Shown piece by piece: positions 1-64,000 of a DNA stretch of 64,000 bases. The translations under genes were made by a program, and so were the position numbers. The notes beneath the pieces are model-generated. The model saw nothing but the letters and a program-made list of their open reading frames with translations. It ran no database searches and was not told where the DNA came from. The stretch covers positions 256,001-320,000 of the forward strand of contig CAVUKB010000005.1 of NCBI GenBank assembly GCA_963741955.1. Reading direction: 5' to 3'. This stretch comes from an uncultured Acidobacteriota bacterium (GTDB lineage Bacteria; Acidobacteriota; Thermoanaerobaculia; Gp7-AA8). Every line of letters begins with the position of its first letter. Within the stretch, counting starts at the first letter, position 1.

Positions 1-1
1 C

Positions 2-694
2 GACCGTCCGACCGCGCCGTTCTTCGTCCGGCAGTTCGCAAACGTGGCCGGCTATGTTCTTCTCCCGCTCCTGATCGCGGTTCTCGGGAGTGACATCGTG
101 TCGGCGGAGAACAGCGAGGGAACGGACAAGCTGCTGCTGACGCGTCCACTCCGGCGGTGGAAGATCCTCACCTCGAAGGTCGGAGCCCTCTTTCTCTTCT
201 CCACTCTCACCCTCGTCTGCGGAGGAGTGCTCGCCACGGTGATCGGTTCGATCGCGCTCGAGCCACGCGGGTGGAGCGCTCCCGTATTCATCGGGTTCTG
301 GGGAGGGGGAGCGAAGCTCGACGTGGCGACGGTGAGACAGATTCCGCTCTGGCTCGACATCGTTCTCGCGTACGGCCTCGAGTGGTTCGCGCTCCTCTGC
401 GTCGCATCGGTCGCGCTGCTCCTTTCGGTTCTCTTCCGCTCGGGCGCGGCCTCGATCGGAACCATGCTCGCCACCCTGATCGGCGGCACGATTCTCACCC
501 GGGTGAGTCCGGACTGGGTGGCGGGAAAGTACCTCTTCGTGAGTGCACTTCCTCTCGCAGCCTACTTCGGCGGAGAGCCGCCTCCGTACGACGGCATGAG
601 TCTCGCGTTCTGTGTGAGTCTGCTCGGAGGATGGGCGGTGGTGACGCTCGCCCTCGCATATTTCGTCTTCACCCGGAGGGACGTCCTTGGCTGA
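2..694 (+). CDS. ABC-2 type transporter permease, 5' truncated by window edge
   Basis: Frame is open from base 2 (DRPTAPFFVRQFANVAGY...). Multiple TM segments, 'SAENSEGTDKLLLTRPLRRWKILTSK' ABC-2 permease motif, C-terminal 'FTRRDV'. Confidence 0.8.
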   Translation, partial: DRPTAPFFVRQFANVAGYVLLPLLIAVLGSDIVSAENSEGTDKLLLTRPLRRWKILTSKVGALFLFSTLTLVCGGVLATVIGSIALEPRGWSAPVFIGFWGGGAKLDVATVRQIPLWLDIVLAYGLEWFALLCVASVALLLSVLFRSGAASIGTMLATLIGGTILTRVSPDWVAGKYLFVSALPLAAYFGGEPPPYDGMSLAFCVSLLGGWAVVTLALAYFVFTRRDVLG

Positions 695-1259
695 CAATTA
701 CCGATTTCTGGCCCTCACTCTCCTCGTCTCCGTCGCCGTGGCATGCAGCCCTCAGGAGAAGACTCCTCCTCCCCACCCGACACGCGAGGCGATCGATTTC
801 CAGCGTGTGAACGTGGACAAAGCACCGATACACGCCGCGCCCGACGCGGCATCTCCGGTGATCGACCACTATCCTGCCGGAGAGACGGTGAGCATCCTTT
901 CGGTTCGAGGCGGATGGGCGGAGGTCCGGCTGGGCCGCGGCGGTTCGGGATGGATTCTCCGCGACCAGATGGGAGAGCAGGTGAAAACGAGTGAGGAGAG
1001 CTCGACCCCACAGTCGGTCCGTTTTCGCGTCCTCCCTCAACCGGTGTTCGCGCAGAGCGAAGTCCATGGCGACATCGTGCTCGAGGCCCACGTCAACGAG
1101 CAGGGGAATGTGTACGAGGTTCACGTGGTGAGCGACTCCACCGGATCGCCGGCGCTGGTCGACCAGAATATGAAGGAGCTCCGGGCGGCGAAGTTCTATC
1201 CGATGCGGGTCAACGGACGGGCGAAACCGTTCATCTACGAGCACACCGTCCATTACTGA
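687..1259 (+). CDS. Lipoprotein with bacterial SH3 domain and TonB C-terminal-like domain
   Basis: Lipobox-like VAVAC; SH3b-like 'GETVSILSVRGGWAEVR...GWI'; TonB_C-like 'GDIVLEAHVNEQGNVYEVHVV...AAKFYPMRVNGR'. Confidence 0.65.
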   Translation: MADNYRFLALTLLVSVAVACSPQEKTPPPHPTREAIDFQRVNVDKAPIHAAPDAASPVIDHYPAGETVSILSVRGGWAEVRLGRGGSGWILRDQMGEQVKTSEESSTPQSVRFRVLPQPVFAQSEVHGDIVLEAHVNEQGNVYEVHVVSDSTGSPALVDQNMKELRAAKFYPMRVNGRAKPFIYEHTVHY

Positions 1260-1452
1260 GATGCCCCCGCAACCGGTGCGGCGGAACCTCGACCGGATGG
1301 AAGCCTTCGCGCCGGAGAGGGTGTAAGAGAAGTCCGGGCTGGGGAATGAATCCATCTTCCCAGCGTTAGGAAGGCAGGCTCCCGGCAAACCCCGAGTACA
1401 CGAGCATCCCCCGCCCGAAACCGCGCTGGAGCCCCCGGAAGAGAATCGAACC

Positions 1453-3378
1453 ATGCCGTTTCGCCATGACATCCGCAACGTCGCGATCATCGCGCACGTC
1501 GATCACGGAAAGACCACGCTCGTCGACGCTCTGCTCAAGCAGAACGGCGCGATCCGCGCCAGCGCCAACGTCGAAGAGCGGATCATGGACTCCAATGATC
1601 TCGAGCGAGAGCGCGGGATCACCATTCTTTCCAAGAACACATCCGTTCGATACCAGGTCGACGCGGTGGACGCGCTCGGCCATCCGGTGCACCACGAAAC
1701 GGTCTCGACCCAGGAAGGGCATGCCCTCCCCGGCAACTTCGTCCATCCGGAAGAAGTGAAGATCAACATCGTCGACACACCGGGGCACGCCGATTTCGGC
1801 GGCGAGGTGGAGCGCGTTCTCTCGATGGTGGACGGAGTGATCCTGCTGGTCGACGCGGCGGAAGGACCGATGCCGCAGACCCGCTTCGTCCTTCGCAAAG
1901 CGCTCGTGCTCGGTCTTCTCCCGATCGTGGTGATCAACAAGATCGACCGCTCGGATGCACGCCCGCAGGAAGTGTTGAACGAAGTATTCGACCTGATGAT
2001 CGAGCTGGGCGCCTCCGACGAGCAACTCGACTTCCCCACCCTCTACGCCTCCGGCCGGGCGGGATACGTGCGACTCGATCCCGACGACGGAAACGAAGAC
2101 GTCCGGCCACTCCTCGACACGGTACTCAAGCGCATTCCCCCGCCGCGCGGGAACTCCTCTTCGAACCTGAAGCTGCTGATCAGCTCCATCGACTACAACG
2201 AGTACGTCGGGCGCCTCGGCATCGGCCGCATTCTCGAGGGAACGATCCGTCACAATGACGACGTGAGCCTGATTCTGCGTGATGGTGCGATCCGGAAGGG
2301 ACGGGTGGCGAAACTCACCGTCTTCGAAGGACTCAAGCGCGAAGAGGTCGAATCGGCGTCGGCCGGTGAGATCGTCGCCATCGCCGGTTTCGCCGACGTC
2401 GAGATCGGCGAGACGATCTCCAGTGCGACGAATCCGGAACGGATCGATCCGATCGCGATCGACGAGCCGACGGTCTCGATCTCGTGGATCGTCAACGACT
2501 CACCTTTCGCCGGCACCGAGGGAAAGTTCGTCACCTCGCGCCATCTGCGCGATCGTCTCGAACGAGAGACCCGCAAAGACGTCGCCCTGCGAGTCGGTGC
2601 GTCCGACTCAGCGGACCGGTTCGAGGTCAGCGGCCGCGGCGAGCTTCACCTGTCCATCCTCGCGGAGAACATGCGTCGCGAGGGATACGAGTTCGCGCTC
2701 TCTCGTCCTCAGGTGATCACGAAGATGGTCGAGGGGAAGCTGCACGAACCGTACGAAGCGGTCGTGGTCGACATCGAAGAGCAGCACCTCGGCGCGGTGA
2801 TGGAAAAACTCCAGGCCCGCCGCGGAGAGATGAGCGATATGGAGAACCCCGGTACCGGCCGGGTACGGGTGGAGTTCAAGGTACCGACCCGCGGCCTGTT
2901 CGGATTCCGCACCGAGTTCCTCACCGACACTCGCGGAACCGGGCTGATTTATCACACCTTCCTGGAGTACGGTCCTTTCAAGGGAGAGATCTCGACCCGT
3001 GGCCGTGGCGCGCTGGTCGCGAAAGAGGGCGGTGAAACGACCGCCTACGCTCTCGAACAGCTGCAGGAGCGCTCCACACTCTTCGTTCCTCCCGGGGTGA
3101 AAGTGTATGGCGGTCAAGTCGTCGGCGAGAACTCGCGCGACGTCGACATGGTCGTGCAGGCCTGTCGCAAGAAGCACCTCACGAACATGCGGGCATCCAC
3201 TTCCGACCTCGCAGTCCAGTTGGAGCCCCCTCGCATCATGACGCTCGAGCAGTGCCTCGAGTGGATCGATGACGATGAACTGCTCGAGGTGACTCCCGAA
3301 TCGATCCGGATCCGAAAGAAGATTCTCGACCACTCGCAGCGGAAAACGGCGTCGAAGAAGGTCCAGGAACTGGCCTGA
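1453..3378 (+). CDS. typA: Translational GTPase TypA/BipA
   Basis: [45 protein letters not shown]; C-terminal '[10 protein letters not shown]...[11 protein letters not shown]'. Confidence 0.97.
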
Positions 3379-3425
3379 GCGCCGGACGTCGCCGTCGGGC
3401 TCTTCTGTTGACCCGCCGGCGTGGG

Positions 3426-6400
3426 TCAGTTCCCCGGCCTGCTGCCCTTCCGCCTCAGGAGGTTCTCCAGATCGGCCGCAGGGACCGGACGACTGAAGAG
3501 GTACCCCTGCATCTGGCGGCAGCGCTCGGCACGAAGAAACTCGCGCTGTTCGTCGGTCTCGACGCCTTCGGCGATCACCTCGAGCTGCAGTCCTCGAGCG
3601 ATCATGCAGATCGCACCGACCATCGCCGCGCCCACCGGAGAATGAATCTCCCGGAGGAAGATCTGATTCACCTTCACCGCATCGAGCGGGAACCGTTTCA
3701 GGAACTGCAGCGACGATTGGCCGGTGCCGAAATCGTCGATGGCGATCCGGACTCCGAGCTCTCGAAGCTGGTTCAGTGACGAGACCGTCCACTCCGGATT
3801 CTGCATCGCCGTCTCTTCCGTGATCTCCACCTCGAGGAAGCGCGGGGGGAGCCCCGTCTCGGCGAGGATCGCCGCGATCGACGGGACGAGTCCCCTCTGG
3901 TGGAATTGTCGCGCCGAAAGGTTCACCGCGATCCGGAGCTCCGACCATCCCGCCTTCTGCCATTTGCTCGTCTGCATGCACGCAGTCCGCAGCACGGATT
4001 CTCCGATTGCATGGATGATTCTCGCGTCCTCCGCCACGCCGAGGAAGTATTCGGGCTCGAGCAGGCCCTTCTCCGGATGATTCCACCGCACCAGAGCTTC
4101 GTTCCCCAGGATCTCGCCCGACTCGACGTCGAATCGCGGCTGATAGAAGACCGCGAACTCGTTCCGCTCGATCCCCCGGCGGAGACTCCGCTCGATGGAG
4201 AGGCGTTCCAGGGTTCGAACGTTGAGCGAAGGCGTGCAGAGCTGAAAGTTGTTCCGGCCGAGCTCCTTGGCGCGATACATCGCGTTGTCCGCGTTCTTCA
4301 GCAGCGTCTCCGCATCTTCACCGTCGGCCGGAAACAAGGCCACTCCGATGCTCGTCGTCGCGTGCAGTTCGTGGTTGTCGACGAAGATCGGCCGGGAGAT
4401 GGTCTCCAGCAGCTTCTGCGCGATGGCGGCGGCGTGATGGTCATCCCGCAGATCCGAGAGGAGGACGGTGAACTCGTCGCCTCCCATTCTCGCCACGGTG
4501 TCCTGCTCACGAAGAGCCCCTTTGAGGCAAGTCGCGACTTCCTGGAGGAAATGGTCTCCGACGCTGTGGCCGAACGTGTCGTTGATGTCCTTGAACTTGT
4601 CGAGATCGAGGAACATCACCGCCACTCGCGTGCCGAGACGCCGCGTATGCCGGAGGGCGACGGTCAGCCGGTCGCGAAACAGAAGCCGGTTCGGCAGTCC
4701 GGTGAGCGAATCGTGGTACGCCTGGTGCTCGATCTTTTCTTCGTCGAGCTTGCGTTGCGTGATGTCGCGCGAGACGGAGATGATCTCCTGAACCTCTCCA
4801 CTCTCGGGATGCCGGAGGGCCCGACTGGTGCTCTCGAACCAGACCCAGTCGCCGCTCTTCCTCCGGATCCGGCAGGTGAACGTCTTCGGCCGCTGTTCCG
4901 TTCGGATCATCTCCTTCGCCGCACGGACAGAGTCGAGATCCTCCGGGTGGACCAGCTCCGTGTCGTCCTTCCCGACCAGCTCTCCCGGCTCGTATCCAAG
5001 AAGAGGTTTCGAGGCTGGTGAGACATAGAGATACATCCCGTCCGGAGTCTGGCGGGAGATCATGTCCGTCGAGTACTCCGCCATCATCCGGTAGCGTTCT
5101 TCGCTCTCGCGCTGTTTCTCTTCCGCCCTCTTTCGATCGGAGATGTCGATCAGAGTTCCTTCCATCACATCGGGCTCTTCGCCGGCTCCCCGCAGGAGGC
5201 TGACGCTCTCCATCACCCACACCGGCGATCCGTCCTTCCGGCGGTAGCAGGCCTCGAGATTGGTCAACGATCCCCGTTCGACCAGCGCTCGAATCATCTC
5301 CTCGCGCTCGAGGTCGTCGAAGTAAACGTCGTCCGCCGAATGTTCGATGAAGTCTTCGATCGACGCGTAGCCGAAGATCCGGGCGCACGCCTCGTTGCAG
5401 TCGAGGATCTCACCACGCAGCGAGGTCCGGAACACGCCGGCGAGATTTCTCTCGAACAGCTGTCGCCAACGGGCCTCCGAGATCCGGAGGGCTGCTTCGG
5501 AGTGCTGCCGCGAGATGGCCGCGGCAAGAGTCTCGGCCGCAGTCCGCAGCGCGTCGGTCTCGGTCGATGCCCATTGCCTCTCCTCGAGGCAGTCGTCGAA
5601 TCCGATGAATCCCCACAGGTCGGACCCGACGAAGACTGGAACCACCGCAACGGAACGGATCTCCTGCGGCTCGAGGAGTCTCCTCTCGGACGTCGGAAAA
5701 TCGCGAACCCGTCCGTCGACGATCTTTCCGCGGGAAAGAAGATCGACCCATCGCGGGAAGTCTCTCGCCAGCGGAAGATTCTGCAGCGCGGGATTGGCGA
5801 TCTGCGCGCTGATCCCTTCAGCGGTCCATTCGTGAGTCTGGGAGAAGACGAAGTCAGCCACGGGGCCGACGCGCTCGAACACGTACACCCGCGACGCGGA
5901 CGCAGCCCGTCCGAGATGCATCAGCACCTCGTCGATCCTCTCGCGCCAGTCGCTGACCAGCAGAAAGTGCTCGGCAGCAATACTGACCGCTTCGAGAATC
6001 GCATCCTTCTTCCGGATCACTTCCTCGGCGCGCACCCGATCAGTCACGTCGCGGAAGCTCCAGACCCGCCCCACCGGACGACCGTCGAGTCTCTGTGCGC
6101 GCGAGAGGCGTTCGAACGTCCTCCCGTCGCGAAAATGAACCACGTCGAAACTATCCGCCTCCGGATCGTCGTACAGTCTTCGGATCGGCGCTACGAAGAG
6201 CTCCGGCTCGGCGAGCTCCCCGAGGACGCTTTCCATCACTTCCGATGCGGGTCGAGAGGCGAGATTCCCTTCGACGCGCCACATCTCGACGAACTGCTGG
6301 TTCCACAAGACCACTCGTCCGGCCGCGTCTACGACGAGAATTCCGTCCGCCGTCGACTCGAGTGTCGACTGGAGGAGGGAAACCGTCCGGCGGTAATCCT

Positions 6401-7539
6401 CCTCGGCTGCGGTACGTCCCGAGATGTCGCGGACGATCACCAGTGCGGCAGTCGATCCCTGATGCTGGAACGGGATCGCGGCCGCTTCCACGGGAAGCAT
6501 GTTGCCGTCGACGCGCAAGACGGTGCGCTCTCCGAGCGGCACACGCTTCCCCGCGATCACCTTCTCGACCAGCTCGGCCACGTTCGCCCGTTGCTCGGGA
6601 ACGACGAACTCGACGATGTCTCGCCCGAGGATCTCCTCGGCGCTCTTCGCACCGAGCATCGCCACACCCGATTCGTTGATGAACTCAGCTTTACCTTTGG
6701 CGATGATCGCGATGAGATCCGGCGAGAGATCCACCAGCCTCCGGTAGCGGTCTTTCGCTCTCGCGAAGGGCGAGCTCGACGCGGCGCCCTTCCGTCACGT
6801 CCCTCACGAGCACGAGGCGCGCGCGCCGACCATGAAACTCCATCTCGTACGCGACCGTCTCTGCCTCCAGAAGAGTGCCGTCCTTCTTCCGGTGAATCCA
6901 GATACCGGTTCGGGCGACTTCGGGCGAGACGCTTTGAACGTGCTGCTTCAGGCGCGGGACCTCACTCTCGGGACGGATCTGCTCGGTCGACATCCCGAGA
7001 AAGTCGTCTTTGGAGTAACCGTAATGTTCCACCGCGGCGCGATTCACGGCGAGGAAGCGAAGCGTCTCGATCTCGTAGATCCACATCGGCAGCGGGCCGT
7101 ACTCGAACACATCCTGGTAAGTCGCGTCGAGATGTGGCTCGCGCGCGGAACGGAGCGGCTCGGTCACGATCAGCGCACCGAACTTCTGCCCCGCGTCGTC
7201 GTCGAGCGGCGCCTTCCTCGCCCGGATCGGAATCAGATCCCCGCCCCTCGATCGCGCCATCACATCTGCGAACGAGCCCTCCGAACCGGAGAGTCCGAGA
7301 TCGGACTGGAGGAGCGAACGAAGAGGCGACGCGACCAGCTCTTCTTCCCCGTAACCGAGTCGCGCCGCAAGCCCGGGACTGATGTATCGAATCGTTCCTT
7401 CCGGATCGGTGAAGACGACTCCGCCATCCGTACGGATCCCGGCCCCACCGGATGCACCGGAAGAGGTGCGCTTCCCTCTGATGGTCACCGATCCGGACAC
7501 CTGCGGCTCCGCCCCCTTCGAGCTCCTTCCGTGAATCAC
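3426..7539 (-). pseudogene. Multi-PAS/GAF/GGDEF/EAL c-di-GMP signalling protein split by a 1-nt frameshift (possibly a sequencing error)
   Basis: ORF 6691-7539 (PAS domains) reads ...LRESE, then one extra A (run at 6753-6755). Removing it gives ESE-DRYRRLVDLSPD, continuous with ORF 3426-6734, which has PAS, GAF, GGDEF ('RMGGDEF') and EAL ('NEALVRW', 'DDFGTG'). Confidence 0.85.
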
Positions 7540-7631
7540 TCGAACCGCTGATACACGGGACTGTTCGACGTGTACGGATCATATCCCATTTCGTCGCGCA
7601 GGCAGGCCCGACGGCGCGACAGCGGCATCCC

Positions 7632-7647
7632 CGGCACTTCGGTTGCA
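7632..7647 (+). promoter_or_regulatory. Putative sigma54 (-24/-12) promoter
   Basis: CGGCACTTCGGTTGCA = GG-N10-GC with GGCAC and TTGC, just upstream of AGGAG RBS and ATG 7670. Confidence 0.55.
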
Positions 7648-7669
7648 GCACTCTGCGCAGGAGCGATCG

Positions 7670-8050
7670 ATGAGCAAAGACGACCCGAAAGAACGGCCGA
7701 AGGAGCCGCAGAGTTACGGAAGCAGGAAGGAGTGGAAAGAGGGAAAGACCGGAGAGGACGTACCACCCCCGGTCGCGCCCGACGATCGCGCAGAGGCGAA
7801 GCGCGAAGGATGGGATCAGGAATCGCAGTACAACCGCTGGTCCAGGCGCAGCGAGATCGTCGGTGAGGAGATCGGAACCGTCAGTTCCCCCGGAAACCTC
7901 GACGCGTACGACAGAGATCCGCAGTTCGACGATTCGTCCGTTGCACCGGTAGTGGGCACGGCGCGAAAGAACATTCCGGCGAATCTCCCCCAGTCCCGCC
8001 GGGATGGGTATTTCAAGACCCGCGACTATCCGGATAACGAGCGGAAGTAG
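7670..8050 (+). CDS. Hypothetical hydrophilic protein
   Basis: AGGAG RBS at 7659-7663, ATG 7670 (MSKDDPKERPKEPQ...); charged, probably disordered; no recognised domain. Confidence 0.55.
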   Translation: MSKDDPKERPKEPQSYGSRKEWKEGKTGEDVPPPVAPDDRAEAKREGWDQESQYNRWSRRSEIVGEEIGTVSSPGNLDAYDRDPQFDDSSVAPVVGTARKNIPANLPQSRRDGYFKTRDYPDNERK

Positions 8051-8210
8051 AGCGAACCACTCGGGGAGTCCCTTCGAGGGCGACGGCTCCGAGGAAACGT
8101 TCTGCAAAGACGCGCTAGGCGCGCATAATATTCTGTATAATAGGCTTGTAACAGAATAATATTCTCAGCTAGCGGCCTGTCGAAGAAGAAATGCGATCGA
8201 ACCGCTGCGC

Positions 8211-9332
8211 TCACCAGCCGCGCACGGGACGCCACTCGCCCACGAGCTCGCCGCCCGCGATCACGTGGTAGGCATCGAAGAGCGCGGCGGTGAGACAGGA
8301 GTGGTTCGGCACGATCCGCAGCCGGGTCCCGATCGGGTAGAGGTCGAAGTCGATCGGCCGCGTTCCCCGGATCTGCCCATGCTCCTGCGACAGCGAGAAG
8401 AGTCGCATCGGCAAGGGGCGAAGATTCGTATCCGCAACGATGCCGTATCCGAACTCGGGATCGAGCTCCAACGGTCCCGGATCCTTCGACATCGCCACCG
8501 CTCCGGCATCGACCACCAGCTTGTTCTGACCCGGATACGTACCGATGACGGTAGTCAGGACCGACGCGGCGCAATCGTCGAGAGTGCACGATCCGATGGT
8601 GGCCTGAAACGCATCGAAGAAGACGTAGTTCCCGGGGCGAACCTCGTCCGTGTTTTCGAATCGCGGAACGACCGACATGGTCGGCGTCGATCCAACGCTG
8701 CGCGTCACTCCTTCGACCCCTTCATCGCGCAGCCTGGAGGCGAAGCGAGTGACGCATTCCCCTTCTTCGCGCGCAATCTCGCGGATCTCGTCGGTCGAGC
8801 GCGCGTGGTACGAGTGTCCCGCGTGAGTGAGGACGCCCCGAAAACGCACCGCGGGTGACGCGGCGATCCGCTTCCCGAAAGCGATCGCTTCGTCTCCTTC
8901 CGCATCGATTCCCGTTCGATGGTCACCACAGTCGAGCTCCAGAAAAGCGTCGAACAGAGTCTTCTGAGCGGACGCGAACTCCTCGATCGCGTAAAGCACG
9001 GAAGGATCGTCCAGAAGAATCGAGACTCGCTCGACTCTTCCTGCGAGCGACGCGACGCGTCCGAGCTTCTCCGGCGCAATCGGCACCGCATACGTGATGT
9101 CGCGAAATCCGGCAGCGGCGAAGAAATCCGCCTCGGCGAGAGTCGAAACGGTGATCGGTCCGATTCCGCCGCCGTGCTGCATCCGCCCGATCTCGATCGT
9201 CTTGTGCGTCTTCACGTGAGGGCGGAAGACGACGTTGGAGCGGCTCGCCTTCTCGCGCATGGTCCGGCAGTTCCGTTCGACGCGATCACGGTCGACGAGA
9301 AAAGCCGGGGTCTGAAGATCCGAGAGCGTCAT
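8211..9332 (-). CDS. PLP-dependent alanine-racemase-fold enzyme (DSD1 / D-threonine aldolase family)
   Basis: RPHVKTHK PLP lysine motif, THAGHSY, EVRPGNYVFFD, SQEHG, PNHSC. Confidence 0.85.
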   Translation of the reverse strand: MTLSDLQTPAFLVDRDRVERNCRTMREKASRSNVVFRPHVKTHKTIEIGRMQHGGGIGPITVSTLAEADFFAAAGFRDITYAVPIAPEKLGRVASLAGRVERVSILLDDPSVLYAIEEFASAQKTLFDAFLELDCGDHRTGIDAEGDEAIAFGKRIAASPAVRFRGVLTHAGHSYHARSTDEIREIAREEGECVTRFASRLRDEGVEGVTRSVGSTPTMSVVPRFENTDEVRPGNYVFFDAFQATIGSCTLDDCAASVLTTVIGTYPGQNKLVVDAGAVAMSKDPGPLELDPEFGYGIVADTNLRPLPMRLFSLSQEHGQIRGTRPIDFDLYPIGTRLRIVPNHSCLTAALFDAYHVIAGGELVGEWRPVRGW

Positions 9333-9431
9333 TACGAAAAGGTATCACGGCCAATCGGCACTGTAGTCGGAAAGCTGCACGCCAAATCGTGGCAGGCTTG
9401 ACACCACCGGGGAATCCGGCAGACTCCCCTC

Positions 9432-11159
9432 GTGCCACTGACGATCGATCGCGCCGCTGAAACGGCGGAGCCGGCGTCCCGGTGCCGGATCACGGCGGCG
9501 GAAGTGGCCGCTCTTCTCGCGGTCGCCGCCGCCACCGCGTTCGCTCTCGCCCACTCATGGAACCGCTGGCTCGAACCGATCATCGACAGCGGTCGCGATC
9601 TTTACGTCCCCGGTGCGATCCTCCACGGAGCGAAGCTCTACTCCGACCTCCTCTACTTCTATCCTCCGACCACGCCGTACCTCCTGGCGCTGATCACATC
9701 CGTGATCGGCCGCAGCCTCGCAGCTTACACGGCGATCGGACTCGCGTCGGCGATCACTGCTGCGGCAGTCGCGTACGGCATCGCACGACAGGCGAGCGGC
9801 TGGACCTCCGCGGTCTCGATCACACTTCTATTCGTTTCGCTCAATCTGGCGGGGGCAACCACGTGGGGAGCCAACTGGATCTTTCCCTATGCCTACACCG
9901 CCACGTTCGCGATGACCTCGCTGCTCATCGCCGTACTCTTTCTCTACCGGTTCCTCTTCGTGACTCGAGCCAGCTCGACCGGCTGGCTGGCCATGCTGTT
10001 CGCACTTCTGTCGGCCACGATGAAGATCGAGTATGCAGCGGCCGTTGCGGCACTCCTCGCGGTGTCGCTGGTCGTCTATCGTCTGCCGCTCCGCTACGCC
10101 GCCGGAATGGTGCTCGCGGGGATCGCAGCGCTCATCCTCCTCTCGATCTATTTTCACGATCCCCGTCCGGGCCACGACTGGCTCCGCGACAACGTCCTCG
10201 CGAGCTCTCTCCTTTCCGGAACGACCTCGAGATTCTTCTACGGGAGCGTCTCGGGGACGGACCGATGGGCGTCGAATCTGCGCTCCTCCCTCATCGGGCT
10301 CCTGGAGATCTCCGCGATGGCCGGCACGATCGCCATGATCGACCGGATGCGCGTTCGTTCGCGCGCCGCGACTGCGGCACTCGCGATCGTCCTCGGCGCG
10401 CTCTTCTATTTCGGCGCGGGCGAACGGTTCTTCATGGCCTGGACGCTGATCATGATCGCGCTCGTACCGTTCGCGCTTCGTGAGTGGCGATCCTCTCCGC
10501 TCCTTCTGCTGCTGACCGTCTCACTCGCCACCGCAATCCGGATCATCTTCTTCCTCGGGCCGTGGTGGTACGGCTTCGTCCTCATCATCCCGACGTACCT
10601 TCTCATCGCATACGTTCTCTTTCACTACCTCCCGAGAATGAAAATCTACTCGGAGGGAGCAGCGAAGCTGTGGGTTCTCTTCTTCGCGCTGCTCGCCATC
10701 AATGGACTCGCCCGCGCGCTTCCGGCCTGGGCAGCGAAGAGCGAACCGGTGAACAGCCGGATGGGCACGTACTACGACTATCCATACCGCGCAGTTCCGA
10801 TCGAACAGTTCCTCCGCTGGATGGAGAACCGACCCGCCGGCGAAACGCTGGTGGTGATGCCGGAGGGGCTCACGCTGAATTACCTCAGCGGGCATCCGAC
10901 GAATCTTTCATACCAGACCTTCACTCCCATCGAGATCGCCGATCCCGAGATCGAAAAGCGCATCGTCGACGAGCTTCGCCAGCGAAGACCCGATCTCGTC
11001 GCGCTGGTGACTCGAGACGTTCGTGAATTCGGATACCGAGGATTCGGAATCGACTACGGCCGCCCGGTGATCGAGTTTCTTCGCCGGGAATACCGTCCGG
11101 TCGGGACCGCGAGCTCTCCCAGGTTTCGCATACTCGTGCTGCAGAGAAATGGCGGGTGA
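9432..11159 (+). CDS. Polytopic membrane protein, probable GT-C (ArnT/PMT-like) glycosyltransferase
   Basis: Many TM helices; 'DSGRDLY...LYSDLLYFYPP' first-loop motif; soluble C-terminal domain. Confidence 0.55.
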   Translation: MPLTIDRAAETAEPASRCRITAAEVAALLAVAAATAFALAHSWNRWLEPIIDSGRDLYVPGAILHGAKLYSDLLYFYPPTTPYLLALITSVIGRSLAAYTAIGLASAITAAAVAYGIARQASGWTSAVSITLLFVSLNLAGATTWGANWIFPYAYTATFAMTSLLIAVLFLYRFLFVTRASSTGWLAMLFALLSATMKIEYAAAVAALLAVSLVVYRLPLRYAAGMVLAGIAALILLSIYFHDPRPGHDWLRDNVLASSLLSGTTSRFFYGSVSGTDRWASNLRSSLIGLLEISAMAGTIAMIDRMRVRSRAATAALAIVLGALFYFGAGERFFMAWTLIMIALVPFALREWRSSPLLLLLTVSLATAIRIIFFLGPWWYGFVLIIPTYLLIAYVLFHYLPRMKIYSEGAAKLWVLFFALLAINGLARALPAWAAKSEPVNSRMGTYYDYPYRAVPIEQFLRWMENRPAGETLVVMPEGLTLNYLSGHPTNLSYQTFTPIEIADPEIEKRIVDELRQRRPDLVALVTRDVREFGYRGFGIDYGRPVIEFLRREYRPVGTASSPRFRILVLQRNGG

Positions 11160-11180
11160 CCCCCCGGCCGAACGTCCTCT

Positions 11181-12251
11181 CTACTCGAATCCAGGGAGCA
11201 GCATCTCGGGCGATTCTTCCTCTTCTGGCGGAAAGTTCGAAACGCCGATCCCCGCCAGGCGAAACTTCGTCCCCTCCGGAAAATCGAAGCGGGAGAGAAG
11301 CTCGTTGGCGATGGTCCTGAGATCGTCCGGCGACGCCGGCGGCCGAGGCGGTGTGGTCTGTCGGGTCGCGGTCGTGAAGTCCGCTGCGCGAAGCTTCACC
11401 GTCACGGTGCGACCGAACATCCGTTTCTTTTCCAGGCTCTTCCAGAGCTCTTCGGCGGCCACGGCGATCCTTTCGCGGATCTCGTCGAGGGTCAGGTCGA
11501 AACGGAACGTGTTCTCGGACGAGATCTGTTTCGCCCTCTGATGCGGAACGACCGGATGCTCGTCGATTCCCCTCGCCAGTTCCCAGAGGCGGTCTCCGAA
11601 CTTTCCGAAGCGCTCCGCGAGAGCCTCCCGTTCCCATCTCCGCAGCTGTCCCACGGTGGCGATCCCCATCTCGGTGAGGATCGCTTCGGTCGCCTTCCCC
11701 ACTCCCGGGATCTTTCCGACCGGCAACGGCTCGAGAAACCGCTCGACCTGGTTCGGACGAATCACGAAGAGCCCGTCGGGCTTGCGCCAGTCCGAAGCGA
11801 TCTTCGCCAGGAACTTGTTCGGCGCCACCCCGGCGGAGGCAGTCAGCTGCGTCTCCTCCAGGATCTCACGACGGATCACCTTCGCCGCCTCCGTCGCGGT
11901 CGGGATTCCGGTCCGCTCCTCCGTGACGTCGAGATAGGCCTCGTCGAGCGAGAGCGGCTCGACCATCTCGGTGTGACGAAGGAAGATCTCCCGGACCTGC
12001 CGCGACACGGCACGGTATCGTTCGAAGTCGGGGCGCACGAGGATTGCCGCGGGACAGAGCCGCAACGCCCGGCGAACCGGCATCGCCGAACGGACGCCGA
12101 ACTTCCGGATCTCGTACGACGCCGCCACGACGACTCCGCGCTCTTCCGCAGACCACGCGACGATGACCGGTTTACCCTTCAGCGAAGGGTCGTCGCGCTG
12201 CTCGACGGACGCGTAGAACGCGTCCATGTCCACGTGGATGATCTTGCGCAT
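11181..12251 (-). CDS. dinB: DNA polymerase IV
   Basis: IIHVDMDAFYASVEQRD, SLDEAYLD, SAGVAPNKFLAKIASD. Confidence 0.96.
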   Translation of the reverse strand: MRKIIHVDMDAFYASVEQRDDPSLKGKPVIVAWSAEERGVVVAASYEIRKFGVRSAMPVRRALRLCPAAILVRPDFERYRAVSRQVREIFLRHTEMVEPLSLDEAYLDVTEERTGIPTATEAAKVIRREILEETQLTASAGVAPNKFLAKIASDWRKPDGLFVIRPNQVERFLEPLPVGKIPGVGKATEAILTEMGIATVGQLRRWEREALAERFGKFGDRLWELARGIDEHPVVPHQRAKQISSENTFRFDLTLDEIRERIAVAAEELWKSLEKKRMFGRTVTVKLRAADFTTATRQTTPPRPPASPDDLRTIANELLSRFDFPEGTKFRLAGIGVSNFPPEEEESPEMLLPGFE

Positions 12252-12357
12252 GCTCGGGTCTGACCGTCGCGTTCAAATGCTCATTGCGACTCGTTCCAGC
12301 CGCTATTATCCGCGATCCCGCTGACATAGAATGCCGCTGGTTTTTGGGAGGACCGGA

Positions 12358-13335
12358 ATGAAACACGTGCAACCCATTTCCGTCGCGATCTACGGGCTCG
12401 GACCGATCGGCGCCGAGATCGCGAAACTGATGCTCAGGAAACCGTGGCTCAAGGTCGTCGCCGCCGTGGACATCGATCCGAACAAGGTCGGCAAGGACCT
12501 GGGCGAGGTGATCGGTACGGGACAAAAGACAGGCATCATCGTCACGAAAGAGCTCGAGACGAGGTGCGACGCGGTCTGTCACTCCACGCTGTCGCGTCTC
12601 ACCCAGGTCGAGCAGCAGCTCCTGACCCTGCTCAACAAGGGATGTCACGTCGTCTCGACCTGTGAGGAGCTCTCGTTCCCTCTCGACCCCACCATCCGCG
12701 AGAATCTCCAGCACGCCGCCCGTGCGGCGAACGTCACGCTTCTCGGCACCGGAGTCAATCCGGGGTTCGTGATGGACAAGCTTCCCCTCACCATCACGTC
12801 GGTGTGCCAGGAAGTCCGCGAGGTCAACGTCTTCCGCGTCGTCGACGCATCACTGCGCCGCGAGCCTCTGCAACGAAAAGTCGGCGCAGGCATCAGCAGA
12901 GAAGAGTTCCAGAAGCGCGTCGAAGCCGGGACGCTGAAACACATGGGGCTGAAGGAATCGCTGATGATGATCGCCGACGGGATGAACGTACATCTCGAGG
13001 AAGTCAGCGAAGAGAAGATCATGCCGATGATCGCCGATCACGAGATCACGACGCAGTACTTCAAGGTCGCACCGGGAGAGGTCGCCGGCGTGCACCAGAC
13101 GATCAGCGGAAAAGGAAAGATCGACATCAGTCTGGATATCAAAATGTACGTCGGAGCGACGGATCCCGCCGACCGGGTGGAGGTCAAAGGGATTCCCGAC
13201 GTCTCGATGGTGATCACGGGAGGAGTCCACGGAGATCGCGCGACGGCGGCGATGGCGGTGAACTCGATCCCGCGCGTCGTGGTGGCTCGGCCCGGGCTCC
13301 TGACGATGGACGACATTCCGATCAGCTACCGCTGA
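12358..13335 (+). CDS. NAD(P)-dependent amine dehydrogenase (2,4-diaminopentanoate dehydrogenase / DapB-like family)
   Basis: GGAGG RBS; YGLGPIG Rossmann motif; STCEEL, GTGVNPGFVMD, GGVHGDRAT. Confidence 0.7.
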   Translation: MKHVQPISVAIYGLGPIGAEIAKLMLRKPWLKVVAAVDIDPNKVGKDLGEVIGTGQKTGIIVTKELETRCDAVCHSTLSRLTQVEQQLLTLLNKGCHVVSTCEELSFPLDPTIRENLQHAARAANVTLLGTGVNPGFVMDKLPLTITSVCQEVREVNVFRVVDASLRREPLQRKVGAGISREEFQKRVEAGTLKHMGLKESLMMIADGMNVHLEEVSEEKIMPMIADHEITTQYFKVAPGEVAGVHQTISGKGKIDISLDIKMYVGATDPADRVEVKGIPDVSMVITGGVHGDRATAAMAVNSIPRVVVARPGLLTMDDIPISYR

Positions 13336-13354
13336 GTCGATCGTGCTGACGGCC

Positions 13355-15465
13355 TGGGTTGGACGTCCTCGTCCGATGCCCAGTGGGTTGGACGTCCCGT
13401 CCGATGCAGGGTGGCCCAGTGGGTTGGACGTCCCGTCCGATGCAGGGTGGCGTCCCGCGCCACCCTGCTCCAGGCAAGTTACGACGATCCTCCCGAGAAG
13501 AGAGACACGAACCGACCGCGGCGCGAGAGGAGCGATCCGCGTGGCGTTGTCGCCATCGCTCCCCGGCAGGATGCCGGGGAGCCTCGCGCGGGACGGCGAC
13601 CCACTTTCCCGCAACCCACTTGTTGGTTGGACGTCTCGTCCGATGCAGGGTCGCCCAGTGGGTTGGACGTCTCGTCCGATGCAGGGTGGCGTCCCGCGCC
13701 GCCCTGCTCCGCGCAAGTTACGACGATCTTCCCGAGAAGAGAGACACGAACGCCACGCCGCGCGAGAGGAACGATTCGCGTCGCGTTGACGCCATCGCTC
13801 CCCGGCAGGATGCCGGGGAGCCTCGCGCGAGACGCGCGACCCACTTTCCCGGAACCCACATGTGGGTTGGACGTCCCGTCCGATGCAGGGTGGCCCAGTG
13901 GGTTGGACGTCTCGTCCGATGCAGCGTGGCGTCCCGCGCCGCCCTGCTCCAGGCAAGTTACGACGCTCTTCCCGAGAAGAGGGACACGAACCGACCGCGG
14001 CGCGAGAGGAACGATTCGCGTCGCGTTGACGCCATCGCTCCCCGGCAGGATGCCGGGGAGCCTCGCGCGAGACGCGCGACCCACTTTCCCGCAACCCACT
14101 TGTGGGTTGGACGTCCCGTCCGATGCAGGGTGGCCCAGTGGGTTGGACGTCTCGTCCGATGCAGGGTGGCGTCCCGCGCCACCCTGCCCAGGGCAAGTTA
14201 CGACGATCCTCCCGAGAAGAGAGACACGAACGGACTGCATCGCGAGAGGAGCGATCCGCGTGGCGTTGTCGCCATCGCTCCCCGGCAGGATGCCGGGGAG
14301 CCTCGCGCGAGACGCGCGACCCACTTTCCCGCAACCCACTTGTGGGTTGGACGTCCCGTCCGATGCAGGGTGGCCCAGTGGGTTGGACGTCCCGTCCGAT
14401 GCAGGGTGGCGTCCCGCGCCACCCTGCTCCAGGCAAGTTACGACGCTCTTCCCGAGAAGAGGGACACGAACCGACCCCGGCGCGAGAGGAGCGATCCGCG
14501 TGGCGTTGTCGCCATCGCTCCACGGCAGGATGCCGGGGAGCCTCGCGCGAGACGCGCGACCCACTTTCCCGCGACCCACATGTGGGTTGGACGTCTCGTC
14601 CGATGCAGGGTGGCGTCCCGCGCCACCCTGCTCCAGGCAAGTTACGACGATCCTCCCGAGAAGAGAGACACGAACGGACTGCATCGCGAGAGGAGCGATC
14701 CGCGTGGCGTTGTCGCCATCGCTCCCCGGCAGGATGCCGGGGAGCCTCGCGCGAGACGCGCGACCCACTATGCAGCGTGGCGTCCCGCGCCGCCCTGCTC
14801 CGCGCAAGTTACGACGATCCTCCCGAGAAGAGAGACACGAACGGACTGCATCGCGAGAGGAGCGATCCGCGTGGCGTTGAGGCCATCGCTCCCCGGCAGG
14901 ATGTCGGGGAGCCTCGCGCGAGACGCGCGACCCACTTTCCCGCGACCCACTTGTGGGTTGGACTTCCCGTCCGATGCAGGGTGGCCCAGTGGGTTGGACG
15001 TCTCGTCCGATGCAGGGTGGCGTCCCGCGCCGCCCTGCCCAGGGCAAGTTGCCACGATCCTCCCGAGAAGAGAGACACGAACGGACTGCATCGCGAGAGG
15101 AGCGATCCGCGTGGCGTTGTCGCCATCGCTCCCCGGCAGGATGCCGGGGAGCCTCGCGCGAGACGCGCGACCCACTTTCCCGCGACCCACATGTGGGTTG
15201 GACGTCTCGTCCGATGCAGGGTGGCCCAGTGGGTTGGACGTCTCGTCCGATGCAGGGTGGCGTCCCGCGCCACCCTGCTCCAGGCAAGTTACGACGATCC
15301 TCCCGAGAAGAGAGACACGAACGGACTGCATCGCGAGAGGAGCGATCCGCGTGGCGTTGTCGCCATCGCTCCCCGGCAGGATGCCGGGGAGCCTCGCGCG
15401 GGATGCGCGACCCACTTTGATGCGCGACCCACCACGATGTGCGACCGACTTGCGTGGGTCGCGAG
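13355..15465. repeat. Mosaic multi-hairpin REP/REPIN-like tandem array 1 (9 units)
   Basis: Hairpin CTCCCCGGCA-GGA-TGCCGGGGAG at 13559, 13798, 14038, 14278, 14518, 14722, 14889, 15129, 15369 (spacings 239, 240, 240, 240, 204, 167, 240, 240). Lies between convergent genes. Confidence 0.95.
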
Positions 15466-15471
15466 TTGCGG

Positions 15472-16737
15472 CTACTTGCCGAGATATTTCAGCATCTCGC
15501 GCGCGGATCCCGCTTCGGGATCTTTCGGCGCGAGCTCGAGAAACTTCTCGAGATCACTCCTGGCCTGAGCATTCGCTCCCGACCCCGCCTCGATGACACC
15601 GAGGTAGTAGTACGCCTGAGGGTAACTCGGATCGACCTTCAGAGCCTTCCGGAAACGGTCACCCGAGACCTTCAGGTCATTCGCGTCGTACGCTTCGAAC
15701 GCGAGCTGGAGCAGTCCGTCACGCGCGATCTTCGGCTCGTACGGCGCGAGATCGGCGAGCGCATCGACGAGACGCTTCTTGTCTCCCAGTCCGAGTGCCG
15801 CGTTGTAACGCAGACGGATCGCCTGCTCGTTCTTCGGGTCGGCCTTCAGCACCGATTCCGCCGCGTCGAGTGCTTCACGGTACCGTCCGATCTTCTCCGC
15901 AGCCGTCGCGAGCCCGAACAGCGCTTCCTGCAGATTCGGATCGAGATTCAGAGCCTCCTGGAACTTCGCGAACGCTCCCGCAGGATCTCCCGTCTTCAGG
16001 AGTTCGACCCCATCATTGTGAAACTTCTTGGCCTCTTCCTTCGCTCGTCCGATCTTTTCGAGGTCCTTCTGAGCCTCGGCGGCCTTCTCGTCGTTCTTCA
16101 GATTCTTGTACGCTTTCCACCGGTCGAGATACACCGACTCTTCAGTGGAACCGAGCGCGATCGCCTTCTCGGCCGCCGCCGCCGCGACGTCGTTCTGTCC
16201 CAGGGCCAGCTCCGCCGACGTCAGGACTTCCCACGCCTGAACCAGCCTCGGGTCGTGCTCCGTCGCCTCACGCAGTTTTTGCACCGCCGTCGCATAGTCG
16301 TTCGCCTTGAACGCAGCAAGACCGGCGTTGTAAGCCTCGACCGCGGGCTCGTTCGTGGATGTTGGTGGGGCGACCGCTCCCGGCGGCACGGCTTCGGCGG
16401 TAGCGAGAGGCATCTTCCATTCGAAGAAGCCGTCGCCTTCGGTCTTCCACTCCTGATTCACCTCGACCGTCTGGTATCCGGCCTTCTCGAATCGGTAGTG
16501 GTAGGTCACTCCGGCTTTCCGGAAATCGACCACGAATACGCCTTTCGCGTTCGTGGTTTCGACGTCATGGAAGCCGGACACGTCCGGGGACGTCACCGTC
16601 ACCATCACTCCCTCGATGGCCTTGCCATCGGGATCGACAATCTTTCCCGTGAGCCGTCCCACGCGCTGCGCGAGGACGAGCGACGGGAGCAGAATCAGCA
16701 GGAGTGGAAGCCATGCAAATTTGCGCAGGGCAGGCAT
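15472..16737 (-). CDS. Secreted TPR protein with N-terminal carboxypeptidase-regulatory-like domain
   Basis: GAGAGG RBS; signal peptide MPALRKFAWLPLLLILL; 'GRLTGKIVDPDGKAIEGVMVT'; multiple TPRs. The longer ORF extension to 17409 is rejected. Confidence 0.8.
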   Translation of the reverse strand: MPALRKFAWLPLLLILLPSLVLAQRVGRLTGKIVDPDGKAIEGVMVTVTSPDVSGFHDVETTNAKGVFVVDFRKAGVTYHYRFEKAGYQTVEVNQEWKTEGDGFFEWKMPLATAEAVPPGAVAPPTSTNEPAVEAYNAGLAAFKANDYATAVQKLREATEHDPRLVQAWEVLTSAELALGQNDVAAAAAEKAIALGSTEESVYLDRWKAYKNLKNDEKAAEAQKDLEKIGRAKEEAKKFHNDGVELLKTGDPAGAFAKFQEALNLDPNLQEALFGLATAAEKIGRYREALDAAESVLKADPKNEQAIRLRYNAALGLGDKKRLVDALADLAPYEPKIARDGLLQLAFEAYDANDLKVSGDRFRKALKVDPSYPQAYYYLGVIEAGSGANAQARSDLEKFLELAPKDPEAGSAREMLKYLGK

Positions 16738-16977
16738 TGCAGTCACCTCTCTCGATCTTTCAGTCTCTCTTTCATATGTCATCCTGGGAGACGTGCCGAG
16801 GGTACGAACTCTCAGGCACGCAGCCCGCGTGCCGTCGGCGGAAACGCGTCTGCGCCGCCGAGGCGGGGTGTCACGATTTCGGAAATGACGGATGAGACGA
16901 CAGAATTCCCGACGGCCGGCCGCACGCATCCGGCCGCCGACAGGGCCGAATGGCCAGTTTACCGGACGGAGGCATGG

Positions 16978-17385
16978 ATGACGACGCACCGACTCACTCC
17001 AATCGCTTTGATTTTCTCGCTTCTGGGCACGATTCTGATCGCTTGTGTTTCTTCGCCACGGGCGACGAATGCGGCGCCGACCTGCTTCGATTCCACGTGG
17101 ATCCAGAGCCTGTCCCCGCTCGGTGACCGATTCGTCTATGCGCGGGTCGGCACCAACCAGTCCTATCTCCTGACTCTGAACGTCGTCGATCCGAACCTCG
17201 ACGCGGCCCTCGGCTTCACGATCTCGGGCGATCTGAACCGGGTCTGTTCCGACGGCGGCTCGCTGCTCACCTACACCGCCGCAGGGCACTCCACCATCGC
17301 TCGCATCACCGACGTTGAGAAGGTCGACAATTTCGAGGAAGCGCGAAAGCTCGCGGAACGGCGGAGTGGTGGACGAACGAAATGA
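16978..17385 (+). CDS. Hypothetical lipoprotein
   Basis: GGAGG RBS at 16968; lipobox ILIAC; two further Cys residues; 135 aa. Confidence 0.6.
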   Translation: MTTHRLTPIALIFSLLGTILIACVSSPRATNAAPTCFDSTWIQSLSPLGDRFVYARVGTNQSYLLTLNVVDPNLDAALGFTISGDLNRVCSDGGSLLTYTAAGHSTIARITDVEKVDNFEEARKLAERRSGGRTK

Positions 17386-17468
17386 AGTGAGCAGCTTCGC
17401 AACTTCCATTTCAGCGCCGGGAGTCCGGACGGCGGGACTGTTCCTCTCATGCCGGCTTCTGAAAACGA

Positions 17469-17492
17469 GAGGCGGTCCCGAAGGACCGCCTC
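17469..17492 (-). terminator. Probable intrinsic terminator of the TonB-dependent receptor gene
   Basis: GAGGCGGTCC-CGAA-GGACCGCCTC 10-bp stem, followed on the minus strand by TCGTTTTC, 22 nt past the stop codon. Confidence 0.6.
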
Positions 17493-17514
17493 AGTCGTTT
17501 ACCTCGAGCAGTGG

Positions 17515-20500
17515 CTACTGCAGGTGGAAGGTCAGAGCTCCGTGGATGTACCGTCCGTACGGATCGTACAGGCCGGCGAATCCGGGAGCGTAGTCGACGA
17601 AGCTGAGACCCGCGCCGAGAGGCGGAGTCTTGTCCGCGATGTTGTTCACGCCGACCGACAGCGAGACATTCTGCATCAGGTTGTAGTTCGCGCTGAGGTC
17701 GAAGTAGTTCGTCGCCGGCAATTGATAGCTGCCGACGGCCTTGTACGCAGCAAGATCTCCAGGAGCATAAAGCGCCGGTGCAGGATTCGACGCATCGATC
17801 TTCGTCTGTCCGATGTAGCGCCACCCCAGCGTCACCGCGGCGGGACCGAACTGGTAGGTGAAGTACATCAGGTGACTCCAGTCGGTATCCGGCTCTCCAC
17901 ACTGATCGCCGAAGTATCCCTGGCAGTCATACGCGTACAGCCCTGTGTTGATGTAGTCCTTCAACATGTACGTCCCGATCAGGCTGACGTTGAAGGAGTT
18001 CGAGCCCATCGGCTTGAGCCAGCTGCTCGTGACGTCGACGCCTTCTCCCTTGTTCTGACCGATGTTGACGTTCGTGGCCACCGTGTAGCCCTGGGGCGTC
18101 AGCCAGAGGGTTCCGAGTGCGTCGCGGTGGATCAGGGAACAGAGGTCCGGGTCGCCCGTGTCGGCGCAGGCGGAGATCACCTGGTCGGCGCCGAGGGTCC
18201 CGATGGTGTCCTTGAGCTTGATGTTGTAGTAGTCGAATGTCGCGTTGAAGTTCGGCAGTCCGCGCGGAGTCAGCACGAGGCCGAGAGTGTACGTATCGGC
18301 GATCTCTGGATTGAGGTCCGGATTGCCGCCGGAGAGCGTGTTGTACTGCTCGGCGGGGTTGTCCAGGATGTGACCGTACTGAGCGGGGGTGACTCCGGTG
18401 CGCTGGCACTGTTCGAGCGTCGCGCTCGGGTTCTCGCCCGCGCAGATGTCCTGGCTGCCGCCGAGCGTGATGCCCTGCGGGCGGAACAGCTCGACGATGT
18501 TCGGAGAACGAGTCGCGCGGTTGTAACCGCCTCGGATCTTGAAGTCGGCCGTCGGCGCATACGACACCTGCGCCTTGTAGGTCGGGAACCGGCCGGTGGT
18601 GCTGTAGTCGGAAGTACGATAGCCGAGGCTGACGCTAAGGTCCTTCGCACCTGGCACGCCCTGCATGATCGGGAGGAGCAATTCGGCGAACATCTCGTTC
18701 GCGTGGTAGCTACCGACCACCGGAGGCGTCGGGCCACCCTGCCCGGCTCCGATTCCGAGCTGATATGCCTGATCCGGTTGGAAGTTGATCGAGAAGCGGT
18801 TGAAGGAGTATCCGAGCGCGAGTTTCACGCCTTCGGCCGCCGTCGGGAACGTGATCCCGTACTGACCGAGATCGGCCCGGGCCGTCGCGTCCAGCGTCTG
18901 TGTGACCAGGTCGGTGTTCGAGAGGAGCGGAATCCTGATGTAGTCGAGGGCAGCCTGGGTGACGCCGCCAACCTTGAAGAGATTCCAAGGAACGCAGCCT
19001 TCGCTGCGGGCCGTGGCATCCCGGCACTGCCAGGTGGACGGGTCGTTCGGATCACCGGTGACGAACAGCGCCTGCTGCAGACGGCGCGAATCGAGATCGT
19101 TGATGTAGGTCTCCGGGACTTTCGTGTCGGCGTGCACACCGGAAACGTCATAGCTCCACGCCTTGTTGATGTCTCCCTTCATCCCGCCGACGATGCGGTA
19201 CGACTGGTGGGTCAGGAGGTCCGTCCGCGCGCCGCCTTCGACATTGCGGCGACCGATGTAGAGGGGAGCGTCGTCAGTCGGACCGTAGCCGTTGTCGGTG
19301 CAGATGATCTGGCGCTCCTGCGCGCTCATCATCGGGTTGTCACAGTTGATGGCACTGGTCGAGAAGAAGTTCCCCGAAGGTGCGATCTGTGCGTCGGTGT
19401 TGTCGTCCATCAGCATGACCGAGCCATAGCCCTGTGCATGCGAGTTGAAGTTGTAGTTGAGGAATCCTCCCGCCGTCCATCTGCGGTCCGGACGCTGCAT
19501 GTAGTTGTACGTCGCAAAATTGAAGAGAGCATACCCGGGCTTGAACGTATCTCCGGGTCCGGCGGTGTCGAGAGTGTAGGACTTACCCGTGTCGGGAACG
19601 AGGAAGCGGCCGAGCGGAGTGGTCGACGAGCCGCTGCAGGCGGGGCCGCTCGCGCTAAGACCGGTCACCGAACAGTTGGTGTAATCTCGACGGTCCTTGA
19701 GAAGCGCCTGGTTCTCGCGGTAGTCGACGTAAAACATTCCGTGGCCCTTCTCCGAACCGAACTTTCCGCCGTATGCGGCGTAGGCCTCGAGCTGCCCGCC
19801 GTCCCACACGCTTCCGGTCGGTACGTTGAATCCGCGCGCTTCATTGATCTGGCGCGCGACCGCGCTGTCGTTGTTGTGCTGGAACCCGCCTCCGAGAATT
19901 CCGGCCTTCAGGCCTTCGAACTCGGTATCGAGGACGAAGTTCACCACGCCCGCGACGGCGTCGGCACCGTACACGGCAGATGCGCCGCCGGTGAGAACGT
20001 CGACGCGTTTCACCAGTTCGCCCGGGATCATGTTCAGATCGGGCGAGAGGGCGAACCGGTCACCGGCCGGCATACGATGGCCGTTGACCAGGACGAGGGT
20101 GCGCGTCGCTCCGAGGTGTCGGAGATCGATTGTTGCGGTTCCCGACGCACCATTCGAATACGTGGAGTTCTGTGCGGTGAAGATCTGCGGCAGGTTGGTG
20201 AGGAATTCCTCCACCCGCGTCGAGCCCTGATATTTCAGCTGCTCCACGTCGAGTGTGGTCACCGGGCTCATCGACTCGATCGTCGGACGCGGAATCAGCG
20301 ATCCGGTGACGGTCACCTCTTCGCCGTACTTCGCCCCGGTTGCAGCTTGCAGATCGGCATCGAGCGTCGCGCTCTGGTCGGCCCCGATCGTGACGTGCTT
20401 CGTCATGGTCTCGAAACCCTGAAGCTCGTACGTGACCGCGTAATCTCCCGCGAAGAGACCCGCGAACTCGTAACTCCCTGCAGCGTTCGTCGTGGTCGTC

Positions 20501-20667
20501 CGGGATCCGGTCAGAACGGGCGATGTGACCGTAACCGTCACGCCCGGGACCGCCGTCCCTGCGGCAGTCACCGTTCCGCTCAGCGACCCCGTCGTGGTTT
20601 GCCCGAGGGCACCCATGGCCACGAACAGGAAACCGATTGTGAGGACCAGGAAACGATTCAACTTCAT
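17515..20667 (-). CDS. TonB-dependent receptor with N-terminal carboxypeptidase-regulatory-like domain
   Basis: AAGGAGGT RBS; signal peptide MKLNRFLV; TonB-box-like EEVTVTGS; plug 'RTLVLVNGHR...RVDVLTGGASAVYGADAVAGVVNF'; beta-barrel C-terminus. Confidence 0.93.
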   Translation of the reverse strand: MKLNRFLVLTIGFLFVAMGALGQTTTGSLSGTVTAAGTAVPGVTVTVTSPVLTGSRTTTTNAAGSYEFAGLFAGDYAVTYELQGFETMTKHVTIGADQSATLDADLQAATGAKYGEEVTVTGSLIPRPTIESMSPVTTLDVEQLKYQGSTRVEEFLTNLPQIFTAQNSTYSNGASGTATIDLRHLGATRTLVLVNGHRMPAGDRFALSPDLNMIPGELVKRVDVLTGGASAVYGADAVAGVVNFVLDTEFEGLKAGILGGGFQHNNDSAVARQINEARGFNVPTGSVWDGGQLEAYAAYGGKFGSEKGHGMFYVDYRENQALLKDRRDYTNCSVTGLSASGPACSGSSTTPLGRFLVPDTGKSYTLDTAGPGDTFKPGYALFNFATYNYMQRPDRRWTAGGFLNYNFNSHAQGYGSVMLMDDNTDAQIAPSGNFFSTSAINCDNPMMSAQERQIICTDNGYGPTDDAPLYIGRRNVEGGARTDLLTHQSYRIVGGMKGDINKAWSYDVSGVHADTKVPETYINDLDSRRLQQALFVTGDPNDPSTWQCRDATARSEGCVPWNLFKVGGVTQAALDYIRIPLLSNTDLVTQTLDATARADLGQYGITFPTAAEGVKLALGYSFNRFSINFQPDQAYQLGIGAGQGGPTPPVVGSYHANEMFAELLLPIMQGVPGAKDLSVSLGYRTSDYSTTGRFPTYKAQVSYAPTADFKIRGGYNRATRSPNIVELFRPQGITLGGSQDICAGENPSATLEQCQRTGVTPAQYGHILDNPAEQYNTLSGGNPDLNPEIADTYTLGLVLTPRGLPNFNATFDYYNIKLKDTIGTLGADQVISACADTGDPDLCSLIHRDALGTLWLTPQGYTVATNVNIGQNKGEGVDVTSSWLKPMGSNSFNVSLIGTYMLKDYINTGLYAYDCQGYFGDQCGEPDTDWSHLMYFTYQFGPAAVTLGWRYIGQTKIDASNPAPALYAPGDLAAYKAVGSYQLPATNYFDLSANYNLMQNVSLSVGVNNIADKTPPLGAGLSFVDYAPGFAGLYDPYGRYIHGALTFHLQ

Positions 20668-20951
20668 CGGGACCTCCTTCTCTTTCGTCGTGAAAACCTC
20701 ATTCAGGGGTGATTCTGGACCTGGACCTGTTCTCCGCATTCGATCACTGATCGTTCACAGGAACGACACGGATTATTGACGGAAACGGTACTGCGTTTCG
20801 AAGTCGAAGTCCATAGACAAGCTCGTAATGCTGATTTCAACTCTTGCCTTTTCAGTGACTTCGCGACGTTTCACCCCGCTCGGGCGTAAGAACGTCTTCA
20901 TGAATGGCTTGGGAGGCAATGTCACGATTCGGTGAACGAGAACCGGCGTGC

Positions 20952-20967
20952 TGCAACGGTGGTGCCG
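20952..20967 (-). promoter_or_regulatory. Putative sigma54 promoter for the TonB-dependent receptor
   Basis: Minus strand CGGCACCACCGTTGCA (GG-N10-GC), about 285 nt upstream of the ATG. Confidence 0.5.
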
Positions 20968-21227
20968 TTGAACGCGATTCCGTAACTCGAGCGAATGCAA
21001 AGACTTGTGACCGGCCGCGTTCGCATTCGATTCGAGAATCCGAAACATCGATACAGATTCTCGGAGGATGGTCGTTCGTCTCTGCCGCGGGGCGTGCAGC
21101 TCCGGGAGGATGCCACCAGGAACAACCGGCGGTTTCGGAATTCCGAATTCCGGTTTTGGGTCCCGAATGGACCTCGAGTAGCCGGTGATTCAGAAATCGG
21201 AATCGCCGATTCTGTGCCTGGCAACGA

Positions 21228-22708
21228 GTGGGTTGGACGTCCCGTCCGATGCTCAGTGGGTTGGACGTCCCGTCCGATGCTCAGTGGGTTGGACGTCCCG
21301 TCCGATGCAGGGCGGCGTCCCGCGCCGCCCTGCTCCAGGCCGGGCTACGACGATCCTCGCCGAGAAGAGAGCCAGGAACCGACCGCGGCGCGAGAGGTAC
21401 GAGCCGCGTATCGTTGATGCCATCGCTCCCCGGCAGGATGCCGGGGAGCCTCGCGCGAGACGCGCGACCCACTTTGGAGGGCGGCGTCCCGCGCCGCCCT
21501 GCTCAGGGCAAGCTACGACGATCCTCCCGAGTAGAGAGACACGAACGCACCGCGGCGCGAGAGGTACGAGCCGCGTGTCGTTGATGCCATCGCTCCCCGG
21601 CAGGATGCCGGGGAGCCTCGCGCGGGACGCGCGACCCACTTGTGGGTTGGACGTCCCGTCCGATGCTCAGTGGGTTGGACGTCCCGTCCGATGCAGGGCG
21701 GCGTCCCGCGCCGCCCTGCTCCAGGGCAAGTCACGACGATCCTCGCCGAGAAGAGAGGCAGGAACCGACCGCGGCGCGAGAGGTACGATTCGCGTGGCGT
21801 TGATGCCATCGCTCCCCGGCAGGATGCCGGGGAGCCTCGCGCGGGACGCGCGACCCACTTGTGGGTTGGACGTCCCGTCCGATGCTCAGTGGGTTGGACG
21901 TCCCGTCCGATGCAGGGCGGCGTCCCGCGCCGCCCTGCTCAGGGCAAGTCACGACGATCTTCGCCGAGAAGAGAGACGCGAACCGACCGCATCGCGAGAG
22001 GTACGATTCGCGTGGCGTTGATGCCATCGCTCCCCGGCAGGATGCCGGGGAGCCTCGCGCGGGACGCGCGACCCACTTTGCAGGGCGGCGTCCCGCGCCG
22101 CCCTGCTCAGGGCAAGTCACGACGATCTTCGCCGAGAAGAGAGGCAGGAACCGACCGCATCGCGAGAGGTACGATTCGCGTGGCGTTGATGCCATCGCTC
22201 CCCGGCAGGATGCCGGGGAGCCTCGCGCGGGACGCGCGACCCACTTGTGGGTTGGACGTCCCGTCCGATGCTCAGTGGGTTGGACGTCCCGTCCGATGCA
22301 GGGTGGCGTCCCGCGCCGCCCTGCTCCAGGGCGGGCTACGACGATCCTCCCGAGTAGAGAGACACGAACGCACCGCGGCGCGAGAGGTACGAGCCGCGTG
22401 TCGTTGATGCCATCGCTCCCCGGCAGGATGCCGGGGAGCCTCGCGCGAGACGCGCGACCCACTTTGCAGGGCGGCGTCCCGCGCCGCCCTGCTCCAGGGC
22501 GGGCTACGACGATCCTCGCCGAGAAGAGAGGCAGGAACCGACCGCGGCGCGAGAGGTACGATTCGCGTGGCGTTGATGCCATCGCTCCCCGGCAGGATGC
22601 CGGGAGCCTCGCGCGGGACGCGCGACCCACTTACGCGCGACCCACTTACGCGCGACCCACTTACGCGCGACCCACTTACGCGCGACTCACTTACGCGCGA
22701 CCCACTTG
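21228..22708. repeat. Mosaic multi-hairpin array 2 (7 units plus 15-bp tandem tail)
   Basis: Core hairpin at 21426, 21593, 21812, 22030, 22198, 22416, 22585. Starts with 28-bp GTGGGTTGGACGTCCCGTCCGATGCTCA repeats; ends with (CGCGCGACCCACTTA)n. Confidence 0.95.
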
Positions 22709-22742
22709 CGCCGCCCTGCCATATTTACAATTCTCTGCCGGG

Positions 22743-22976
22743 TCAGCGGCGAACGTCGGACAACATCCGCTCGTAATCCTCGCGCGTGATCTCTCCACGC
22801 GCGTATCGCTCTTTCAGGATCTGCTCCGCGCTTGCCGTACTCCCGGCTCCAGGAGCGGAGGCGCCGCCACGCATCGCCCGCGACATTCCCCAGATGATCA
22901 CTCCCAGCAGGATCAGCAGAAACACCCACCAGAAGATCATTCCGAATCCCATTCCGTATCCGTATCCCCAGTGCAT
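22743..22976 (-). CDS. Small membrane protein with SHOCT domain
   Basis: G/M-rich N-terminus, one TM helix, 'AEQILKERYARGEITREDY'. Confidence 0.85.
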   Translation of the reverse strand: MHWGYGYGMGFGMIFWWVFLLILLGVIIWGMSRAMRGGASAPGAGSTASAEQILKERYARGEITREDYERMLSDVRR

Positions 22977-22986
22977 ACGACTCTCC

Positions 22987-25866
<2,880 letters not shown>

Positions 25867-25882
25867 CTCGATTCTCCCGGAT

Positions 25883-26215
25883 TCATCGCGCGTATTTCTT
25901 GAACAGGTCCGTCAGCTCGCCATAGACCACTTCCGCACGTGCAGTGTCCCTAGAGCGGATCGCGTCGGTCACGCAGTGCCGGAGATGGCTCTGAAGAAGC
26001 ACCTGCGCCGCGCCGCGAAGAGACTCCTGAACCGCCGAGATCTGCATCAGGACGTCGGGACAGTACCGATCTTCCTCGATCATCCTCTGCACGCCGCGCA
26101 CCTGACCCTCGATTCTGCGGAAGCGGTCGAGCAGTTTCCGCCGCCCCGACTCGTCCAGGCTCCCCTTCGGGTGCTCACACTCTCCAGGGTCGCTTTTCGT
26201 TCTGTTCGTCGCCAC
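25883..26215 (-). CDS. csoR: CsoR-family copper-sensing repressor
   Basis: [24 protein letters not shown]...HLRHCV (C-H-C ligands); AGGAGGT RBS, GTG start. Confidence 0.9.
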
Positions 26216-26239
26216 ACGTCACCTCCTGTGGGACAAAAC

Positions 26240-26256
26240 ATACCATGGGGGGGTAT
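26240..26256. promoter_or_regulatory. CsoR operator
   Basis: ATACCATGGGGGGGTAT: ATACC...GGTAT inverted ends around a G-tract, 25 nt upstream of the csoR start. Confidence 0.8.
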
Positions 26257-26443
26257 TCTATTCCAACGAGGTGCGGCCTTCCCTGATCAGGCTCCGGAAT
26301 CGGGTGTGGGTCGGGAGATCACGATCGAGCCGAAGGCGCGTAGGGTTTGGGCCCCCGGCAATCTTCTTCTTCGGCCACGAGCTCATGCCCGGGCCTCGAC
26401 GAAGTGTTGCCGGACCCGGGAAGCCAGCGCAGACTGGGTCGGT

Positions 26444-27706
26444 TCAGGCCTTCGCCGCAACCGCGGCGGCGGCTTCAGCGATCTTGACCAGCGCCGAGAT
26501 CTCGCTCTCGTCGAGGATACGGTCGCTCTGCTTTGCAGCGTTCAGCACGGTCTGCACGATCGCCGGTTCGCTCGGCATCTCCCGCTCACGCAGGTACCAC
26601 GATACGTTCGACGCTCCCGACATCGGGCCGATCTCGATCGTCTGCGTCCGTCCGATCATTCCCGCAGGCACTCCGGAATAGACTCGATCCGCGAGCCAGT
26701 CGTGCCCCCTCTTCTTGGCTTTCACGATCGCCGCCGCATGGACGCCTGTCGCGGTCCGGAAACAGTCGCGTCCCACCACCGGTTGGTTCACTCCGATCGA
26801 CATTCCGGTCGCTTTCGCGACGAGGTCGATGTACTCGGGGAGACGCGTGAGATCGTCGTCTCTGAGACCGAGAAGCTGGAGATTCACCAGAAGCTGTTCC
26901 ATCGGCGTGTTGCCGACTCTCTCTCCGATACCGAGCGCCGTTCCATGCACCCGCGTCGCACCGGCCTCGATCGCAGCGAGACTGTTCGCCAGATCCAGTC
27001 CCCGATCGCGATGCCCGTGCCAGTCGATGCCGACGTCCACGCCCATTCCAGTGATCAGTTCCTTCGCCCAGGAGACGAGGTTGTACACCGCATCCGGAAC
27101 GGCTGCGCCGCACGTATCGCAGAGACAGACGCGCGAGGCGCCCTCGTCGATCGCTGCGCGCAGGAGCGGCTCCAGATCTTCCGGCGAAGAGCGAACGGTA
27201 TCTTCGGTCACATACATCACGCCCAGTCCTTCGCGCACTGCGAAGCGGACCGCATCCCTCGTCTGCCGGAGAATGAACTCGAGCTCCCACTCTTCCGCGT
27301 ACTGCCGGATCGGGCTGCTCCCGATGAAGATGGCCGCGTCCATCGGAACTCCCGTAATCTGGGAGATCTCCGCGATCGGCTGGATGTCGACCATCATCGT
27401 GCGTGCCGCGCAGTTCGGCCGGATCCGCATCCGCTGTTCGGAGATCTCCCGGCAGAGTCGAAGTACCGCCTGATACTGGCGGGCTCCCGCGCCGGGCAGA
27501 CCGATGTCGGCAGTCTCGATGCCGAAACCTTCCATCAGGTGGAGGATCTGAACCTTGGTCTCGAGCGCCGGATCGACCACCGAGGGACTCTGAAGGCCGT
27601 CGCGCAGAGTCTCGTCGTCCAGCATCACGTGTTTCGGCCACTTCGCCTGCCGCCGTCCCGCGCGTGCCCAGTCGTAAATGAGGTTGGTCTCGTCGAGTGT
27701 ATCCAT
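26444..27706 (-). CDS. LeuA/HMGL-family (DRE-TIM) enzyme lacking the C-terminal regulatory domain
   Basis: DETLRDGLQ, HGHRDRG, GIGERVGN; 420 aa from MDTLDETN; GGAGG RBS. Confidence 0.85.
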   Translation of the reverse strand: MDTLDETNLIYDWARAGRRQAKWPKHVMLDDETLRDGLQSPSVVDPALETKVQILHLMEGFGIETADIGLPGAGARQYQAVLRLCREISEQRMRIRPNCAARTMMVDIQPIAEISQITGVPMDAAIFIGSSPIRQYAEEWELEFILRQTRDAVRFAVREGLGVMYVTEDTVRSSPEDLEPLLRAAIDEGASRVCLCDTCGAAVPDAVYNLVSWAKELITGMGVDVGIDWHGHRDRGLDLANSLAAIEAGATRVHGTALGIGERVGNTPMEQLLVNLQLLGLRDDDLTRLPEYIDLVAKATGMSIGVNQPVVGRDCFRTATGVHAAAIVKAKKRGHDWLADRVYSGVPAGMIGRTQTIEIGPMSGASNVSWYLREREMPSEPAIVQTVLNAAKQSDRILDESEISALVKIAEAAAAVAAKA

Positions 27707-27738
27707 GTCGCCTCCCCGGGCGTCTTTCAAAAATGCAT

Positions 27739-28467
27739 CTACTTCGTCACCAGGCTCGACCCGAATTCGTTCGCCCGTCGCAGGAGATCCTCGGCCGCAT
27801 CGAGGTCTCCCTGAGAGCGACGGATCAGAGAAAGGTGGTAGAGACTGCTCACCTCTCCCACTCCTTCGTCGAGACTCCGCTGGAAAGCCCTCGCCGCAGC
27901 GATGAGATTGCCTCGCCGCTCGTGGATCACGCCGATGTGGTAATGCGCCATCAGGTACTCGGGCGTGAGGGCGGTGGAAGTCTCGAAGTGCTCGAGCGCC
28001 TCCTCGAGCTGCCCCGCATGGAAGAGGGAGATCGCCAGCCGGTAGTGCGCTGCGTTGTAGTTCGGATCGATCTCGAGACATCGCCGGAACGCGTTCGCTG
28101 CCTCGATCATGTTGCCGCGGTGGTAGAACGCGACGCCGAGGTCGTAGTGAGCGACGACGAAATCGGGAGCCCCCTCGATCGCTTTTCGATAGCGATCGAC
28201 CGCGGAATCGAGGAGTCCCTGATGGAAAAGGAGAGTCCCCAGCAGATGGTTTGCGAGCACGTGATCCGGCTCGGCCTGGAGGATACGCTCCAGGTCGCGT
28301 CGTGCTCCCTTGCTCTCACCCTGCCGCTCTTCCACCAGCGCGAACAGGAGCCGGTGATCGGTCCACGCGTCGCGCAGAAACGCGCCGCACTCGGCGCAGA
28401 ATTTGTCCTGTGAGGTCGAGACTCTGCCGCAGCGGCGGCATCGACCGTCCGAAGTCTGTTCTGTCAT
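27739..28467 (-). CDS. Zinc-ribbon plus TPR protein
   Basis: CRRCG...FCAECG followed by about 5 TPRs. Confidence 0.8.
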   Translation of the reverse strand: MTEQTSDGRCRRCGRVSTSQDKFCAECGAFLRDAWTDHRLLFALVEERQGESKGARRDLERILQAEPDHVLANHLLGTLLFHQGLLDSAVDRYRKAIEGAPDFVVAHYDLGVAFYHRGNMIEAANAFRRCLEIDPNYNAAHYRLAISLFHAGQLEEALEHFETSTALTPEYLMAHYHIGVIHERRGNLIAAARAFQRSLDEGVGEVSSLYHLSLIRRSQGDLDAAEDLLRRANEFGSSLVTK

Positions 28468-28506
28468 GGTCTCCTCCGTGTCACTCCTGATCCGTCGAAT
28501 CTCATT

Positions 28507-29004
28507 TCAATCGCTTGGTGCGGTGGGATCGATCGAACAATCGAGACAGAGCCGCGCCGCCGGTCTGAAGCCTTCGCTGCGGAAGAATCCGAGGAGTTCG
28601 AGCTCGTCCCAGCCGACTTCCGTGCGGAGCGTCGACACGCCGAGCGCTCCGAGATTGATCCTCAGTTGATGCATCAGGCGGTGCCCCACACCGTGCCCGC
28701 GGTACGCCGGGTCCACGCCGATCGACTCGATCGACGAGGTCGGCTCGGTCAGTCCGTATTCACCATAGAAGAGTGAAGCGAGAAGAAATCCGACCACGAT
28801 CCCTTCCGTTTCGGCGACCAGAGAGACTTGTAGCGCGGCCTGGCGGACGCTGCGTTCGATCATCAACTCGAAATAGCGCGGGCGCCGCCGTCCTGATGCG
28901 ATTGCGTCGATCCGCACGATCGCGTCGAGATCCGTCTCCCGCATCGTGCGGACTTCGACCGCCGATCGTTCGGCCTGTTCCACCGTCTCTTCCACGACCA
29001 TCAT
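28507..29004 (-). CDS. GNAT acetyltransferase (BadL-like context)
   Basis: 'SIGVDPAYRGHGVG' acetyl-CoA motif; GGAGG RBS before ATGATG; located inside the bcr operon. Confidence 0.8.
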   Translation of the reverse strand: MMVVEETVEQAERSAVEVRTMRETDLDAIVRIDAIASGRRRPRYFELMIERSVRQAALQVSLVAETEGIVVGFLLASLFYGEYGLTEPTSSIESIGVDPAYRGHGVGHRLMHQLRINLGALGVSTLRTEVGWDELELLGFFRSEGFRPAARLCLDCSIDPTAPSD

Positions 29005-29039
29005 CGACCTCCGTCCGGCTCCGCCGGTCCCCGTGACCA

Positions 29040-29756
29040 CTAACTTCCGAGATACTGTCCCGCGTCGACGCGGAGAATCTGCCCGGTGACCCGGCGGCCT
29101 CCCAGCCCGGAGAGATAGACCACCGCCGCTGCCACGTCGTCCGGTTCGACGAACTCCCCGGTCAGTGTTTCGTTCAGTGCCGTCTTTCGCACTTCCGCCG
29201 GCAGCCCTTCGGTCATCGACGTCCGCACCCATCCCGGCTCCACGACATTGACGAGAATCCCGAACCGTCCCGCTTCGCGGCTGACGCTCTTCGCGAGTCC
29301 TATCAATCCCGCCTTGCTCGCAGCGTAGGCGGATGTGCCGCGCTTTCCGCGCGAGCCGTTGATCGATCCGATCAGGACGATCCGTCCGCCGCCGATCCGC
29401 CGCATGACCGGGATGGCATGCCGGATGAGTAGAAAGGCGCCGCGGAGATTGACCGTCTGGACCGCATCCCACTCTTCGACCGCGAGCTTCCAGATCACCG
29501 CATCGCGCGAGATGCCGGCGCAGTGGACTGCGATGTCGATCCGGCCGTGCGTCCGGTCGATCCGGGTGATCGCCTCACCGACTGCGCCGTCGTCAGAGAG
29601 ATCGCAGCGCTCGAATTCAACACCTGACCCCGCGTGGCTGACGTCCAGTCCGACCACCGTCGCGCCGCGATCGCGGAGCGCCTCACAGATCACCGATCCG
29701 ATGCTCCCCGAGGATCCGGTGACGACCGCGACGCGTCCTTCCAGCTCCCGAGTCAT
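29040..29756 (-). CDS. Short-chain dehydrogenase/reductase (FabG-like)
   Basis: TGSSGSIG, YAASK; start overlaps the bcrD stop. Confidence 0.85.
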   Translation of the reverse strand: MTRELEGRVAVVTGSSGSIGSVICEALRDRGATVVGLDVSHAGSGVEFERCDLSDDGAVGEAITRIDRTHGRIDIAVHCAGISRDAVIWKLAVEEWDAVQTVNLRGAFLLIRHAIPVMRRIGGGRIVLIGSINGSRGKRGTSAYAASKAGLIGLAKSVSREAGRFGILVNVVEPGWVRTSMTEGLPAEVRKTALNETLTGEFVEPDDVAAAVVYLSGLGGRRVTGQILRVDAGQYLGS

Positions 29757-30631
29757 GATCGCTGCTCCGCGCGCCGGGCAAGAACGCGATGACGGTACGC
29801 ACCCCAGAGTGCCGCCCCGATCGCTCCGGCGTGAATGGAGTGCGGGTGCGCTCTCACTTCGAGTCCGATCGTCTCTTCGGCCAGCTTCTCCGAGAGCGCC
29901 GCAACCAGGCCTTCATCCGCGGCGAGTCCTCCGGTGACCGCCACGGTTCCCGTCGCGCCGATGGAGCGAAGCAGCTTCACGAAGCGCCCCGCCATCGAGA
30001 GGTGAATTCCTTTCAGGATGTCCGCCGTCGAGATCCCTCGGCTGACCATGTTGATGACATCGGTTTCGGCCAGCACCGCGCAGATGCTGCTGACCATCTC
30101 CGGACTTCTTGCGCTCCGCGAAAGCGGGCCGATGTCCTCCAGCGTGATGCCGAGATAGCGCGCGACATTCTCCAGGAACTGTCCGGTTCCCGATGCACAC
30201 TGCGACGTCATCCGGTACCCGAGGACTTTGCTCTTCCCGTCGATCTTCATCGCACGTGCGTGCAGTGCGCCGACGTCGAGGACCGCGGTCGCGCCCTCCA
30301 TCAGGAAGCCCGCTCCGCGTGCGTGAGTCGTCATTCCGTAGAAGTGACCCCTCCGGAAATCGACCATCTCCCCTTCGCCGGTCGTGGCGACGTACGCGAT
30401 GTCGCCTCTCTCCACGCCGGCCTCCTCGAGTGCCACGCGGTAGGCATCGGCAATCACTGCACGAAGATCCCGGCGCCGGATGCGATCCGTTCGAAGAGCG
30501 AGAATCCGAGGGCCGTCGCCATTCGCTTCGGTGATCACCGCCGTCTTGACCGAGCTCGAGCCGACGTCGATCCCTGCGGTGACCAGCGGCTCCGCGATCC
30601 GCGGTTCCAGGCGTTGCAGTTGCGTGCTCAT
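29753..30631 (-). CDS. bcrD: Benzoyl-CoA reductase subunit D
   Basis: GIDVGSS, ATTGEGE, HFYGMTTHARG, MTSQCASGTGQFLEN, CAVLAETDVINMVSRG. Confidence 0.93.
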   Translation of the reverse strand: MSTQLQRLEPRIAEPLVTAGIDVGSSSVKTAVITEANGDGPRILALRTDRIRRRDLRAVIADAYRVALEEAGVERGDIAYVATTGEGEMVDFRRGHFYGMTTHARGAGFLMEGATAVLDVGALHARAMKIDGKSKVLGYRMTSQCASGTGQFLENVARYLGITLEDIGPLSRSARSPEMVSSICAVLAETDVINMVSRGISTADILKGIHLSMAGRFVKLLRSIGATGTVAVTGGLAADEGLVAALSEKLAEETIGLEVRAHPHSIHAGAIGAALWGAYRHRVLARRAEQRS

Positions 30632-31953
30632 GCCGCTCTCTCTCCGTCCCGCCGCGCGAAGAGCGCCGCGCCGAGCGCACCGGTGAAAATCGAGTCCGAC
30701 GAGATGTTCGTGGTCCGCGGACCGTAGTTCTCACGAACCAGTTCGTCGAGAGCCGCGACGGCAGCGGGATTGCGAGCCACTCCGCCGGTGAAGGTGAACT
30801 CGTCCGAGACTCCGCCCGATCGCGCCAGCAGAGACATCGCGCGCAACATGATCGCCCGGTGCAGCCCGGCGAGGATGTCCTCTCGCTTCTGTCCGAGAGA
30901 AAGGCGGTCGCGGAGCTCCGCCCCCGCGAAAACCGTGCAGGTACTGTTGATCTTCACCCGTGCGGTGCTCTCCTGAGCGAGAGGCCCGAGCTCGTGCAGC
31001 CCCAGGTTCATCTCGTCCGCGATGTACCCGAGGTATCGGCCGCAGCCCGCAGCACAGCGGTCGTTCATCTGAAAGCTGGTGACGATGCCGTCGGCATCGA
31101 GCTGGATCGCCTTGGTGTCCTGTCCGCCGATGTCGAGCACCGTGCGGGTGGAGGGGAACATCGCGTGAGCGCCGAGACCGTGGCAGAGGATCTCGCTCCG
31201 GATCTGTTCCTTCGGGAACGGGAGTCGCTGCCGTCCGTATCCGGTTCCGACCGTCGCGATCTCCTTCAGTTCGATGGCCCGGACTTCGTCCACCGCGATC
31301 CGCAACCGGTCCGCCATTCCTCGCAGCTCGGATGGGCTCTGCTCGATCGCATTCGCCGCGGCGGTGCCGATCAGCCGGTCGAAAGCTCCATCGGTGACCG
31401 AGTTCTCCACCTTGAGGATCGCGGCGTCGAAGATCCCGCAGAGGACTTCGAAGCTGATCCCTTTGGGATCGGAGCTCTCCTCCGCCAGATGCATGAAGTC
31501 GGCGGCGGCGAGGTCGCGGAAGAAATCGCTGCGCCGCGTCACGCCCGGAGCGAAATGGTCGCCTGCGCGGGCGAACATCGTTGCGGAGAGAGCGTCGATT
31601 TTCGAGATCAGCTCTCCCCGCCAGTGCCCGTGCTTCGGGACGTCGGCTCCGGCATGCATCGCCTCACGCAGCGTCTCCAGATGCTCGAGATGCTGCAGAA
31701 GGCGGAAATTCGATTCGAGCAGCGAGAGAAACGTCTCGCTTTCCGAGACTCCGGCGTCTGCGATTCTTGCGCTGGTCATCGCGAAACGGGCGCGTACGAA
31801 CGCTTCGTCACGCACCACCTTGCAGGCCACGTCGTAGTTGCTCCGGCTGTTGGTGATGCCCCGGCCGAGGACGCGGCCACCGGAATCGAGGACCACGGCC
31901 TTGGTGGTCGTCGAGCCGAGGTCGATCCCGACCACCACTTCGACGGTGCTCAT
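30628..31953 (-). CDS. bcrA: Benzoyl-CoA reductase subunit A
   Basis: GIDLGSTTTK, GITNSRSNYD, GTGYGR, SEILCHGLG, DIGGQDTK, MNDRCAAGCGRYLG. Confidence 0.93.
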   Translation of the reverse strand: MSTVEVVVGIDLGSTTTKAVVLDSGGRVLGRGITNSRSNYDVACKVVRDEAFVRARFAMTSARIADAGVSESETFLSLLESNFRLLQHLEHLETLREAMHAGADVPKHGHWRGELISKIDALSATMFARAGDHFAPGVTRRSDFFRDLAAADFMHLAEESSDPKGISFEVLCGIFDAAILKVENSVTDGAFDRLIGTAAANAIEQSPSELRGMADRLRIAVDEVRAIELKEIATVGTGYGRQRLPFPKEQIRSEILCHGLGAHAMFPSTRTVLDIGGQDTKAIQLDADGIVTSFQMNDRCAAGCGRYLGYIADEMNLGLHELGPLAQESTARVKINSTCTVFAGAELRDRLSLGQKREDILAGLHRAIMLRAMSLLARSGGVSDEFTFTGGVARNPAAVAALDELVRENYGPRTTNISSDSIFTGALGAALFARRDGERAA

Positions 31954-33233
31954 ACCGCGGCCTCCCGCTTCTGGTCGAGCATCTGCAGATAGCTCTCGAT
32001 CCGGTTCCTGATATTCGCCGCGGAGAAGTAACGGGGGTCGACCAGATCGCTCTCGATGAACGCGCCCGGGACGCCGGTCCGCTCCTCGATCTGCCGCAGC
32101 ATCAGCAGCTGCCCCACGCTGAACGAGTTGCAGCTCTTCACACTGTTGATCAGGAATCCGTCCGCCGAATACTCGCGGACGTAGCGCTCGAGGAGTTCGA
32201 CCCGCGACGGGAGTCCGAGATTCGTGTAGCAGCCGAGGCAGTAGTCGGCGAGCGTCTCCAGAGGATGGTCGGGGTCGTGACGGAATCCCCGGTCGTACAG
32301 ACCTCCCACTTTCGTGTAGCTGCTCGCGACGACGACCGCCCCTTCCTCGTAGAACATCTTCCAGAACTCCCGGAAACTGGTCCAGTTCGGAGGCCCTTCC
32401 ACCACCAGCCGGTATCGCTCCTCCGCCATCGGACCATCGGGAGTGATCGGGCCCACTCCAGCTGCGATGCGTGCTTCGACTTCCTGGCGCAGCGCGTCGT
32501 AGTAGGCAGAGCCCTCCTCCGTTCCGCGGAACGCGGTGAACATCGGGCCGATGTAGTAGACGCCTCCGAAGTACGCATCGATGGGCGAAGGCGTCGCTTT
32601 CGCGCTCTCCAGAATCCACACCAGATCGTCTTCGGCACGCGCCGAGAGCCTGAGCATCCCACGCAGTCGATCTTCGTCGAAGGGACGTCCGCTCACTTTC
32701 TCCAGCGCGGGAATCACTTCACGGACCAGCTGGTCGGTGACGTACGCGCGCTGATGCGGGTGGATGCTCCCGTCGGCCTGATACGGAACGTGGAGCATCA
32801 CCACCGGGCAGTCGTACTCCTCCCGCAGCAGCTCGAACCACTTCATGAACGTGAAGCATCCGGTATACGAAAGAAGGAGGAGATCCGGAGGCGGCAGGCG
32901 CTTCCCCGTCGGCCCGATGTTCCCCTTCTTCATCATTCCGACGTCGCACTTCACGTACGTGCATACGTCTTCACTGTGACCCTGCTTCTCCGCTTCGGCG
33001 ATGTACTCGCCGGAGAGTTTCCGCATCCCGGACTGCAGAACATTGATCTCCGGGAAGACCGGCAGGAGATCGAACGAGCGAATCAACTCGTTCAGGTTTC
33101 CCGGGACGAAGGTGTAGACGACCTTTCGATTCTCCTCGGGGGCGCGAGCGAGCGCGTCGAAGTGATCTGCCAGCATCTGCTTCTGCAGCAGCATGCTCGG
33201 TTCTTTCCGGATGTCGTTCGGCCGTGCGGTCAT
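31950..33233 (-). CDS. bcrB: Benzoyl-CoA reductase subunit B
   Basis: TFVPGNL, EDVCTYVKCD, SYTGCFTFMKWFE, KSCNSFS, SDLVDPRYFS. Confidence 0.93.
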   Translation of the reverse strand: MTARPNDIRKEPSMLLQKQMLADHFDALARAPEENRKVVYTFVPGNLNELIRSFDLLPVFPEINVLQSGMRKLSGEYIAEAEKQGHSEDVCTYVKCDVGMMKKGNIGPTGKRLPPPDLLLLSYTGCFTFMKWFELLREEYDCPVVMLHVPYQADGSIHPHQRAYVTDQLVREVIPALEKVSGRPFDEDRLRGMLRLSARAEDDLVWILESAKATPSPIDAYFGGVYYIGPMFTAFRGTEEGSAYYDALRQEVEARIAAGVGPITPDGPMAEERYRLVVEGPPNWTSFREFWKMFYEEGAVVVASSYTKVGGLYDRGFRHDPDHPLETLADYCLGCYTNLGLPSRVELLERYVREYSADGFLINSVKSCNSFSVGQLLMLRQIEERTGVPGAFIESDLVDPRYFSAANIRNRIESYLQMLDQKREAAV

Positions 33234-34402
33234 GCTTCGCTCCAGAGGCGGATGGAATCGGAGAACGTCCCCGCCTGCTCGCGGATCACCGCGAACTGCC
33301 CCGTATCTTCCGAGTACTTGAGCTCCGTGTGTGGAATCGACTCCCGGTCGAGCGCAGACATCAGGATCGGCTGCTCGAGGAGTGCCGGGTCGCAGAAGCT
33401 CGGTGCGCAGAAGATCACCCCTTCCGCACGGTCACGACGCACCGAGTCGACCAGCCAGCGCGCGCGGTTCCCTTCCGGCGCGTACTTCGACGCGGTCGCG
33501 ATCGAGGTCGAGAGCGTCGCCGCGACGAGACTCTCGATCAGATCGCCTTCCGTAGAAACATCGGAGGTGAGCCACCGGAGCCCGAGGAGGAGATCGTCGT
33601 TCACCACCCAGCAGCCGGCGCGCTCGAGAGTGACCAGGAGTCCGTGCGGCGGCTGCTCGCAGAACGTGCCGACCACCACCACCCGGCTCAGATCCTGTTC
33701 TTTACGGTCGCCGGCACGAGGCGCTTCCTCCAGATACGACCGGATCATCTCCGTGTGCTCCTCGGGAGGAATGAGGTTCCCGGCGCGGAGGATGAGATAG
33801 ACCTCGGAGAGCGGATAGAGCCAGGGAGTGCGCGTGCGCGCGTCGTAGAGTTCACGGATCGCACGACGGTTCACGTTGTAGACCTCGATGCTCCGACGAA
33901 GCGCTTCGTCTTCGATCCGGTGTCCCGCTATCGCACCGAGCTCCTCGCGCAGCGTCTGAAGCTCGGAACGCCAGAACTCGCCGCCGATCTCGGGATCGAA
34001 GTTCTGCGGGACGTCGATGTAGCGGACGTAGCGATCGGGGAAAAGCATCGACCACATCCCGGAGAGGTTCCGGATCACGTCGCAGATCGACGGAAAGAGC
34101 ATTCCGTCGAGAACGTCGAGTCTCCTCGAGAGCGCCATCTCGATGGTGCTTCGAGGGATTCTGCAGATGTAGCTTTGAAAGTACGCGTCCCCGCGGATGA
34201 TCTCCAGCCGGTCGCCGCCTCCCATGATTCCGACCGGGAGCATTCCCGCAGCGTGAATCAGTTCGCGCGGCACCCAGATCGGCATGTGTCCGATCGCACC
34301 GGCACCGCGATGGCGTTCCTTCCACCCGCGGACCGACATCAGGTCGACGTCCTCGTAGAGCATACGGGCACGTTCGACGACCTCGCGAAGTGCGGCGGTC
34401 AT
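33230..34402 (-). CDS. bcrC: Benzoyl-CoA reductase subunit C
   Basis: GDAYFQSYICRIPRS, SICDVIRNLSG, FCEQPP, FCDPAL, EQAGTFSDSI. Confidence 0.93.
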   Translation of the reverse strand: MTAALREVVERARMLYEDVDLMSVRGWKERHRGAGAIGHMPIWVPRELIHAAGMLPVGIMGGGDRLEIIRGDAYFQSYICRIPRSTIEMALSRRLDVLDGMLFPSICDVIRNLSGMWSMLFPDRYVRYIDVPQNFDPEIGGEFWRSELQTLREELGAIAGHRIEDEALRRSIEVYNVNRRAIRELYDARTRTPWLYPLSEVYLILRAGNLIPPEEHTEMIRSYLEEAPRAGDRKEQDLSRVVVVGTFCEQPPHGLLVTLERAGCWVVNDDLLLGLRWLTSDVSTEGDLIESLVAATLSTSIATASKYAPEGNRARWLVDSVRRDRAEGVIFCAPSFCDPALLEQPILMSALDRESIPHTELKYSEDTGQFAVIREQAGTFSDSIRLWSEA

Positions 34403-34452
34403 GCGGCTCCTCCTTCGAGGACGCCACGATCCGGTGATCTCCGAAGGGTCAT
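34399..34452 (-). pseudogene. 17-aa mini-ORF MTLRRSPDRGVLEGGAA, probable deletion scar of dch
   Basis: Its ATG overlaps the oah stop (ATGA) and its TGA overlaps the bcrC ATG (ATGA). Identity as a dch remnant is inferred from position only. Confidence 0.45.
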
Positions 34453-35552
34453 GAAACGACTTCCTCCGTCTTCCGGACCCACGGCGCGATCTCTTCGATC
34501 AGATCCTCGCCCCAGGCCGCGCCTTCCGCGAGCCGCTGGCGCAGCCGGATGAAATCGACTTCGCGCTGCTGCTTCGTACCGTAGTGAAAGGCGCGGAATC
34601 CCGCGTTCGCTTCGGTCATCATGTTCAGCGAGAGCCAGGCGCGGTTGGTCTCGCGGTTGCGGTCCCAGTGCTCGAGCTTGTGCTTTCGAACGCTCTCGAT
34701 CGTTTTGATCAGGCAGTCGGGCATGGTGTAGAGAAGCTTCGTGGTCATCGAGTCGACGGCCTGGTCGAGGAGGGTCAGGTCCACGGTGCCGCGTGCGAGA
34801 AGGGTTTTCCCTTCGTCGCGGGCCCGGCCTTCCTTCGGTTCGCCGTAGACCAGGCGCCCGTGCTGATCCAGAAGGCGGTCGGTGTAGACTAGAGGGTTCG
34901 CCATCCACTCGCCATCGACCCGCAGGACCGGGACGATCTCGGTCAGTCCGCCCATCCAGTAGAAACGGTGGGCGCTCCAGATCTGGCAGAGGGTGGCGCT
35001 GTACATGGCGCGCTCGATTCCCACGAAGAGAGGGAGGAAGTCGGTCGATCCGCCGTCGGGCGCCGAGCCGTGCTTCGGGCCGGCCTGACTGAAGATCGCC
35101 AGATCGCTGGCGATCGAGAAGTCACAGGCCATCCCGATCTCCTGCCCTCCCCCGACCCGCATGCCGTTCACGCGTGAGATCACCGGCTTGTCGCACTGGA
35201 GGATCGAGGTGACCATGTCGTTGAAGAGGCGCATGTACTGGCGGTATTCGCCGGGGTGTCCCGCGTACTCTTCTGCGTACTCCCGCGTGTTCCCGCCGGC
35301 GCAGAACGCTTTGTCACCGGCACCAGTGAGGACCACCGCCACCGCAGCGCGGTCGTTGCTCGCCGCCCGCAGCGCGAGGATGATCTCCTTGACCATCTCC
35401 GTCGTGTAGCTGTTCATCTCCGACGGGTTGTCGAGTGTGATCCAGATGTTGCAGAGACCGTCGACGGGAAGCCCCTCCCGATCGAGGACGGGACGTCGCG
35501 AGATGGAGATGTGCGCGGGAGTTAGATCCGCTACCAGATCGTGATTCTTCAT
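34449..35552 (-). CDS. oah: 6-oxocyclohex-1-ene-1-carbonyl-CoA hydrolase (ring-opening; BamA/Oah)
   Basis: WITLDNP..NSYTT, FCAGGNT.EYAE, VNGMRVGGGQEIGMACD, AGPKHGSAP.GGSTDFL, WLSLNMMTEA. Confidence 0.93.
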   Translation of the reverse strand: MKNHDLVADLTPAHISISRRPVLDREGLPVDGLCNIWITLDNPSEMNSYTTEMVKEIILALRAASNDRAAVAVVLTGAGDKAFCAGGNTREYAEEYAGHPGEYRQYMRLFNDMVTSILQCDKPVISRVNGMRVGGGQEIGMACDFSIASDLAIFSQAGPKHGSAPDGGSTDFLPLFVGIERAMYSATLCQIWSAHRFYWMGGLTEIVPVLRVDGEWMANPLVYTDRLLDQHGRLVYGEPKEGRARDEGKTLLARGTVDLTLLDQAVDSMTTKLLYTMPDCLIKTIESVRKHKLEHWDRNRETNRAWLSLNMMTEANAGFRAFHYGTKQQREVDFIRLRQRLAEGAAWGEDLIEEIAPWVRKTEEVVS

Positions 35553-36673
35553 TCGAACGACTCCTTCGCTGCTGCACCGGCCACCGCGAGCGGCTGCTCC
35601 GTCCGTCTGGGGACGACGATCGCTCGGCGGCGCAACTGATGATTCTTCGCGGCTTCGAAAAGGGAGGGGAGGTCTTCCAGCGCGTGCAACTCGACGTACG
35701 GCGCGATTGCGACCTTCCCGTCGAGCACGAGGGCCAGAGCACCGGGGTAGTTCTCCGGAGCGCAGCCCCAGTTCCCCCGCATGCTGGCGTCGAGCGCCAT
35801 CAGGTTCGAGAGCCGGAGTGAGATCTTCTCCGCCGTGTATCCGACCACCGCGAGGTATCCGCCGAAGTCGAGGAGCGAGAAGGCCGTCTCCTGACCGGCT
35901 TTCGTCCCGCTGGTCTCGAAGATCTTCGATCCGATCAGCCCTTTCCCGGTCGCCTTCGCGAGCCCCCGGATCCTGCTCTTCATCTCCTTCGGATCGCCCT
36001 CCTTCGCGTTCAGAGCCAGCGATGCGCCGTGCCGCGTCGCGAGCTGAAGACGTTCGTCGTCGACGTCGATCGCGACCACTGCGGCTCCGGTCGCGGCGGC
36101 AACCTGGACTCCAAAGCCGCCCACTCCGCCCACCCCGACGAAAATTGCGACGTCGGTCTCGCCGAGGCCCGCCCGGAGCACCGCCTCGTAAGGAGTGGTG
36201 ACCGCGTCGGCGACCACGGAGAGCATCTCGAGGGTCAGGCCTGCAGGAAGAGTGTCCGGAACCGGACAGAGACCGCGCGCCGGCACCATCACGTGGGTCG
36301 CGAATCCTCCGTCACCGTCGTTCCCCGGCATGAACTGGTTGCGGCAGATGGTGGGACGCCCGGCGAGACAGGGAAGGCAGGCCCCGCACGGAATGACGGC
36401 CGGGACGATGACGCTCTTTCCCACCCACTCCCGCGCGCCTTCTCCGGCGAGGACGACTCTCCCCGCGATCTCGTGTCCCGGAACCAGCGGAAGGGGGTGC
36501 CGGGTCGGGACGCCGTCGAACGCGAACCCGATGTCGGTGTGACAAAGGCCGCATCCCGCGACTTCGATCACCACCTGATCACGGCCAGGGACGAGCGGCG
36601 CGAGCTCCTCGAGCTCGAGCGGGTTTCCCACGCTCTTCAAACGGAATCCGAAAGCTCCTCGAACGGATGACAC
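35549..36673 (-). CDS. had: 6-hydroxycyclohex-1-ene-1-carbonyl-CoA dehydrogenase
   Basis: Zn-ADH: GCGLCHTD, GHEI, PAVIPCG.C..C, MPGND, VVADAVTTP, SNLMA, GNWGC. Confidence 0.9.
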   Translation of the reverse strand: MSSVRGAFGFRLKSVGNPLELEELAPLVPGRDQVVIEVAGCGLCHTDIGFAFDGVPTRHPLPLVPGHEIAGRVVLAGEGAREWVGKSVIVPAVIPCGACLPCLAGRPTICRNQFMPGNDGDGGFATHVMVPARGLCPVPDTLPAGLTLEMLSVVADAVTTPYEAVLRAGLGETDVAIFVGVGGVGGFGVQVAAATGAAVVAIDVDDERLQLATRHGASLALNAKEGDPKEMKSRIRGLAKATGKGLIGSKIFETSGTKAGQETAFSLLDFGGYLAVVGYTAEKISLRLSNLMALDASMRGNWGCAPENYPGALALVLDGKVAIAPYVELHALEDLPSLFEAAKNHQLRRRAIVVPRRTEQPLAVAGAAAKESFE

Positions 36674-36897
36674 TTCGATCCCTCCTCCGGATGACGGGAT
36701 CGCTGCGCTCGAAAACGAGATTCTTTCCTCGAGAAGCCGCGGTCCCGACGATTGATCCTGCGGGTCCTGGAATGGCCGCTTCCCGGCCGAGCCATTCCGA
36801 GTTGAAAGCCTGCCAAACTGGTCAGATTTCCCTTTCTGTCAGTCTAGGAGGCCCCCCCGCCTGGAGTCGTGATGTTGGTCACCCGAGATCGTGACGC

Positions 36898-37818
36898 ATG
36901 GCGAGTCGAGGTATCCTCCCCGCCATGAAGCCCCTCCGCCGTTCGTACTTCCGAGCCTTCGTCGTGGTCACGCTGCTGGCCGGGAGCACTCTTTTCTGGG
37001 GAACGGCCGTGCTCGCAGTCGGGCTCTTCAAGTTCCTTCTCCCCACCGGAAAGCTTCGGACCCGGGCCGTACTTCTCATGGCCCGCCTCGCCGATCGCTG
37101 GTCGCGTACCAACAACGGAGTGATCGACCGCCTCCTGCCAACCCGCTTCGACATTCGAGGAGTGTCGGGACTGAGGAAGGACGGCCGTTACCTGATCATC
37201 TCCAACCACTGCTCGTGGACGGATATCCTCATCCTCTACCGCACCCTCGGGGAGAGAATCCCGTTCCTCCGTTTTTTCATGAAGCGCCAGCTCTTCTGGT
37301 TCCCGTTGATCGGGCTGGCCTGCTGGTCGTTCGAGTTCCCGTTCGTCCGGCGCTATTCGCCCGAATACCTCGCCCGCCATCCGGAGAAGCGGGCCGAAGA
37401 CATCCGGACCACACGCCGCGCGTGCCGCCGCTTCGCGCGGATTCCGATCTCTCTGCTGAACTTCGTCGAGGGGACGCGATTCACTCCGGAAAAGCATGCG
37501 AAGCAGGAGTCACCGTACCGGAATCTGCTGATCCCCCGAGTCGGGGGCATCGCGCACGCACTCTCCGCGGCCGGACCGGTGGTCGATCAGATTCTCGACG
37601 TGACGCTCGCCGCTCCCGGTTCGAGGCTGCACATCGTCGACTTCGTGAGCGGCGCCATCCCTCTGATCGTGGTCGACGTCCGGCCGATGGAGGTTCCACA
37701 GGAGCTCACGACCGAGTCGGTCACCGAGCCGGGCGCGAGCCGCAATCAGCTCCGCTCCTGGATCGAGTCGATCTGGAGCGAGAAAGACGCGCTGCTCGAG
37801 GAGATCGAGGGGGAGTGA
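36898..37818 (+). CDS. PlsC/YihG-family acyltransferase
   Basis: SNHCSWTD (HxxxxD), RFFMKRQL, NFVEGTRFT. Start may be 36925. Confidence 0.85.
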   Translation: MASRGILPAMKPLRRSYFRAFVVVTLLAGSTLFWGTAVLAVGLFKFLLPTGKLRTRAVLLMARLADRWSRTNNGVIDRLLPTRFDIRGVSGLRKDGRYLIISNHCSWTDILILYRTLGERIPFLRFFMKRQLFWFPLIGLACWSFEFPFVRRYSPEYLARHPEKRAEDIRTTRRACRRFARIPISLLNFVEGTRFTPEKHAKQESPYRNLLIPRVGGIAHALSAAGPVVDQILDVTLAAPGSRLHIVDFVSGAIPLIVVDVRPMEVPQELTTESVTEPGASRNQLRSWIESIWSEKDALLEEIEGE

Positions 37819-37920
37819 GAGAGGGGGCGAGAGGCGAGAAGCTGTCCGACAGGTCAGACCTGTCGGACGAGTCTGACCGGTCGGACGGCCCTCTCGCCTG
37901 TTGCCTGTCGCCTCCCTCTC
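37818..37920. repeat. Nested palindromic (REP-like) element
   Basis: GTCCGACAGGTC-A-GACCTGTCGGAC at 37844-37868 plus a partial third copy; flanked by AGGCGAGA / TCTCGCCT. Confidence 0.55.
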
Positions 37921-37966
37921 TTCTGAGGCCCGTCCTGGCGCGCTATTCGCGATACGATTCGCCGCC

Positions 37967-39385
37967 ATGGAGCATCCGCACGAGACCAGTCCCTGGTGGG
38001 TCCTCGCCGCCGTCGGCGTCGGCACGTTCATGTCCGCACTCGACGGCAGCGTCGTCAACACCGTCCTTCCCGTGCTCCGCACCGACCTCCACACCACCGT
38101 GGCCGGCATCGAATGGGTCACCACCGTATATCTCCTCGTGGTCAGCGCGATCCTCCTCGGCGTCGGCCGCGCCGGCGATCTCTACGGACACAAGAAGATG
38201 TACCTCGCCGGCTTCGTCATCTTCGTGCTCGGCTCCGCTTCCTGCGGTATCTCCCCTTCGGTGGAGATTCTCGTCGGTCTGCGCGGGTTCCAGGCCCTCG
38301 GCGCCGCGATGCTGTTCGCCAACTCCCCGGCGATTCTCACCAAGGCCTTCCCCGCCTCGATGCGCGGCCGCGCACTCGGCGCTCAGGGCACGTTCACCTA
38401 TCTCGGATTGACCGTCGGACCCTCACTCGGCGGATGGCTCGCCCACTCCTTCGGCTGGCGATGGGTCTTCTACATCAACATCCCGGTCGGCGTGATCGGC
38501 ATCTGGATGGCCCTCCGCTTCATCCGCAGCGACGAGCCGGAGGGGAAGGTGGAGCGGTTCGACTGGAGCGGCGCTTCGCTCTTCACGTTCGGACTGGTGG
38601 GACTCCTCGTCGCGCTCAATCAGGGACACGCCTGGGGATGGACCTCGGCGATCACGCTCTCGATCCTCGCAGCCGCGGTCTTGGTCCTCGCGATCTTCAT
38701 CGCGTTCGAACGATCGAAGAGCGCTCCGATGCTCGACCTCTCGCTCTTCGGCTCGAAAGTCTTCAGCGCCACCAGCGCCGGCGCGCTCCTGAACTACGTC
38801 TGCATCTACGGCATCATCTTCGTCCTTCCCTTTCTTCTGATCCAGGGACGCGGCCTCGATACGCAGCAGGCCGGGATCGTCCTCACCGCGCAGCCGATCG
38901 TGATGGCCGTCGTCGCTCCGTTCAGCGGCGCCCTCTCCGACCGGATCGGTCCGCGCATCCTCGTCACGCTGGGACTCCTTCTCCTCTCGCTCGGCATCTT
39001 TCTCCTCGCACGCTTCGCCGGAGGAGGCTCGATCGGCGCCATCGCTGCGGCGCTCGCGGTCTGCGGGCTCGGCGTCGGCCTCTTCGTCTCGCCGAACAAC
39101 AGCGCTCTGATGGGCTCCGCCCCACGTCATCGTCAGGGAATCGCATCGGGAGTTCTCGCGACTGCACGCAACGTCGGAATGGTCCTCGGCGTCGGCCTCA
39201 CCGGGGCCGTGTTCACCACCATCCTGGCGCGAGGTCACGGTTCGGCCCCCGCGCTGGTCCACGGCGTGGAAGTGAGCTTCCACACCTGCGCCGCTGTTGC
39301 GCTTCTCGCCGCCGTGATCGTGTTTCTCTTCGTCCGTGACCCCGGTCGCCAACACGGGGAGATGCCCGTCCCCGGCGGCCACTGA
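37967..39385 (+). CDS. MFS drug:H+ antiporter (DHA2, EmrB/QacA family)
   Basis: ALDGSVVN, GRAGDLYGHKK, GPSLGG, FYINIPVG; about 14 TM segments. Confidence 0.9.
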   Translation: MEHPHETSPWWVLAAVGVGTFMSALDGSVVNTVLPVLRTDLHTTVAGIEWVTTVYLLVVSAILLGVGRAGDLYGHKKMYLAGFVIFVLGSASCGISPSVEILVGLRGFQALGAAMLFANSPAILTKAFPASMRGRALGAQGTFTYLGLTVGPSLGGWLAHSFGWRWVFYINIPVGVIGIWMALRFIRSDEPEGKVERFDWSGASLFTFGLVGLLVALNQGHAWGWTSAITLSILAAAVLVLAIFIAFERSKSAPMLDLSLFGSKVFSATSAGALLNYVCIYGIIFVLPFLLIQGRGLDTQQAGIVLTAQPIVMAVVAPFSGALSDRIGPRILVTLGLLLLSLGIFLLARFAGGGSIGAIAAALAVCGLGVGLFVSPNNSALMGSAPRHRQGIASGVLATARNVGMVLGVGLTGAVFTTILARGHGSAPALVHGVEVSFHTCAAVALLAAVIVFLFVRDPGRQHGEMPVPGGH

Positions 39386-39407
39386 GAAACGTTTGCCATG
39401 TTACGCA

Positions 39408-40140
39408 GTGGGTCGCGCATCCCGTGGGTCGCGCGCATGTGGGTCGCGCGTCATGTGGGTCGCGCGCATGTGGGTCGCGCGTCTCGCGCGAGGCTCCCCG
39501 GCATCCTGCCGGGGAGCGATGACGTCAACGACACGGCGAAGCGCGCCTCTCGCGCCGCGGTCCGTTCGTCTTTTCTCTCGCGGGACGATCTTCGCGTTTC
39601 GCACCGGACAGGGCGGCGCGGGACGCCACCCTGCATCGGACGGGACGTCCAACCCACATGTGGGTCGCGCGTCATGTGGGTCGCGCGCATGTGGGTCGCG
39701 CGCATGTGGGTCGCGCGCATGTGGGTCGCGCGTCTCGCGCGAGGCTCCCCGGCATCCTGCCGGGGAGCGATGGCATCAACGCCACGCGAATCGCTCCTCT
39801 CGCGCCGCAGTCCGTTCGTCTTTTCTCTCGCGGGACGATCTTCGCGTTTCGCACCGGACAGGGCGGCGCGGGACGCCACCCTGCATCGGACGGGACGTCC
39901 AACCCACATGTGGGTCGCGCGCATGTGGGTCGCGCGTCTCGCGCGAGGCTCCCCGGCATCCTGCCGGGGAGCGATGGCCTCAACGACACGCACATCCTTC
40001 CTCTCGCGCCGGAGTCCGTTCGTCTCTCTCCTGTCAGAACGATCGTCGCAACTCGCCCCAGGCAGGGCGGCGCGGGACGCCACCCTGCATCGGACGGGAC
40101 GTCCAACCCACATGTCATCGGACTGGACGTCCAATCCCAT
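39408..40140. repeat. Mosaic multi-hairpin array 3 (3 units, inverted relative to the other arrays)
   Basis: CTCCCCGGCATCCTGCCGGGGAG at 39494, 39745, 39949; (ATGTGGGTCGCGCGC)n 15-bp stutters. Confidence 0.93.
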
Positions 40141-40300
40141 CCTCCCTCGACCGACCAAACAAGATGCTCCATCTCGACCACTGGGCAGAATATTCTTCGG
40201 TCTGAAGGGTGCACTTCTGCAGCATCCACTTTTCTACTACCTTGCCTTTCAGAACATTTCCGGCACTTACCACGGTCATGGAGATGCTCACGGCCCCCTC

Positions 40301-40315
40301 TGGCACGCCTGTTGC
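40301..40315 (+). promoter_or_regulatory. Putative sigma54 promoter
   Basis: TGGCACGCCTGTTGC, an exact match to TGGCACG-N4-TTGC, 17 nt before ATG 40332. Confidence 0.65.
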
Positions 40316-40331
40316 CGTCCCCCTCACCCCG

Positions 40332-41030
40332 ATGGGATACGACTGGCTCTCGTTCCTCGCCGAACCGTGGTTTGTGATTCCCTGGTACGCGATCGGATTC
40401 GCCGGCGCGATCTGGGTCATCTACGACGTTCTGAAGAAGAACACCCAGGTGAACACCGCGCTGAAACCGGCCTGGCCGATCATCATTTTCTTCTTCTCCG
40501 TCATCGGGATCGTCCTCTACATCTGGACGTGCCGCCCGCCCGGTATTGGTGAGAAGAGCGGAGAGGAAGAGAAGAAGGTCCACCACCAGTACGTGACCAC
40601 GACGTTTCGCAAAGTGGTGGGGTCGGCCATTCACTGTGTCGGAGGTGACGGGCTCGGAATCATGACCGCGATGGTGGTCGCACGCGTGATCCGGGTGAGC
40701 TTCTGGCAGGAATTCTGGTTCGAGTACATCGTCGGTTTCGCGTTCGGCTGGTTCATCTTTCAGGCGCTCTCGATGAGCAAGATGGCCGACAGCATCCCGA
40801 AGATGCTCTGGATGGCCGGGCGCGCCGAATTCTTCTCCATGATCACGGTGATGGCAGGGATGGGATATGTGATGTCGGCGGTCACCCCGCACGTGGTGGG
40901 CGCGCAGCCGATGCCGAATACGTTCGCATTCTGGGGATTCGGCGCGCTCGGGCTCCTGGTCGGATTCATCGCGACGTATCCGATGAATCTGTGGCTCGTG
41001 AAGATCGGATGGAAGCATGGAATGTCGTAA
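40332..41030 (+). CDS. DUF4396-like membrane protein
   Basis: Multiple TM segments; 'HCVGGDGLG', 'YPMNLWLVKIGWKHGM'. Confidence 0.7.
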   Translation: MGYDWLSFLAEPWFVIPWYAIGFAGAIWVIYDVLKKNTQVNTALKPAWPIIIFFFSVIGIVLYIWTCRPPGIGEKSGEEEKKVHHQYVTTTFRKVVGSAIHCVGGDGLGIMTAMVVARVIRVSFWQEFWFEYIVGFAFGWFIFQALSMSKMADSIPKMLWMAGRAEFFSMITVMAGMGYVMSAVTPHVVGAQPMPNTFAFWGFGALGLLVGFIATYPMNLWLVKIGWKHGMS

Positions 41031-41700
41031 GACTCTCACCGCAATCGCGATTGCAGCCGCGCTCGCACTTCCTTCGACCGTCGCCGCACAGATGCCGCAC
41101 GCCTCTGCGCGCACGGTCGAAGCGAATCTCGCCACCCTGATGGACGGCGCCGCCCGGTCGCTCACGCGTGCTGCGACCGAGCTTCGAGCAGGCCACCGTC
41201 GCTCCGCGACCGCTTCGATCGACGCCGCAAACCGGATCACCCACGTCGGCACAGAAGCCTCCGTCGGTCCGGTGCGCGATGCGTTCTTCCGCGCGAAGGA
41301 GACCATCCATCGCGGACGTCAGGCGCTTCAGAACGGCGACGCGGGGCGCGCCGCGGATCTCTTCGACCAGGCAGCGCGCCAACTGGCTTTGGAGACGCGC
41401 CCCACCGGCTCGACTCCCGTTTCCCGCGAGCACCTCTGGGATCAGTTCATCGGCGCGCGACTCCTCAACGCACGTGGAGAGACCATCGGGGAGATCGTCG
41501 CGTTCGAGCGCTCCGGGGGTCAGGTCACCAGCATCCGCTTCGATGCCGGGGGCTGGCACGACGTCGGCGGCTTCATGGACTTCGGCGGCACGCCGGTCTC
41601 CCTCCCCTACGACCGGTTCGTGTTTGGCGGCCCGAAGGTGATCGGCGAGACTCTCGTCGCTCTCGCGGAGGACGTCACGGTGAAGGAACTGACCCGATAG
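41017..41700 (+). CDS. Secreted protein with C-terminal PRC-barrel-like domain
   Basis: Signal peptide; 'FIGARLLNARGETIGEI...GGFMDFGGTPVSLPYDRF'; start overlaps the upstream gene. Confidence 0.55.
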   Translation: MECRKTLTAIAIAAALALPSTVAAQMPHASARTVEANLATLMDGAARSLTRAATELRAGHRRSATASIDAANRITHVGTEASVGPVRDAFFRAKETIHRGRQALQNGDAGRAADLFDQAARQLALETRPTGSTPVSREHLWDQFIGARLLNARGETIGEIVAFERSGGQVTSIRFDAGGWHDVGGFMDFGGTPVSLPYDRFVFGGPKVIGETLVALAEDVTVKELTR

Positions 41701-41709
41701 CTGTCGCCT

Positions 41710-42389
41710 GTGGGTTGGGCGTCCTCGCCCGATGCAGGGTGGCGTATGTGGGTTGGGCGTCCTCGCCCGATGCAGGGTGGCGTCCCGCGCCGCCCTGTTC
41801 CGTGCAACCTACGACGATCCTCCCGAGAAGAGAGACACGAACTCGCCGCGTCGCGAGAGGAACGATTCCTGCGCCGTTTACACCATCGCTCCCCGGCAGG
41901 ATGCCGGGGAGCCTCGCGCAGGATGCGCGACCCACCGTGCGCGACCCACTTCTGTGGGTTGGGCGTCCTCGCCCGATGCAGGGTGGCGTATGTGGGTTGG
42001 GCGTCCTCGCCCGATGCAGGGTGGCGTCCCGCGCCGCCCTGCTCCGTGCAAGCTACGACGACCCTCCCGAGTATAGAGACACGAACTCGCCGCGTCGCGA
42101 GAGGAACGATTCCTGCGCCGTTGACTCCATCGCTCCCCGGCAGGATGCCGGGGAGCCTCGCGCAGGATGCGCGACCCACTATGCAGGGTGGCGTCCCGCG
42201 CCGCCCTGCTCCGTGCGAGCTACGACGATCCTCCCGAGAAGAGAGACTCGAACGGATCACATCGTGAGGGGAACGATTCGCGTGGCGTTGACACCATCGC
42301 TCCCCGGCAGGATGCCGGGGAGCCTCGCGCGAGACGCGCGACCCACCGTGCGCGACCCACCGTGCGCGACCCACCGTGCGCGACCCACC
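41710..42389. repeat. Mosaic multi-hairpin array 4 (3 units plus 15-bp tail)
   Basis: Core hairpin at 41889, 42133, 42300; left module variant GTGGGTTGGGCGTCCTCGCCCGA; tail (GCGCGACCCACCGT)n. Confidence 0.93.
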
Positions 42390-42505
42390 GTCCCCCCTCC
42401 CGCCAATGCCCGTCCGCTCTGCGTCCTCCGTCACAGACGGGCGGCACCCCTCGATGCTACTGATCCTTTGCAGGGTTGGACCATGACCCGGCTCAGGAGA
42501 CATTC

Positions 42506-43249
42506 ATGCATCTCACAGGAAAAGTCGCACTCGTCACCGGTGCCAGCCGAGGAATCGGCGCCGCAACCGCGAAGGCTCTCGCCGCGGAAGGGGTCCACGT
42601 CGCGGTCAACTATCATCACTCCGAAGATGCCGCCGCCGAGGTCGTGCAGAGCATCGTCGCCGCCGGTGGGCGTGCCCTCGCCGTCCAGGCTGACGCCCGC
42701 GACGCCGCCGCCGTCGAGGCGATGGTCGCCACGGTCCGCGACGGGCTCGGACCGATCGACGTCCTGGTCATCAACGCGTCCATCGGCTTCCCCGTCACAC
42801 CTTTCCTCGAATACCGATGGGAAGACTTTCAGGCGAAGCTTCTCGGCGAGATGGGCGCCGCGTTCCACGCGTGCAAAGCCGTGGTGCCGTACATGGCAGC
42901 ACGCGAGAGCGGATCGATCGTCGCGGTCACCAGCGGCCTCGCGCGGCATCCGGGATGGGGCTTCTCGGCGCACACCGCCGCGAAAGCCGCGCTGGAAGGA
43001 TTCGTCCGCGCGCTCAGCTTCGAGCTCGGACCGATCGGCATCCGCGTCAACTCCGTCGCTCCGGGCCTGACCATCACCGACGCGACACAGAACATCCCCG
43101 ACGAGCGGAAGACGGCCGCAGCCGAGCACACCCCGCTCCGGAGAAACGGGTTGCCGGAGGACATCGCCGAAGCCGTGGTCAGCCTCGCGGGATCGAGCTT
43201 CATCAGCGGCGTGACGGTCTCGGTCAACGGCGGGAGCTACGTCTTCTGA
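42506..43249 (+). CDS. Short-chain dehydrogenase/reductase
   Basis: AGGAG RBS; TGASRGIG; catalytic YxxxK replaced by HTAAK. Confidence 0.85.
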   Translation: MHLTGKVALVTGASRGIGAATAKALAAEGVHVAVNYHHSEDAAAEVVQSIVAAGGRALAVQADARDAAAVEAMVATVRDGLGPIDVLVINASIGFPVTPFLEYRWEDFQAKLLGEMGAAFHACKAVVPYMAARESGSIVAVTSGLARHPGWGFSAHTAAKAALEGFVRALSFELGPIGIRVNSVAPGLTITDATQNIPDERKTAAAEHTPLRRNGLPEDIAEAVVSLAGSSFISGVTVSVNGGSYVF

Positions 43250-43322
43250 TGATCCGGGAGGAAACGTCGCGGCGCGTGGATCCAAACGCGAACACCGTGG
43301 CCAAGCCGTCACCCGGCTCGAG

Positions 43323-44354
43323 TCACTCCTCGATTTTTCCTCCCATCAGCTTTCCGTCCCACCACACCACGCCTTCACGCGTGAAGGCGAATGCTCGAGG
43401 AGAAATCCCCGTGGCGATCGGAGTCACCGTTCGGCCCACCACCGACCAGAGCGTCCCGCGGAGCGAGTCGTAAGCGAGAACGAGCCTCCCTCTCGACGCG
43501 ACGCGATCCACTGCCGAAGGAAACTCCACCGCAGATCCGTTGAAGAGACCGAGCCCCAGGAGGCCGCGAAGGAAACCGCGGCCGAACGCCGCGCCTGTCG
43601 ATTGCGGTACCTCGATTCTCAGAACGCGTTTCCCGGCCGCATCTGCGATCGAAAGGAGCCGAGCAGTCATGAGCGTTCCCCGAGTGCCGGCGTCGAGGTC
43701 CGCCGGCACACCCGCGACCTTCGACTGGTCCCCTTCGAGAAACGTCTTCAACTCCAGCGACCTGATTCTGCGCTTCGTCGGATAGACGAAATACGCGAAG
43801 TGCTGATCGACCTCGAGGTCCGACGCGAACGGTTCGATCCGCATCGAGCGCTCGACTCGAAGCGGCTTCGTGGAGATCTCCTGAAACAATCCGTCGCCGC
43901 GCGAATAGACGTAGATCTTCCCGTCCATCTTCCGCATCGAATCCGGATAGATCCCGGTCGCGATCGACGCGCGCGCGCCGTCCGCCTCGATGCGCGTGAG
44001 AGTTCCGGCATCGCGGTCGAGAACCATGAGGGCGTCCCCCGACCACTCCGCCGCGACCGGAGACCCGCGACTCGCCAGCGTCGCGGCGTTTCCTCCATCG
44101 AGACCCACCACACGAATCGCGTCGTTCAGCGGATCGAGAACCGCGATCCGTTTCTCTCCGATCGCGATCGCTCCCGGATGCCGCACGCCCTCGACCTGCC
44201 AGAGACGCCGATGCCCCGATCCGTCGTACATCTCGATTACGCCATCGTGCGCGACCACGATTGCACCGGATGGCGCGACCTCGACCACCTGCCCCATGGC
44301 CCCGGAAACAGCGGTAAGTACCACGACGACGAGCCCGATCGCGATTCGCGTCAT
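43323..44354 (-). CDS. Secreted beta-propeller-like hypothetical protein
   Basis: Signal peptide; ~40-aa beta-rich repeats; coupled to the upstream gene. Confidence 0.6.
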   Translation of the reverse strand: MTRIAIGLVVVVLTAVSGAMGQVVEVAPSGAIVVAHDGVIEMYDGSGHRRLWQVEGVRHPGAIAIGEKRIAVLDPLNDAIRVVGLDGGNAATLASRGSPVAAEWSGDALMVLDRDAGTLTRIEADGARASIATGIYPDSMRKMDGKIYVYSRGDGLFQEISTKPLRVERSMRIEPFASDLEVDQHFAYFVYPTKRRIRSLELKTFLEGDQSKVAGVPADLDAGTRGTLMTARLLSIADAAGKRVLRIEVPQSTGAAFGRGFLRGLLGLGLFNGSAVEFPSAVDRVASRGRLVLAYDSLRGTLWSVVGRTVTPIATGISPRAFAFTREGVVWWDGKLMGGKIEE

Positions 44355-45949
44355 GGTTCCCTCCTCAGCGAGATGGCATCGAGGAGAAGCGCGGCGGTTC
44401 CGTTCATCCGCGTGGCGCCGAGAATCCGGAACGTGAACAGAAGTGGCTCTCCCGCGGGAAACGAACCGGTGAACGTGACCGGTCGCGAGAAGCGGAACGG
44501 CATCTCGCCGATCGTCCCGCTCTCGAATGTGGTCCTCACGGCATCGGGTGCCGGAGAGGTTCCGTCGAAGACGGCAGCGGTGGAGAACGACGTCGCGTCG
44601 AGTATCACGCGCTGTGCCGGTGCCAACCGATTCTGCGCCAGAAGACGAACCAGCGCATCGAGCTCCGCCGCAGTAGGAGTCACAGATGCACCTGACACGC
44701 CGTTCGTGAGAAACGCCGGTACATCGGGCCGTGTGGAGAGCGTGGCGTCGATCTCTTTCCTCAATTCAGCGAGATGAACGGAACGGCTCCGAGCACGATC
44801 GAGATCGCCGAGGCCGGCGTCGTTGAGCGCCAGGAGGTACTGAACGACGTCGGCCTCGGGATAGGAGGCAGCGAGCGCTTCGAGCGTTTCCCGAGCGGTA
44901 CGGTAGTCGCCCGCTTCCATCTCCCGGAGGGCCCGCCGTACGGATGCTCCGGAGGAAGATCTCCCCTCCGCCATCTCTGCAGGCTGCTGACCCGACTGGA
45001 GCATCGTCCGATACTCACGGATCGCTTCGAGCGAGAAGGGATTCGCATCGAGAGCAGCGTTGAGCCGGCGTTCCCGTTCGGTCGCATCACGGGTCAGCCG
45101 GGCGAGTGCGGCGAGCGCGATCGCGTCGTCGGTCCGGCCGGCGAGAGCCGTTTCATACATCCGTTTCGCGCCGTCGACATTTCCTCGGGACTCGTACACC
45201 TGCGCGAGCTTCAACTGCGCGCGGTGAAGCAGTGAATTGTAGGCCGCCTCGTCGTCCGCAGTGGTCGAGTAGATCTCGAACGATTCACTCTGCGCGATCT
45301 TCGTCCGGATTTCATCGAACGCGCTCGATTGAAGCGATCGCACGATCTCCGACAGCAGGGACTCCGCTTCGTCCTCCCTCCGCAGATGCGTGAGCGCGAG
45401 GGCGAGAGTGTAGCGGTCGACGTCGAGGTCCAGGAGAGAGGACGGATTCGATTCCCGAGCCGCCGCACTCGCGATCGCGACGGCGTTCCGGGCAGCACTC
45501 GCCGCCTTCTTCCATTCCTCCATCGTTCCGAAAGCGCCGGCGACCACGTTCCAGTTCGTTCCGCGATCGGCTGCGTAGCGCGTCCCTTCTTCCAGGAGAT
45601 CGAAGGCCGCATCGCGGTTGCCGAGCTTCGCCTGCGCTAAACCGGCGTAGATGGTGGCGGTGGCGTAGAGAGAGACGTTCGAGTGGCGGCGCGCGACTTG
45701 CCGCTCCCTTTCCGCGATGCCGAGAACGATCCGCAGTTCTTTCCGGGCGGCTGCGATCTCGTTGCGCGTGGCCCGAGCCGAGGCGAGGTTCAGATGCGCC
45801 TGGAGCTGTGGAAGGAACCCCTGCTGTGACGCGGCGAGTTTCTCCATCCGTGCGATCTCGAAGTCCGTTGCGATGCGTGCGCTCTGTGCGCGAACCGCAA
45901 CCGGGATAAGGAGCGTTGCGAGAGCGAGAACCACGGTCGCGCGTTTCAT
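44351..45949 (-). CDS. Secreted TPR-like helical protein
   Basis: Signal peptide MKRATVVLALATLL; TPR-like helices; ATGA overlaps at both ends. Confidence 0.65.
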   Translation of the reverse strand: MKRATVVLALATLLIPVAVRAQSARIATDFEIARMEKLAASQQGFLPQLQAHLNLASARATRNEIAAARKELRIVLGIAERERQVARRHSNVSLYATATIYAGLAQAKLGNRDAAFDLLEEGTRYAADRGTNWNVVAGAFGTMEEWKKAASAARNAVAIASAAARESNPSSLLDLDVDRYTLALALTHLRREDEAESLLSEIVRSLQSSAFDEIRTKIAQSESFEIYSTTADDEAAYNSLLHRAQLKLAQVYESRGNVDGAKRMYETALAGRTDDAIALAALARLTRDATERERRLNAALDANPFSLEAIREYRTMLQSGQQPAEMAEGRSSSGASVRRALREMEAGDYRTARETLEALAASYPEADVVQYLLALNDAGLGDLDRARSRSVHLAELRKEIDATLSTRPDVPAFLTNGVSGASVTPTAAELDALVRLLAQNRLAPAQRVILDATSFSTAAVFDGTSPAPDAVRTTFESGTIGEMPFRFSRPVTFTGSFPAGEPLLFTFRILGATRMNGTAALLLDAISLRREP

Positions 45950-47079
45950 GGGGCGAAGTACCCTTTCCTCGACGCGTTGATACGGATACCGCGTCCGCGC
46001 GGACTCACCTCGATCGACCGCCACCCGGGAGGATTGCCGTGACTCTGGTACACCACTGTGTAGCGGGCGTTGATGTCGTCGACGACCGCGGCGAGCGAGT
46101 TGCCGATCGTGGCGCGCGATGCGCGCACCAGCAACCCTCCACTCTTTGCGGTCGCCTTCTCGAGAAAGGGTCCCGGGGATCCCAGGACGATCGCACTGAT
46201 GATCGATCTCGTTCCGCTGACCTTCCGGAGCGCTTCTTCTTCGGTCAGCTCGCTGTTCCTGTCTCGGCCGTCCGTGATCACGATCGTGTACGTGCGCTCC
46301 GCCGGGACGGATCCGGAAGCGGTTGCCGAGGCGACCGCGTCGCGGAGAGAGGTTCCTCCAGAGGGAGCGACCTCGTCACTCCGTTGCGCTGCTCGAGCGC
46401 CTTCGCCGATCGGGCGCGGAGGAGAGACGACGTGGTTGAAGAGGATGAGCGACGCCGAATCGCCGGGGCGAAGGCGGCGGAGGTTCGCGTCGATGGCGCG
46501 GAGCGCGGCATCGAGTCTCCCGTCCCCCATGCTGAGCGAGCGATCGACGACGAATGCGAAGTGCGCCACACCGCGATTCGGAAGGACGCTCCGGATCATT
46601 TGATCGATCCGGTTCTCGCGGAGGCGGAGATCGCCGGCGTGGACCACCCGGGAGGAAGTGATGCGAAGTGAAACTTCGACCAGATCGACGTCGAGGTGCG
46701 CGCCGGCGGTGAGCGCAGCAGTCCGGATCGTCGCGCTGCTCTTCTCACGATAGTGGTCGCTGAAGAGGGTCGCCGAGATGGTGCGGCTGGAGAGCTCGGA
46801 GCCGAAATCGAAGACGATGCGGTACGGCGGATGTCGGACCACTCCGGCGAGAACGCCATCGACGGAAAATTCGACCCGGTCGACGTTCTGCGCGTCGGTG
46901 GTGACCTCGATGGGCTGAGATCCGACCGCCTGCCCTCCTTCGAGCGGATGGACGAACGTCACGGTGGCGGCAGACGCTCCAGGAGCAGCGGAGAGAATCG
47001 CGATTGACGAGAGAATCGCGAACCACCGACCGGCGGCGGATCTCGGAACGAACGCGACGATTCCTGCGATCCGGGCCAT
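45946..47079 (-). CDS. Secreted Ig-like plus VWA domain protein
   Basis: 'VDRVEFSVDG' Ig-like region; MIDAS motif VVDRSLSM, GGTSLRDA, VITDGRD. Confidence 0.8.
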   Translation of the reverse strand: MARIAGIVAFVPRSAAGRWFAILSSIAILSAAPGASAATVTFVHPLEGGQAVGSQPIEVTTDAQNVDRVEFSVDGVLAGVVRHPPYRIVFDFGSELSSRTISATLFSDHYREKSSATIRTAALTAGAHLDVDLVEVSLRITSSRVVHAGDLRLRENRIDQMIRSVLPNRGVAHFAFVVDRSLSMGDGRLDAALRAIDANLRRLRPGDSASLILFNHVVSPPRPIGEGARAAQRSDEVAPSGGTSLRDAVASATASGSVPAERTYTIVITDGRDRNSELTEEEALRKVSGTRSIISAIVLGSPGPFLEKATAKSGGLLVRASRATIGNSLAAVVDDINARYTVVYQSHGNPPGWRSIEVSPRGRGIRINASRKGYFAP

Positions 47080-47208
47080 CGCCCTCGGAAACAGAGCCGC
47101 GTGCCGGTGCTATTTCGCGCGACGAGAAGTCTGCGCGGCAGGAACGTTCGTAGCGAGAAAGCGGAGTCGCGAGGTCGAAAACCGAGAGTTTCTCATCCGA
47201 GCGCCTGG

Positions 47209-47634
47209 TCAACGACTCTGAGCGTGGCGGTACGCTCGGACGAACCGGGCGGCGATCGACTGGGCGCATCGCTCCGCCCCCGCGTCCCACCGGCTCTGAT
47301 CCGTCGTCTTCCAGAGGAGGCGGTTCTTGTTCTGCTTCGTGCGCGTCAACACGTACGCTCTCGCGCCCGTGTCGTGCTGGAAGATGGGGAATGCGCGGAA
47401 CCGTAGAATGAATTCGGCGTCTTCCCTCTCCTCGACGAGTTTGATCTCGGGCGCTGCCACGGAGATCTCGTCGTCGATGAGCTTCTCGAGTGCCTTGTCA
47501 CCCGCATCGACGTACAGCAGCGTGAGCCCCTTCATCTCACGCGCTTTTCCCGTTTCGTCATAGACTCGTTCACGCGAGTACGCCGAGAGCGGGATCATTC
47601 CGAGAACAAGGACCAGAACAGCCAGGCGCTTCAT
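47209..47634 (-). CDS. Secreted hypothetical protein
   Basis: GGAGG RBS; signal peptide MKRLAVLVLVLG. Confidence 0.6.
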   Translation of the reverse strand: MKRLAVLVLVLGMIPLSAYSRERVYDETGKAREMKGLTLLYVDAGDKALEKLIDDEISVAAPEIKLVEEREDAEFILRFRAFPIFQHDTGARAYVLTRTKQNKNRLLWKTTDQSRWDAGAERCAQSIAARFVRAYRHAQSR

Positions 47635-47719
47635 GTTCGAACCTCCGATGCCGGACCCGTGGGCTCCTGGCTTCTCCCTTCAGTATTTCACACTCCGGAA
47701 TTACGCGTGAAGCACAACG

Positions 47720-48841
47720 TCAGGTCCACTCTTCCCGGCCGGTCTTCCCCTTCGCGGTGGTCCCGGGTCCGGGACCGGCAGCATCGGGACGGAGCTCGGT
47801 GAAGCGGGCGTGGTAATCGGCAACCGCAGAACTGAGAGCGTCGAACGTCGGCAGCCGCCGCGTCTTTCCACTCTGCAGCAAGCGGCAGTGCTCGCGGTAC
47901 GCCTCTCCGCGCTCGTGGGCCTCGGCGAGCCGCCTGCCGAAAGCGACGTCCTCCTCTCCCCTCTTCTCGACCGCCGCGGCGAGATCCCTCACCCCTTCGA
48001 CGTACGCGCAGTAGAGCACCACGTCGTTTCCGGCAGCGATCGCCTGGGTGGCGATCTTCGGGTAGGGTCCCAGGTCCGCGACGGCGTGCATTTCCATGTC
48101 GTCGGAGACGGCGATTCCTTCAAAGCCGATCTCTCGGCGAAGAATGTCAGTGCTGATCTTTCGGCTCAAAGTCGCAGGGATCCTGTCGTCGATGCCGAGG
48201 TATGATTGGTGCCCGATCATCACGGCACCGGCCCGCTTTGCGAGAGCGCGGTAGGGGGCCAGGTCTTCAGCAATTCCGGCGAGATCCTCGTCGATGATCG
48301 TCTCGTTGTGGTGCGGGTCGGCTGCACCCGGCCCGAGGCCCGGGTAATGCTTGAGGCACGAGGCGACTCCGGCGCTCTCCTGGCCTCGCATGAATGCACC
48401 CGCGAGCTCGATCACTTCCGCCGCGCTTTTCCCGAAGCAGCGTCGCAGGAGCGACTTCGAAGGCTCGGCGCGCTCCACGTCGACCACCGGAGCGAGGTTC
48501 ACGTCGATCCCGAAGTAATCGAGTGCCTCTCCGACCAGCCTTCCCGCCTCTTCTGCGAGATCCGCTCCGTTCTCCCCGTTGCGGTAATCCTCTGCCGCAG
48601 GGATCCCGGGGATCAGATCCCGAAGACGATCGACCCGGCCTCCCTCCTCATCGATCATGATCAGAGGCGAAGGATCGCAACCATTCTTGATCTCGCCGAC
48701 CAGTTTCCGGAGCTGCTCGGGCGTCCCGACGTTGCGTGCGAAGAGTACGACCGCGTAGGGCCGTACGTCGGAGAGGAGCGAGCGCTCGAGCGCGCTCAGC
48801 TCCGTACCGGCGATTCCGATGCCGAGAACCTGATGTTTCAC
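47720..48841 (-). CDS. nagZ: Beta-N-acetylhexosaminidase (GH3)
   Basis: IDEEGGRVDR, APVVDV, KHYPGLG...DPH, SDDMEM. Confidence 0.85.
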   Translation of the reverse strand: MKHQVLGIGIAGTELSALERSLLSDVRPYAVVLFARNVGTPEQLRKLVGEIKNGCDPSPLIMIDEEGGRVDRLRDLIPGIPAAEDYRNGENGADLAEEAGRLVGEALDYFGIDVNLAPVVDVERAEPSKSLLRRCFGKSAAEVIELAGAFMRGQESAGVASCLKHYPGLGPGAADPHHNETIIDEDLAGIAEDLAPYRALAKRAGAVMIGHQSYLGIDDRIPATLSRKISTDILRREIGFEGIAVSDDMEMHAVADLGPYPKIATQAIAAGNDVVLYCAYVEGVRDLAAAVEKRGEEDVAFGRRLAEAHERGEAYREHCRLLQSGKTRRLPTFDALSSAVADYHARFTELRPDAAGPGPGTTAKGKTGREEWT

Positions 48842-48845
48842 TGCG

Positions 48846-51437
48846 TCACCTCTCGAGTCGTTGTTTGAGCTCCTGGAGCAGCGTGAGGGCCTGGAGCGGC
48901 GTCATCGTTTCGATCTCCATCCCACGGATCTCGCGCGCCACGTCGTGCTCGCGCGACTCGAAAAGCGAGAGCTGTGCGGCAGCGGGCGTTCCGGACGGGC
49001 GGTGGTGCCGCGTCTCTTCAACCACGTCTCGCTCTTTCCGCTCCAGGGTGTCGAGAATCTCCCGCGCCCGTACGACCACTTCCTTCGGGATTCCGGCGAG
49101 CTTCGCGACCTGGATGCCGTAACTCTTGTCTGCCGCCCCGTCGATCACTTTCCTCAGGAAGATGATCTGGTCGTTCCACTCTTTCACCGACACGCTGAGG
49201 TTCGCAACCCGTGCCTTCGTCTTCGCGAGATCGGTCACCTCGTGGTAGTGGGTGGCAAAGAGAGTGATCGCGCTCCGCTCGTCGTGGTCGTGGAGGTATT
49301 CGATGATCGCCCAGGCGAGCGAGAGGCCGTCGAATGTTGCCGTGCCGCGTCCCACTTCGTCGAGGATGATCAGCGAGCTCGCGGTGGCGTTGTTCAGGAT
49401 GTTCGCCGTCTCGTGCATCTCGACCATGAATGTCGACTCGCCGCGTGCGAGATTGTCCGAGGCACCGACGCGGGTGAAGATCCGGTCGAAGACGCCGAGA
49501 CGCGCCGATCTCGCCGGGACGAAACTTCCGATCTGGTTGAGGAGGACGATCAGCGCGACCTGACGGAGGTAAGTCGACTTGCCGCCCATGTTCGGTCCGG
49601 TGATGATCTGGATCCCGTTCTCCTCGCGCACGATGCGTGTATCGTTCGGGATGAAGCGCTGCACCAGGGTCTCGATCACCGGATGACGGCCGTCCTCGAT
49701 GGTGACCTCATGCGCGTCACTCAGTTCCGGACGGACGAAGCGGTTGCGGATCCCGACCACCGCGAGCGAAGCGAGACAGTCGATCTCCGCCGTCGCTCGG
49801 GCCGTGGCGAGGATCTCTCCTCCCTCGAGGCTGATCCTCCCCAGCAGATCTTCATACAGACGGCACTCGATCTGGTTCGCCTTCTCCTCGGCGCCGACGA
49901 TCTTCTCCTCCAGTTCCTTCAGCTCGGGGGTGATGAAGCGCTCCGCATTGACCAGCGTCTGCTTGCGGATGTACTCCGCGGGAACTTTCGAGAGATTCGC
50001 CTTCGACACTTCGATGTAGTAGCCGAAGACGCTGTTGAATCGGATCTTCAGCGAAGGGATGCCGGTCCGCGTCCGCTCGTCCGCTTCGATGCGGAGAAGG
50101 ATCGACTTCGAGTCGTGCGCGATGGCGCGGAGCTGGTCGAGCTCCTCGTCGATACCTTTCCGGATCACTCCACCATCTCGCGGGGTGACGGAGGGCTCGT
50201 CGTCGAGCGTCGCGTCGATATCCGCAGAGCACGCTGCGACCGGGTCGAGACGGTCGTGGATCGATCTGAGTAGCGGGCCGGCGAACGATCCACTCTCCTT
50301 CCGAAGATCGGCGATGGCGCGGAGCGACGATGCGAGCGTGAGGCACTCGCGAGGCGAGGCGGTGCGAAGGGTCACCCGGGAGGTGAGCCGCTCGAGATCG
50401 GCGATGGAACCGAGAATCGACGTCACGAGGTCGAGCGCGGAACGGTTGCGCGTCAGCTCGTCGACCGCGTCGTGGCGGGCGAAGATCGCGTCGCGCTCAC
50501 GGAGCGGACGGCCGATCCAGGTGCGAAGCGCGCGGCCGCCCATCCCGGTCCTGGTGAGGTTGACGATGTCCCAGAGAGTCGCCTTCGCACCGCCCTCGCG
50601 CGATTCGAAGATCTCCAGGTTCTGCATCGTCGATCCATCGACGAGCATGTAAGGGGCGCTGTTGTCCACCCGGATGGCCCGGATGTGGAGGAGATCCTTT
50701 TTGTGGTTGACCGCGGCGTAGCGGAGCGCGGCTCCCGCGGCGGCGACGCGCTCGTCCGCCCGCTCGAGACCGAACCCGCGCAGCGAGTCGGTGCCGAAGT
50801 GACGCGTCAGATAGTCGTGCGAATGCCCGGGATCGAAGGACGACTCCTCGACCGGGGTCATCGCGAGTCCACGCGTGGCCAGCGATCCGGCCAGGCCATT
50901 GAGTCCCGTCTTCGGGTAGATCGCCTCCTTCGGCGCGAATCGGACCACGTCGTCGATCAGAGCGGGGTCGTTCTCCCCTTCGTACGAAGTGACCACGAGC
51001 TCGCCGGTGGAGACGTCGAGCCATGCGGCTCCGAGGCTTTTCTCCCCCGGTGCGAGCCCGAGAAGGTAGTTGCTCTCGCGGTCGAGAATGGAGCCGTCGA
51101 TCGCCGTCCCGGGAGTGACGATGCGGACGATCTCGCGCTGGACGAGCCCTTTGGCCGCCTTAGGATCTTCGACCTGGTCGCAGATCGCGACGCGGAAGCC
51201 GCGGCGGATCAGCCGCGCGATGTGCTGTTCCGCGGCGTGGTACGGCACCCCGCACATCGGCGCTTCATTCTCCCCTCCCTTTCCGCGGGCGGTGAGAACG
51301 AGGTCGAGGATCGGAGCGGCGGTCTCGGCGTCCTCGAAGAACATCTCGTAGAAGTCTCCGAGGCGGTAGAAGAGGATGGCGTCGGGAACCTGCCTCTTGA
51401 TCTCGAAGTACTGCTCGAGCATCGGGGTGAGTTTCAT
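48846..51437 (-). CDS. mutS: DNA mismatch repair protein MutS
   Basis: TPMLEQY, GDFYEMF, TGPNMGGKSTY, STFMVEM, DEVGRGT, ATHYHE. Alternative start at 51497. Confidence 0.97.
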   Translation of the reverse strand: MKLTPMLEQYFEIKRQVPDAILFYRLGDFYEMFFEDAETAAPILDLVLTARGKGGENEAPMCGVPYHAAEQHIARLIRRGFRVAICDQVEDPKAAKGLVQREIVRIVTPGTAIDGSILDRESNYLLGLAPGEKSLGAAWLDVSTGELVVTSYEGENDPALIDDVVRFAPKEAIYPKTGLNGLAGSLATRGLAMTPVEESSFDPGHSHDYLTRHFGTDSLRGFGLERADERVAAAGAALRYAAVNHKKDLLHIRAIRVDNSAPYMLVDGSTMQNLEIFESREGGAKATLWDIVNLTRTGMGGRALRTWIGRPLRERDAIFARHDAVDELTRNRSALDLVTSILGSIADLERLTSRVTLRTASPRECLTLASSLRAIADLRKESGSFAGPLLRSIHDRLDPVAACSADIDATLDDEPSVTPRDGGVIRKGIDEELDQLRAIAHDSKSILLRIEADERTRTGIPSLKIRFNSVFGYYIEVSKANLSKVPAEYIRKQTLVNAERFITPELKELEEKIVGAEEKANQIECRLYEDLLGRISLEGGEILATARATAEIDCLASLAVVGIRNRFVRPELSDAHEVTIEDGRHPVIETLVQRFIPNDTRIVREENGIQIITGPNMGGKSTYLRQVALIVLLNQIGSFVPARSARLGVFDRIFTRVGASDNLARGESTFMVEMHETANILNNATASSLIILDEVGRGTATFDGLSLAWAIIEYLHDHDERSAITLFATHYHEVTDLAKTKARVANLSVSVKEWNDQIIFLRKVIDGAADKSYGIQVAKLAGIPKEVVVRAREILDTLERKERDVVEETRHHRPSGTPAAAQLSLFESREHDVAREIRGMEIETMTPLQALTLLQELKQRLER

Positions 51438-51528
51438 CGGAGGTAGTTTAGTGATTCGGACTTCGCTTGTCTTTCGCTCGGTGCCGGTTCCGGCCATAGC
51501 CGCGGAGCGGACCGCGGGACGGATCGCT

Positions 51529-51915
51529 TCAAGGGACGGAGGGGACGGCGGCTGAATCGGGGCTGACCCCGGCCGGGCGACGGATGTCGAGCTTCGCACC
51601 GCTCTGCCCGTCGAGCTCGACGACCACCGCTCTCCGGAGCGCACTTCGCTCAGGTATGTCACAGAGGATCACCCAGCGTCCGTTCGGATCTCCCGGGCCG
51701 CGGTCGTACGCGGAGTGGACCACGTCGAAGCGCGCAAACGCCGCCGGATCGGTCGCGCGCAGCACAGACAGCGAGTGGACCCGCGCGACCTCGTCGCGCA
51801 GATGATCGGAAGGACGGGCCGGATCGCCCGTTCCCTGGAGGAGAACGAAGAGCGCCGCACAGACGACGATCCATGCGGGATAGACGATCCAGTAGTGACG
51901 GCGGACGAAGCTCAC
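51529..51915 (-). CDS. Hypothetical membrane-anchored protein
   Basis: GTG start (SFVRRHYWIVYPAWIVVCAALFVLL), one TM helix; C-terminal part of listed ORF 51529-53778. Confidence 0.5.
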   Translation of the reverse strand: MSFVRRHYWIVYPAWIVVCAALFVLLQGTGDPARPSDHLRDEVARVHSLSVLRATDPAAFARFDVVHSAYDRGPGDPNGRWVILCDIPERSALRRAVVVELDGQSGAKLDIRRPAGVSPDSAAVPSVP

Positions 51916-52032
51916 GATCTGTCGAATCGGAAAACGGACCCGAAAATTGCATTCCGCCGCCGCTCGAGCAGCGGAGGCTCCCGATCCGAACCACCGGCCC
52001 GGTTCGCGGGAGGCGGCCCTATAATAGTTGCA

Positions 52033-52293
52033 ATGAGTCAGAATCGAGAGATGACGCGGGCGGACATCGAAGAGAAGCTCCTCACCATCATCCGGAACGA
52101 GAAGACCCTCCCTCCGGGGCAGCTCGACCCTGACCGGCCACTCTCGGAGGTCGGAGTCGATTCGCTCGACGCGCTGAATATTCTTTTCGCGATCGAGGAG
52201 ACCTTCGGAATCTCCGTGCCGGACGATCAGGCGCGCAAGATCCGTACGCTGAACGACATGGTGCGAACCGTCGAACAGCTCCGGGCAGCGTGA
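52033..52293 (+). CDS. Acyl carrier protein
   Basis: GVDSLD phosphopantetheine site, IEETFGISVPD. Start at 52033 or 52051. Confidence 0.9.
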   Translation: MSQNREMTRADIEEKLLTIIRNEKTLPPGQLDPDRPLSEVGVDSLDALNILFAIEETFGISVPDDQARKIRTLNDMVRTVEQLRAA

Positions 52294-52296
52294 CCG

Positions 52297-53511
52297 ATGG
52301 ACGACCGCATCGCGATCACCGGAATGGGGATCGTCTCCCCTCTCGGTGTCGGCCGTGAACGGACGCTCGAAGCGGTCCGAAATGCGAGCCCCGGCATCCG
52401 CGCTCTCTCGAACTTCGACGCTTCCTCCCTCTCCTGCCGGATCGGCGGCGAGATTCCCGACGCGTGGCTGGATGGCTCGGATCTCGACCACGACCGCTTC
52501 ACGACGCTCGCTCTGATCGCGGCCGCGGAAGCCTGCGCGACGTTGCCGGAGGAATCGGATTCCCGGCGGACAGGGGTGCTGATCGCTTCGGGGCTCGGCG
52601 GAGGCGAAACGCTCGACATCGGATATCAGCGGCTCTACGGCAGGAACCAGGCAAGGGTTCACCCGATGACCATTCCGCGGGCGATGTACAACGCAGCGAC
52701 GAGCGCGGTAGCGCGGGTTCATCAGGCGAAGGGGCCGGCATTCAGCATCGTCTCCGCATGCGCTTCCGGGACTCACGCAATCGGCCAGGCCGCGCTCTGG
52801 ATCAAGGCGGGACTCGCAGGGAGAGTGATCGCCGGAGCGGCGGACGCCCCTCTGCATACCGGGACCATCCGGGCGTGGGAGAGCCTCCGGGTTCTCGCCC
52901 CCTCGGACGGCGACCCCGGCCGCGCGTGTCGTCCCTTCAGTGCCGACCGCTGCGGAATCGTGCTGGGAGAAGGCGCAGCGGTGGTGGTGCTCGAGCGGAT
53001 GGAGTTGGCGAAAGCACGAGGGGCCGAGATTTTCGGGGAGATCGCCGGATTCGGGATGAGCAGCGATGCGGGTCACGTGACCGACCCGTCGGTCGACGGA
53101 GCGGCGAGAGCGATGGAAATGGCGATGGAAAGCGGGCGCCTCGCTCCGGACGCAATCGGCTACGTGAACGCCCACGGGACCGCGACCCGGGCAAACGACC
53201 CCGCCGAGACCGCTGCGATCCGGCAAGTCTTCGGTGCGACAGCCGAGCGGCTGCAGGTGAGCTCGACCAAGTCGATGCACGCTCACGCCATGGGGGCGAG
53301 CGGCGCGATCGAACTGGTGCTCTCGCTCACCGCGCTGAACGAAGGGGTGATTCCAGCGACCATCAACTATACGGTCCCCGATCCGGAGTGCGACCTCGAC
53401 TACGTTCCGAATGCCGCGCGTGAAGGACGGGTCGACGCGTTCCTGTCGAACTCCTTCGGCTTCGGCGGTTTGAACGGCGTGCTCGCGGTCCGGACGAAAC
53501 ACGGTTTGTGA
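52297..53511 (+). CDS. fabF: Beta-ketoacyl-ACP synthase II family
   Basis: SACASG (Cys), NAHGTAT, KSMHAHAMG, SNSFGFGG. Confidence 0.85.
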   Translation: MDDRIAITGMGIVSPLGVGRERTLEAVRNASPGIRALSNFDASSLSCRIGGEIPDAWLDGSDLDHDRFTTLALIAAAEACATLPEESDSRRTGVLIASGLGGGETLDIGYQRLYGRNQARVHPMTIPRAMYNAATSAVARVHQAKGPAFSIVSACASGTHAIGQAALWIKAGLAGRVIAGAADAPLHTGTIRAWESLRVLAPSDGDPGRACRPFSADRCGIVLGEGAAVVVLERMELAKARGAEIFGEIAGFGMSSDAGHVTDPSVDGAARAMEMAMESGRLAPDAIGYVNAHGTATRANDPAETAAIRQVFGATAERLQVSSTKSMHAHAMGASGAIELVLSLTALNEGVIPATINYTVPDPECDLDYVPNAAREGRVDAFLSNSFGFGGLNGVLAVRTKHGL

Positions 53512-53686
53512 GAGTCGTACGATCTCGAACGGTCGTCTCTCCGGTACGTTCGGGGGGGACCTTCCGCTCTCGCGCTCGTCGTATCTCACTCTGCCGGAAG
53601 CATTTCGTGTCGTACGGCTTCTGCGTTTCCGTGCACCCCGCGAGAGCGGCGGCGCCGGACCGCGCCACTCCTCTTCCGGTCCGGCG

Positions 53687-53702
53687 CGGCACCGGTCTTG
53701 CT
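53687..53702 (+). promoter_or_regulatory. Putative sigma54 promoter for the STAS gene
   Basis: CGGCACCGGTCTTGCT (GG-N10-GC), preceded by the inverted repeat GCGCCGGACCG...CGGTCCGGCGC (53652-53687). Confidence 0.55.
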
Positions 53703-53777
53703 TCAGTCTGGCGTGAACGAATCCGGCGACCCGGGTCGAAATCCGGTCTCGGTTCACCGCCGTCAGGGAGGCTCTCA

Positions 53778-54134
53778 TTGATCGTAGAAAAGAAGCACCA
53801 CGATTCCTTCACGATTCTCTACGTGGAAGGACTGATCAAGCTCGGTGAGAGCGCGGAATTCTTCTCCTCCGCCCTGGAGAACGTGCTGAAGAACGAGAGC
53901 ACGAACGTGATCGTCGATTTCACCAAGATCGACTACATCGATTCGACGGGGATTGGTGAGCTGGTCGGGTACCTCGGAAAATTCACCTCACAGAACCGCA
54001 AGCTGATTCTGGTGAACCCATCGGAGCGGATCCAGAAGCTCCTCAAGCTCGCCAAGCTCGACTCGGTGTTCAAGATCTACGCGACGGAAGAAGAGGCGAT
54101 GTCGGCCGAAGCGTCGACGAGCGCCAACGCGTGA
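53778..54134 (+). CDS. STAS-domain anti-sigma-factor antagonist
   Basis: GGAGG RBS, TTG start; 'IDYIDSTGIGELV' phosphoserine motif. Confidence 0.85.
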   Translation: MIVEKKHHDSFTILYVEGLIKLGESAEFFSSALENVLKNESTNVIVDFTKIDYIDSTGIGELVGYLGKFTSQNRKLILVNPSERIQKLLKLAKLDSVFKIYATEEEAMSAEASTSANA

Positions 54135-54190
54135 ACCGTCCCGGCACTTTTTCACCCGCGGGCGGCCCGATCTGATTTAGAGTTGGTTGG

Positions 54191-55255
54191 ATGAGTGCGC
54201 CTCTCGTGCAGATCCGACGCGGAGGGTTCGTCGAGTCGGTCCACAGCGGCTCGATTGCCGTGGTCGATTCCGGAGGACGCCTGATCGCCTTCGCGGGCAA
54301 TCCCGAGCTCCCGGCGTTCCTTCGCTCCGCGGCCAAGCCGTTCCAGGCCATTCCTCTGGTGGAGGAAGGAGGCGTGGAGGAGTTCGAACTCACGACACAG
54401 GAGCTCGCGCTCATCTGCGCATCGCATGGAGGAGAGCCGCAGCACATCGCCACCGCAGCGGCGATTCTCCGGAAAGGCGACTTCGACGAATCCGATCTTC
54501 TCTGCGGCGCCCACCCCCCTCTGACCGAGAAAGCCGCGGCCGAGCTCCGGCAGTCGGGCGAGCCGCCGACTCCCCTCCACAACAACTGCAGCGGAAAGCA
54601 CGCGGGAATGCTCCTCGCGACGCGGCTGCTCGACGTCGGAAGCACCACGTACATTGCACCGGAGCATCCGGTTCAGCAGCGCATCCTCGAGACGGTCGGC
54701 GAGTTCGCGGGCCTCGGTACGGACTCGATTCCGTTCGCCACGGACGGCTGCGGCGTTCCGACGTTCCGTCTGTCGCTCTATCGCGCCGCGCTCGCCTACG
54801 CCCGGTTGATGGCATCGGCGAGTGGCGACGCGCCGGGAGCGCTCGATCGCTACGTCGATCCAGCGAGGGAAGTCGTCGATGCGATGACCGGTAGTCCCGA
54901 GTACGTGGCCGGCGAGTGGAGTATCACCACTCCCCTGATGCAGGCGTTCGGAGGGGATCTTCTGGCCAAAGAGGGGGCGGAGGGGTATTACGCGATGGCC
55001 ATCTCGCCCGAGATTCTCGACGAGCGGTTCGCGGGACCGGATTCGCCGGGGCTGCCGGTCGGGGTGGCCCTGAAGATCGACGACGGGTCGATGGAGCGCG
55101 GGAGAAACCCCGCCATTCTGCGGATTCTGGAGATTCTGGGGATCGGCGTCGAAACGAATCCCGCCCTCGAATCGTATCGAAGAAGAGAGCTGTTCAACGC
55201 GGCGGGGACGCGGGTGGGAGAGACCTGCGCCGAATTCGATCTGATTTTTCTCTGA
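54191..55255 (+). CDS. Asparaginase II (Rhizobium etli-type, class 3)
   Basis: RSAAKPFQ, CASHGGE, HNNCSGKH, DGCG, KEGAEG, KIDDG. Confidence 0.85.
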   Translation: MSAPLVQIRRGGFVESVHSGSIAVVDSGGRLIAFAGNPELPAFLRSAAKPFQAIPLVEEGGVEEFELTTQELALICASHGGEPQHIATAAAILRKGDFDESDLLCGAHPPLTEKAAAELRQSGEPPTPLHNNCSGKHAGMLLATRLLDVGSTTYIAPEHPVQQRILETVGEFAGLGTDSIPFATDGCGVPTFRLSLYRAALAYARLMASASGDAPGALDRYVDPAREVVDAMTGSPEYVAGEWSITTPLMQAFGGDLLAKEGAEGYYAMAISPEILDERFAGPDSPGLPVGVALKIDDGSMERGRNPAILRILEILGIGVETNPALESYRRRELFNAAGTRVGETCAEFDLIFL

Positions 55256-55260
55256 GGAGA

Positions 55261-55677
55261 ATGATGAGGCGGTACTCGATACTGGTCCTGGTTCTGTTGC
55301 TGCTGGCGGCATGCAAGACCGTCGGCATTTCGCACCAAGATGGCGGATACGCCGAAGTTTCGGTGAACATCGCCCATCAGATGCTGCTCGACGACCGGCA
55401 GATCCTGGTCCTCGACATCCGTCCGGCGGAAGCGTACGCCGGAGCGACCGGTCACATCGCCGGATCGGTTTCCGCACCACTGGCGACGATCGAGCAGCGG
55501 CTGCCGCAGCTCATTCCGTATCAGAGCGGGACGGTTCTGGTGTACGGCGATTCCGAATCGTCGAGCAAGGACGCGTCGAAGCTCCTCGTCGCGTCAGGAT
55601 TCCGCAACGTCGTGCGGATCGAGGGCGGAATCGATCGATGGATTGAAAAGGGATACGAGACTGTTACCGTGCACTGA
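55261..55677 (+). CDS. Rhodanese-like lipoprotein (active-site Cys apparently absent)
   Basis: Lipobox LAAC; 'LDIRPAEAY...GHIAGS', 'GGIDRW'; VLVYG in place of YC. Confidence 0.75.
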   Translation: MMRRYSILVLVLLLLAACKTVGISHQDGGYAEVSVNIAHQMLLDDRQILVLDIRPAEAYAGATGHIAGSVSAPLATIEQRLPQLIPYQSGTVLVYGDSESSSKDASKLLVASGFRNVVRIEGGIDRWIEKGYETVTVH

Positions 55678-55705
55678 ATTTTCCCCGAGAGGCTCAGACC
55701 AGAGG

Positions 55706-56794
55706 ATGATGAAGAAGACGCTCGCTCTACTCGCACTCGCCGCCGCACTCCCGATCTCGTTGTACGCCGCACCTCCCAACAGGGTCACCGGCACCGTGGT
55801 CCACGACGCGAAGCTCGAGAAATACTTCGCCCGAGCGATGACCGTCTGTCCGGGATCGGCGCTGAAGATCGAACAGGCCGACCAGCAGGGACCCGCTGGG
55901 TTCATCGTCTACCGGGTGACGCAGACCTCCGCCGAATCGAACTGCGGCGAGTCGACCCTCGCGGTCGTCTCCCCCTCCTCGGGGCAGACGTTCATCGGAA
56001 GTGTCCTTCCTGTGCCGTTCGATCTGAGGCCGGTGGACAAACGGCTGGGCGAGATGGCCGGTCAGATGCTCAAGAAGCCGGTCCAGGCGTCGGTCTCTAC
56101 GAAGGCGTACGCGGACGGAGTACGGCTGGTGAGCCTGACCATCGATACGACGGAGGGACCGTTCTCGTATCACGGATACCTCGACAACTCCCAGCGATAC
56201 CTGATCGTCGGGCGCCGCGGAAACCTGAGCGTCGACCCCGGGAAGAGTCTTCTCGAAGACATCGCGGCTTCGACCGGCATGTCGAGAGGATCGAAGGACG
56301 GACCGATCGAGATCGTCGAGATCTCCGACTTCCAGTGTCCCACCTGTGGCCGCGCACATCAGCCGATGGAAAAGTTCTTCGAAGAGAACAAGTCGAAGAT
56401 CCACTACATCAGGCTCGATCTTCCGATCTTCGAACATCACGAATGGGCGCTTTACGCCGCACTCGGCGCACGTGCGGTGCAGAAAGTGGCTCCCGAGCAT
56501 TACTGGGAGTACGTGAACTACATGTTCCACAACCAGGAAGACATCACGCGCGCGAACGTCGACGACATGATCAAGGCCTTCGCCGGCATGGTCGATATTC
56601 CGTGGAAGAAACTGGAGAGCGTCTATCGCTCTCCTGCCGAGCGGAAGGCACTGATGGAACAGGTGGCGCGCGAGTACGACAGTGCGATCTTCGCGACCCC
56701 GACCTACATCGTGAACGGCCGGAACGTCTACTACGGCCACGACGGCGACTATCTCCACAGCTATCTGAACTCTCTGGTGGGCAAGAAGAAGTAG
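55706..56794 (+). CDS. Secreted DsbA/thioredoxin-fold protein
   Basis: Signal peptide; SDFQCPTC (CxxC); ATPTYIVNG. Confidence 0.8.
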   Translation: MMKKTLALLALAAALPISLYAAPPNRVTGTVVHDAKLEKYFARAMTVCPGSALKIEQADQQGPAGFIVYRVTQTSAESNCGESTLAVVSPSSGQTFIGSVLPVPFDLRPVDKRLGEMAGQMLKKPVQASVSTKAYADGVRLVSLTIDTTEGPFSYHGYLDNSQRYLIVGRRGNLSVDPGKSLLEDIAASTGMSRGSKDGPIEIVEISDFQCPTCGRAHQPMEKFFEENKSKIHYIRLDLPIFEHHEWALYAALGARAVQKVAPEHYWEYVNYMFHNQEDITRANVDDMIKAFAGMVDIPWKKLESVYRSPAERKALMEQVAREYDSAIFATPTYIVNGRNVYYGHDGDYLHSYLNSLVGKKK

Positions 56795-56897
56795 CTGCGC
56801 ACCGGACAGCTGAATCGTCGAACGCGGCCGGACATCCGGTCGCGTTTTCTTTTGGGGCGTGCAAGCACCCCGGCGCGTCGTGCACGGGCTCCGCGCA

Positions 56898-57040
56898 GGG
56901 GGTCAGAGCCGCCGTTCCGACGTCTCGAAGCGACACAGGGGGTCAGAGCCGTTCTGCCAACGTCCCCCCGTCAAATGGGGTCAGAGCCGTCTTGCCGACG
57001 TCCCCGGGTCAAACGGGGTCAGAGCCGTCTTGCCAACGCC
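56898..57040. repeat. Four direct 38-40 bp repeats beginning GGGGTCAGAGCCG
   Basis: Copies at 56899, 56939, 56977, 57015, between convergent genes. Confidence 0.85.
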
Positions 57041-57071
57041 CTGAAGGGAAACCCCGCTCCAGGGTGACGTT

Positions 57072-58733
57072 TCACGACCCGGCAGGTCCGGTCGACAACA
57101 GATCGATCGTCGGCCGCCGGTGCACCGCAACTGCCCTCCCGGACGGATCCGCTGACGCCGCGAACGCCGAGTCCCAGGCGATCGCGGCCGGCGTGCTGCA
57201 GGCGATGCTCGGGCCGCCCGGAACCAGTCGCGCGAAAGCATCTCCCGGAAAATGCCGCTCGAACATGCACCGGTAGAGATACCCCTCCGCCGTCACAGGC
57301 GGGTTGAGCGGAAACCGGGAGGCCGCGCTCGCGAGTGCGGCGTCGGAGATCTCCTCGCGCGCGAAGTTCTTCAATGCATCGATCCACCGGTAGCCGACAC
57401 CGTCGGAGAACTGCTCCTTCTGCCTCCAGAGAATCTCGGGAGGAAGATCGCCCTCGAATGCCGAACGGAGCACGTGTTTCTCGATCTTCCCATCCCGCGC
57501 CATCTTCTTCTCGGGATCCATCGACATCGCGAGATCGATGAATTCGCGGTCGAGGAACGGCACTCTCACTTCCACTCCCCACGCGGCCATCGATTTGTTC
57601 GCCCTCTGGCAGTCGTAGGTGTGGAGGAGCTCGAGTTTCCTCACTGTTTCCTCGTGAAATGCCCGCGCGTCCGGAGCGCGGTGAAAATAGAGATACCCCC
57701 CGAAGATCTCGTCCGAGCCCTCACCGGAGAGAACCATACGGACTCCAGCCGATCGAATGCGTCTGGCGAGAAGGTACATCGGAACCGATGCACGCACGGT
57801 GGTCACGTCGTACGACTCGATGTGGTAGATCACGTCCGAGAGCGCATCGAGTCCCTCCTCCACCGAAAACGTGAACTGCCGATGCTCCGATCCGATCGCT
57901 TCGGCGACGCATCGGGCCGCCTCCAGGTCCGGCGACTCATCCAGTCCGATCGCGAAGGAGCGGAGTCTCGCATCGGGATCGATCTTCCGGATCGCCCGTG
58001 CCGCAGTCTTCGCGATGATGGATGAATCGACGCCCCCGGAGAGGAGGACGCCCCACTCGACGTCACTCATCAGTTGGCGCTCGACCGCCGATGTCAATCC
58101 ACGCCGGATGTCGTGAATCCCTACCTTCCCTCCTTCGATGTTCCCGTACTCCCGCCATTCGCGCGGCTCCCGCGCGGTGATCACACCGGTGGCGCCGTCG
58201 AGAAGACTCCCCGGAGGGAACTCCTCGACGAATGCATCGAGCCCGGTCAGGCTCTTCACCTCCGAGGCGACGTAAAGCGCGCCCGATGCGGCGCGTGCGT
58301 AGTAGAGCGGTACGACGCCGACCGGATCGCGGCCGATCAGATACCGGCGGGATTCGCGGTCGTAGAGAACGAAGGCGAAGATCCCGTTCAGGTGGCTCAC
58401 CAGATCCACCCCATATTCGCGGTAGAGCGGGAAGAGCACCTCACAATCGGATTCACTGACGAACGGGAACGAAGGGAAGCGCTCGCGAAGCTCACGATGG
58501 TTGTAGATCTCACCGTTCACCGCGAGGACGAGGTTTCCGTTCACCAGCGGCTGCGCTCCGTTCTCCGGTGCGACGACCGCCAGCCGCTCGTGAACGAGAA
58601 CCGTCCGATCGTCCGCGAAGACTCCGCGCCAGTCGGGACCTCTGTGCCGCTGACGCCGAGACTGCTCGAGAGCGAGCTGCTTCAATCCGAGGGTGCCCTC
58701 GGGGGCATCGAGAATGCCGAATATTGCGCACAT
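57072..58733 (-). CDS. asnB: Asparagine synthetase B (glutamine-hydrolysing)
   Basis: N-terminal MCAIFG (Cys2), HRGPD, NGEIYNH, LLSGGVDSS, SGEGSDE, WRQKEQFSDGVG. Confidence 0.95.
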   Translation of the reverse strand: MCAIFGILDAPEGTLGLKQLALEQSRRQRHRGPDWRGVFADDRTVLVHERLAVVAPENGAQPLVNGNLVLAVNGEIYNHRELRERFPSFPFVSESDCEVLFPLYREYGVDLVSHLNGIFAFVLYDRESRRYLIGRDPVGVVPLYYARAASGALYVASEVKSLTGLDAFVEEFPPGSLLDGATGVITAREPREWREYGNIEGGKVGIHDIRRGLTSAVERQLMSDVEWGVLLSGGVDSSIIAKTAARAIRKIDPDARLRSFAIGLDESPDLEAARCVAEAIGSEHRQFTFSVEEGLDALSDVIYHIESYDVTTVRASVPMYLLARRIRSAGVRMVLSGEGSDEIFGGYLYFHRAPDARAFHEETVRKLELLHTYDCQRANKSMAAWGVEVRVPFLDREFIDLAMSMDPEKKMARDGKIEKHVLRSAFEGDLPPEILWRQKEQFSDGVGYRWIDALKNFAREEISDAALASAASRFPLNPPVTAEGYLYRCMFERHFPGDAFARLVPGGPSIACSTPAAIAWDSAFAASADPSGRAVAVHRRPTIDLLSTGPAGS

Positions 58734-58766
58734 CTTCGTCTCCTCCTCTCCCGGATCCTTCCGGGC

Positions 58767-58798
58767 AAAAGAAAAGGCCCGCACGTTGGTGCGGGCCT
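58767..58798 (-). terminator. Attenuator terminator upstream of asnB
   Basis: Minus strand AGGCCCGCAC-CAAC-GTGCGGGCCT followed by TTTCTTTT, lying between the leader ORF and the asnB RBS. Confidence 0.85.
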
Positions 58799-58823
58799 CG
58801 TGTCAATTTCGAATGGAAAGGAT

Positions 58824-58949
58824 CTACACGTGCCGCACCGTATGCGCCCTGCGATTGTTCAGATTGAAGTTGGGACGTGCGTCGACGGCCGCGCGAGAGG
58901 TCACGCGAGCGGCAGAACGGACGACAGCCGGATCGGCGATGCGGGGCAT
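58824..58949 (-). CDS. Putative Asn-rich leader peptide of asnB (41 aa)
   Basis: MPRIADPAVVRSAARVTSRAAVDARPNFNLNNRRAHTVRHV*; 4 Asn in 6 codons; not in the ORF track. Confidence 0.75.
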   Translation of the reverse strand: MPRIADPAVVRSAARVTSRAAVDARPNFNLNNRRAHTVRHV

Positions 58950-58958
58950 GAGGCTGAA

Positions 58959-58987
58959 AGAGTGCCCGAATCGGGCTCCCGAGTCAA
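58959..58987 (-). promoter_or_regulatory. Putative sigma70-type promoter of the asnB leader
   Basis: TTGACT-17 nt-CACTCT, 9 nt upstream of the leader ATG (near-leaderless). Confidence 0.5.
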
Positions 58988-59180
58988 CAGCAGCGGAGGC
59001 TCCCGCTATTCATCGGCATGGGACAGCTCGATGGGGGTTACGTCGTTTCGACGGCGCGCGGCATGATCCGGGTCGCTTCGGAGAGGAAGCCGATCGACGG
59101 ACGGCCGCCTTCGCGAGCCGGGACGATGAGTGCGGTCGTGAATCAAGGAGTGCGGTGCGCCGGGTCCGCGTGGCGCAGTT

Positions 59181-60089
59181 TCAGGGCCGCAGTCTGGAAA
59201 CGAGAATCTGGCAATCGGTACCGTAATCCCTGGCCACACAGTTCGTGAAATAGAGGGTCTTCCCGTCCGGCGACCAGCGAGGCGCCGTCGCGCGACCCTC
59301 CGTGTTCGCCACCAGACGAACGTTCGAACCGTCACTGTTCATGACGAAAATCTGGTAGCGCCCCCGGCGGTTCGACGCGAAGGCGATTTCACTTCCGTCC
59401 GGCGACCACTCAGGCCAGGCATCGAAGGCGGGATGGTTGCTCAGATTGCGAACGTGATTCCCGCTGGCGTCGGCGACGAAGACTTCCGAGTTCGTGTCGC
59501 CGATCATTCTGCGAAACGCGATCTGCTTACCGTCCGGCGACCATGACGGATAAGTGTTCACGCCGCCGCTGAGCAGGGTGGTGATCTTCCCGCTCGAGGG
59601 ATCAACGACGTCGATCTCCGCGGCGTTCTTCTTCGGCGGATGCAGATCGTCGTCGGTGCAATAGATAATGCTCCTGCCGTCAGGCGACCAGCGCGGATGT
59701 ATCGCGCGCACGCTATCCGGGGTCAGAGCCTTTCTGCCGCTGCCATCCGTGTTCATCGTGTAAATCGTTTCGCGTCCGGCCGAGAGCAGCACGAATGCGA
59801 TTCTCTTTCCGTCCGGCGACCATGCGGGGTCTTCGTGATCGGCATCATCATGCGTGATGAGCCTCTGTCCTCTGCCGTCGGCGTTCATCATGAAGAGCTG
59901 TTCCCGCCCTTCGAAGAGGGAGCCATAGATCATCCTCTTCCCGTCCGGCGACAGTGTGGGATCGAAATTCTCGGTATAGGTGAGCTGGTAAGGGATCGTC
60001 AGAGGCTCTGCGGCGAGCGCCGCGGCCGCTGAAAGCAGAATCACGGCGGCTTGCACGGCACAGAAGGCACTGCGAACGGACAACTCCAT
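59181..60089 (-). CDS. Secreted TolB-like PD40/WD40 beta-propeller protein
   Basis: Signal peptide; six P.(W/L)SPDG repeats. Confidence 0.85.
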   Translation of the reverse strand: MELSVRSAFCAVQAAVILLSAAAALAAEPLTIPYQLTYTENFDPTLSPDGKRMIYGSLFEGREQLFMMNADGRGQRLITHDDADHEDPAWSPDGKRIAFVLLSAGRETIYTMNTDGSGRKALTPDSVRAIHPRWSPDGRSIIYCTDDDLHPPKKNAAEIDVVDPSSGKITTLLSGGVNTYPSWSPDGKQIAFRRMIGDTNSEVFVADASGNHVRNLSNHPAFDAWPEWSPDGSEIAFASNRRGRYQIFVMNSDGSNVRLVANTEGRATAPRWSPDGKTLYFTNCVARDYGTDCQILVSRLRP

Positions 60090-60350
60090 GGCGTTTCCTC
60101 CTCCGGTTCCGGCGATTCAGTCGAATCGACGCCATGAACAATCAGGGATAGCGACAGGCGTTTTCGAACTCGCCTCCAAAGGGGTGAGACATCGAGCTCT
60201 TCGCTGCGTTTCCCATGCTCGCTCACGATTCTGCGCCGATCCCCGGTACGAAGCAAAGTCGGATTCGCCAGACTCGAGACGAGGGCCGGGGGAAGAGTTC
60301 GTGCGGAAAGGAGCGAACGGAGGCGGGATCTGCCATCACGCGAAGGAGCC

Positions 60351-60420
60351 GGGGTCAGCGAAGGTATCGGGGTCAGAGCCGCCATTTTCGCGGGTGGAAG
60401 GCCGGGGTCAGAGCCGCCGT
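60351..60420. repeat. Further GGGGTCAG(AGCCG) repeat copies
   Basis: Copies at 60351 (partial), 60369 and 60404; an inverted partial copy near 60540. Confidence 0.65.
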
Positions 60421-60676
60421 GTCTCCAGCAGAATATTGTTTCTCAGAGCGAGAGCGACCAGGTCGCTTCCGGCCGGCATCGGCTCGGAAGCAGGCAGCTG
60501 CGGGCGCTCACGGTCGGGTGGTGTCCCTTCTGAATTGGGATCTGACCCGGATGACCGAACCGTCATCGACGATCCATCCGGAGGAAGTCACAATATGACT
60601 CCTGATTGGCGGAGCCGGCTGCACCCGCTGCGCCCGGGCCACTCTCTTCTGCCGGTCGACGAAAAGGAGCGCATCC

Positions 60677-61705
60677 ATGCGGTCGACTCTCACATATGCT
60701 GCGATTCTTTCCTCGCTCTTACTCCTGACTCTCTCTGCGGCCGCGACCGCGGCAGACGGCGAGTATCGCGTTCAGACGATCGAACTTCCGGGCGCGAGCG
60801 GCGGGATCTCGATCGACTACATCGCGTACGACCCGGCAACCGGGAGCGTCTGGGTACCGGCCGGCAACACGGCTGCGGTCGACGTGATCGATTCCCGAAC
60901 CGGAAAAATCCGCCAGATCACAGGACTCCCGACGACGGAGATCACCTGGCGGGACCGCAAGCACGTGGTTGGACCGAGCGCGGCATCGGCAGGAGACGGC
61001 GTCGTCTACGTCGGAAATCGAGGTGATTCGAGCGTCTGCGGGTACGACTCGAAGACGCTCGAGCGCCGGGCGTGCGAAACACTCCCCTCGATGCCGGACG
61101 GAGTGAAGTACGTCTCCGATGTGCGCGAAGTCTGGGTGACCACCCCGCGGGATCGTTCCCTCCACATCCTCGACGCGAAAACGCTTCACGAAACCGGACA
61201 CGTCGTGCTGAAGGGAAGCCCGGAGGGCTACGCCGTCGATACCGGACGGCACCGCTTCTACACGAACCTGGAGGATGCGGACCGGACGGTGGTCCTCGAC
61301 ACCCGGACCCATCAGGCTCTCGCGACGTGGAGTCCGAAGTGCGGTGAGGAAGGTCCGCGCGGTCTCGCCATCGACTCCGCCGCCGGACATCTCTTCGTTG
61401 CCTGCACCGATCACGTGGAAGTGCTCGATACGCGCAACGGGAACATTCTCTCGACCCTCGACACGGGCGCCGGCGTCGACAATCTCGATTACGCGCCGCA
61501 CTCTCACCTCCTGTACGCCGCGGCGGGACGGGCCGGAAAGCTGATGATCGCGCGCGACGATGCGAAAGGGGAGCTCACTCTCGTGGCGAGCGTCCCGACG
61601 CGAACCGGCGCGCGCAACGGCGTCGTGACGGATGACGGGACGGTGTATGTCGCGCACGGCGGCGCCGGAGAGATGGTCGTCGTATCGCCGCCCACGGTGA
61701 AGTGA
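60677..61705 (+). CDS. Secreted YncE/YVTN-like beta-propeller protein
   Basis: AAGGAG RBS; signal peptide; repeated blades 'DYIAYDP', 'PEGYAVD', 'PRGLAID', 'VDNLDY'. Confidence 0.75.
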   Translation: MRSTLTYAAILSSLLLLTLSAAATAADGEYRVQTIELPGASGGISIDYIAYDPATGSVWVPAGNTAAVDVIDSRTGKIRQITGLPTTEITWRDRKHVVGPSAASAGDGVVYVGNRGDSSVCGYDSKTLERRACETLPSMPDGVKYVSDVREVWVTTPRDRSLHILDAKTLHETGHVVLKGSPEGYAVDTGRHRFYTNLEDADRTVVLDTRTHQALATWSPKCGEEGPRGLAIDSAAGHLFVACTDHVEVLDTRNGNILSTLDTGAGVDNLDYAPHSHLLYAAAGRAGKLMIARDDAKGELTLVASVPTRTGARNGVVTDDGTVYVAHGGAGEMVVVSPPTVK

Positions 61706-61810
61706 CGAAACGCCTCGGCCAGAGCCGCGGCGCCCGATGTTCTTTTCCCCTCTCGAGCCAGATGGAAGAAGGGAGGAGCGATCACTGCTCCTCCCTTTTC
61801 TCACTCAGAG

Positions 61811-62203
61811 CTACGCCCCTTCACCGGCTTCGCCGTGCTCGTGCGTCTCGCCCTTTTCATGAGCTTCGCCGCGCTTCTGCTCCTTCTCTTGACGCGACTC
61901 GACGGCCTCATGAGCCGCGCTCTCCTTCTGTATGTCGATGATGGCGCCGGTATTCGCGTTCACCAGTATTTCGGTGATGTTCTTCTCGTTCTTCGCGATG
62001 TCGAAGGACCAGACCAGTGCTCCCTTCTCGTTCTCGAGCTCGGCGCTGGTGACCTTCCCGCCGTTTACTCGCTGTAGCGCGATCTTCTGCGCCTGCTGTC
62101 GGGTCAGCTTCGGATGCGGGCTCTTCTGTCCGGCCCAGGCGACGACTCCGGTGGCAAGAAGTACGAACGCGAATGCGATAGCGGCGATATTTTTCATTTT
62201 CAT
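61811..62203 (-). CDS. PepSY-domain secreted protein with His/Glu-rich tail
   Basis: 'LTRQQAQKIAL...AELENEKGALVWSFDI...EILVNANTGAII'. Confidence 0.85.
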   Translation of the reverse strand: MKMKNIAAIAFAFVLLATGVVAWAGQKSPHPKLTRQQAQKIALQRVNGGKVTSAELENEKGALVWSFDIAKNEKNITEILVNANTGAIIDIQKESAAHEAVESRQEKEQKRGEAHEKGETHEHGEAGEGA

Positions 62204-62263
62204 GTCTCCTCCATGTGATGGGCGGAATCTCCGCCACGATGGAGCGAGTATGAGCGTGGAACG

Positions 62264-62312
62264 ATGAAAGGATCGTGAATCCGCGCTCTGACGTGATTCA
62301 TCTGATCTTCAT
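62264..62312. promoter_or_regulatory. Inverted pair of tandem OmpR/PhoB-type boxes in a divergent promoter
   Basis: ATGAA-N6-GTGAAT (62264-62280) and ATTCAT-N6-TTCAT (62296-62312); both have an 11-bp period. Confidence 0.55.
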
Positions 62313-62364
62313 GTTCGGGACGATAGATTCGGAACCGCCGTGGCATTCCGCGGGAGCGAAATCA

Positions 62365-62969
62365 ATGCGAATTCTCGTCGTGGAAGACAACCGAGGAGTC
62401 GCTCCCCCCGCAGAGGCCCGTACGATCTACTGGTTCTGGACGTGGGGCTTCCGGACATCACCGGGTTCGAAATCTGTCAGCGGTTGCGGACCGAGGGATC
62501 CAGGGTGCTCGTGCTCATGCTCACGGCCCGTGACGCTGTCGCCGATCGGGTGATCGGTCTCAATGCCGGCGCGGACGACTACCTGACCAAGCCGTTCGCG
62601 TTCGACGAGTTGCTGGCGCGTGTGCGGGCACTTCTCCGGCGCGGGACGGTCACCGTTCCTCCCATGATCGAGGCCGGCGATCTGCTGCTCGACACTGCGA
62701 AACGAGAGGCTTCGCGCCACGGCCGGGTGATTGAGCTGACCGCGAAGGAGTACGCGCTGCTCGAGTATCTGGTGCGTAACCAGGCCCGCGTCATCGGACG
62801 GGAAGAGATCTCGGAGCACGTCTGGAACGAGAGCTTCGACCCGGTGTCGAATCTGATCGAAGTCTACGTCGCACGATTGCGGAAGAAGCTCGGTCCTCCC
62901 GCTTTGATCCAGACCCGGCGGGGAGCGGGGTACATCTTCGCGAATTCTTCCGAAAAGAGTTCGTCGTGA
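62365..62969 (+). pseudogene. OmpR-family response regulator with internal deletion and frameshift
   Basis: MRILVVEDNRGVA in one frame, RRGPYDLLVLDVGLPD... in another; junction at the C6 run 62404-62409; roughly 25-30 receiver-domain residues are missing. Confidence 0.8.
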
Positions 62970-64000
62970 CACTTCGCCACAGCGTCTCGATGAGGTTGAC
63001 CGCGTGGTACGTGAGCATCACCACTCTCTTCGCAGTGCTCTTCGCGGCCGGAATCTACCTGGTCGTCGCGAGCGCGTTGACCCAGCGGACCGACTCCGGG
63101 CTGGTCGAGAGTGCGCACAGGTTTCATCGGTTGCTCATGCAGGAGCACGAGCCGGAGGAATCGTCGGCGGCGCAACTCGACCGTCTGATCGCGACCGAGC
63201 TCCCCGAAATCGATCTCGAAGACGCTCAGGCAGTGCTGAAGCCGGACGGCCGCGTCGTCGCGGAGGCGGCGGATCGTTCGAACCGGTGGATGCTTCCCTA
63301 CCTCGTCGAGGGTACCGGGAGCATCGATGGGAATGCGGATGCGTTCCGCACCGCTGGCCACGGGGAGACGTGGGCGCGCATTCACGCCGATCCGTTCACG
63401 ATCGGCACGCAGGGGTACGTACTCGTGCTCGCACGCTCGATCGAAGATCAGAACGAGCTGCTGCGTGCTCTCCGCACCGGCCTCTGGGTCGGGATTCCGC
63501 TGTGGATCCTCGGCACGGCGGCACTCGGATACTGGCTTCTCCGACGGACCCTCGCGCCGATCGGGAAGATGAGTCGTGAGGTCGCGTCGATCGGGGCGAA
63601 GGATCTCGACCGCCGCCTCCGACTGTTGGACAGCCGCGACGAGTTCGGACAGCTCGGAACGACCTTCAACGCGCTGCTCGATCGCCTCCAGAGCGGGATC
63701 GAGCAGCAGCGGCGATTCATGGCCGATGCTTCACACGAGATGCGCACTCCGGTCGCGGTGGTGCGCGGAGAAGCTGACGTGGCACTCGCCACCGCAGAGT
63801 CGGATCCTCGAAGACTTCAGGATGTCCTGGGAGTGATCGCACGCGAGGCGAACACGCTTTCGAGTGTCGTGGAAGACCTGTTCCTCCTCGCCCGCGCCGA
63901 CGCTGGACAACAGGTCCTCTCGCCTACGAAGTTCTATCTGGACGAGCTGACCGAAAGCGTGGTCCGTTCGCTGCGCTCGCTGGCCGCACAAAAGGGAATC
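62966..64000 (+). CDS. HAMP sensor histidine kinase (CusS/CzcS-like), 3' truncated by window edge
   Basis: GTG start overlaps the regulator stop; two TM helices; HAMP 'DEFGQLGTTFNALLDRL'; H-box 'FMADASHEMRTP'. Confidence 0.88.
   Translation, partial: MTLRHSVSMRLTAWYVSITTLFAVLFAAGIYLVVASALTQRTDSGLVESAHRFHRLLMQEHEPEESSAAQLDRLIATELPEIDLEDAQAVLKPDGRVVAEAADRSNRWMLPYLVEGTGSIDGNADAFRTAGHGETWARIHADPFTIGTQGYVLVLARSIEDQNELLRALRTGLWVGIPLWILGTAALGYWLLRRTLAPIGKMSREVASIGAKDLDRRLRLLDSRDEFGQLGTTFNALLDRLQSGIEQQRRFMADASHEMRTPVAVVRGEADVALATAESDPRRLQDVLGVIAREANTLSSVVEDLFLLARADAGQQVLSPTKFYLDELTESVVRSLRSLAAQKGI

Follow-up and report, generated by a model that had tools for sequence, protein, structure and literature searches.

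Leader-peptide attenuators are known in enterobacteria for trp, his, leu, thr, ilvGMEDA, ilvBN, as well as pheA, as set out in PMC1183508. The element analyzed here lies before asnB on the minus strand of the window (the whole stretch of 64,000 nt that was analyzed, from an uncultured Acidobacteriota bacterium) and resembles those systems in having a short ORF in which codons for the downstream product are clustered, an antiterminator overlapping the end of that ORF and a predicted intrinsic terminator ahead of the first gene. Unlike them, it uses Asn control codons, matches no sequence family, starts its leader mostly without a Shine-Dalgarno (SD) sequence and close to the promoter, shows no clear protector hairpin, still folds the antiterminator in untranslated nascent RNA, and is found in Acidobacteriota, Rhodanobacteraceae and other groups. 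Judged by the folding models, the asnB element would display every testable feature of the trp/his-type class, the protector hairpin aside.

A second kind of relative comes from mycobacteria, where bioRxiv 10.1101/834739 describes polycysteine attenuators encoded by leaderless sORFs, which are SD-less, unannotated and located near the transcript start, with clustered Cys codons, and shows that sORFs of this leaderless kind are able to sense amino acids. The asnB leader is likewise unannotated and SD-less and clusters codons for the amino acid made downstream. The mycobacterial sORFs, in contrast, read Cys, and Ms5788 is controlled translationally by SD occlusion, whereas the asnB element has a terminator and keeps the SD outside its hairpins.

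No Rfam family reached its gathering cut-off in the window or in 20 homologous loci; Leu_leader (RF00512, 24.3 bits, cut-off 50), Trp_leader (RF00513, 17.8 bits, cut-off 41) and Thr_leader (RF00506, 17.5 bits, cut-off 55) gave sub-threshold matches, all on the terminator. T-boxes were absent among the 14 Rfam matches to E 10 in the window and none was found in the 20 homologous loci. Eight leader peptides compared with NCBIfam and Pfam fell in no family; Pfam gave just two weak matches, with E values of 0.085 and 0.26, both well below the cut-off. T-box riboswitches bind uncharged tRNA, translation not being involved, and AsnC, the regulator of E. coli asnA, is a DNA-binding protein; what both have in common with the asnB element is that asparagine or aminoacyl-tRNA genes are placed under control by Asn status.

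One half of the arrangement has probably appeared in print. Supplementary Table S8 of PMC2965389 (2010) has entries for a terminator 62-65 nt before asnB in five Xanthomonas genomes, with the attenuator annotation '-'; further entries are one terminator ahead of asnB in Shigella and two ahead of asnA in streptococci, also without attenuator annotation. The Xanthomonas distance is of the same order as that in the Rhodanobacteraceae loci of our set and, going by these published rows, the Xanthomonas terminators are probably the terminator half of the asnB element; thus this half was flagged in 2010, in entries that give no leader ORF, no Asn codons and no mechanism. Full-text literature searches returned no asparagine attenuator, an earlier prediction in the subscription literature being possible; term look-ups in the main texts of PMC5314783, bioRxiv 10.1101/834739, PMC2965389, PMC4833913, PMC1183508, PMC8632094, PMC11109978 and PMC6429828 did not meet the word asparagine, and one supplementary file of PMC8632094 gave no hit. 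The mechanism is textbook, while the Asn specificity and the lineages appear undescribed, and we hold it highly probable that the locus represents the classical attenuator mechanism with a new amino-acid specificity.

The asnB leader and its predicted alternative hairpins

The gene asnB (57072..58733, minus strand, ATG at 58733) encodes an asparagine synthase B of 553 aa which matches the NCBIfam equivalog PRK09431 with 733 bits (cut-off 499), and no co-directed gene follows it. Four imperfect 38-nt direct repeats (core GGGGTCAGAGCCG), possibly a REP-like element, occupy 56891-57044, between the 3' ends of asnB and of a converging thioredoxin-like gene.

Reading along the minus strand, the putative -35 hexamer TTGACT (58982..58987), a TTGAC-type hexamer being found in the same place in most homologues of the class, is separated by 17 nt from the putative -10 hexamer CACTCT (58959..58964), whose equivalents in homologues are GATACT, CATACT, TAGACT or TAAACT. 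These are the hexamers of the promoter proposed in the preliminary description, and they are indeed there, though as a weak sigma-70-type match scoring 8/12; a consensus promoter scan called no promoter at the locus. The spacer also holds a small inverted repeat, GCCCGA-T-TCGGGC (58965-58977), a possible operator or a chance occurrence.

The leader ORF (58824..58949, 41 codons) starts 9 nt after the -10 hexamer and no SD sequence precedes its ATG; with the transcription start placed from the hexamers, its 5' UTR would be about 0-6 nt. A GTG at codon 16 was considered as an alternative start, is also SD-less and was judged less likely than the promoter-adjacent ATG. As had been claimed, the only Asn codons of the ORF (27, 29, 31 and 32; AAC, AAU, AAC and AAU) form one cluster, Asn27-Phe-Asn29-Leu-Asn31-Asn32 (58854..58871, AAC-TTC-AAT-CTG-AAC-AAT), which we assign as the control codons on the basis of sequence, rarity in the genome and conservation.

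Fourteen nt past the last Asn codon lies GGUGCGG (58833..58839), the 5' strand of the antiterminator, and its predicted complementarity to CCGCACC (58788..58794), a segment common to the terminator 5' arm/loop and the antiterminator, was borne out. The outer helix GGUGCGG:CCGCACC encloses a second one, CGUGU (58826..58830) with ACACG (58803-58799), so that the antiterminator, first described as a 7-bp pairing, is longer than that and reaches 19 pairs in the minimum free energy (MFE) hairpin (-20.6 kcal/mol, z -3.3, 1/200 shuffles equally good; the RNA folded starts 9 nt past the last Asn codon and ends in the terminator loop). The predicted intrinsic terminator (58774..58799) begins 24 nt after the leader ORF and has a 4-nt loop, an energy of -21.9 kcal/mol and a z of -5.7, none of 200 shuffles being equally good. 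It had been given as 10 bp with a U-tract; the U-tract UUUUCUUUU (DNA TTTTCTTTT, 58767..58775) is present, and the stem folds as 11 pairs, 10 of them Watson-Crick plus a closing G-U. A strong asnB SD sequence, AGAGGAGGAG (58740..58749), follows where the ribosome binding site had been placed, outside both hairpins. Both folds need the stretch CCGCAC and are mutually exclusive. At this locus the whole antiterminator hairpin beats shuffled sequences (p 0.02), and the duplex between leader end and terminator arm, taken alone, is no better than shuffles (p 0.17). No convincing protector (anti-antiterminator) hairpin was found at the source locus, the leader's own fold having a z of 0.02 against shuffles.

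The preliminary description had also proposed that a ribosome stalled on the Asn codons would leave GGUGCGG free and that one at the stop codon would cover it. Constrained folding, in which only RNA 3' of the ribosome is free, the footprint is assumed and the transcript ends at the terminator loop, reproduced this geometry: P(antiterminator) was 0.86 with any of the four Asn codons in the A site. It had dropped to at most 0.03 by codon 34 with a 12-nt footprint, by codon 35 with 9 nt and by codon 36 with 6 nt, which puts the loss 2-4 codons past the Asn codons for the three footprint sizes. In early nascent RNA lacking a ribosome the antiterminator likewise had a P of 0.86, falling to 0.50 at 58778. 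Once the terminator is complete it wins at equilibrium in every modelled state (P 0.99), and control must therefore be kinetic and co-transcriptional.

That same equilibrium value suits a constitutive terminator which ends transcription of the upstream gene or fixes a basal level of asnB, the Asn codons being a by-product of an A-rich unpaired stretch, and so do the co-directed TolB-like gene upstream (60089-59181) and the failure of the consensus scan to call an asnB promoter. We regard this as very improbable. The hairpin lies about 380 nt past the upstream stop codon, between the promoter and asnB, and the comparison of loci given below adds that the upstream neighbors differ from genome to genome and the leader keeps its place before asnB, that the Asn codons are in the frame of an ORF stopping 14-33 nt before the terminator in 42 loci, and that antiterminators are matched to their own terminators, all of which speaks against it.

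Occurrence of the Asn cluster in the source genome and before asnB

The source genome (5.44 Mb, 63% GC, 99.1% complete) contains 105,425 stop-to-stop frames of 8-70 codons, and at least four Asn in six codons were found in just four of them, the asnB leader included. Two of the other three are copies of one frame before a transposase-like ORF, and the third has no clear downstream gene. Moreover, among the 33 short-frame ORFs ending 10-45 nt before one of the 255 terminator-like hairpins of the genome, which were called with a detector slightly different from that used on the homologues, the asnB leader alone has at least three Asn in 10 codons. The two copies, on contig C7 near 64,588 and 656,455 (minus strand), are identical, with four consecutive Asn codons before a 411-aa transposase-like ORF; this frame is probably end sequence of the transposase-like element, and no terminator was seen there.

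Another locus of the same genome, outside the window (L177:245-376, contig C1), has a 24-codon ORF with six Thr, MATFTKDGAGTRTTSTRSSGHPCR, right after tRNA-Val(GAC). The end of this ORF, CCCTGTC, is complementary to GACAGGG, the 5' arm of a terminator before thrS (TIGR00418, 715 bits), and no Rfam leader matched the locus. From its sequence it is a candidate Thr attenuator, and such a Thr-rich leader and terminator before thrS would make leader-peptide attenuation plausible in this organism.

This type of asnB is patchy, being present in 30/401 genomes of the class, in 5/96 genomes of the family besides the source, and in 37/401 genomes of the phylum; from the latter 37 genomes we took 30 loci, 26 of them new. 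In total, the comparison took in 135 asnB loci, each having an upstream region of 150 nt or more, one 5'-truncated locus being omitted and two duplicates dropped, and terminators were called by a rule blind to Asn with a cut-off of -16 kcal/mol or better. Forty-nine of the 135 loci had a terminator passing this cut-off. A leader ORF with at least two Asn in 10 codons preceded 42 of these 49, ending 14-33 nt before the hairpin, and 35 of the 49 reached at least three Asn. The remaining seven comprise two Vibrio gene ends with three Asn, which are false positives, four loci with 0-1 Asn and one without an ORF. Two borderline loci, L043 (two Asn, weak U-tract) and L036, were kept outside the counts.

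All five same-family genomes holding asnB have the Asn leader and the terminator (e.g. MFGPNRNDPNSNPARWDGAGGSLL in L002 and MKRRNSNNATSNSLNTNFSATGGLLP in L005). Across the class, the terminator is present in 13/30 loci and the leader in 12 of those 13, nine of them with at least four Asn and the five family relatives being among the 12, and many of the loci that lack the leader have asnB directly behind another gene or a promoter. Elsewhere in the phylum, family f51 has leader and terminator in 14/16 loci. Eight loci of Dyella and Rhodanobacter were positive, with one more recognized by eye (L080), and the cultured carriers include Dyella jejuensis (L100) and Rhodanobacter lindaniclasticus (L073); three Rhodanobacteraceae loci were negative, among them one whose upstream region comprised just 279 nt. 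Gemmatimonadota were positive in 3/5 loci, and single positive records came from Rubricoccaceae, Weeksellaceae, Gammaproteobacteria and Acidobacteriota. Thus the layout recurs before asnB with unrelated sequences, in records from five phyla, and no Asn attenuator was found in the loci examined of Vibrio, Photobacterium, Shewanella, Aeromonas, Pantoea, Chryseobacterium and Bacteroidales. Conservation of the Asn cluster in relatives, named beforehand as a point on which the reading could fail, is accordingly seen in 5/5 loci of the family, in 12/30 of the class and in distant phyla.

The loci keep little else of the peptide. For statistics we used 38 of the 42 positive loci, leaving out four near-copies from one genus, and in these 38 leaders Asn is the commonest residue (180/1174), against 1-2% in the adjacent AsnB; the peptides are 17-42 aa long and, apart from Asn, keep neither length nor sequence across loci. 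The upstream neighbors vary between genomes and the leader remains with asnB. In five Rhodanobacter and Dokdonella loci (L060, L064, L069, L073 and L095) one to several palindromic repeats of the GGCCATCCATGGCC type lie between attenuator and asnB, and with these insertions the distance between the terminator and the asnB start codon grows to as much as 226 nt.

Pairing, spacing and codon choice in the leaders

The terminators before asnB belong to unrelated types (GGCCCGCAC, GCUCCCC, GCUCCUUC, GGCCCGCC, ACCCCGG, CCGAUUCGCG and CCUCUUGUC), each with its own complement in the leader end, so the antiterminator and terminator sequences change together between lineages, a pattern that the preliminary description had proposed to look for in such upstream regions. 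In 25 hand-picked representative loci, the longest helix of a leader end with its own terminator arm had a mean of 7.3 Watson-Crick pairs, compared with 5.2 pairs with the arms of other loci and 4.7 pairs when the leader segment ahead of the Asn cluster was taken instead; not one of 20,000 swap permutations reached the observed sum, a p value that is optimistic because the loci are kin and the representatives were hand-picked. Taken locus by locus, p 0.05 was reached by the duplex in 20/38 and by the whole hairpin in 24/38, and missed in 18/38 and 14/38, respectively. In the aligned family f51 (nine sequences) pairing within the antiterminator helices amounts to 97% and one base pair alternates among A-U, G-U and G-C, covariation there being not significant (144/500 shuffles); for the 12 class leaders the alignment is too loose (47% mean identity) for a column-wise covariation analysis.

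The antiterminator starts a median of 11 nt past the last Asn codon (MAD 2); the distance from its strand to the stop is 16 nt (MAD 4) and that to the terminator 48 nt (MAD 5). When the ribosome model was applied to the 25 representatives, sequestration of the terminator arm was 0.72 while the A site lay within the Asn cluster versus 0.24 at the stop, the former being higher in 25/25. Over the 38 loci, mean sequestration was 0.75 when the A site was 1-3 codons short of the last Asn, 0.68 on the last Asn itself, 0.41 two codons past it and 0.24 at the stop; part of this drop is expected because less RNA stays free as the ribosome advances, and the switch point is equally tight to the stop codon (IQR 7-9 codons) and to the last Asn (IQR 2-4).

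The antiterminator strand occurs in all three reading frames, therefore it is kept as RNA and not as peptide. This bears on the idea that a ligand or protein switch (riboswitch, T-box or RNA-binding protein), or a tnaC-like arrest by the nascent peptide, operates here in place of hungry Asn codons. Past the Asn cluster many of the leaders are rich in Arg (159 Arg/1174), and alternative hairpins are common to such systems; Arg codons are, however, expected in GC-rich pairing strands, neither the length (17-42 aa) nor the peptide is conserved apart from Asn, and the Rfam comparison of the window and the 20 homologous loci yielded no family at cut-off. Of all the explanations considered we give this one the least credence.

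Regarding initiation, in 10/12 class leaders a gap of 6-12 nt separates the end of the best promoter match from the start codon, and a match of at least four bases to AGGAGG was found in 2/37 scored leaders. Since the promoter adjoins the start and an SD sequence is mostly absent, the leaders are, from their sequences, probably leaderless or nearly so, several of the hexamer matches outside Acidobacteriota being poor.

The choice between the two Asn codons is biased. AAU makes up 58/104 of the leader Asn codons versus 15/188 in the adjacent asnB genes, its share being higher in 24/24 loci (the AT-rich locus L076 was omitted), and it also exceeds the U-ending use of the other NNY two-codon families in the same leaders (18/58, p 0.003). 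In PMC1183508 control-codon bias is attributed to the selective charging of isoacceptors, an explanation that cannot apply to the Asn leaders because the source genome has a single tRNA-Asn(GUU), which decodes both Asn codons. The candidates are slower wobble decoding of AAU and a need for an unpaired segment.

The first of these candidates leads to a sensor of ribosome speed, in which the AAU preference would report slow wobble decoding, caused for example by loss of queuosine on tRNA-Asn or by general translation stress, together with or instead of asparagine supply. Queuosine affects NAU decoding, and the other tRNA families that carry it are Asp, His and Tyr. The AAU excess over both asnB and the other NNY codons, the single tRNA-Asn, which leaves no room for isoacceptor choice, and the presence of tgt in the source genome are consistent with it. 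We nevertheless find it unlikely: the regulated gene is an asparagine synthase, AAC supplies the other 46/104 codons and the window leader has two of each, Asp, His and Tyr are not enriched in the leaders (23, 23 and 5 of 1174), and AAU could simply keep the segment unpaired. A broader proposal, that these loci form an undescribed attenuator class of at least five phyla with near-leaderless, AAU-selected ORFs, through which asnB senses both Asn supply and the queuosine state of tRNA-Asn, is speculative and seems to us rather doubtful. The reading preferred here remains one in which the Asn codons report the supply of charged Asn-tRNA.

Asparagine supply and the proposed control of asnB

The source genome carries AsnRS and tgt, and neither gatB nor asnA was found in it at 99.1% completeness; its Asn-tRNA should thus come from free asparagine. 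Five more genes of the genome score above the cut-off of the broader TIGR01536 family and are longer, distant paralogues, so asnB may not be the sole source of asparagine. AsnRS was present in 56/56 phylum genomes with this type of asnB (the source genome and 55 others), with or without leader, and for this reason it does not discriminate the leader carriers. gatB is found as well in 18 leader-bearing genomes (four of the window's family and 14 of family f51), where it is a possible second route to Asn-tRNA; the simple picture is therefore weaker in those genomes, but not in the source genome. gatB presence does not discriminate leader-bearing genomes either. It was above cut-off in only 23/60 genomes searched and missing from most of the Thermoanaerobaculia examined.

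In both trees a long branch carries the AsnB of the window, which falls outside the clade formed by its family. Monophyly with the family was not rejected (p-AU 0.07), and we make no claim that asnB and the attenuator arrived as one unit. The CCGCACC type of attenuator in the window resembles those of other families, and a transfer shared with AsnB is possible.

We consider it very likely that the element is a ribosome-dependent transcription attenuator reading the supply of charged Asn-tRNA. We infer its transcription start, leader translation, termination and response to asparagine as follows. RNA polymerase would start a few bases upstream of the leader ATG, at which a ribosome would initiate without an SD sequence. 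With ample Asn-tRNA, the ribosome would clear the four Asn codons and cover GGUGCGG, the 11-bp terminator would form and transcription would stop near 58767, some 35 nt upstream of asnB. Under a shortage of Asn-tRNA, the ribosome would wait at Asn27-32 and leave GGUGCGG free to pair with CCGCACC once this is made, so that the terminator could not nucleate and asnB would be transcribed. The switch would be kinetic, not one of equilibrium.

If this is true, asparagine becomes one more of the few amino acids that leader-peptide attenuators sense, and the mechanism operates in Acidobacteriota, Gemmatimonadota and Rhodanobacteraceae, about whose gene regulation very little is known. With one tRNA, two codons and AAU favored, the design raises the question of what determines the choice of control codons in the absence of isoacceptors, and the SD-less start raises that of whether leaderless initiation can be coupled to RNA polymerase tightly enough for the control of termination. 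The 220-nt element would also serve as a compact asparagine biosensor.
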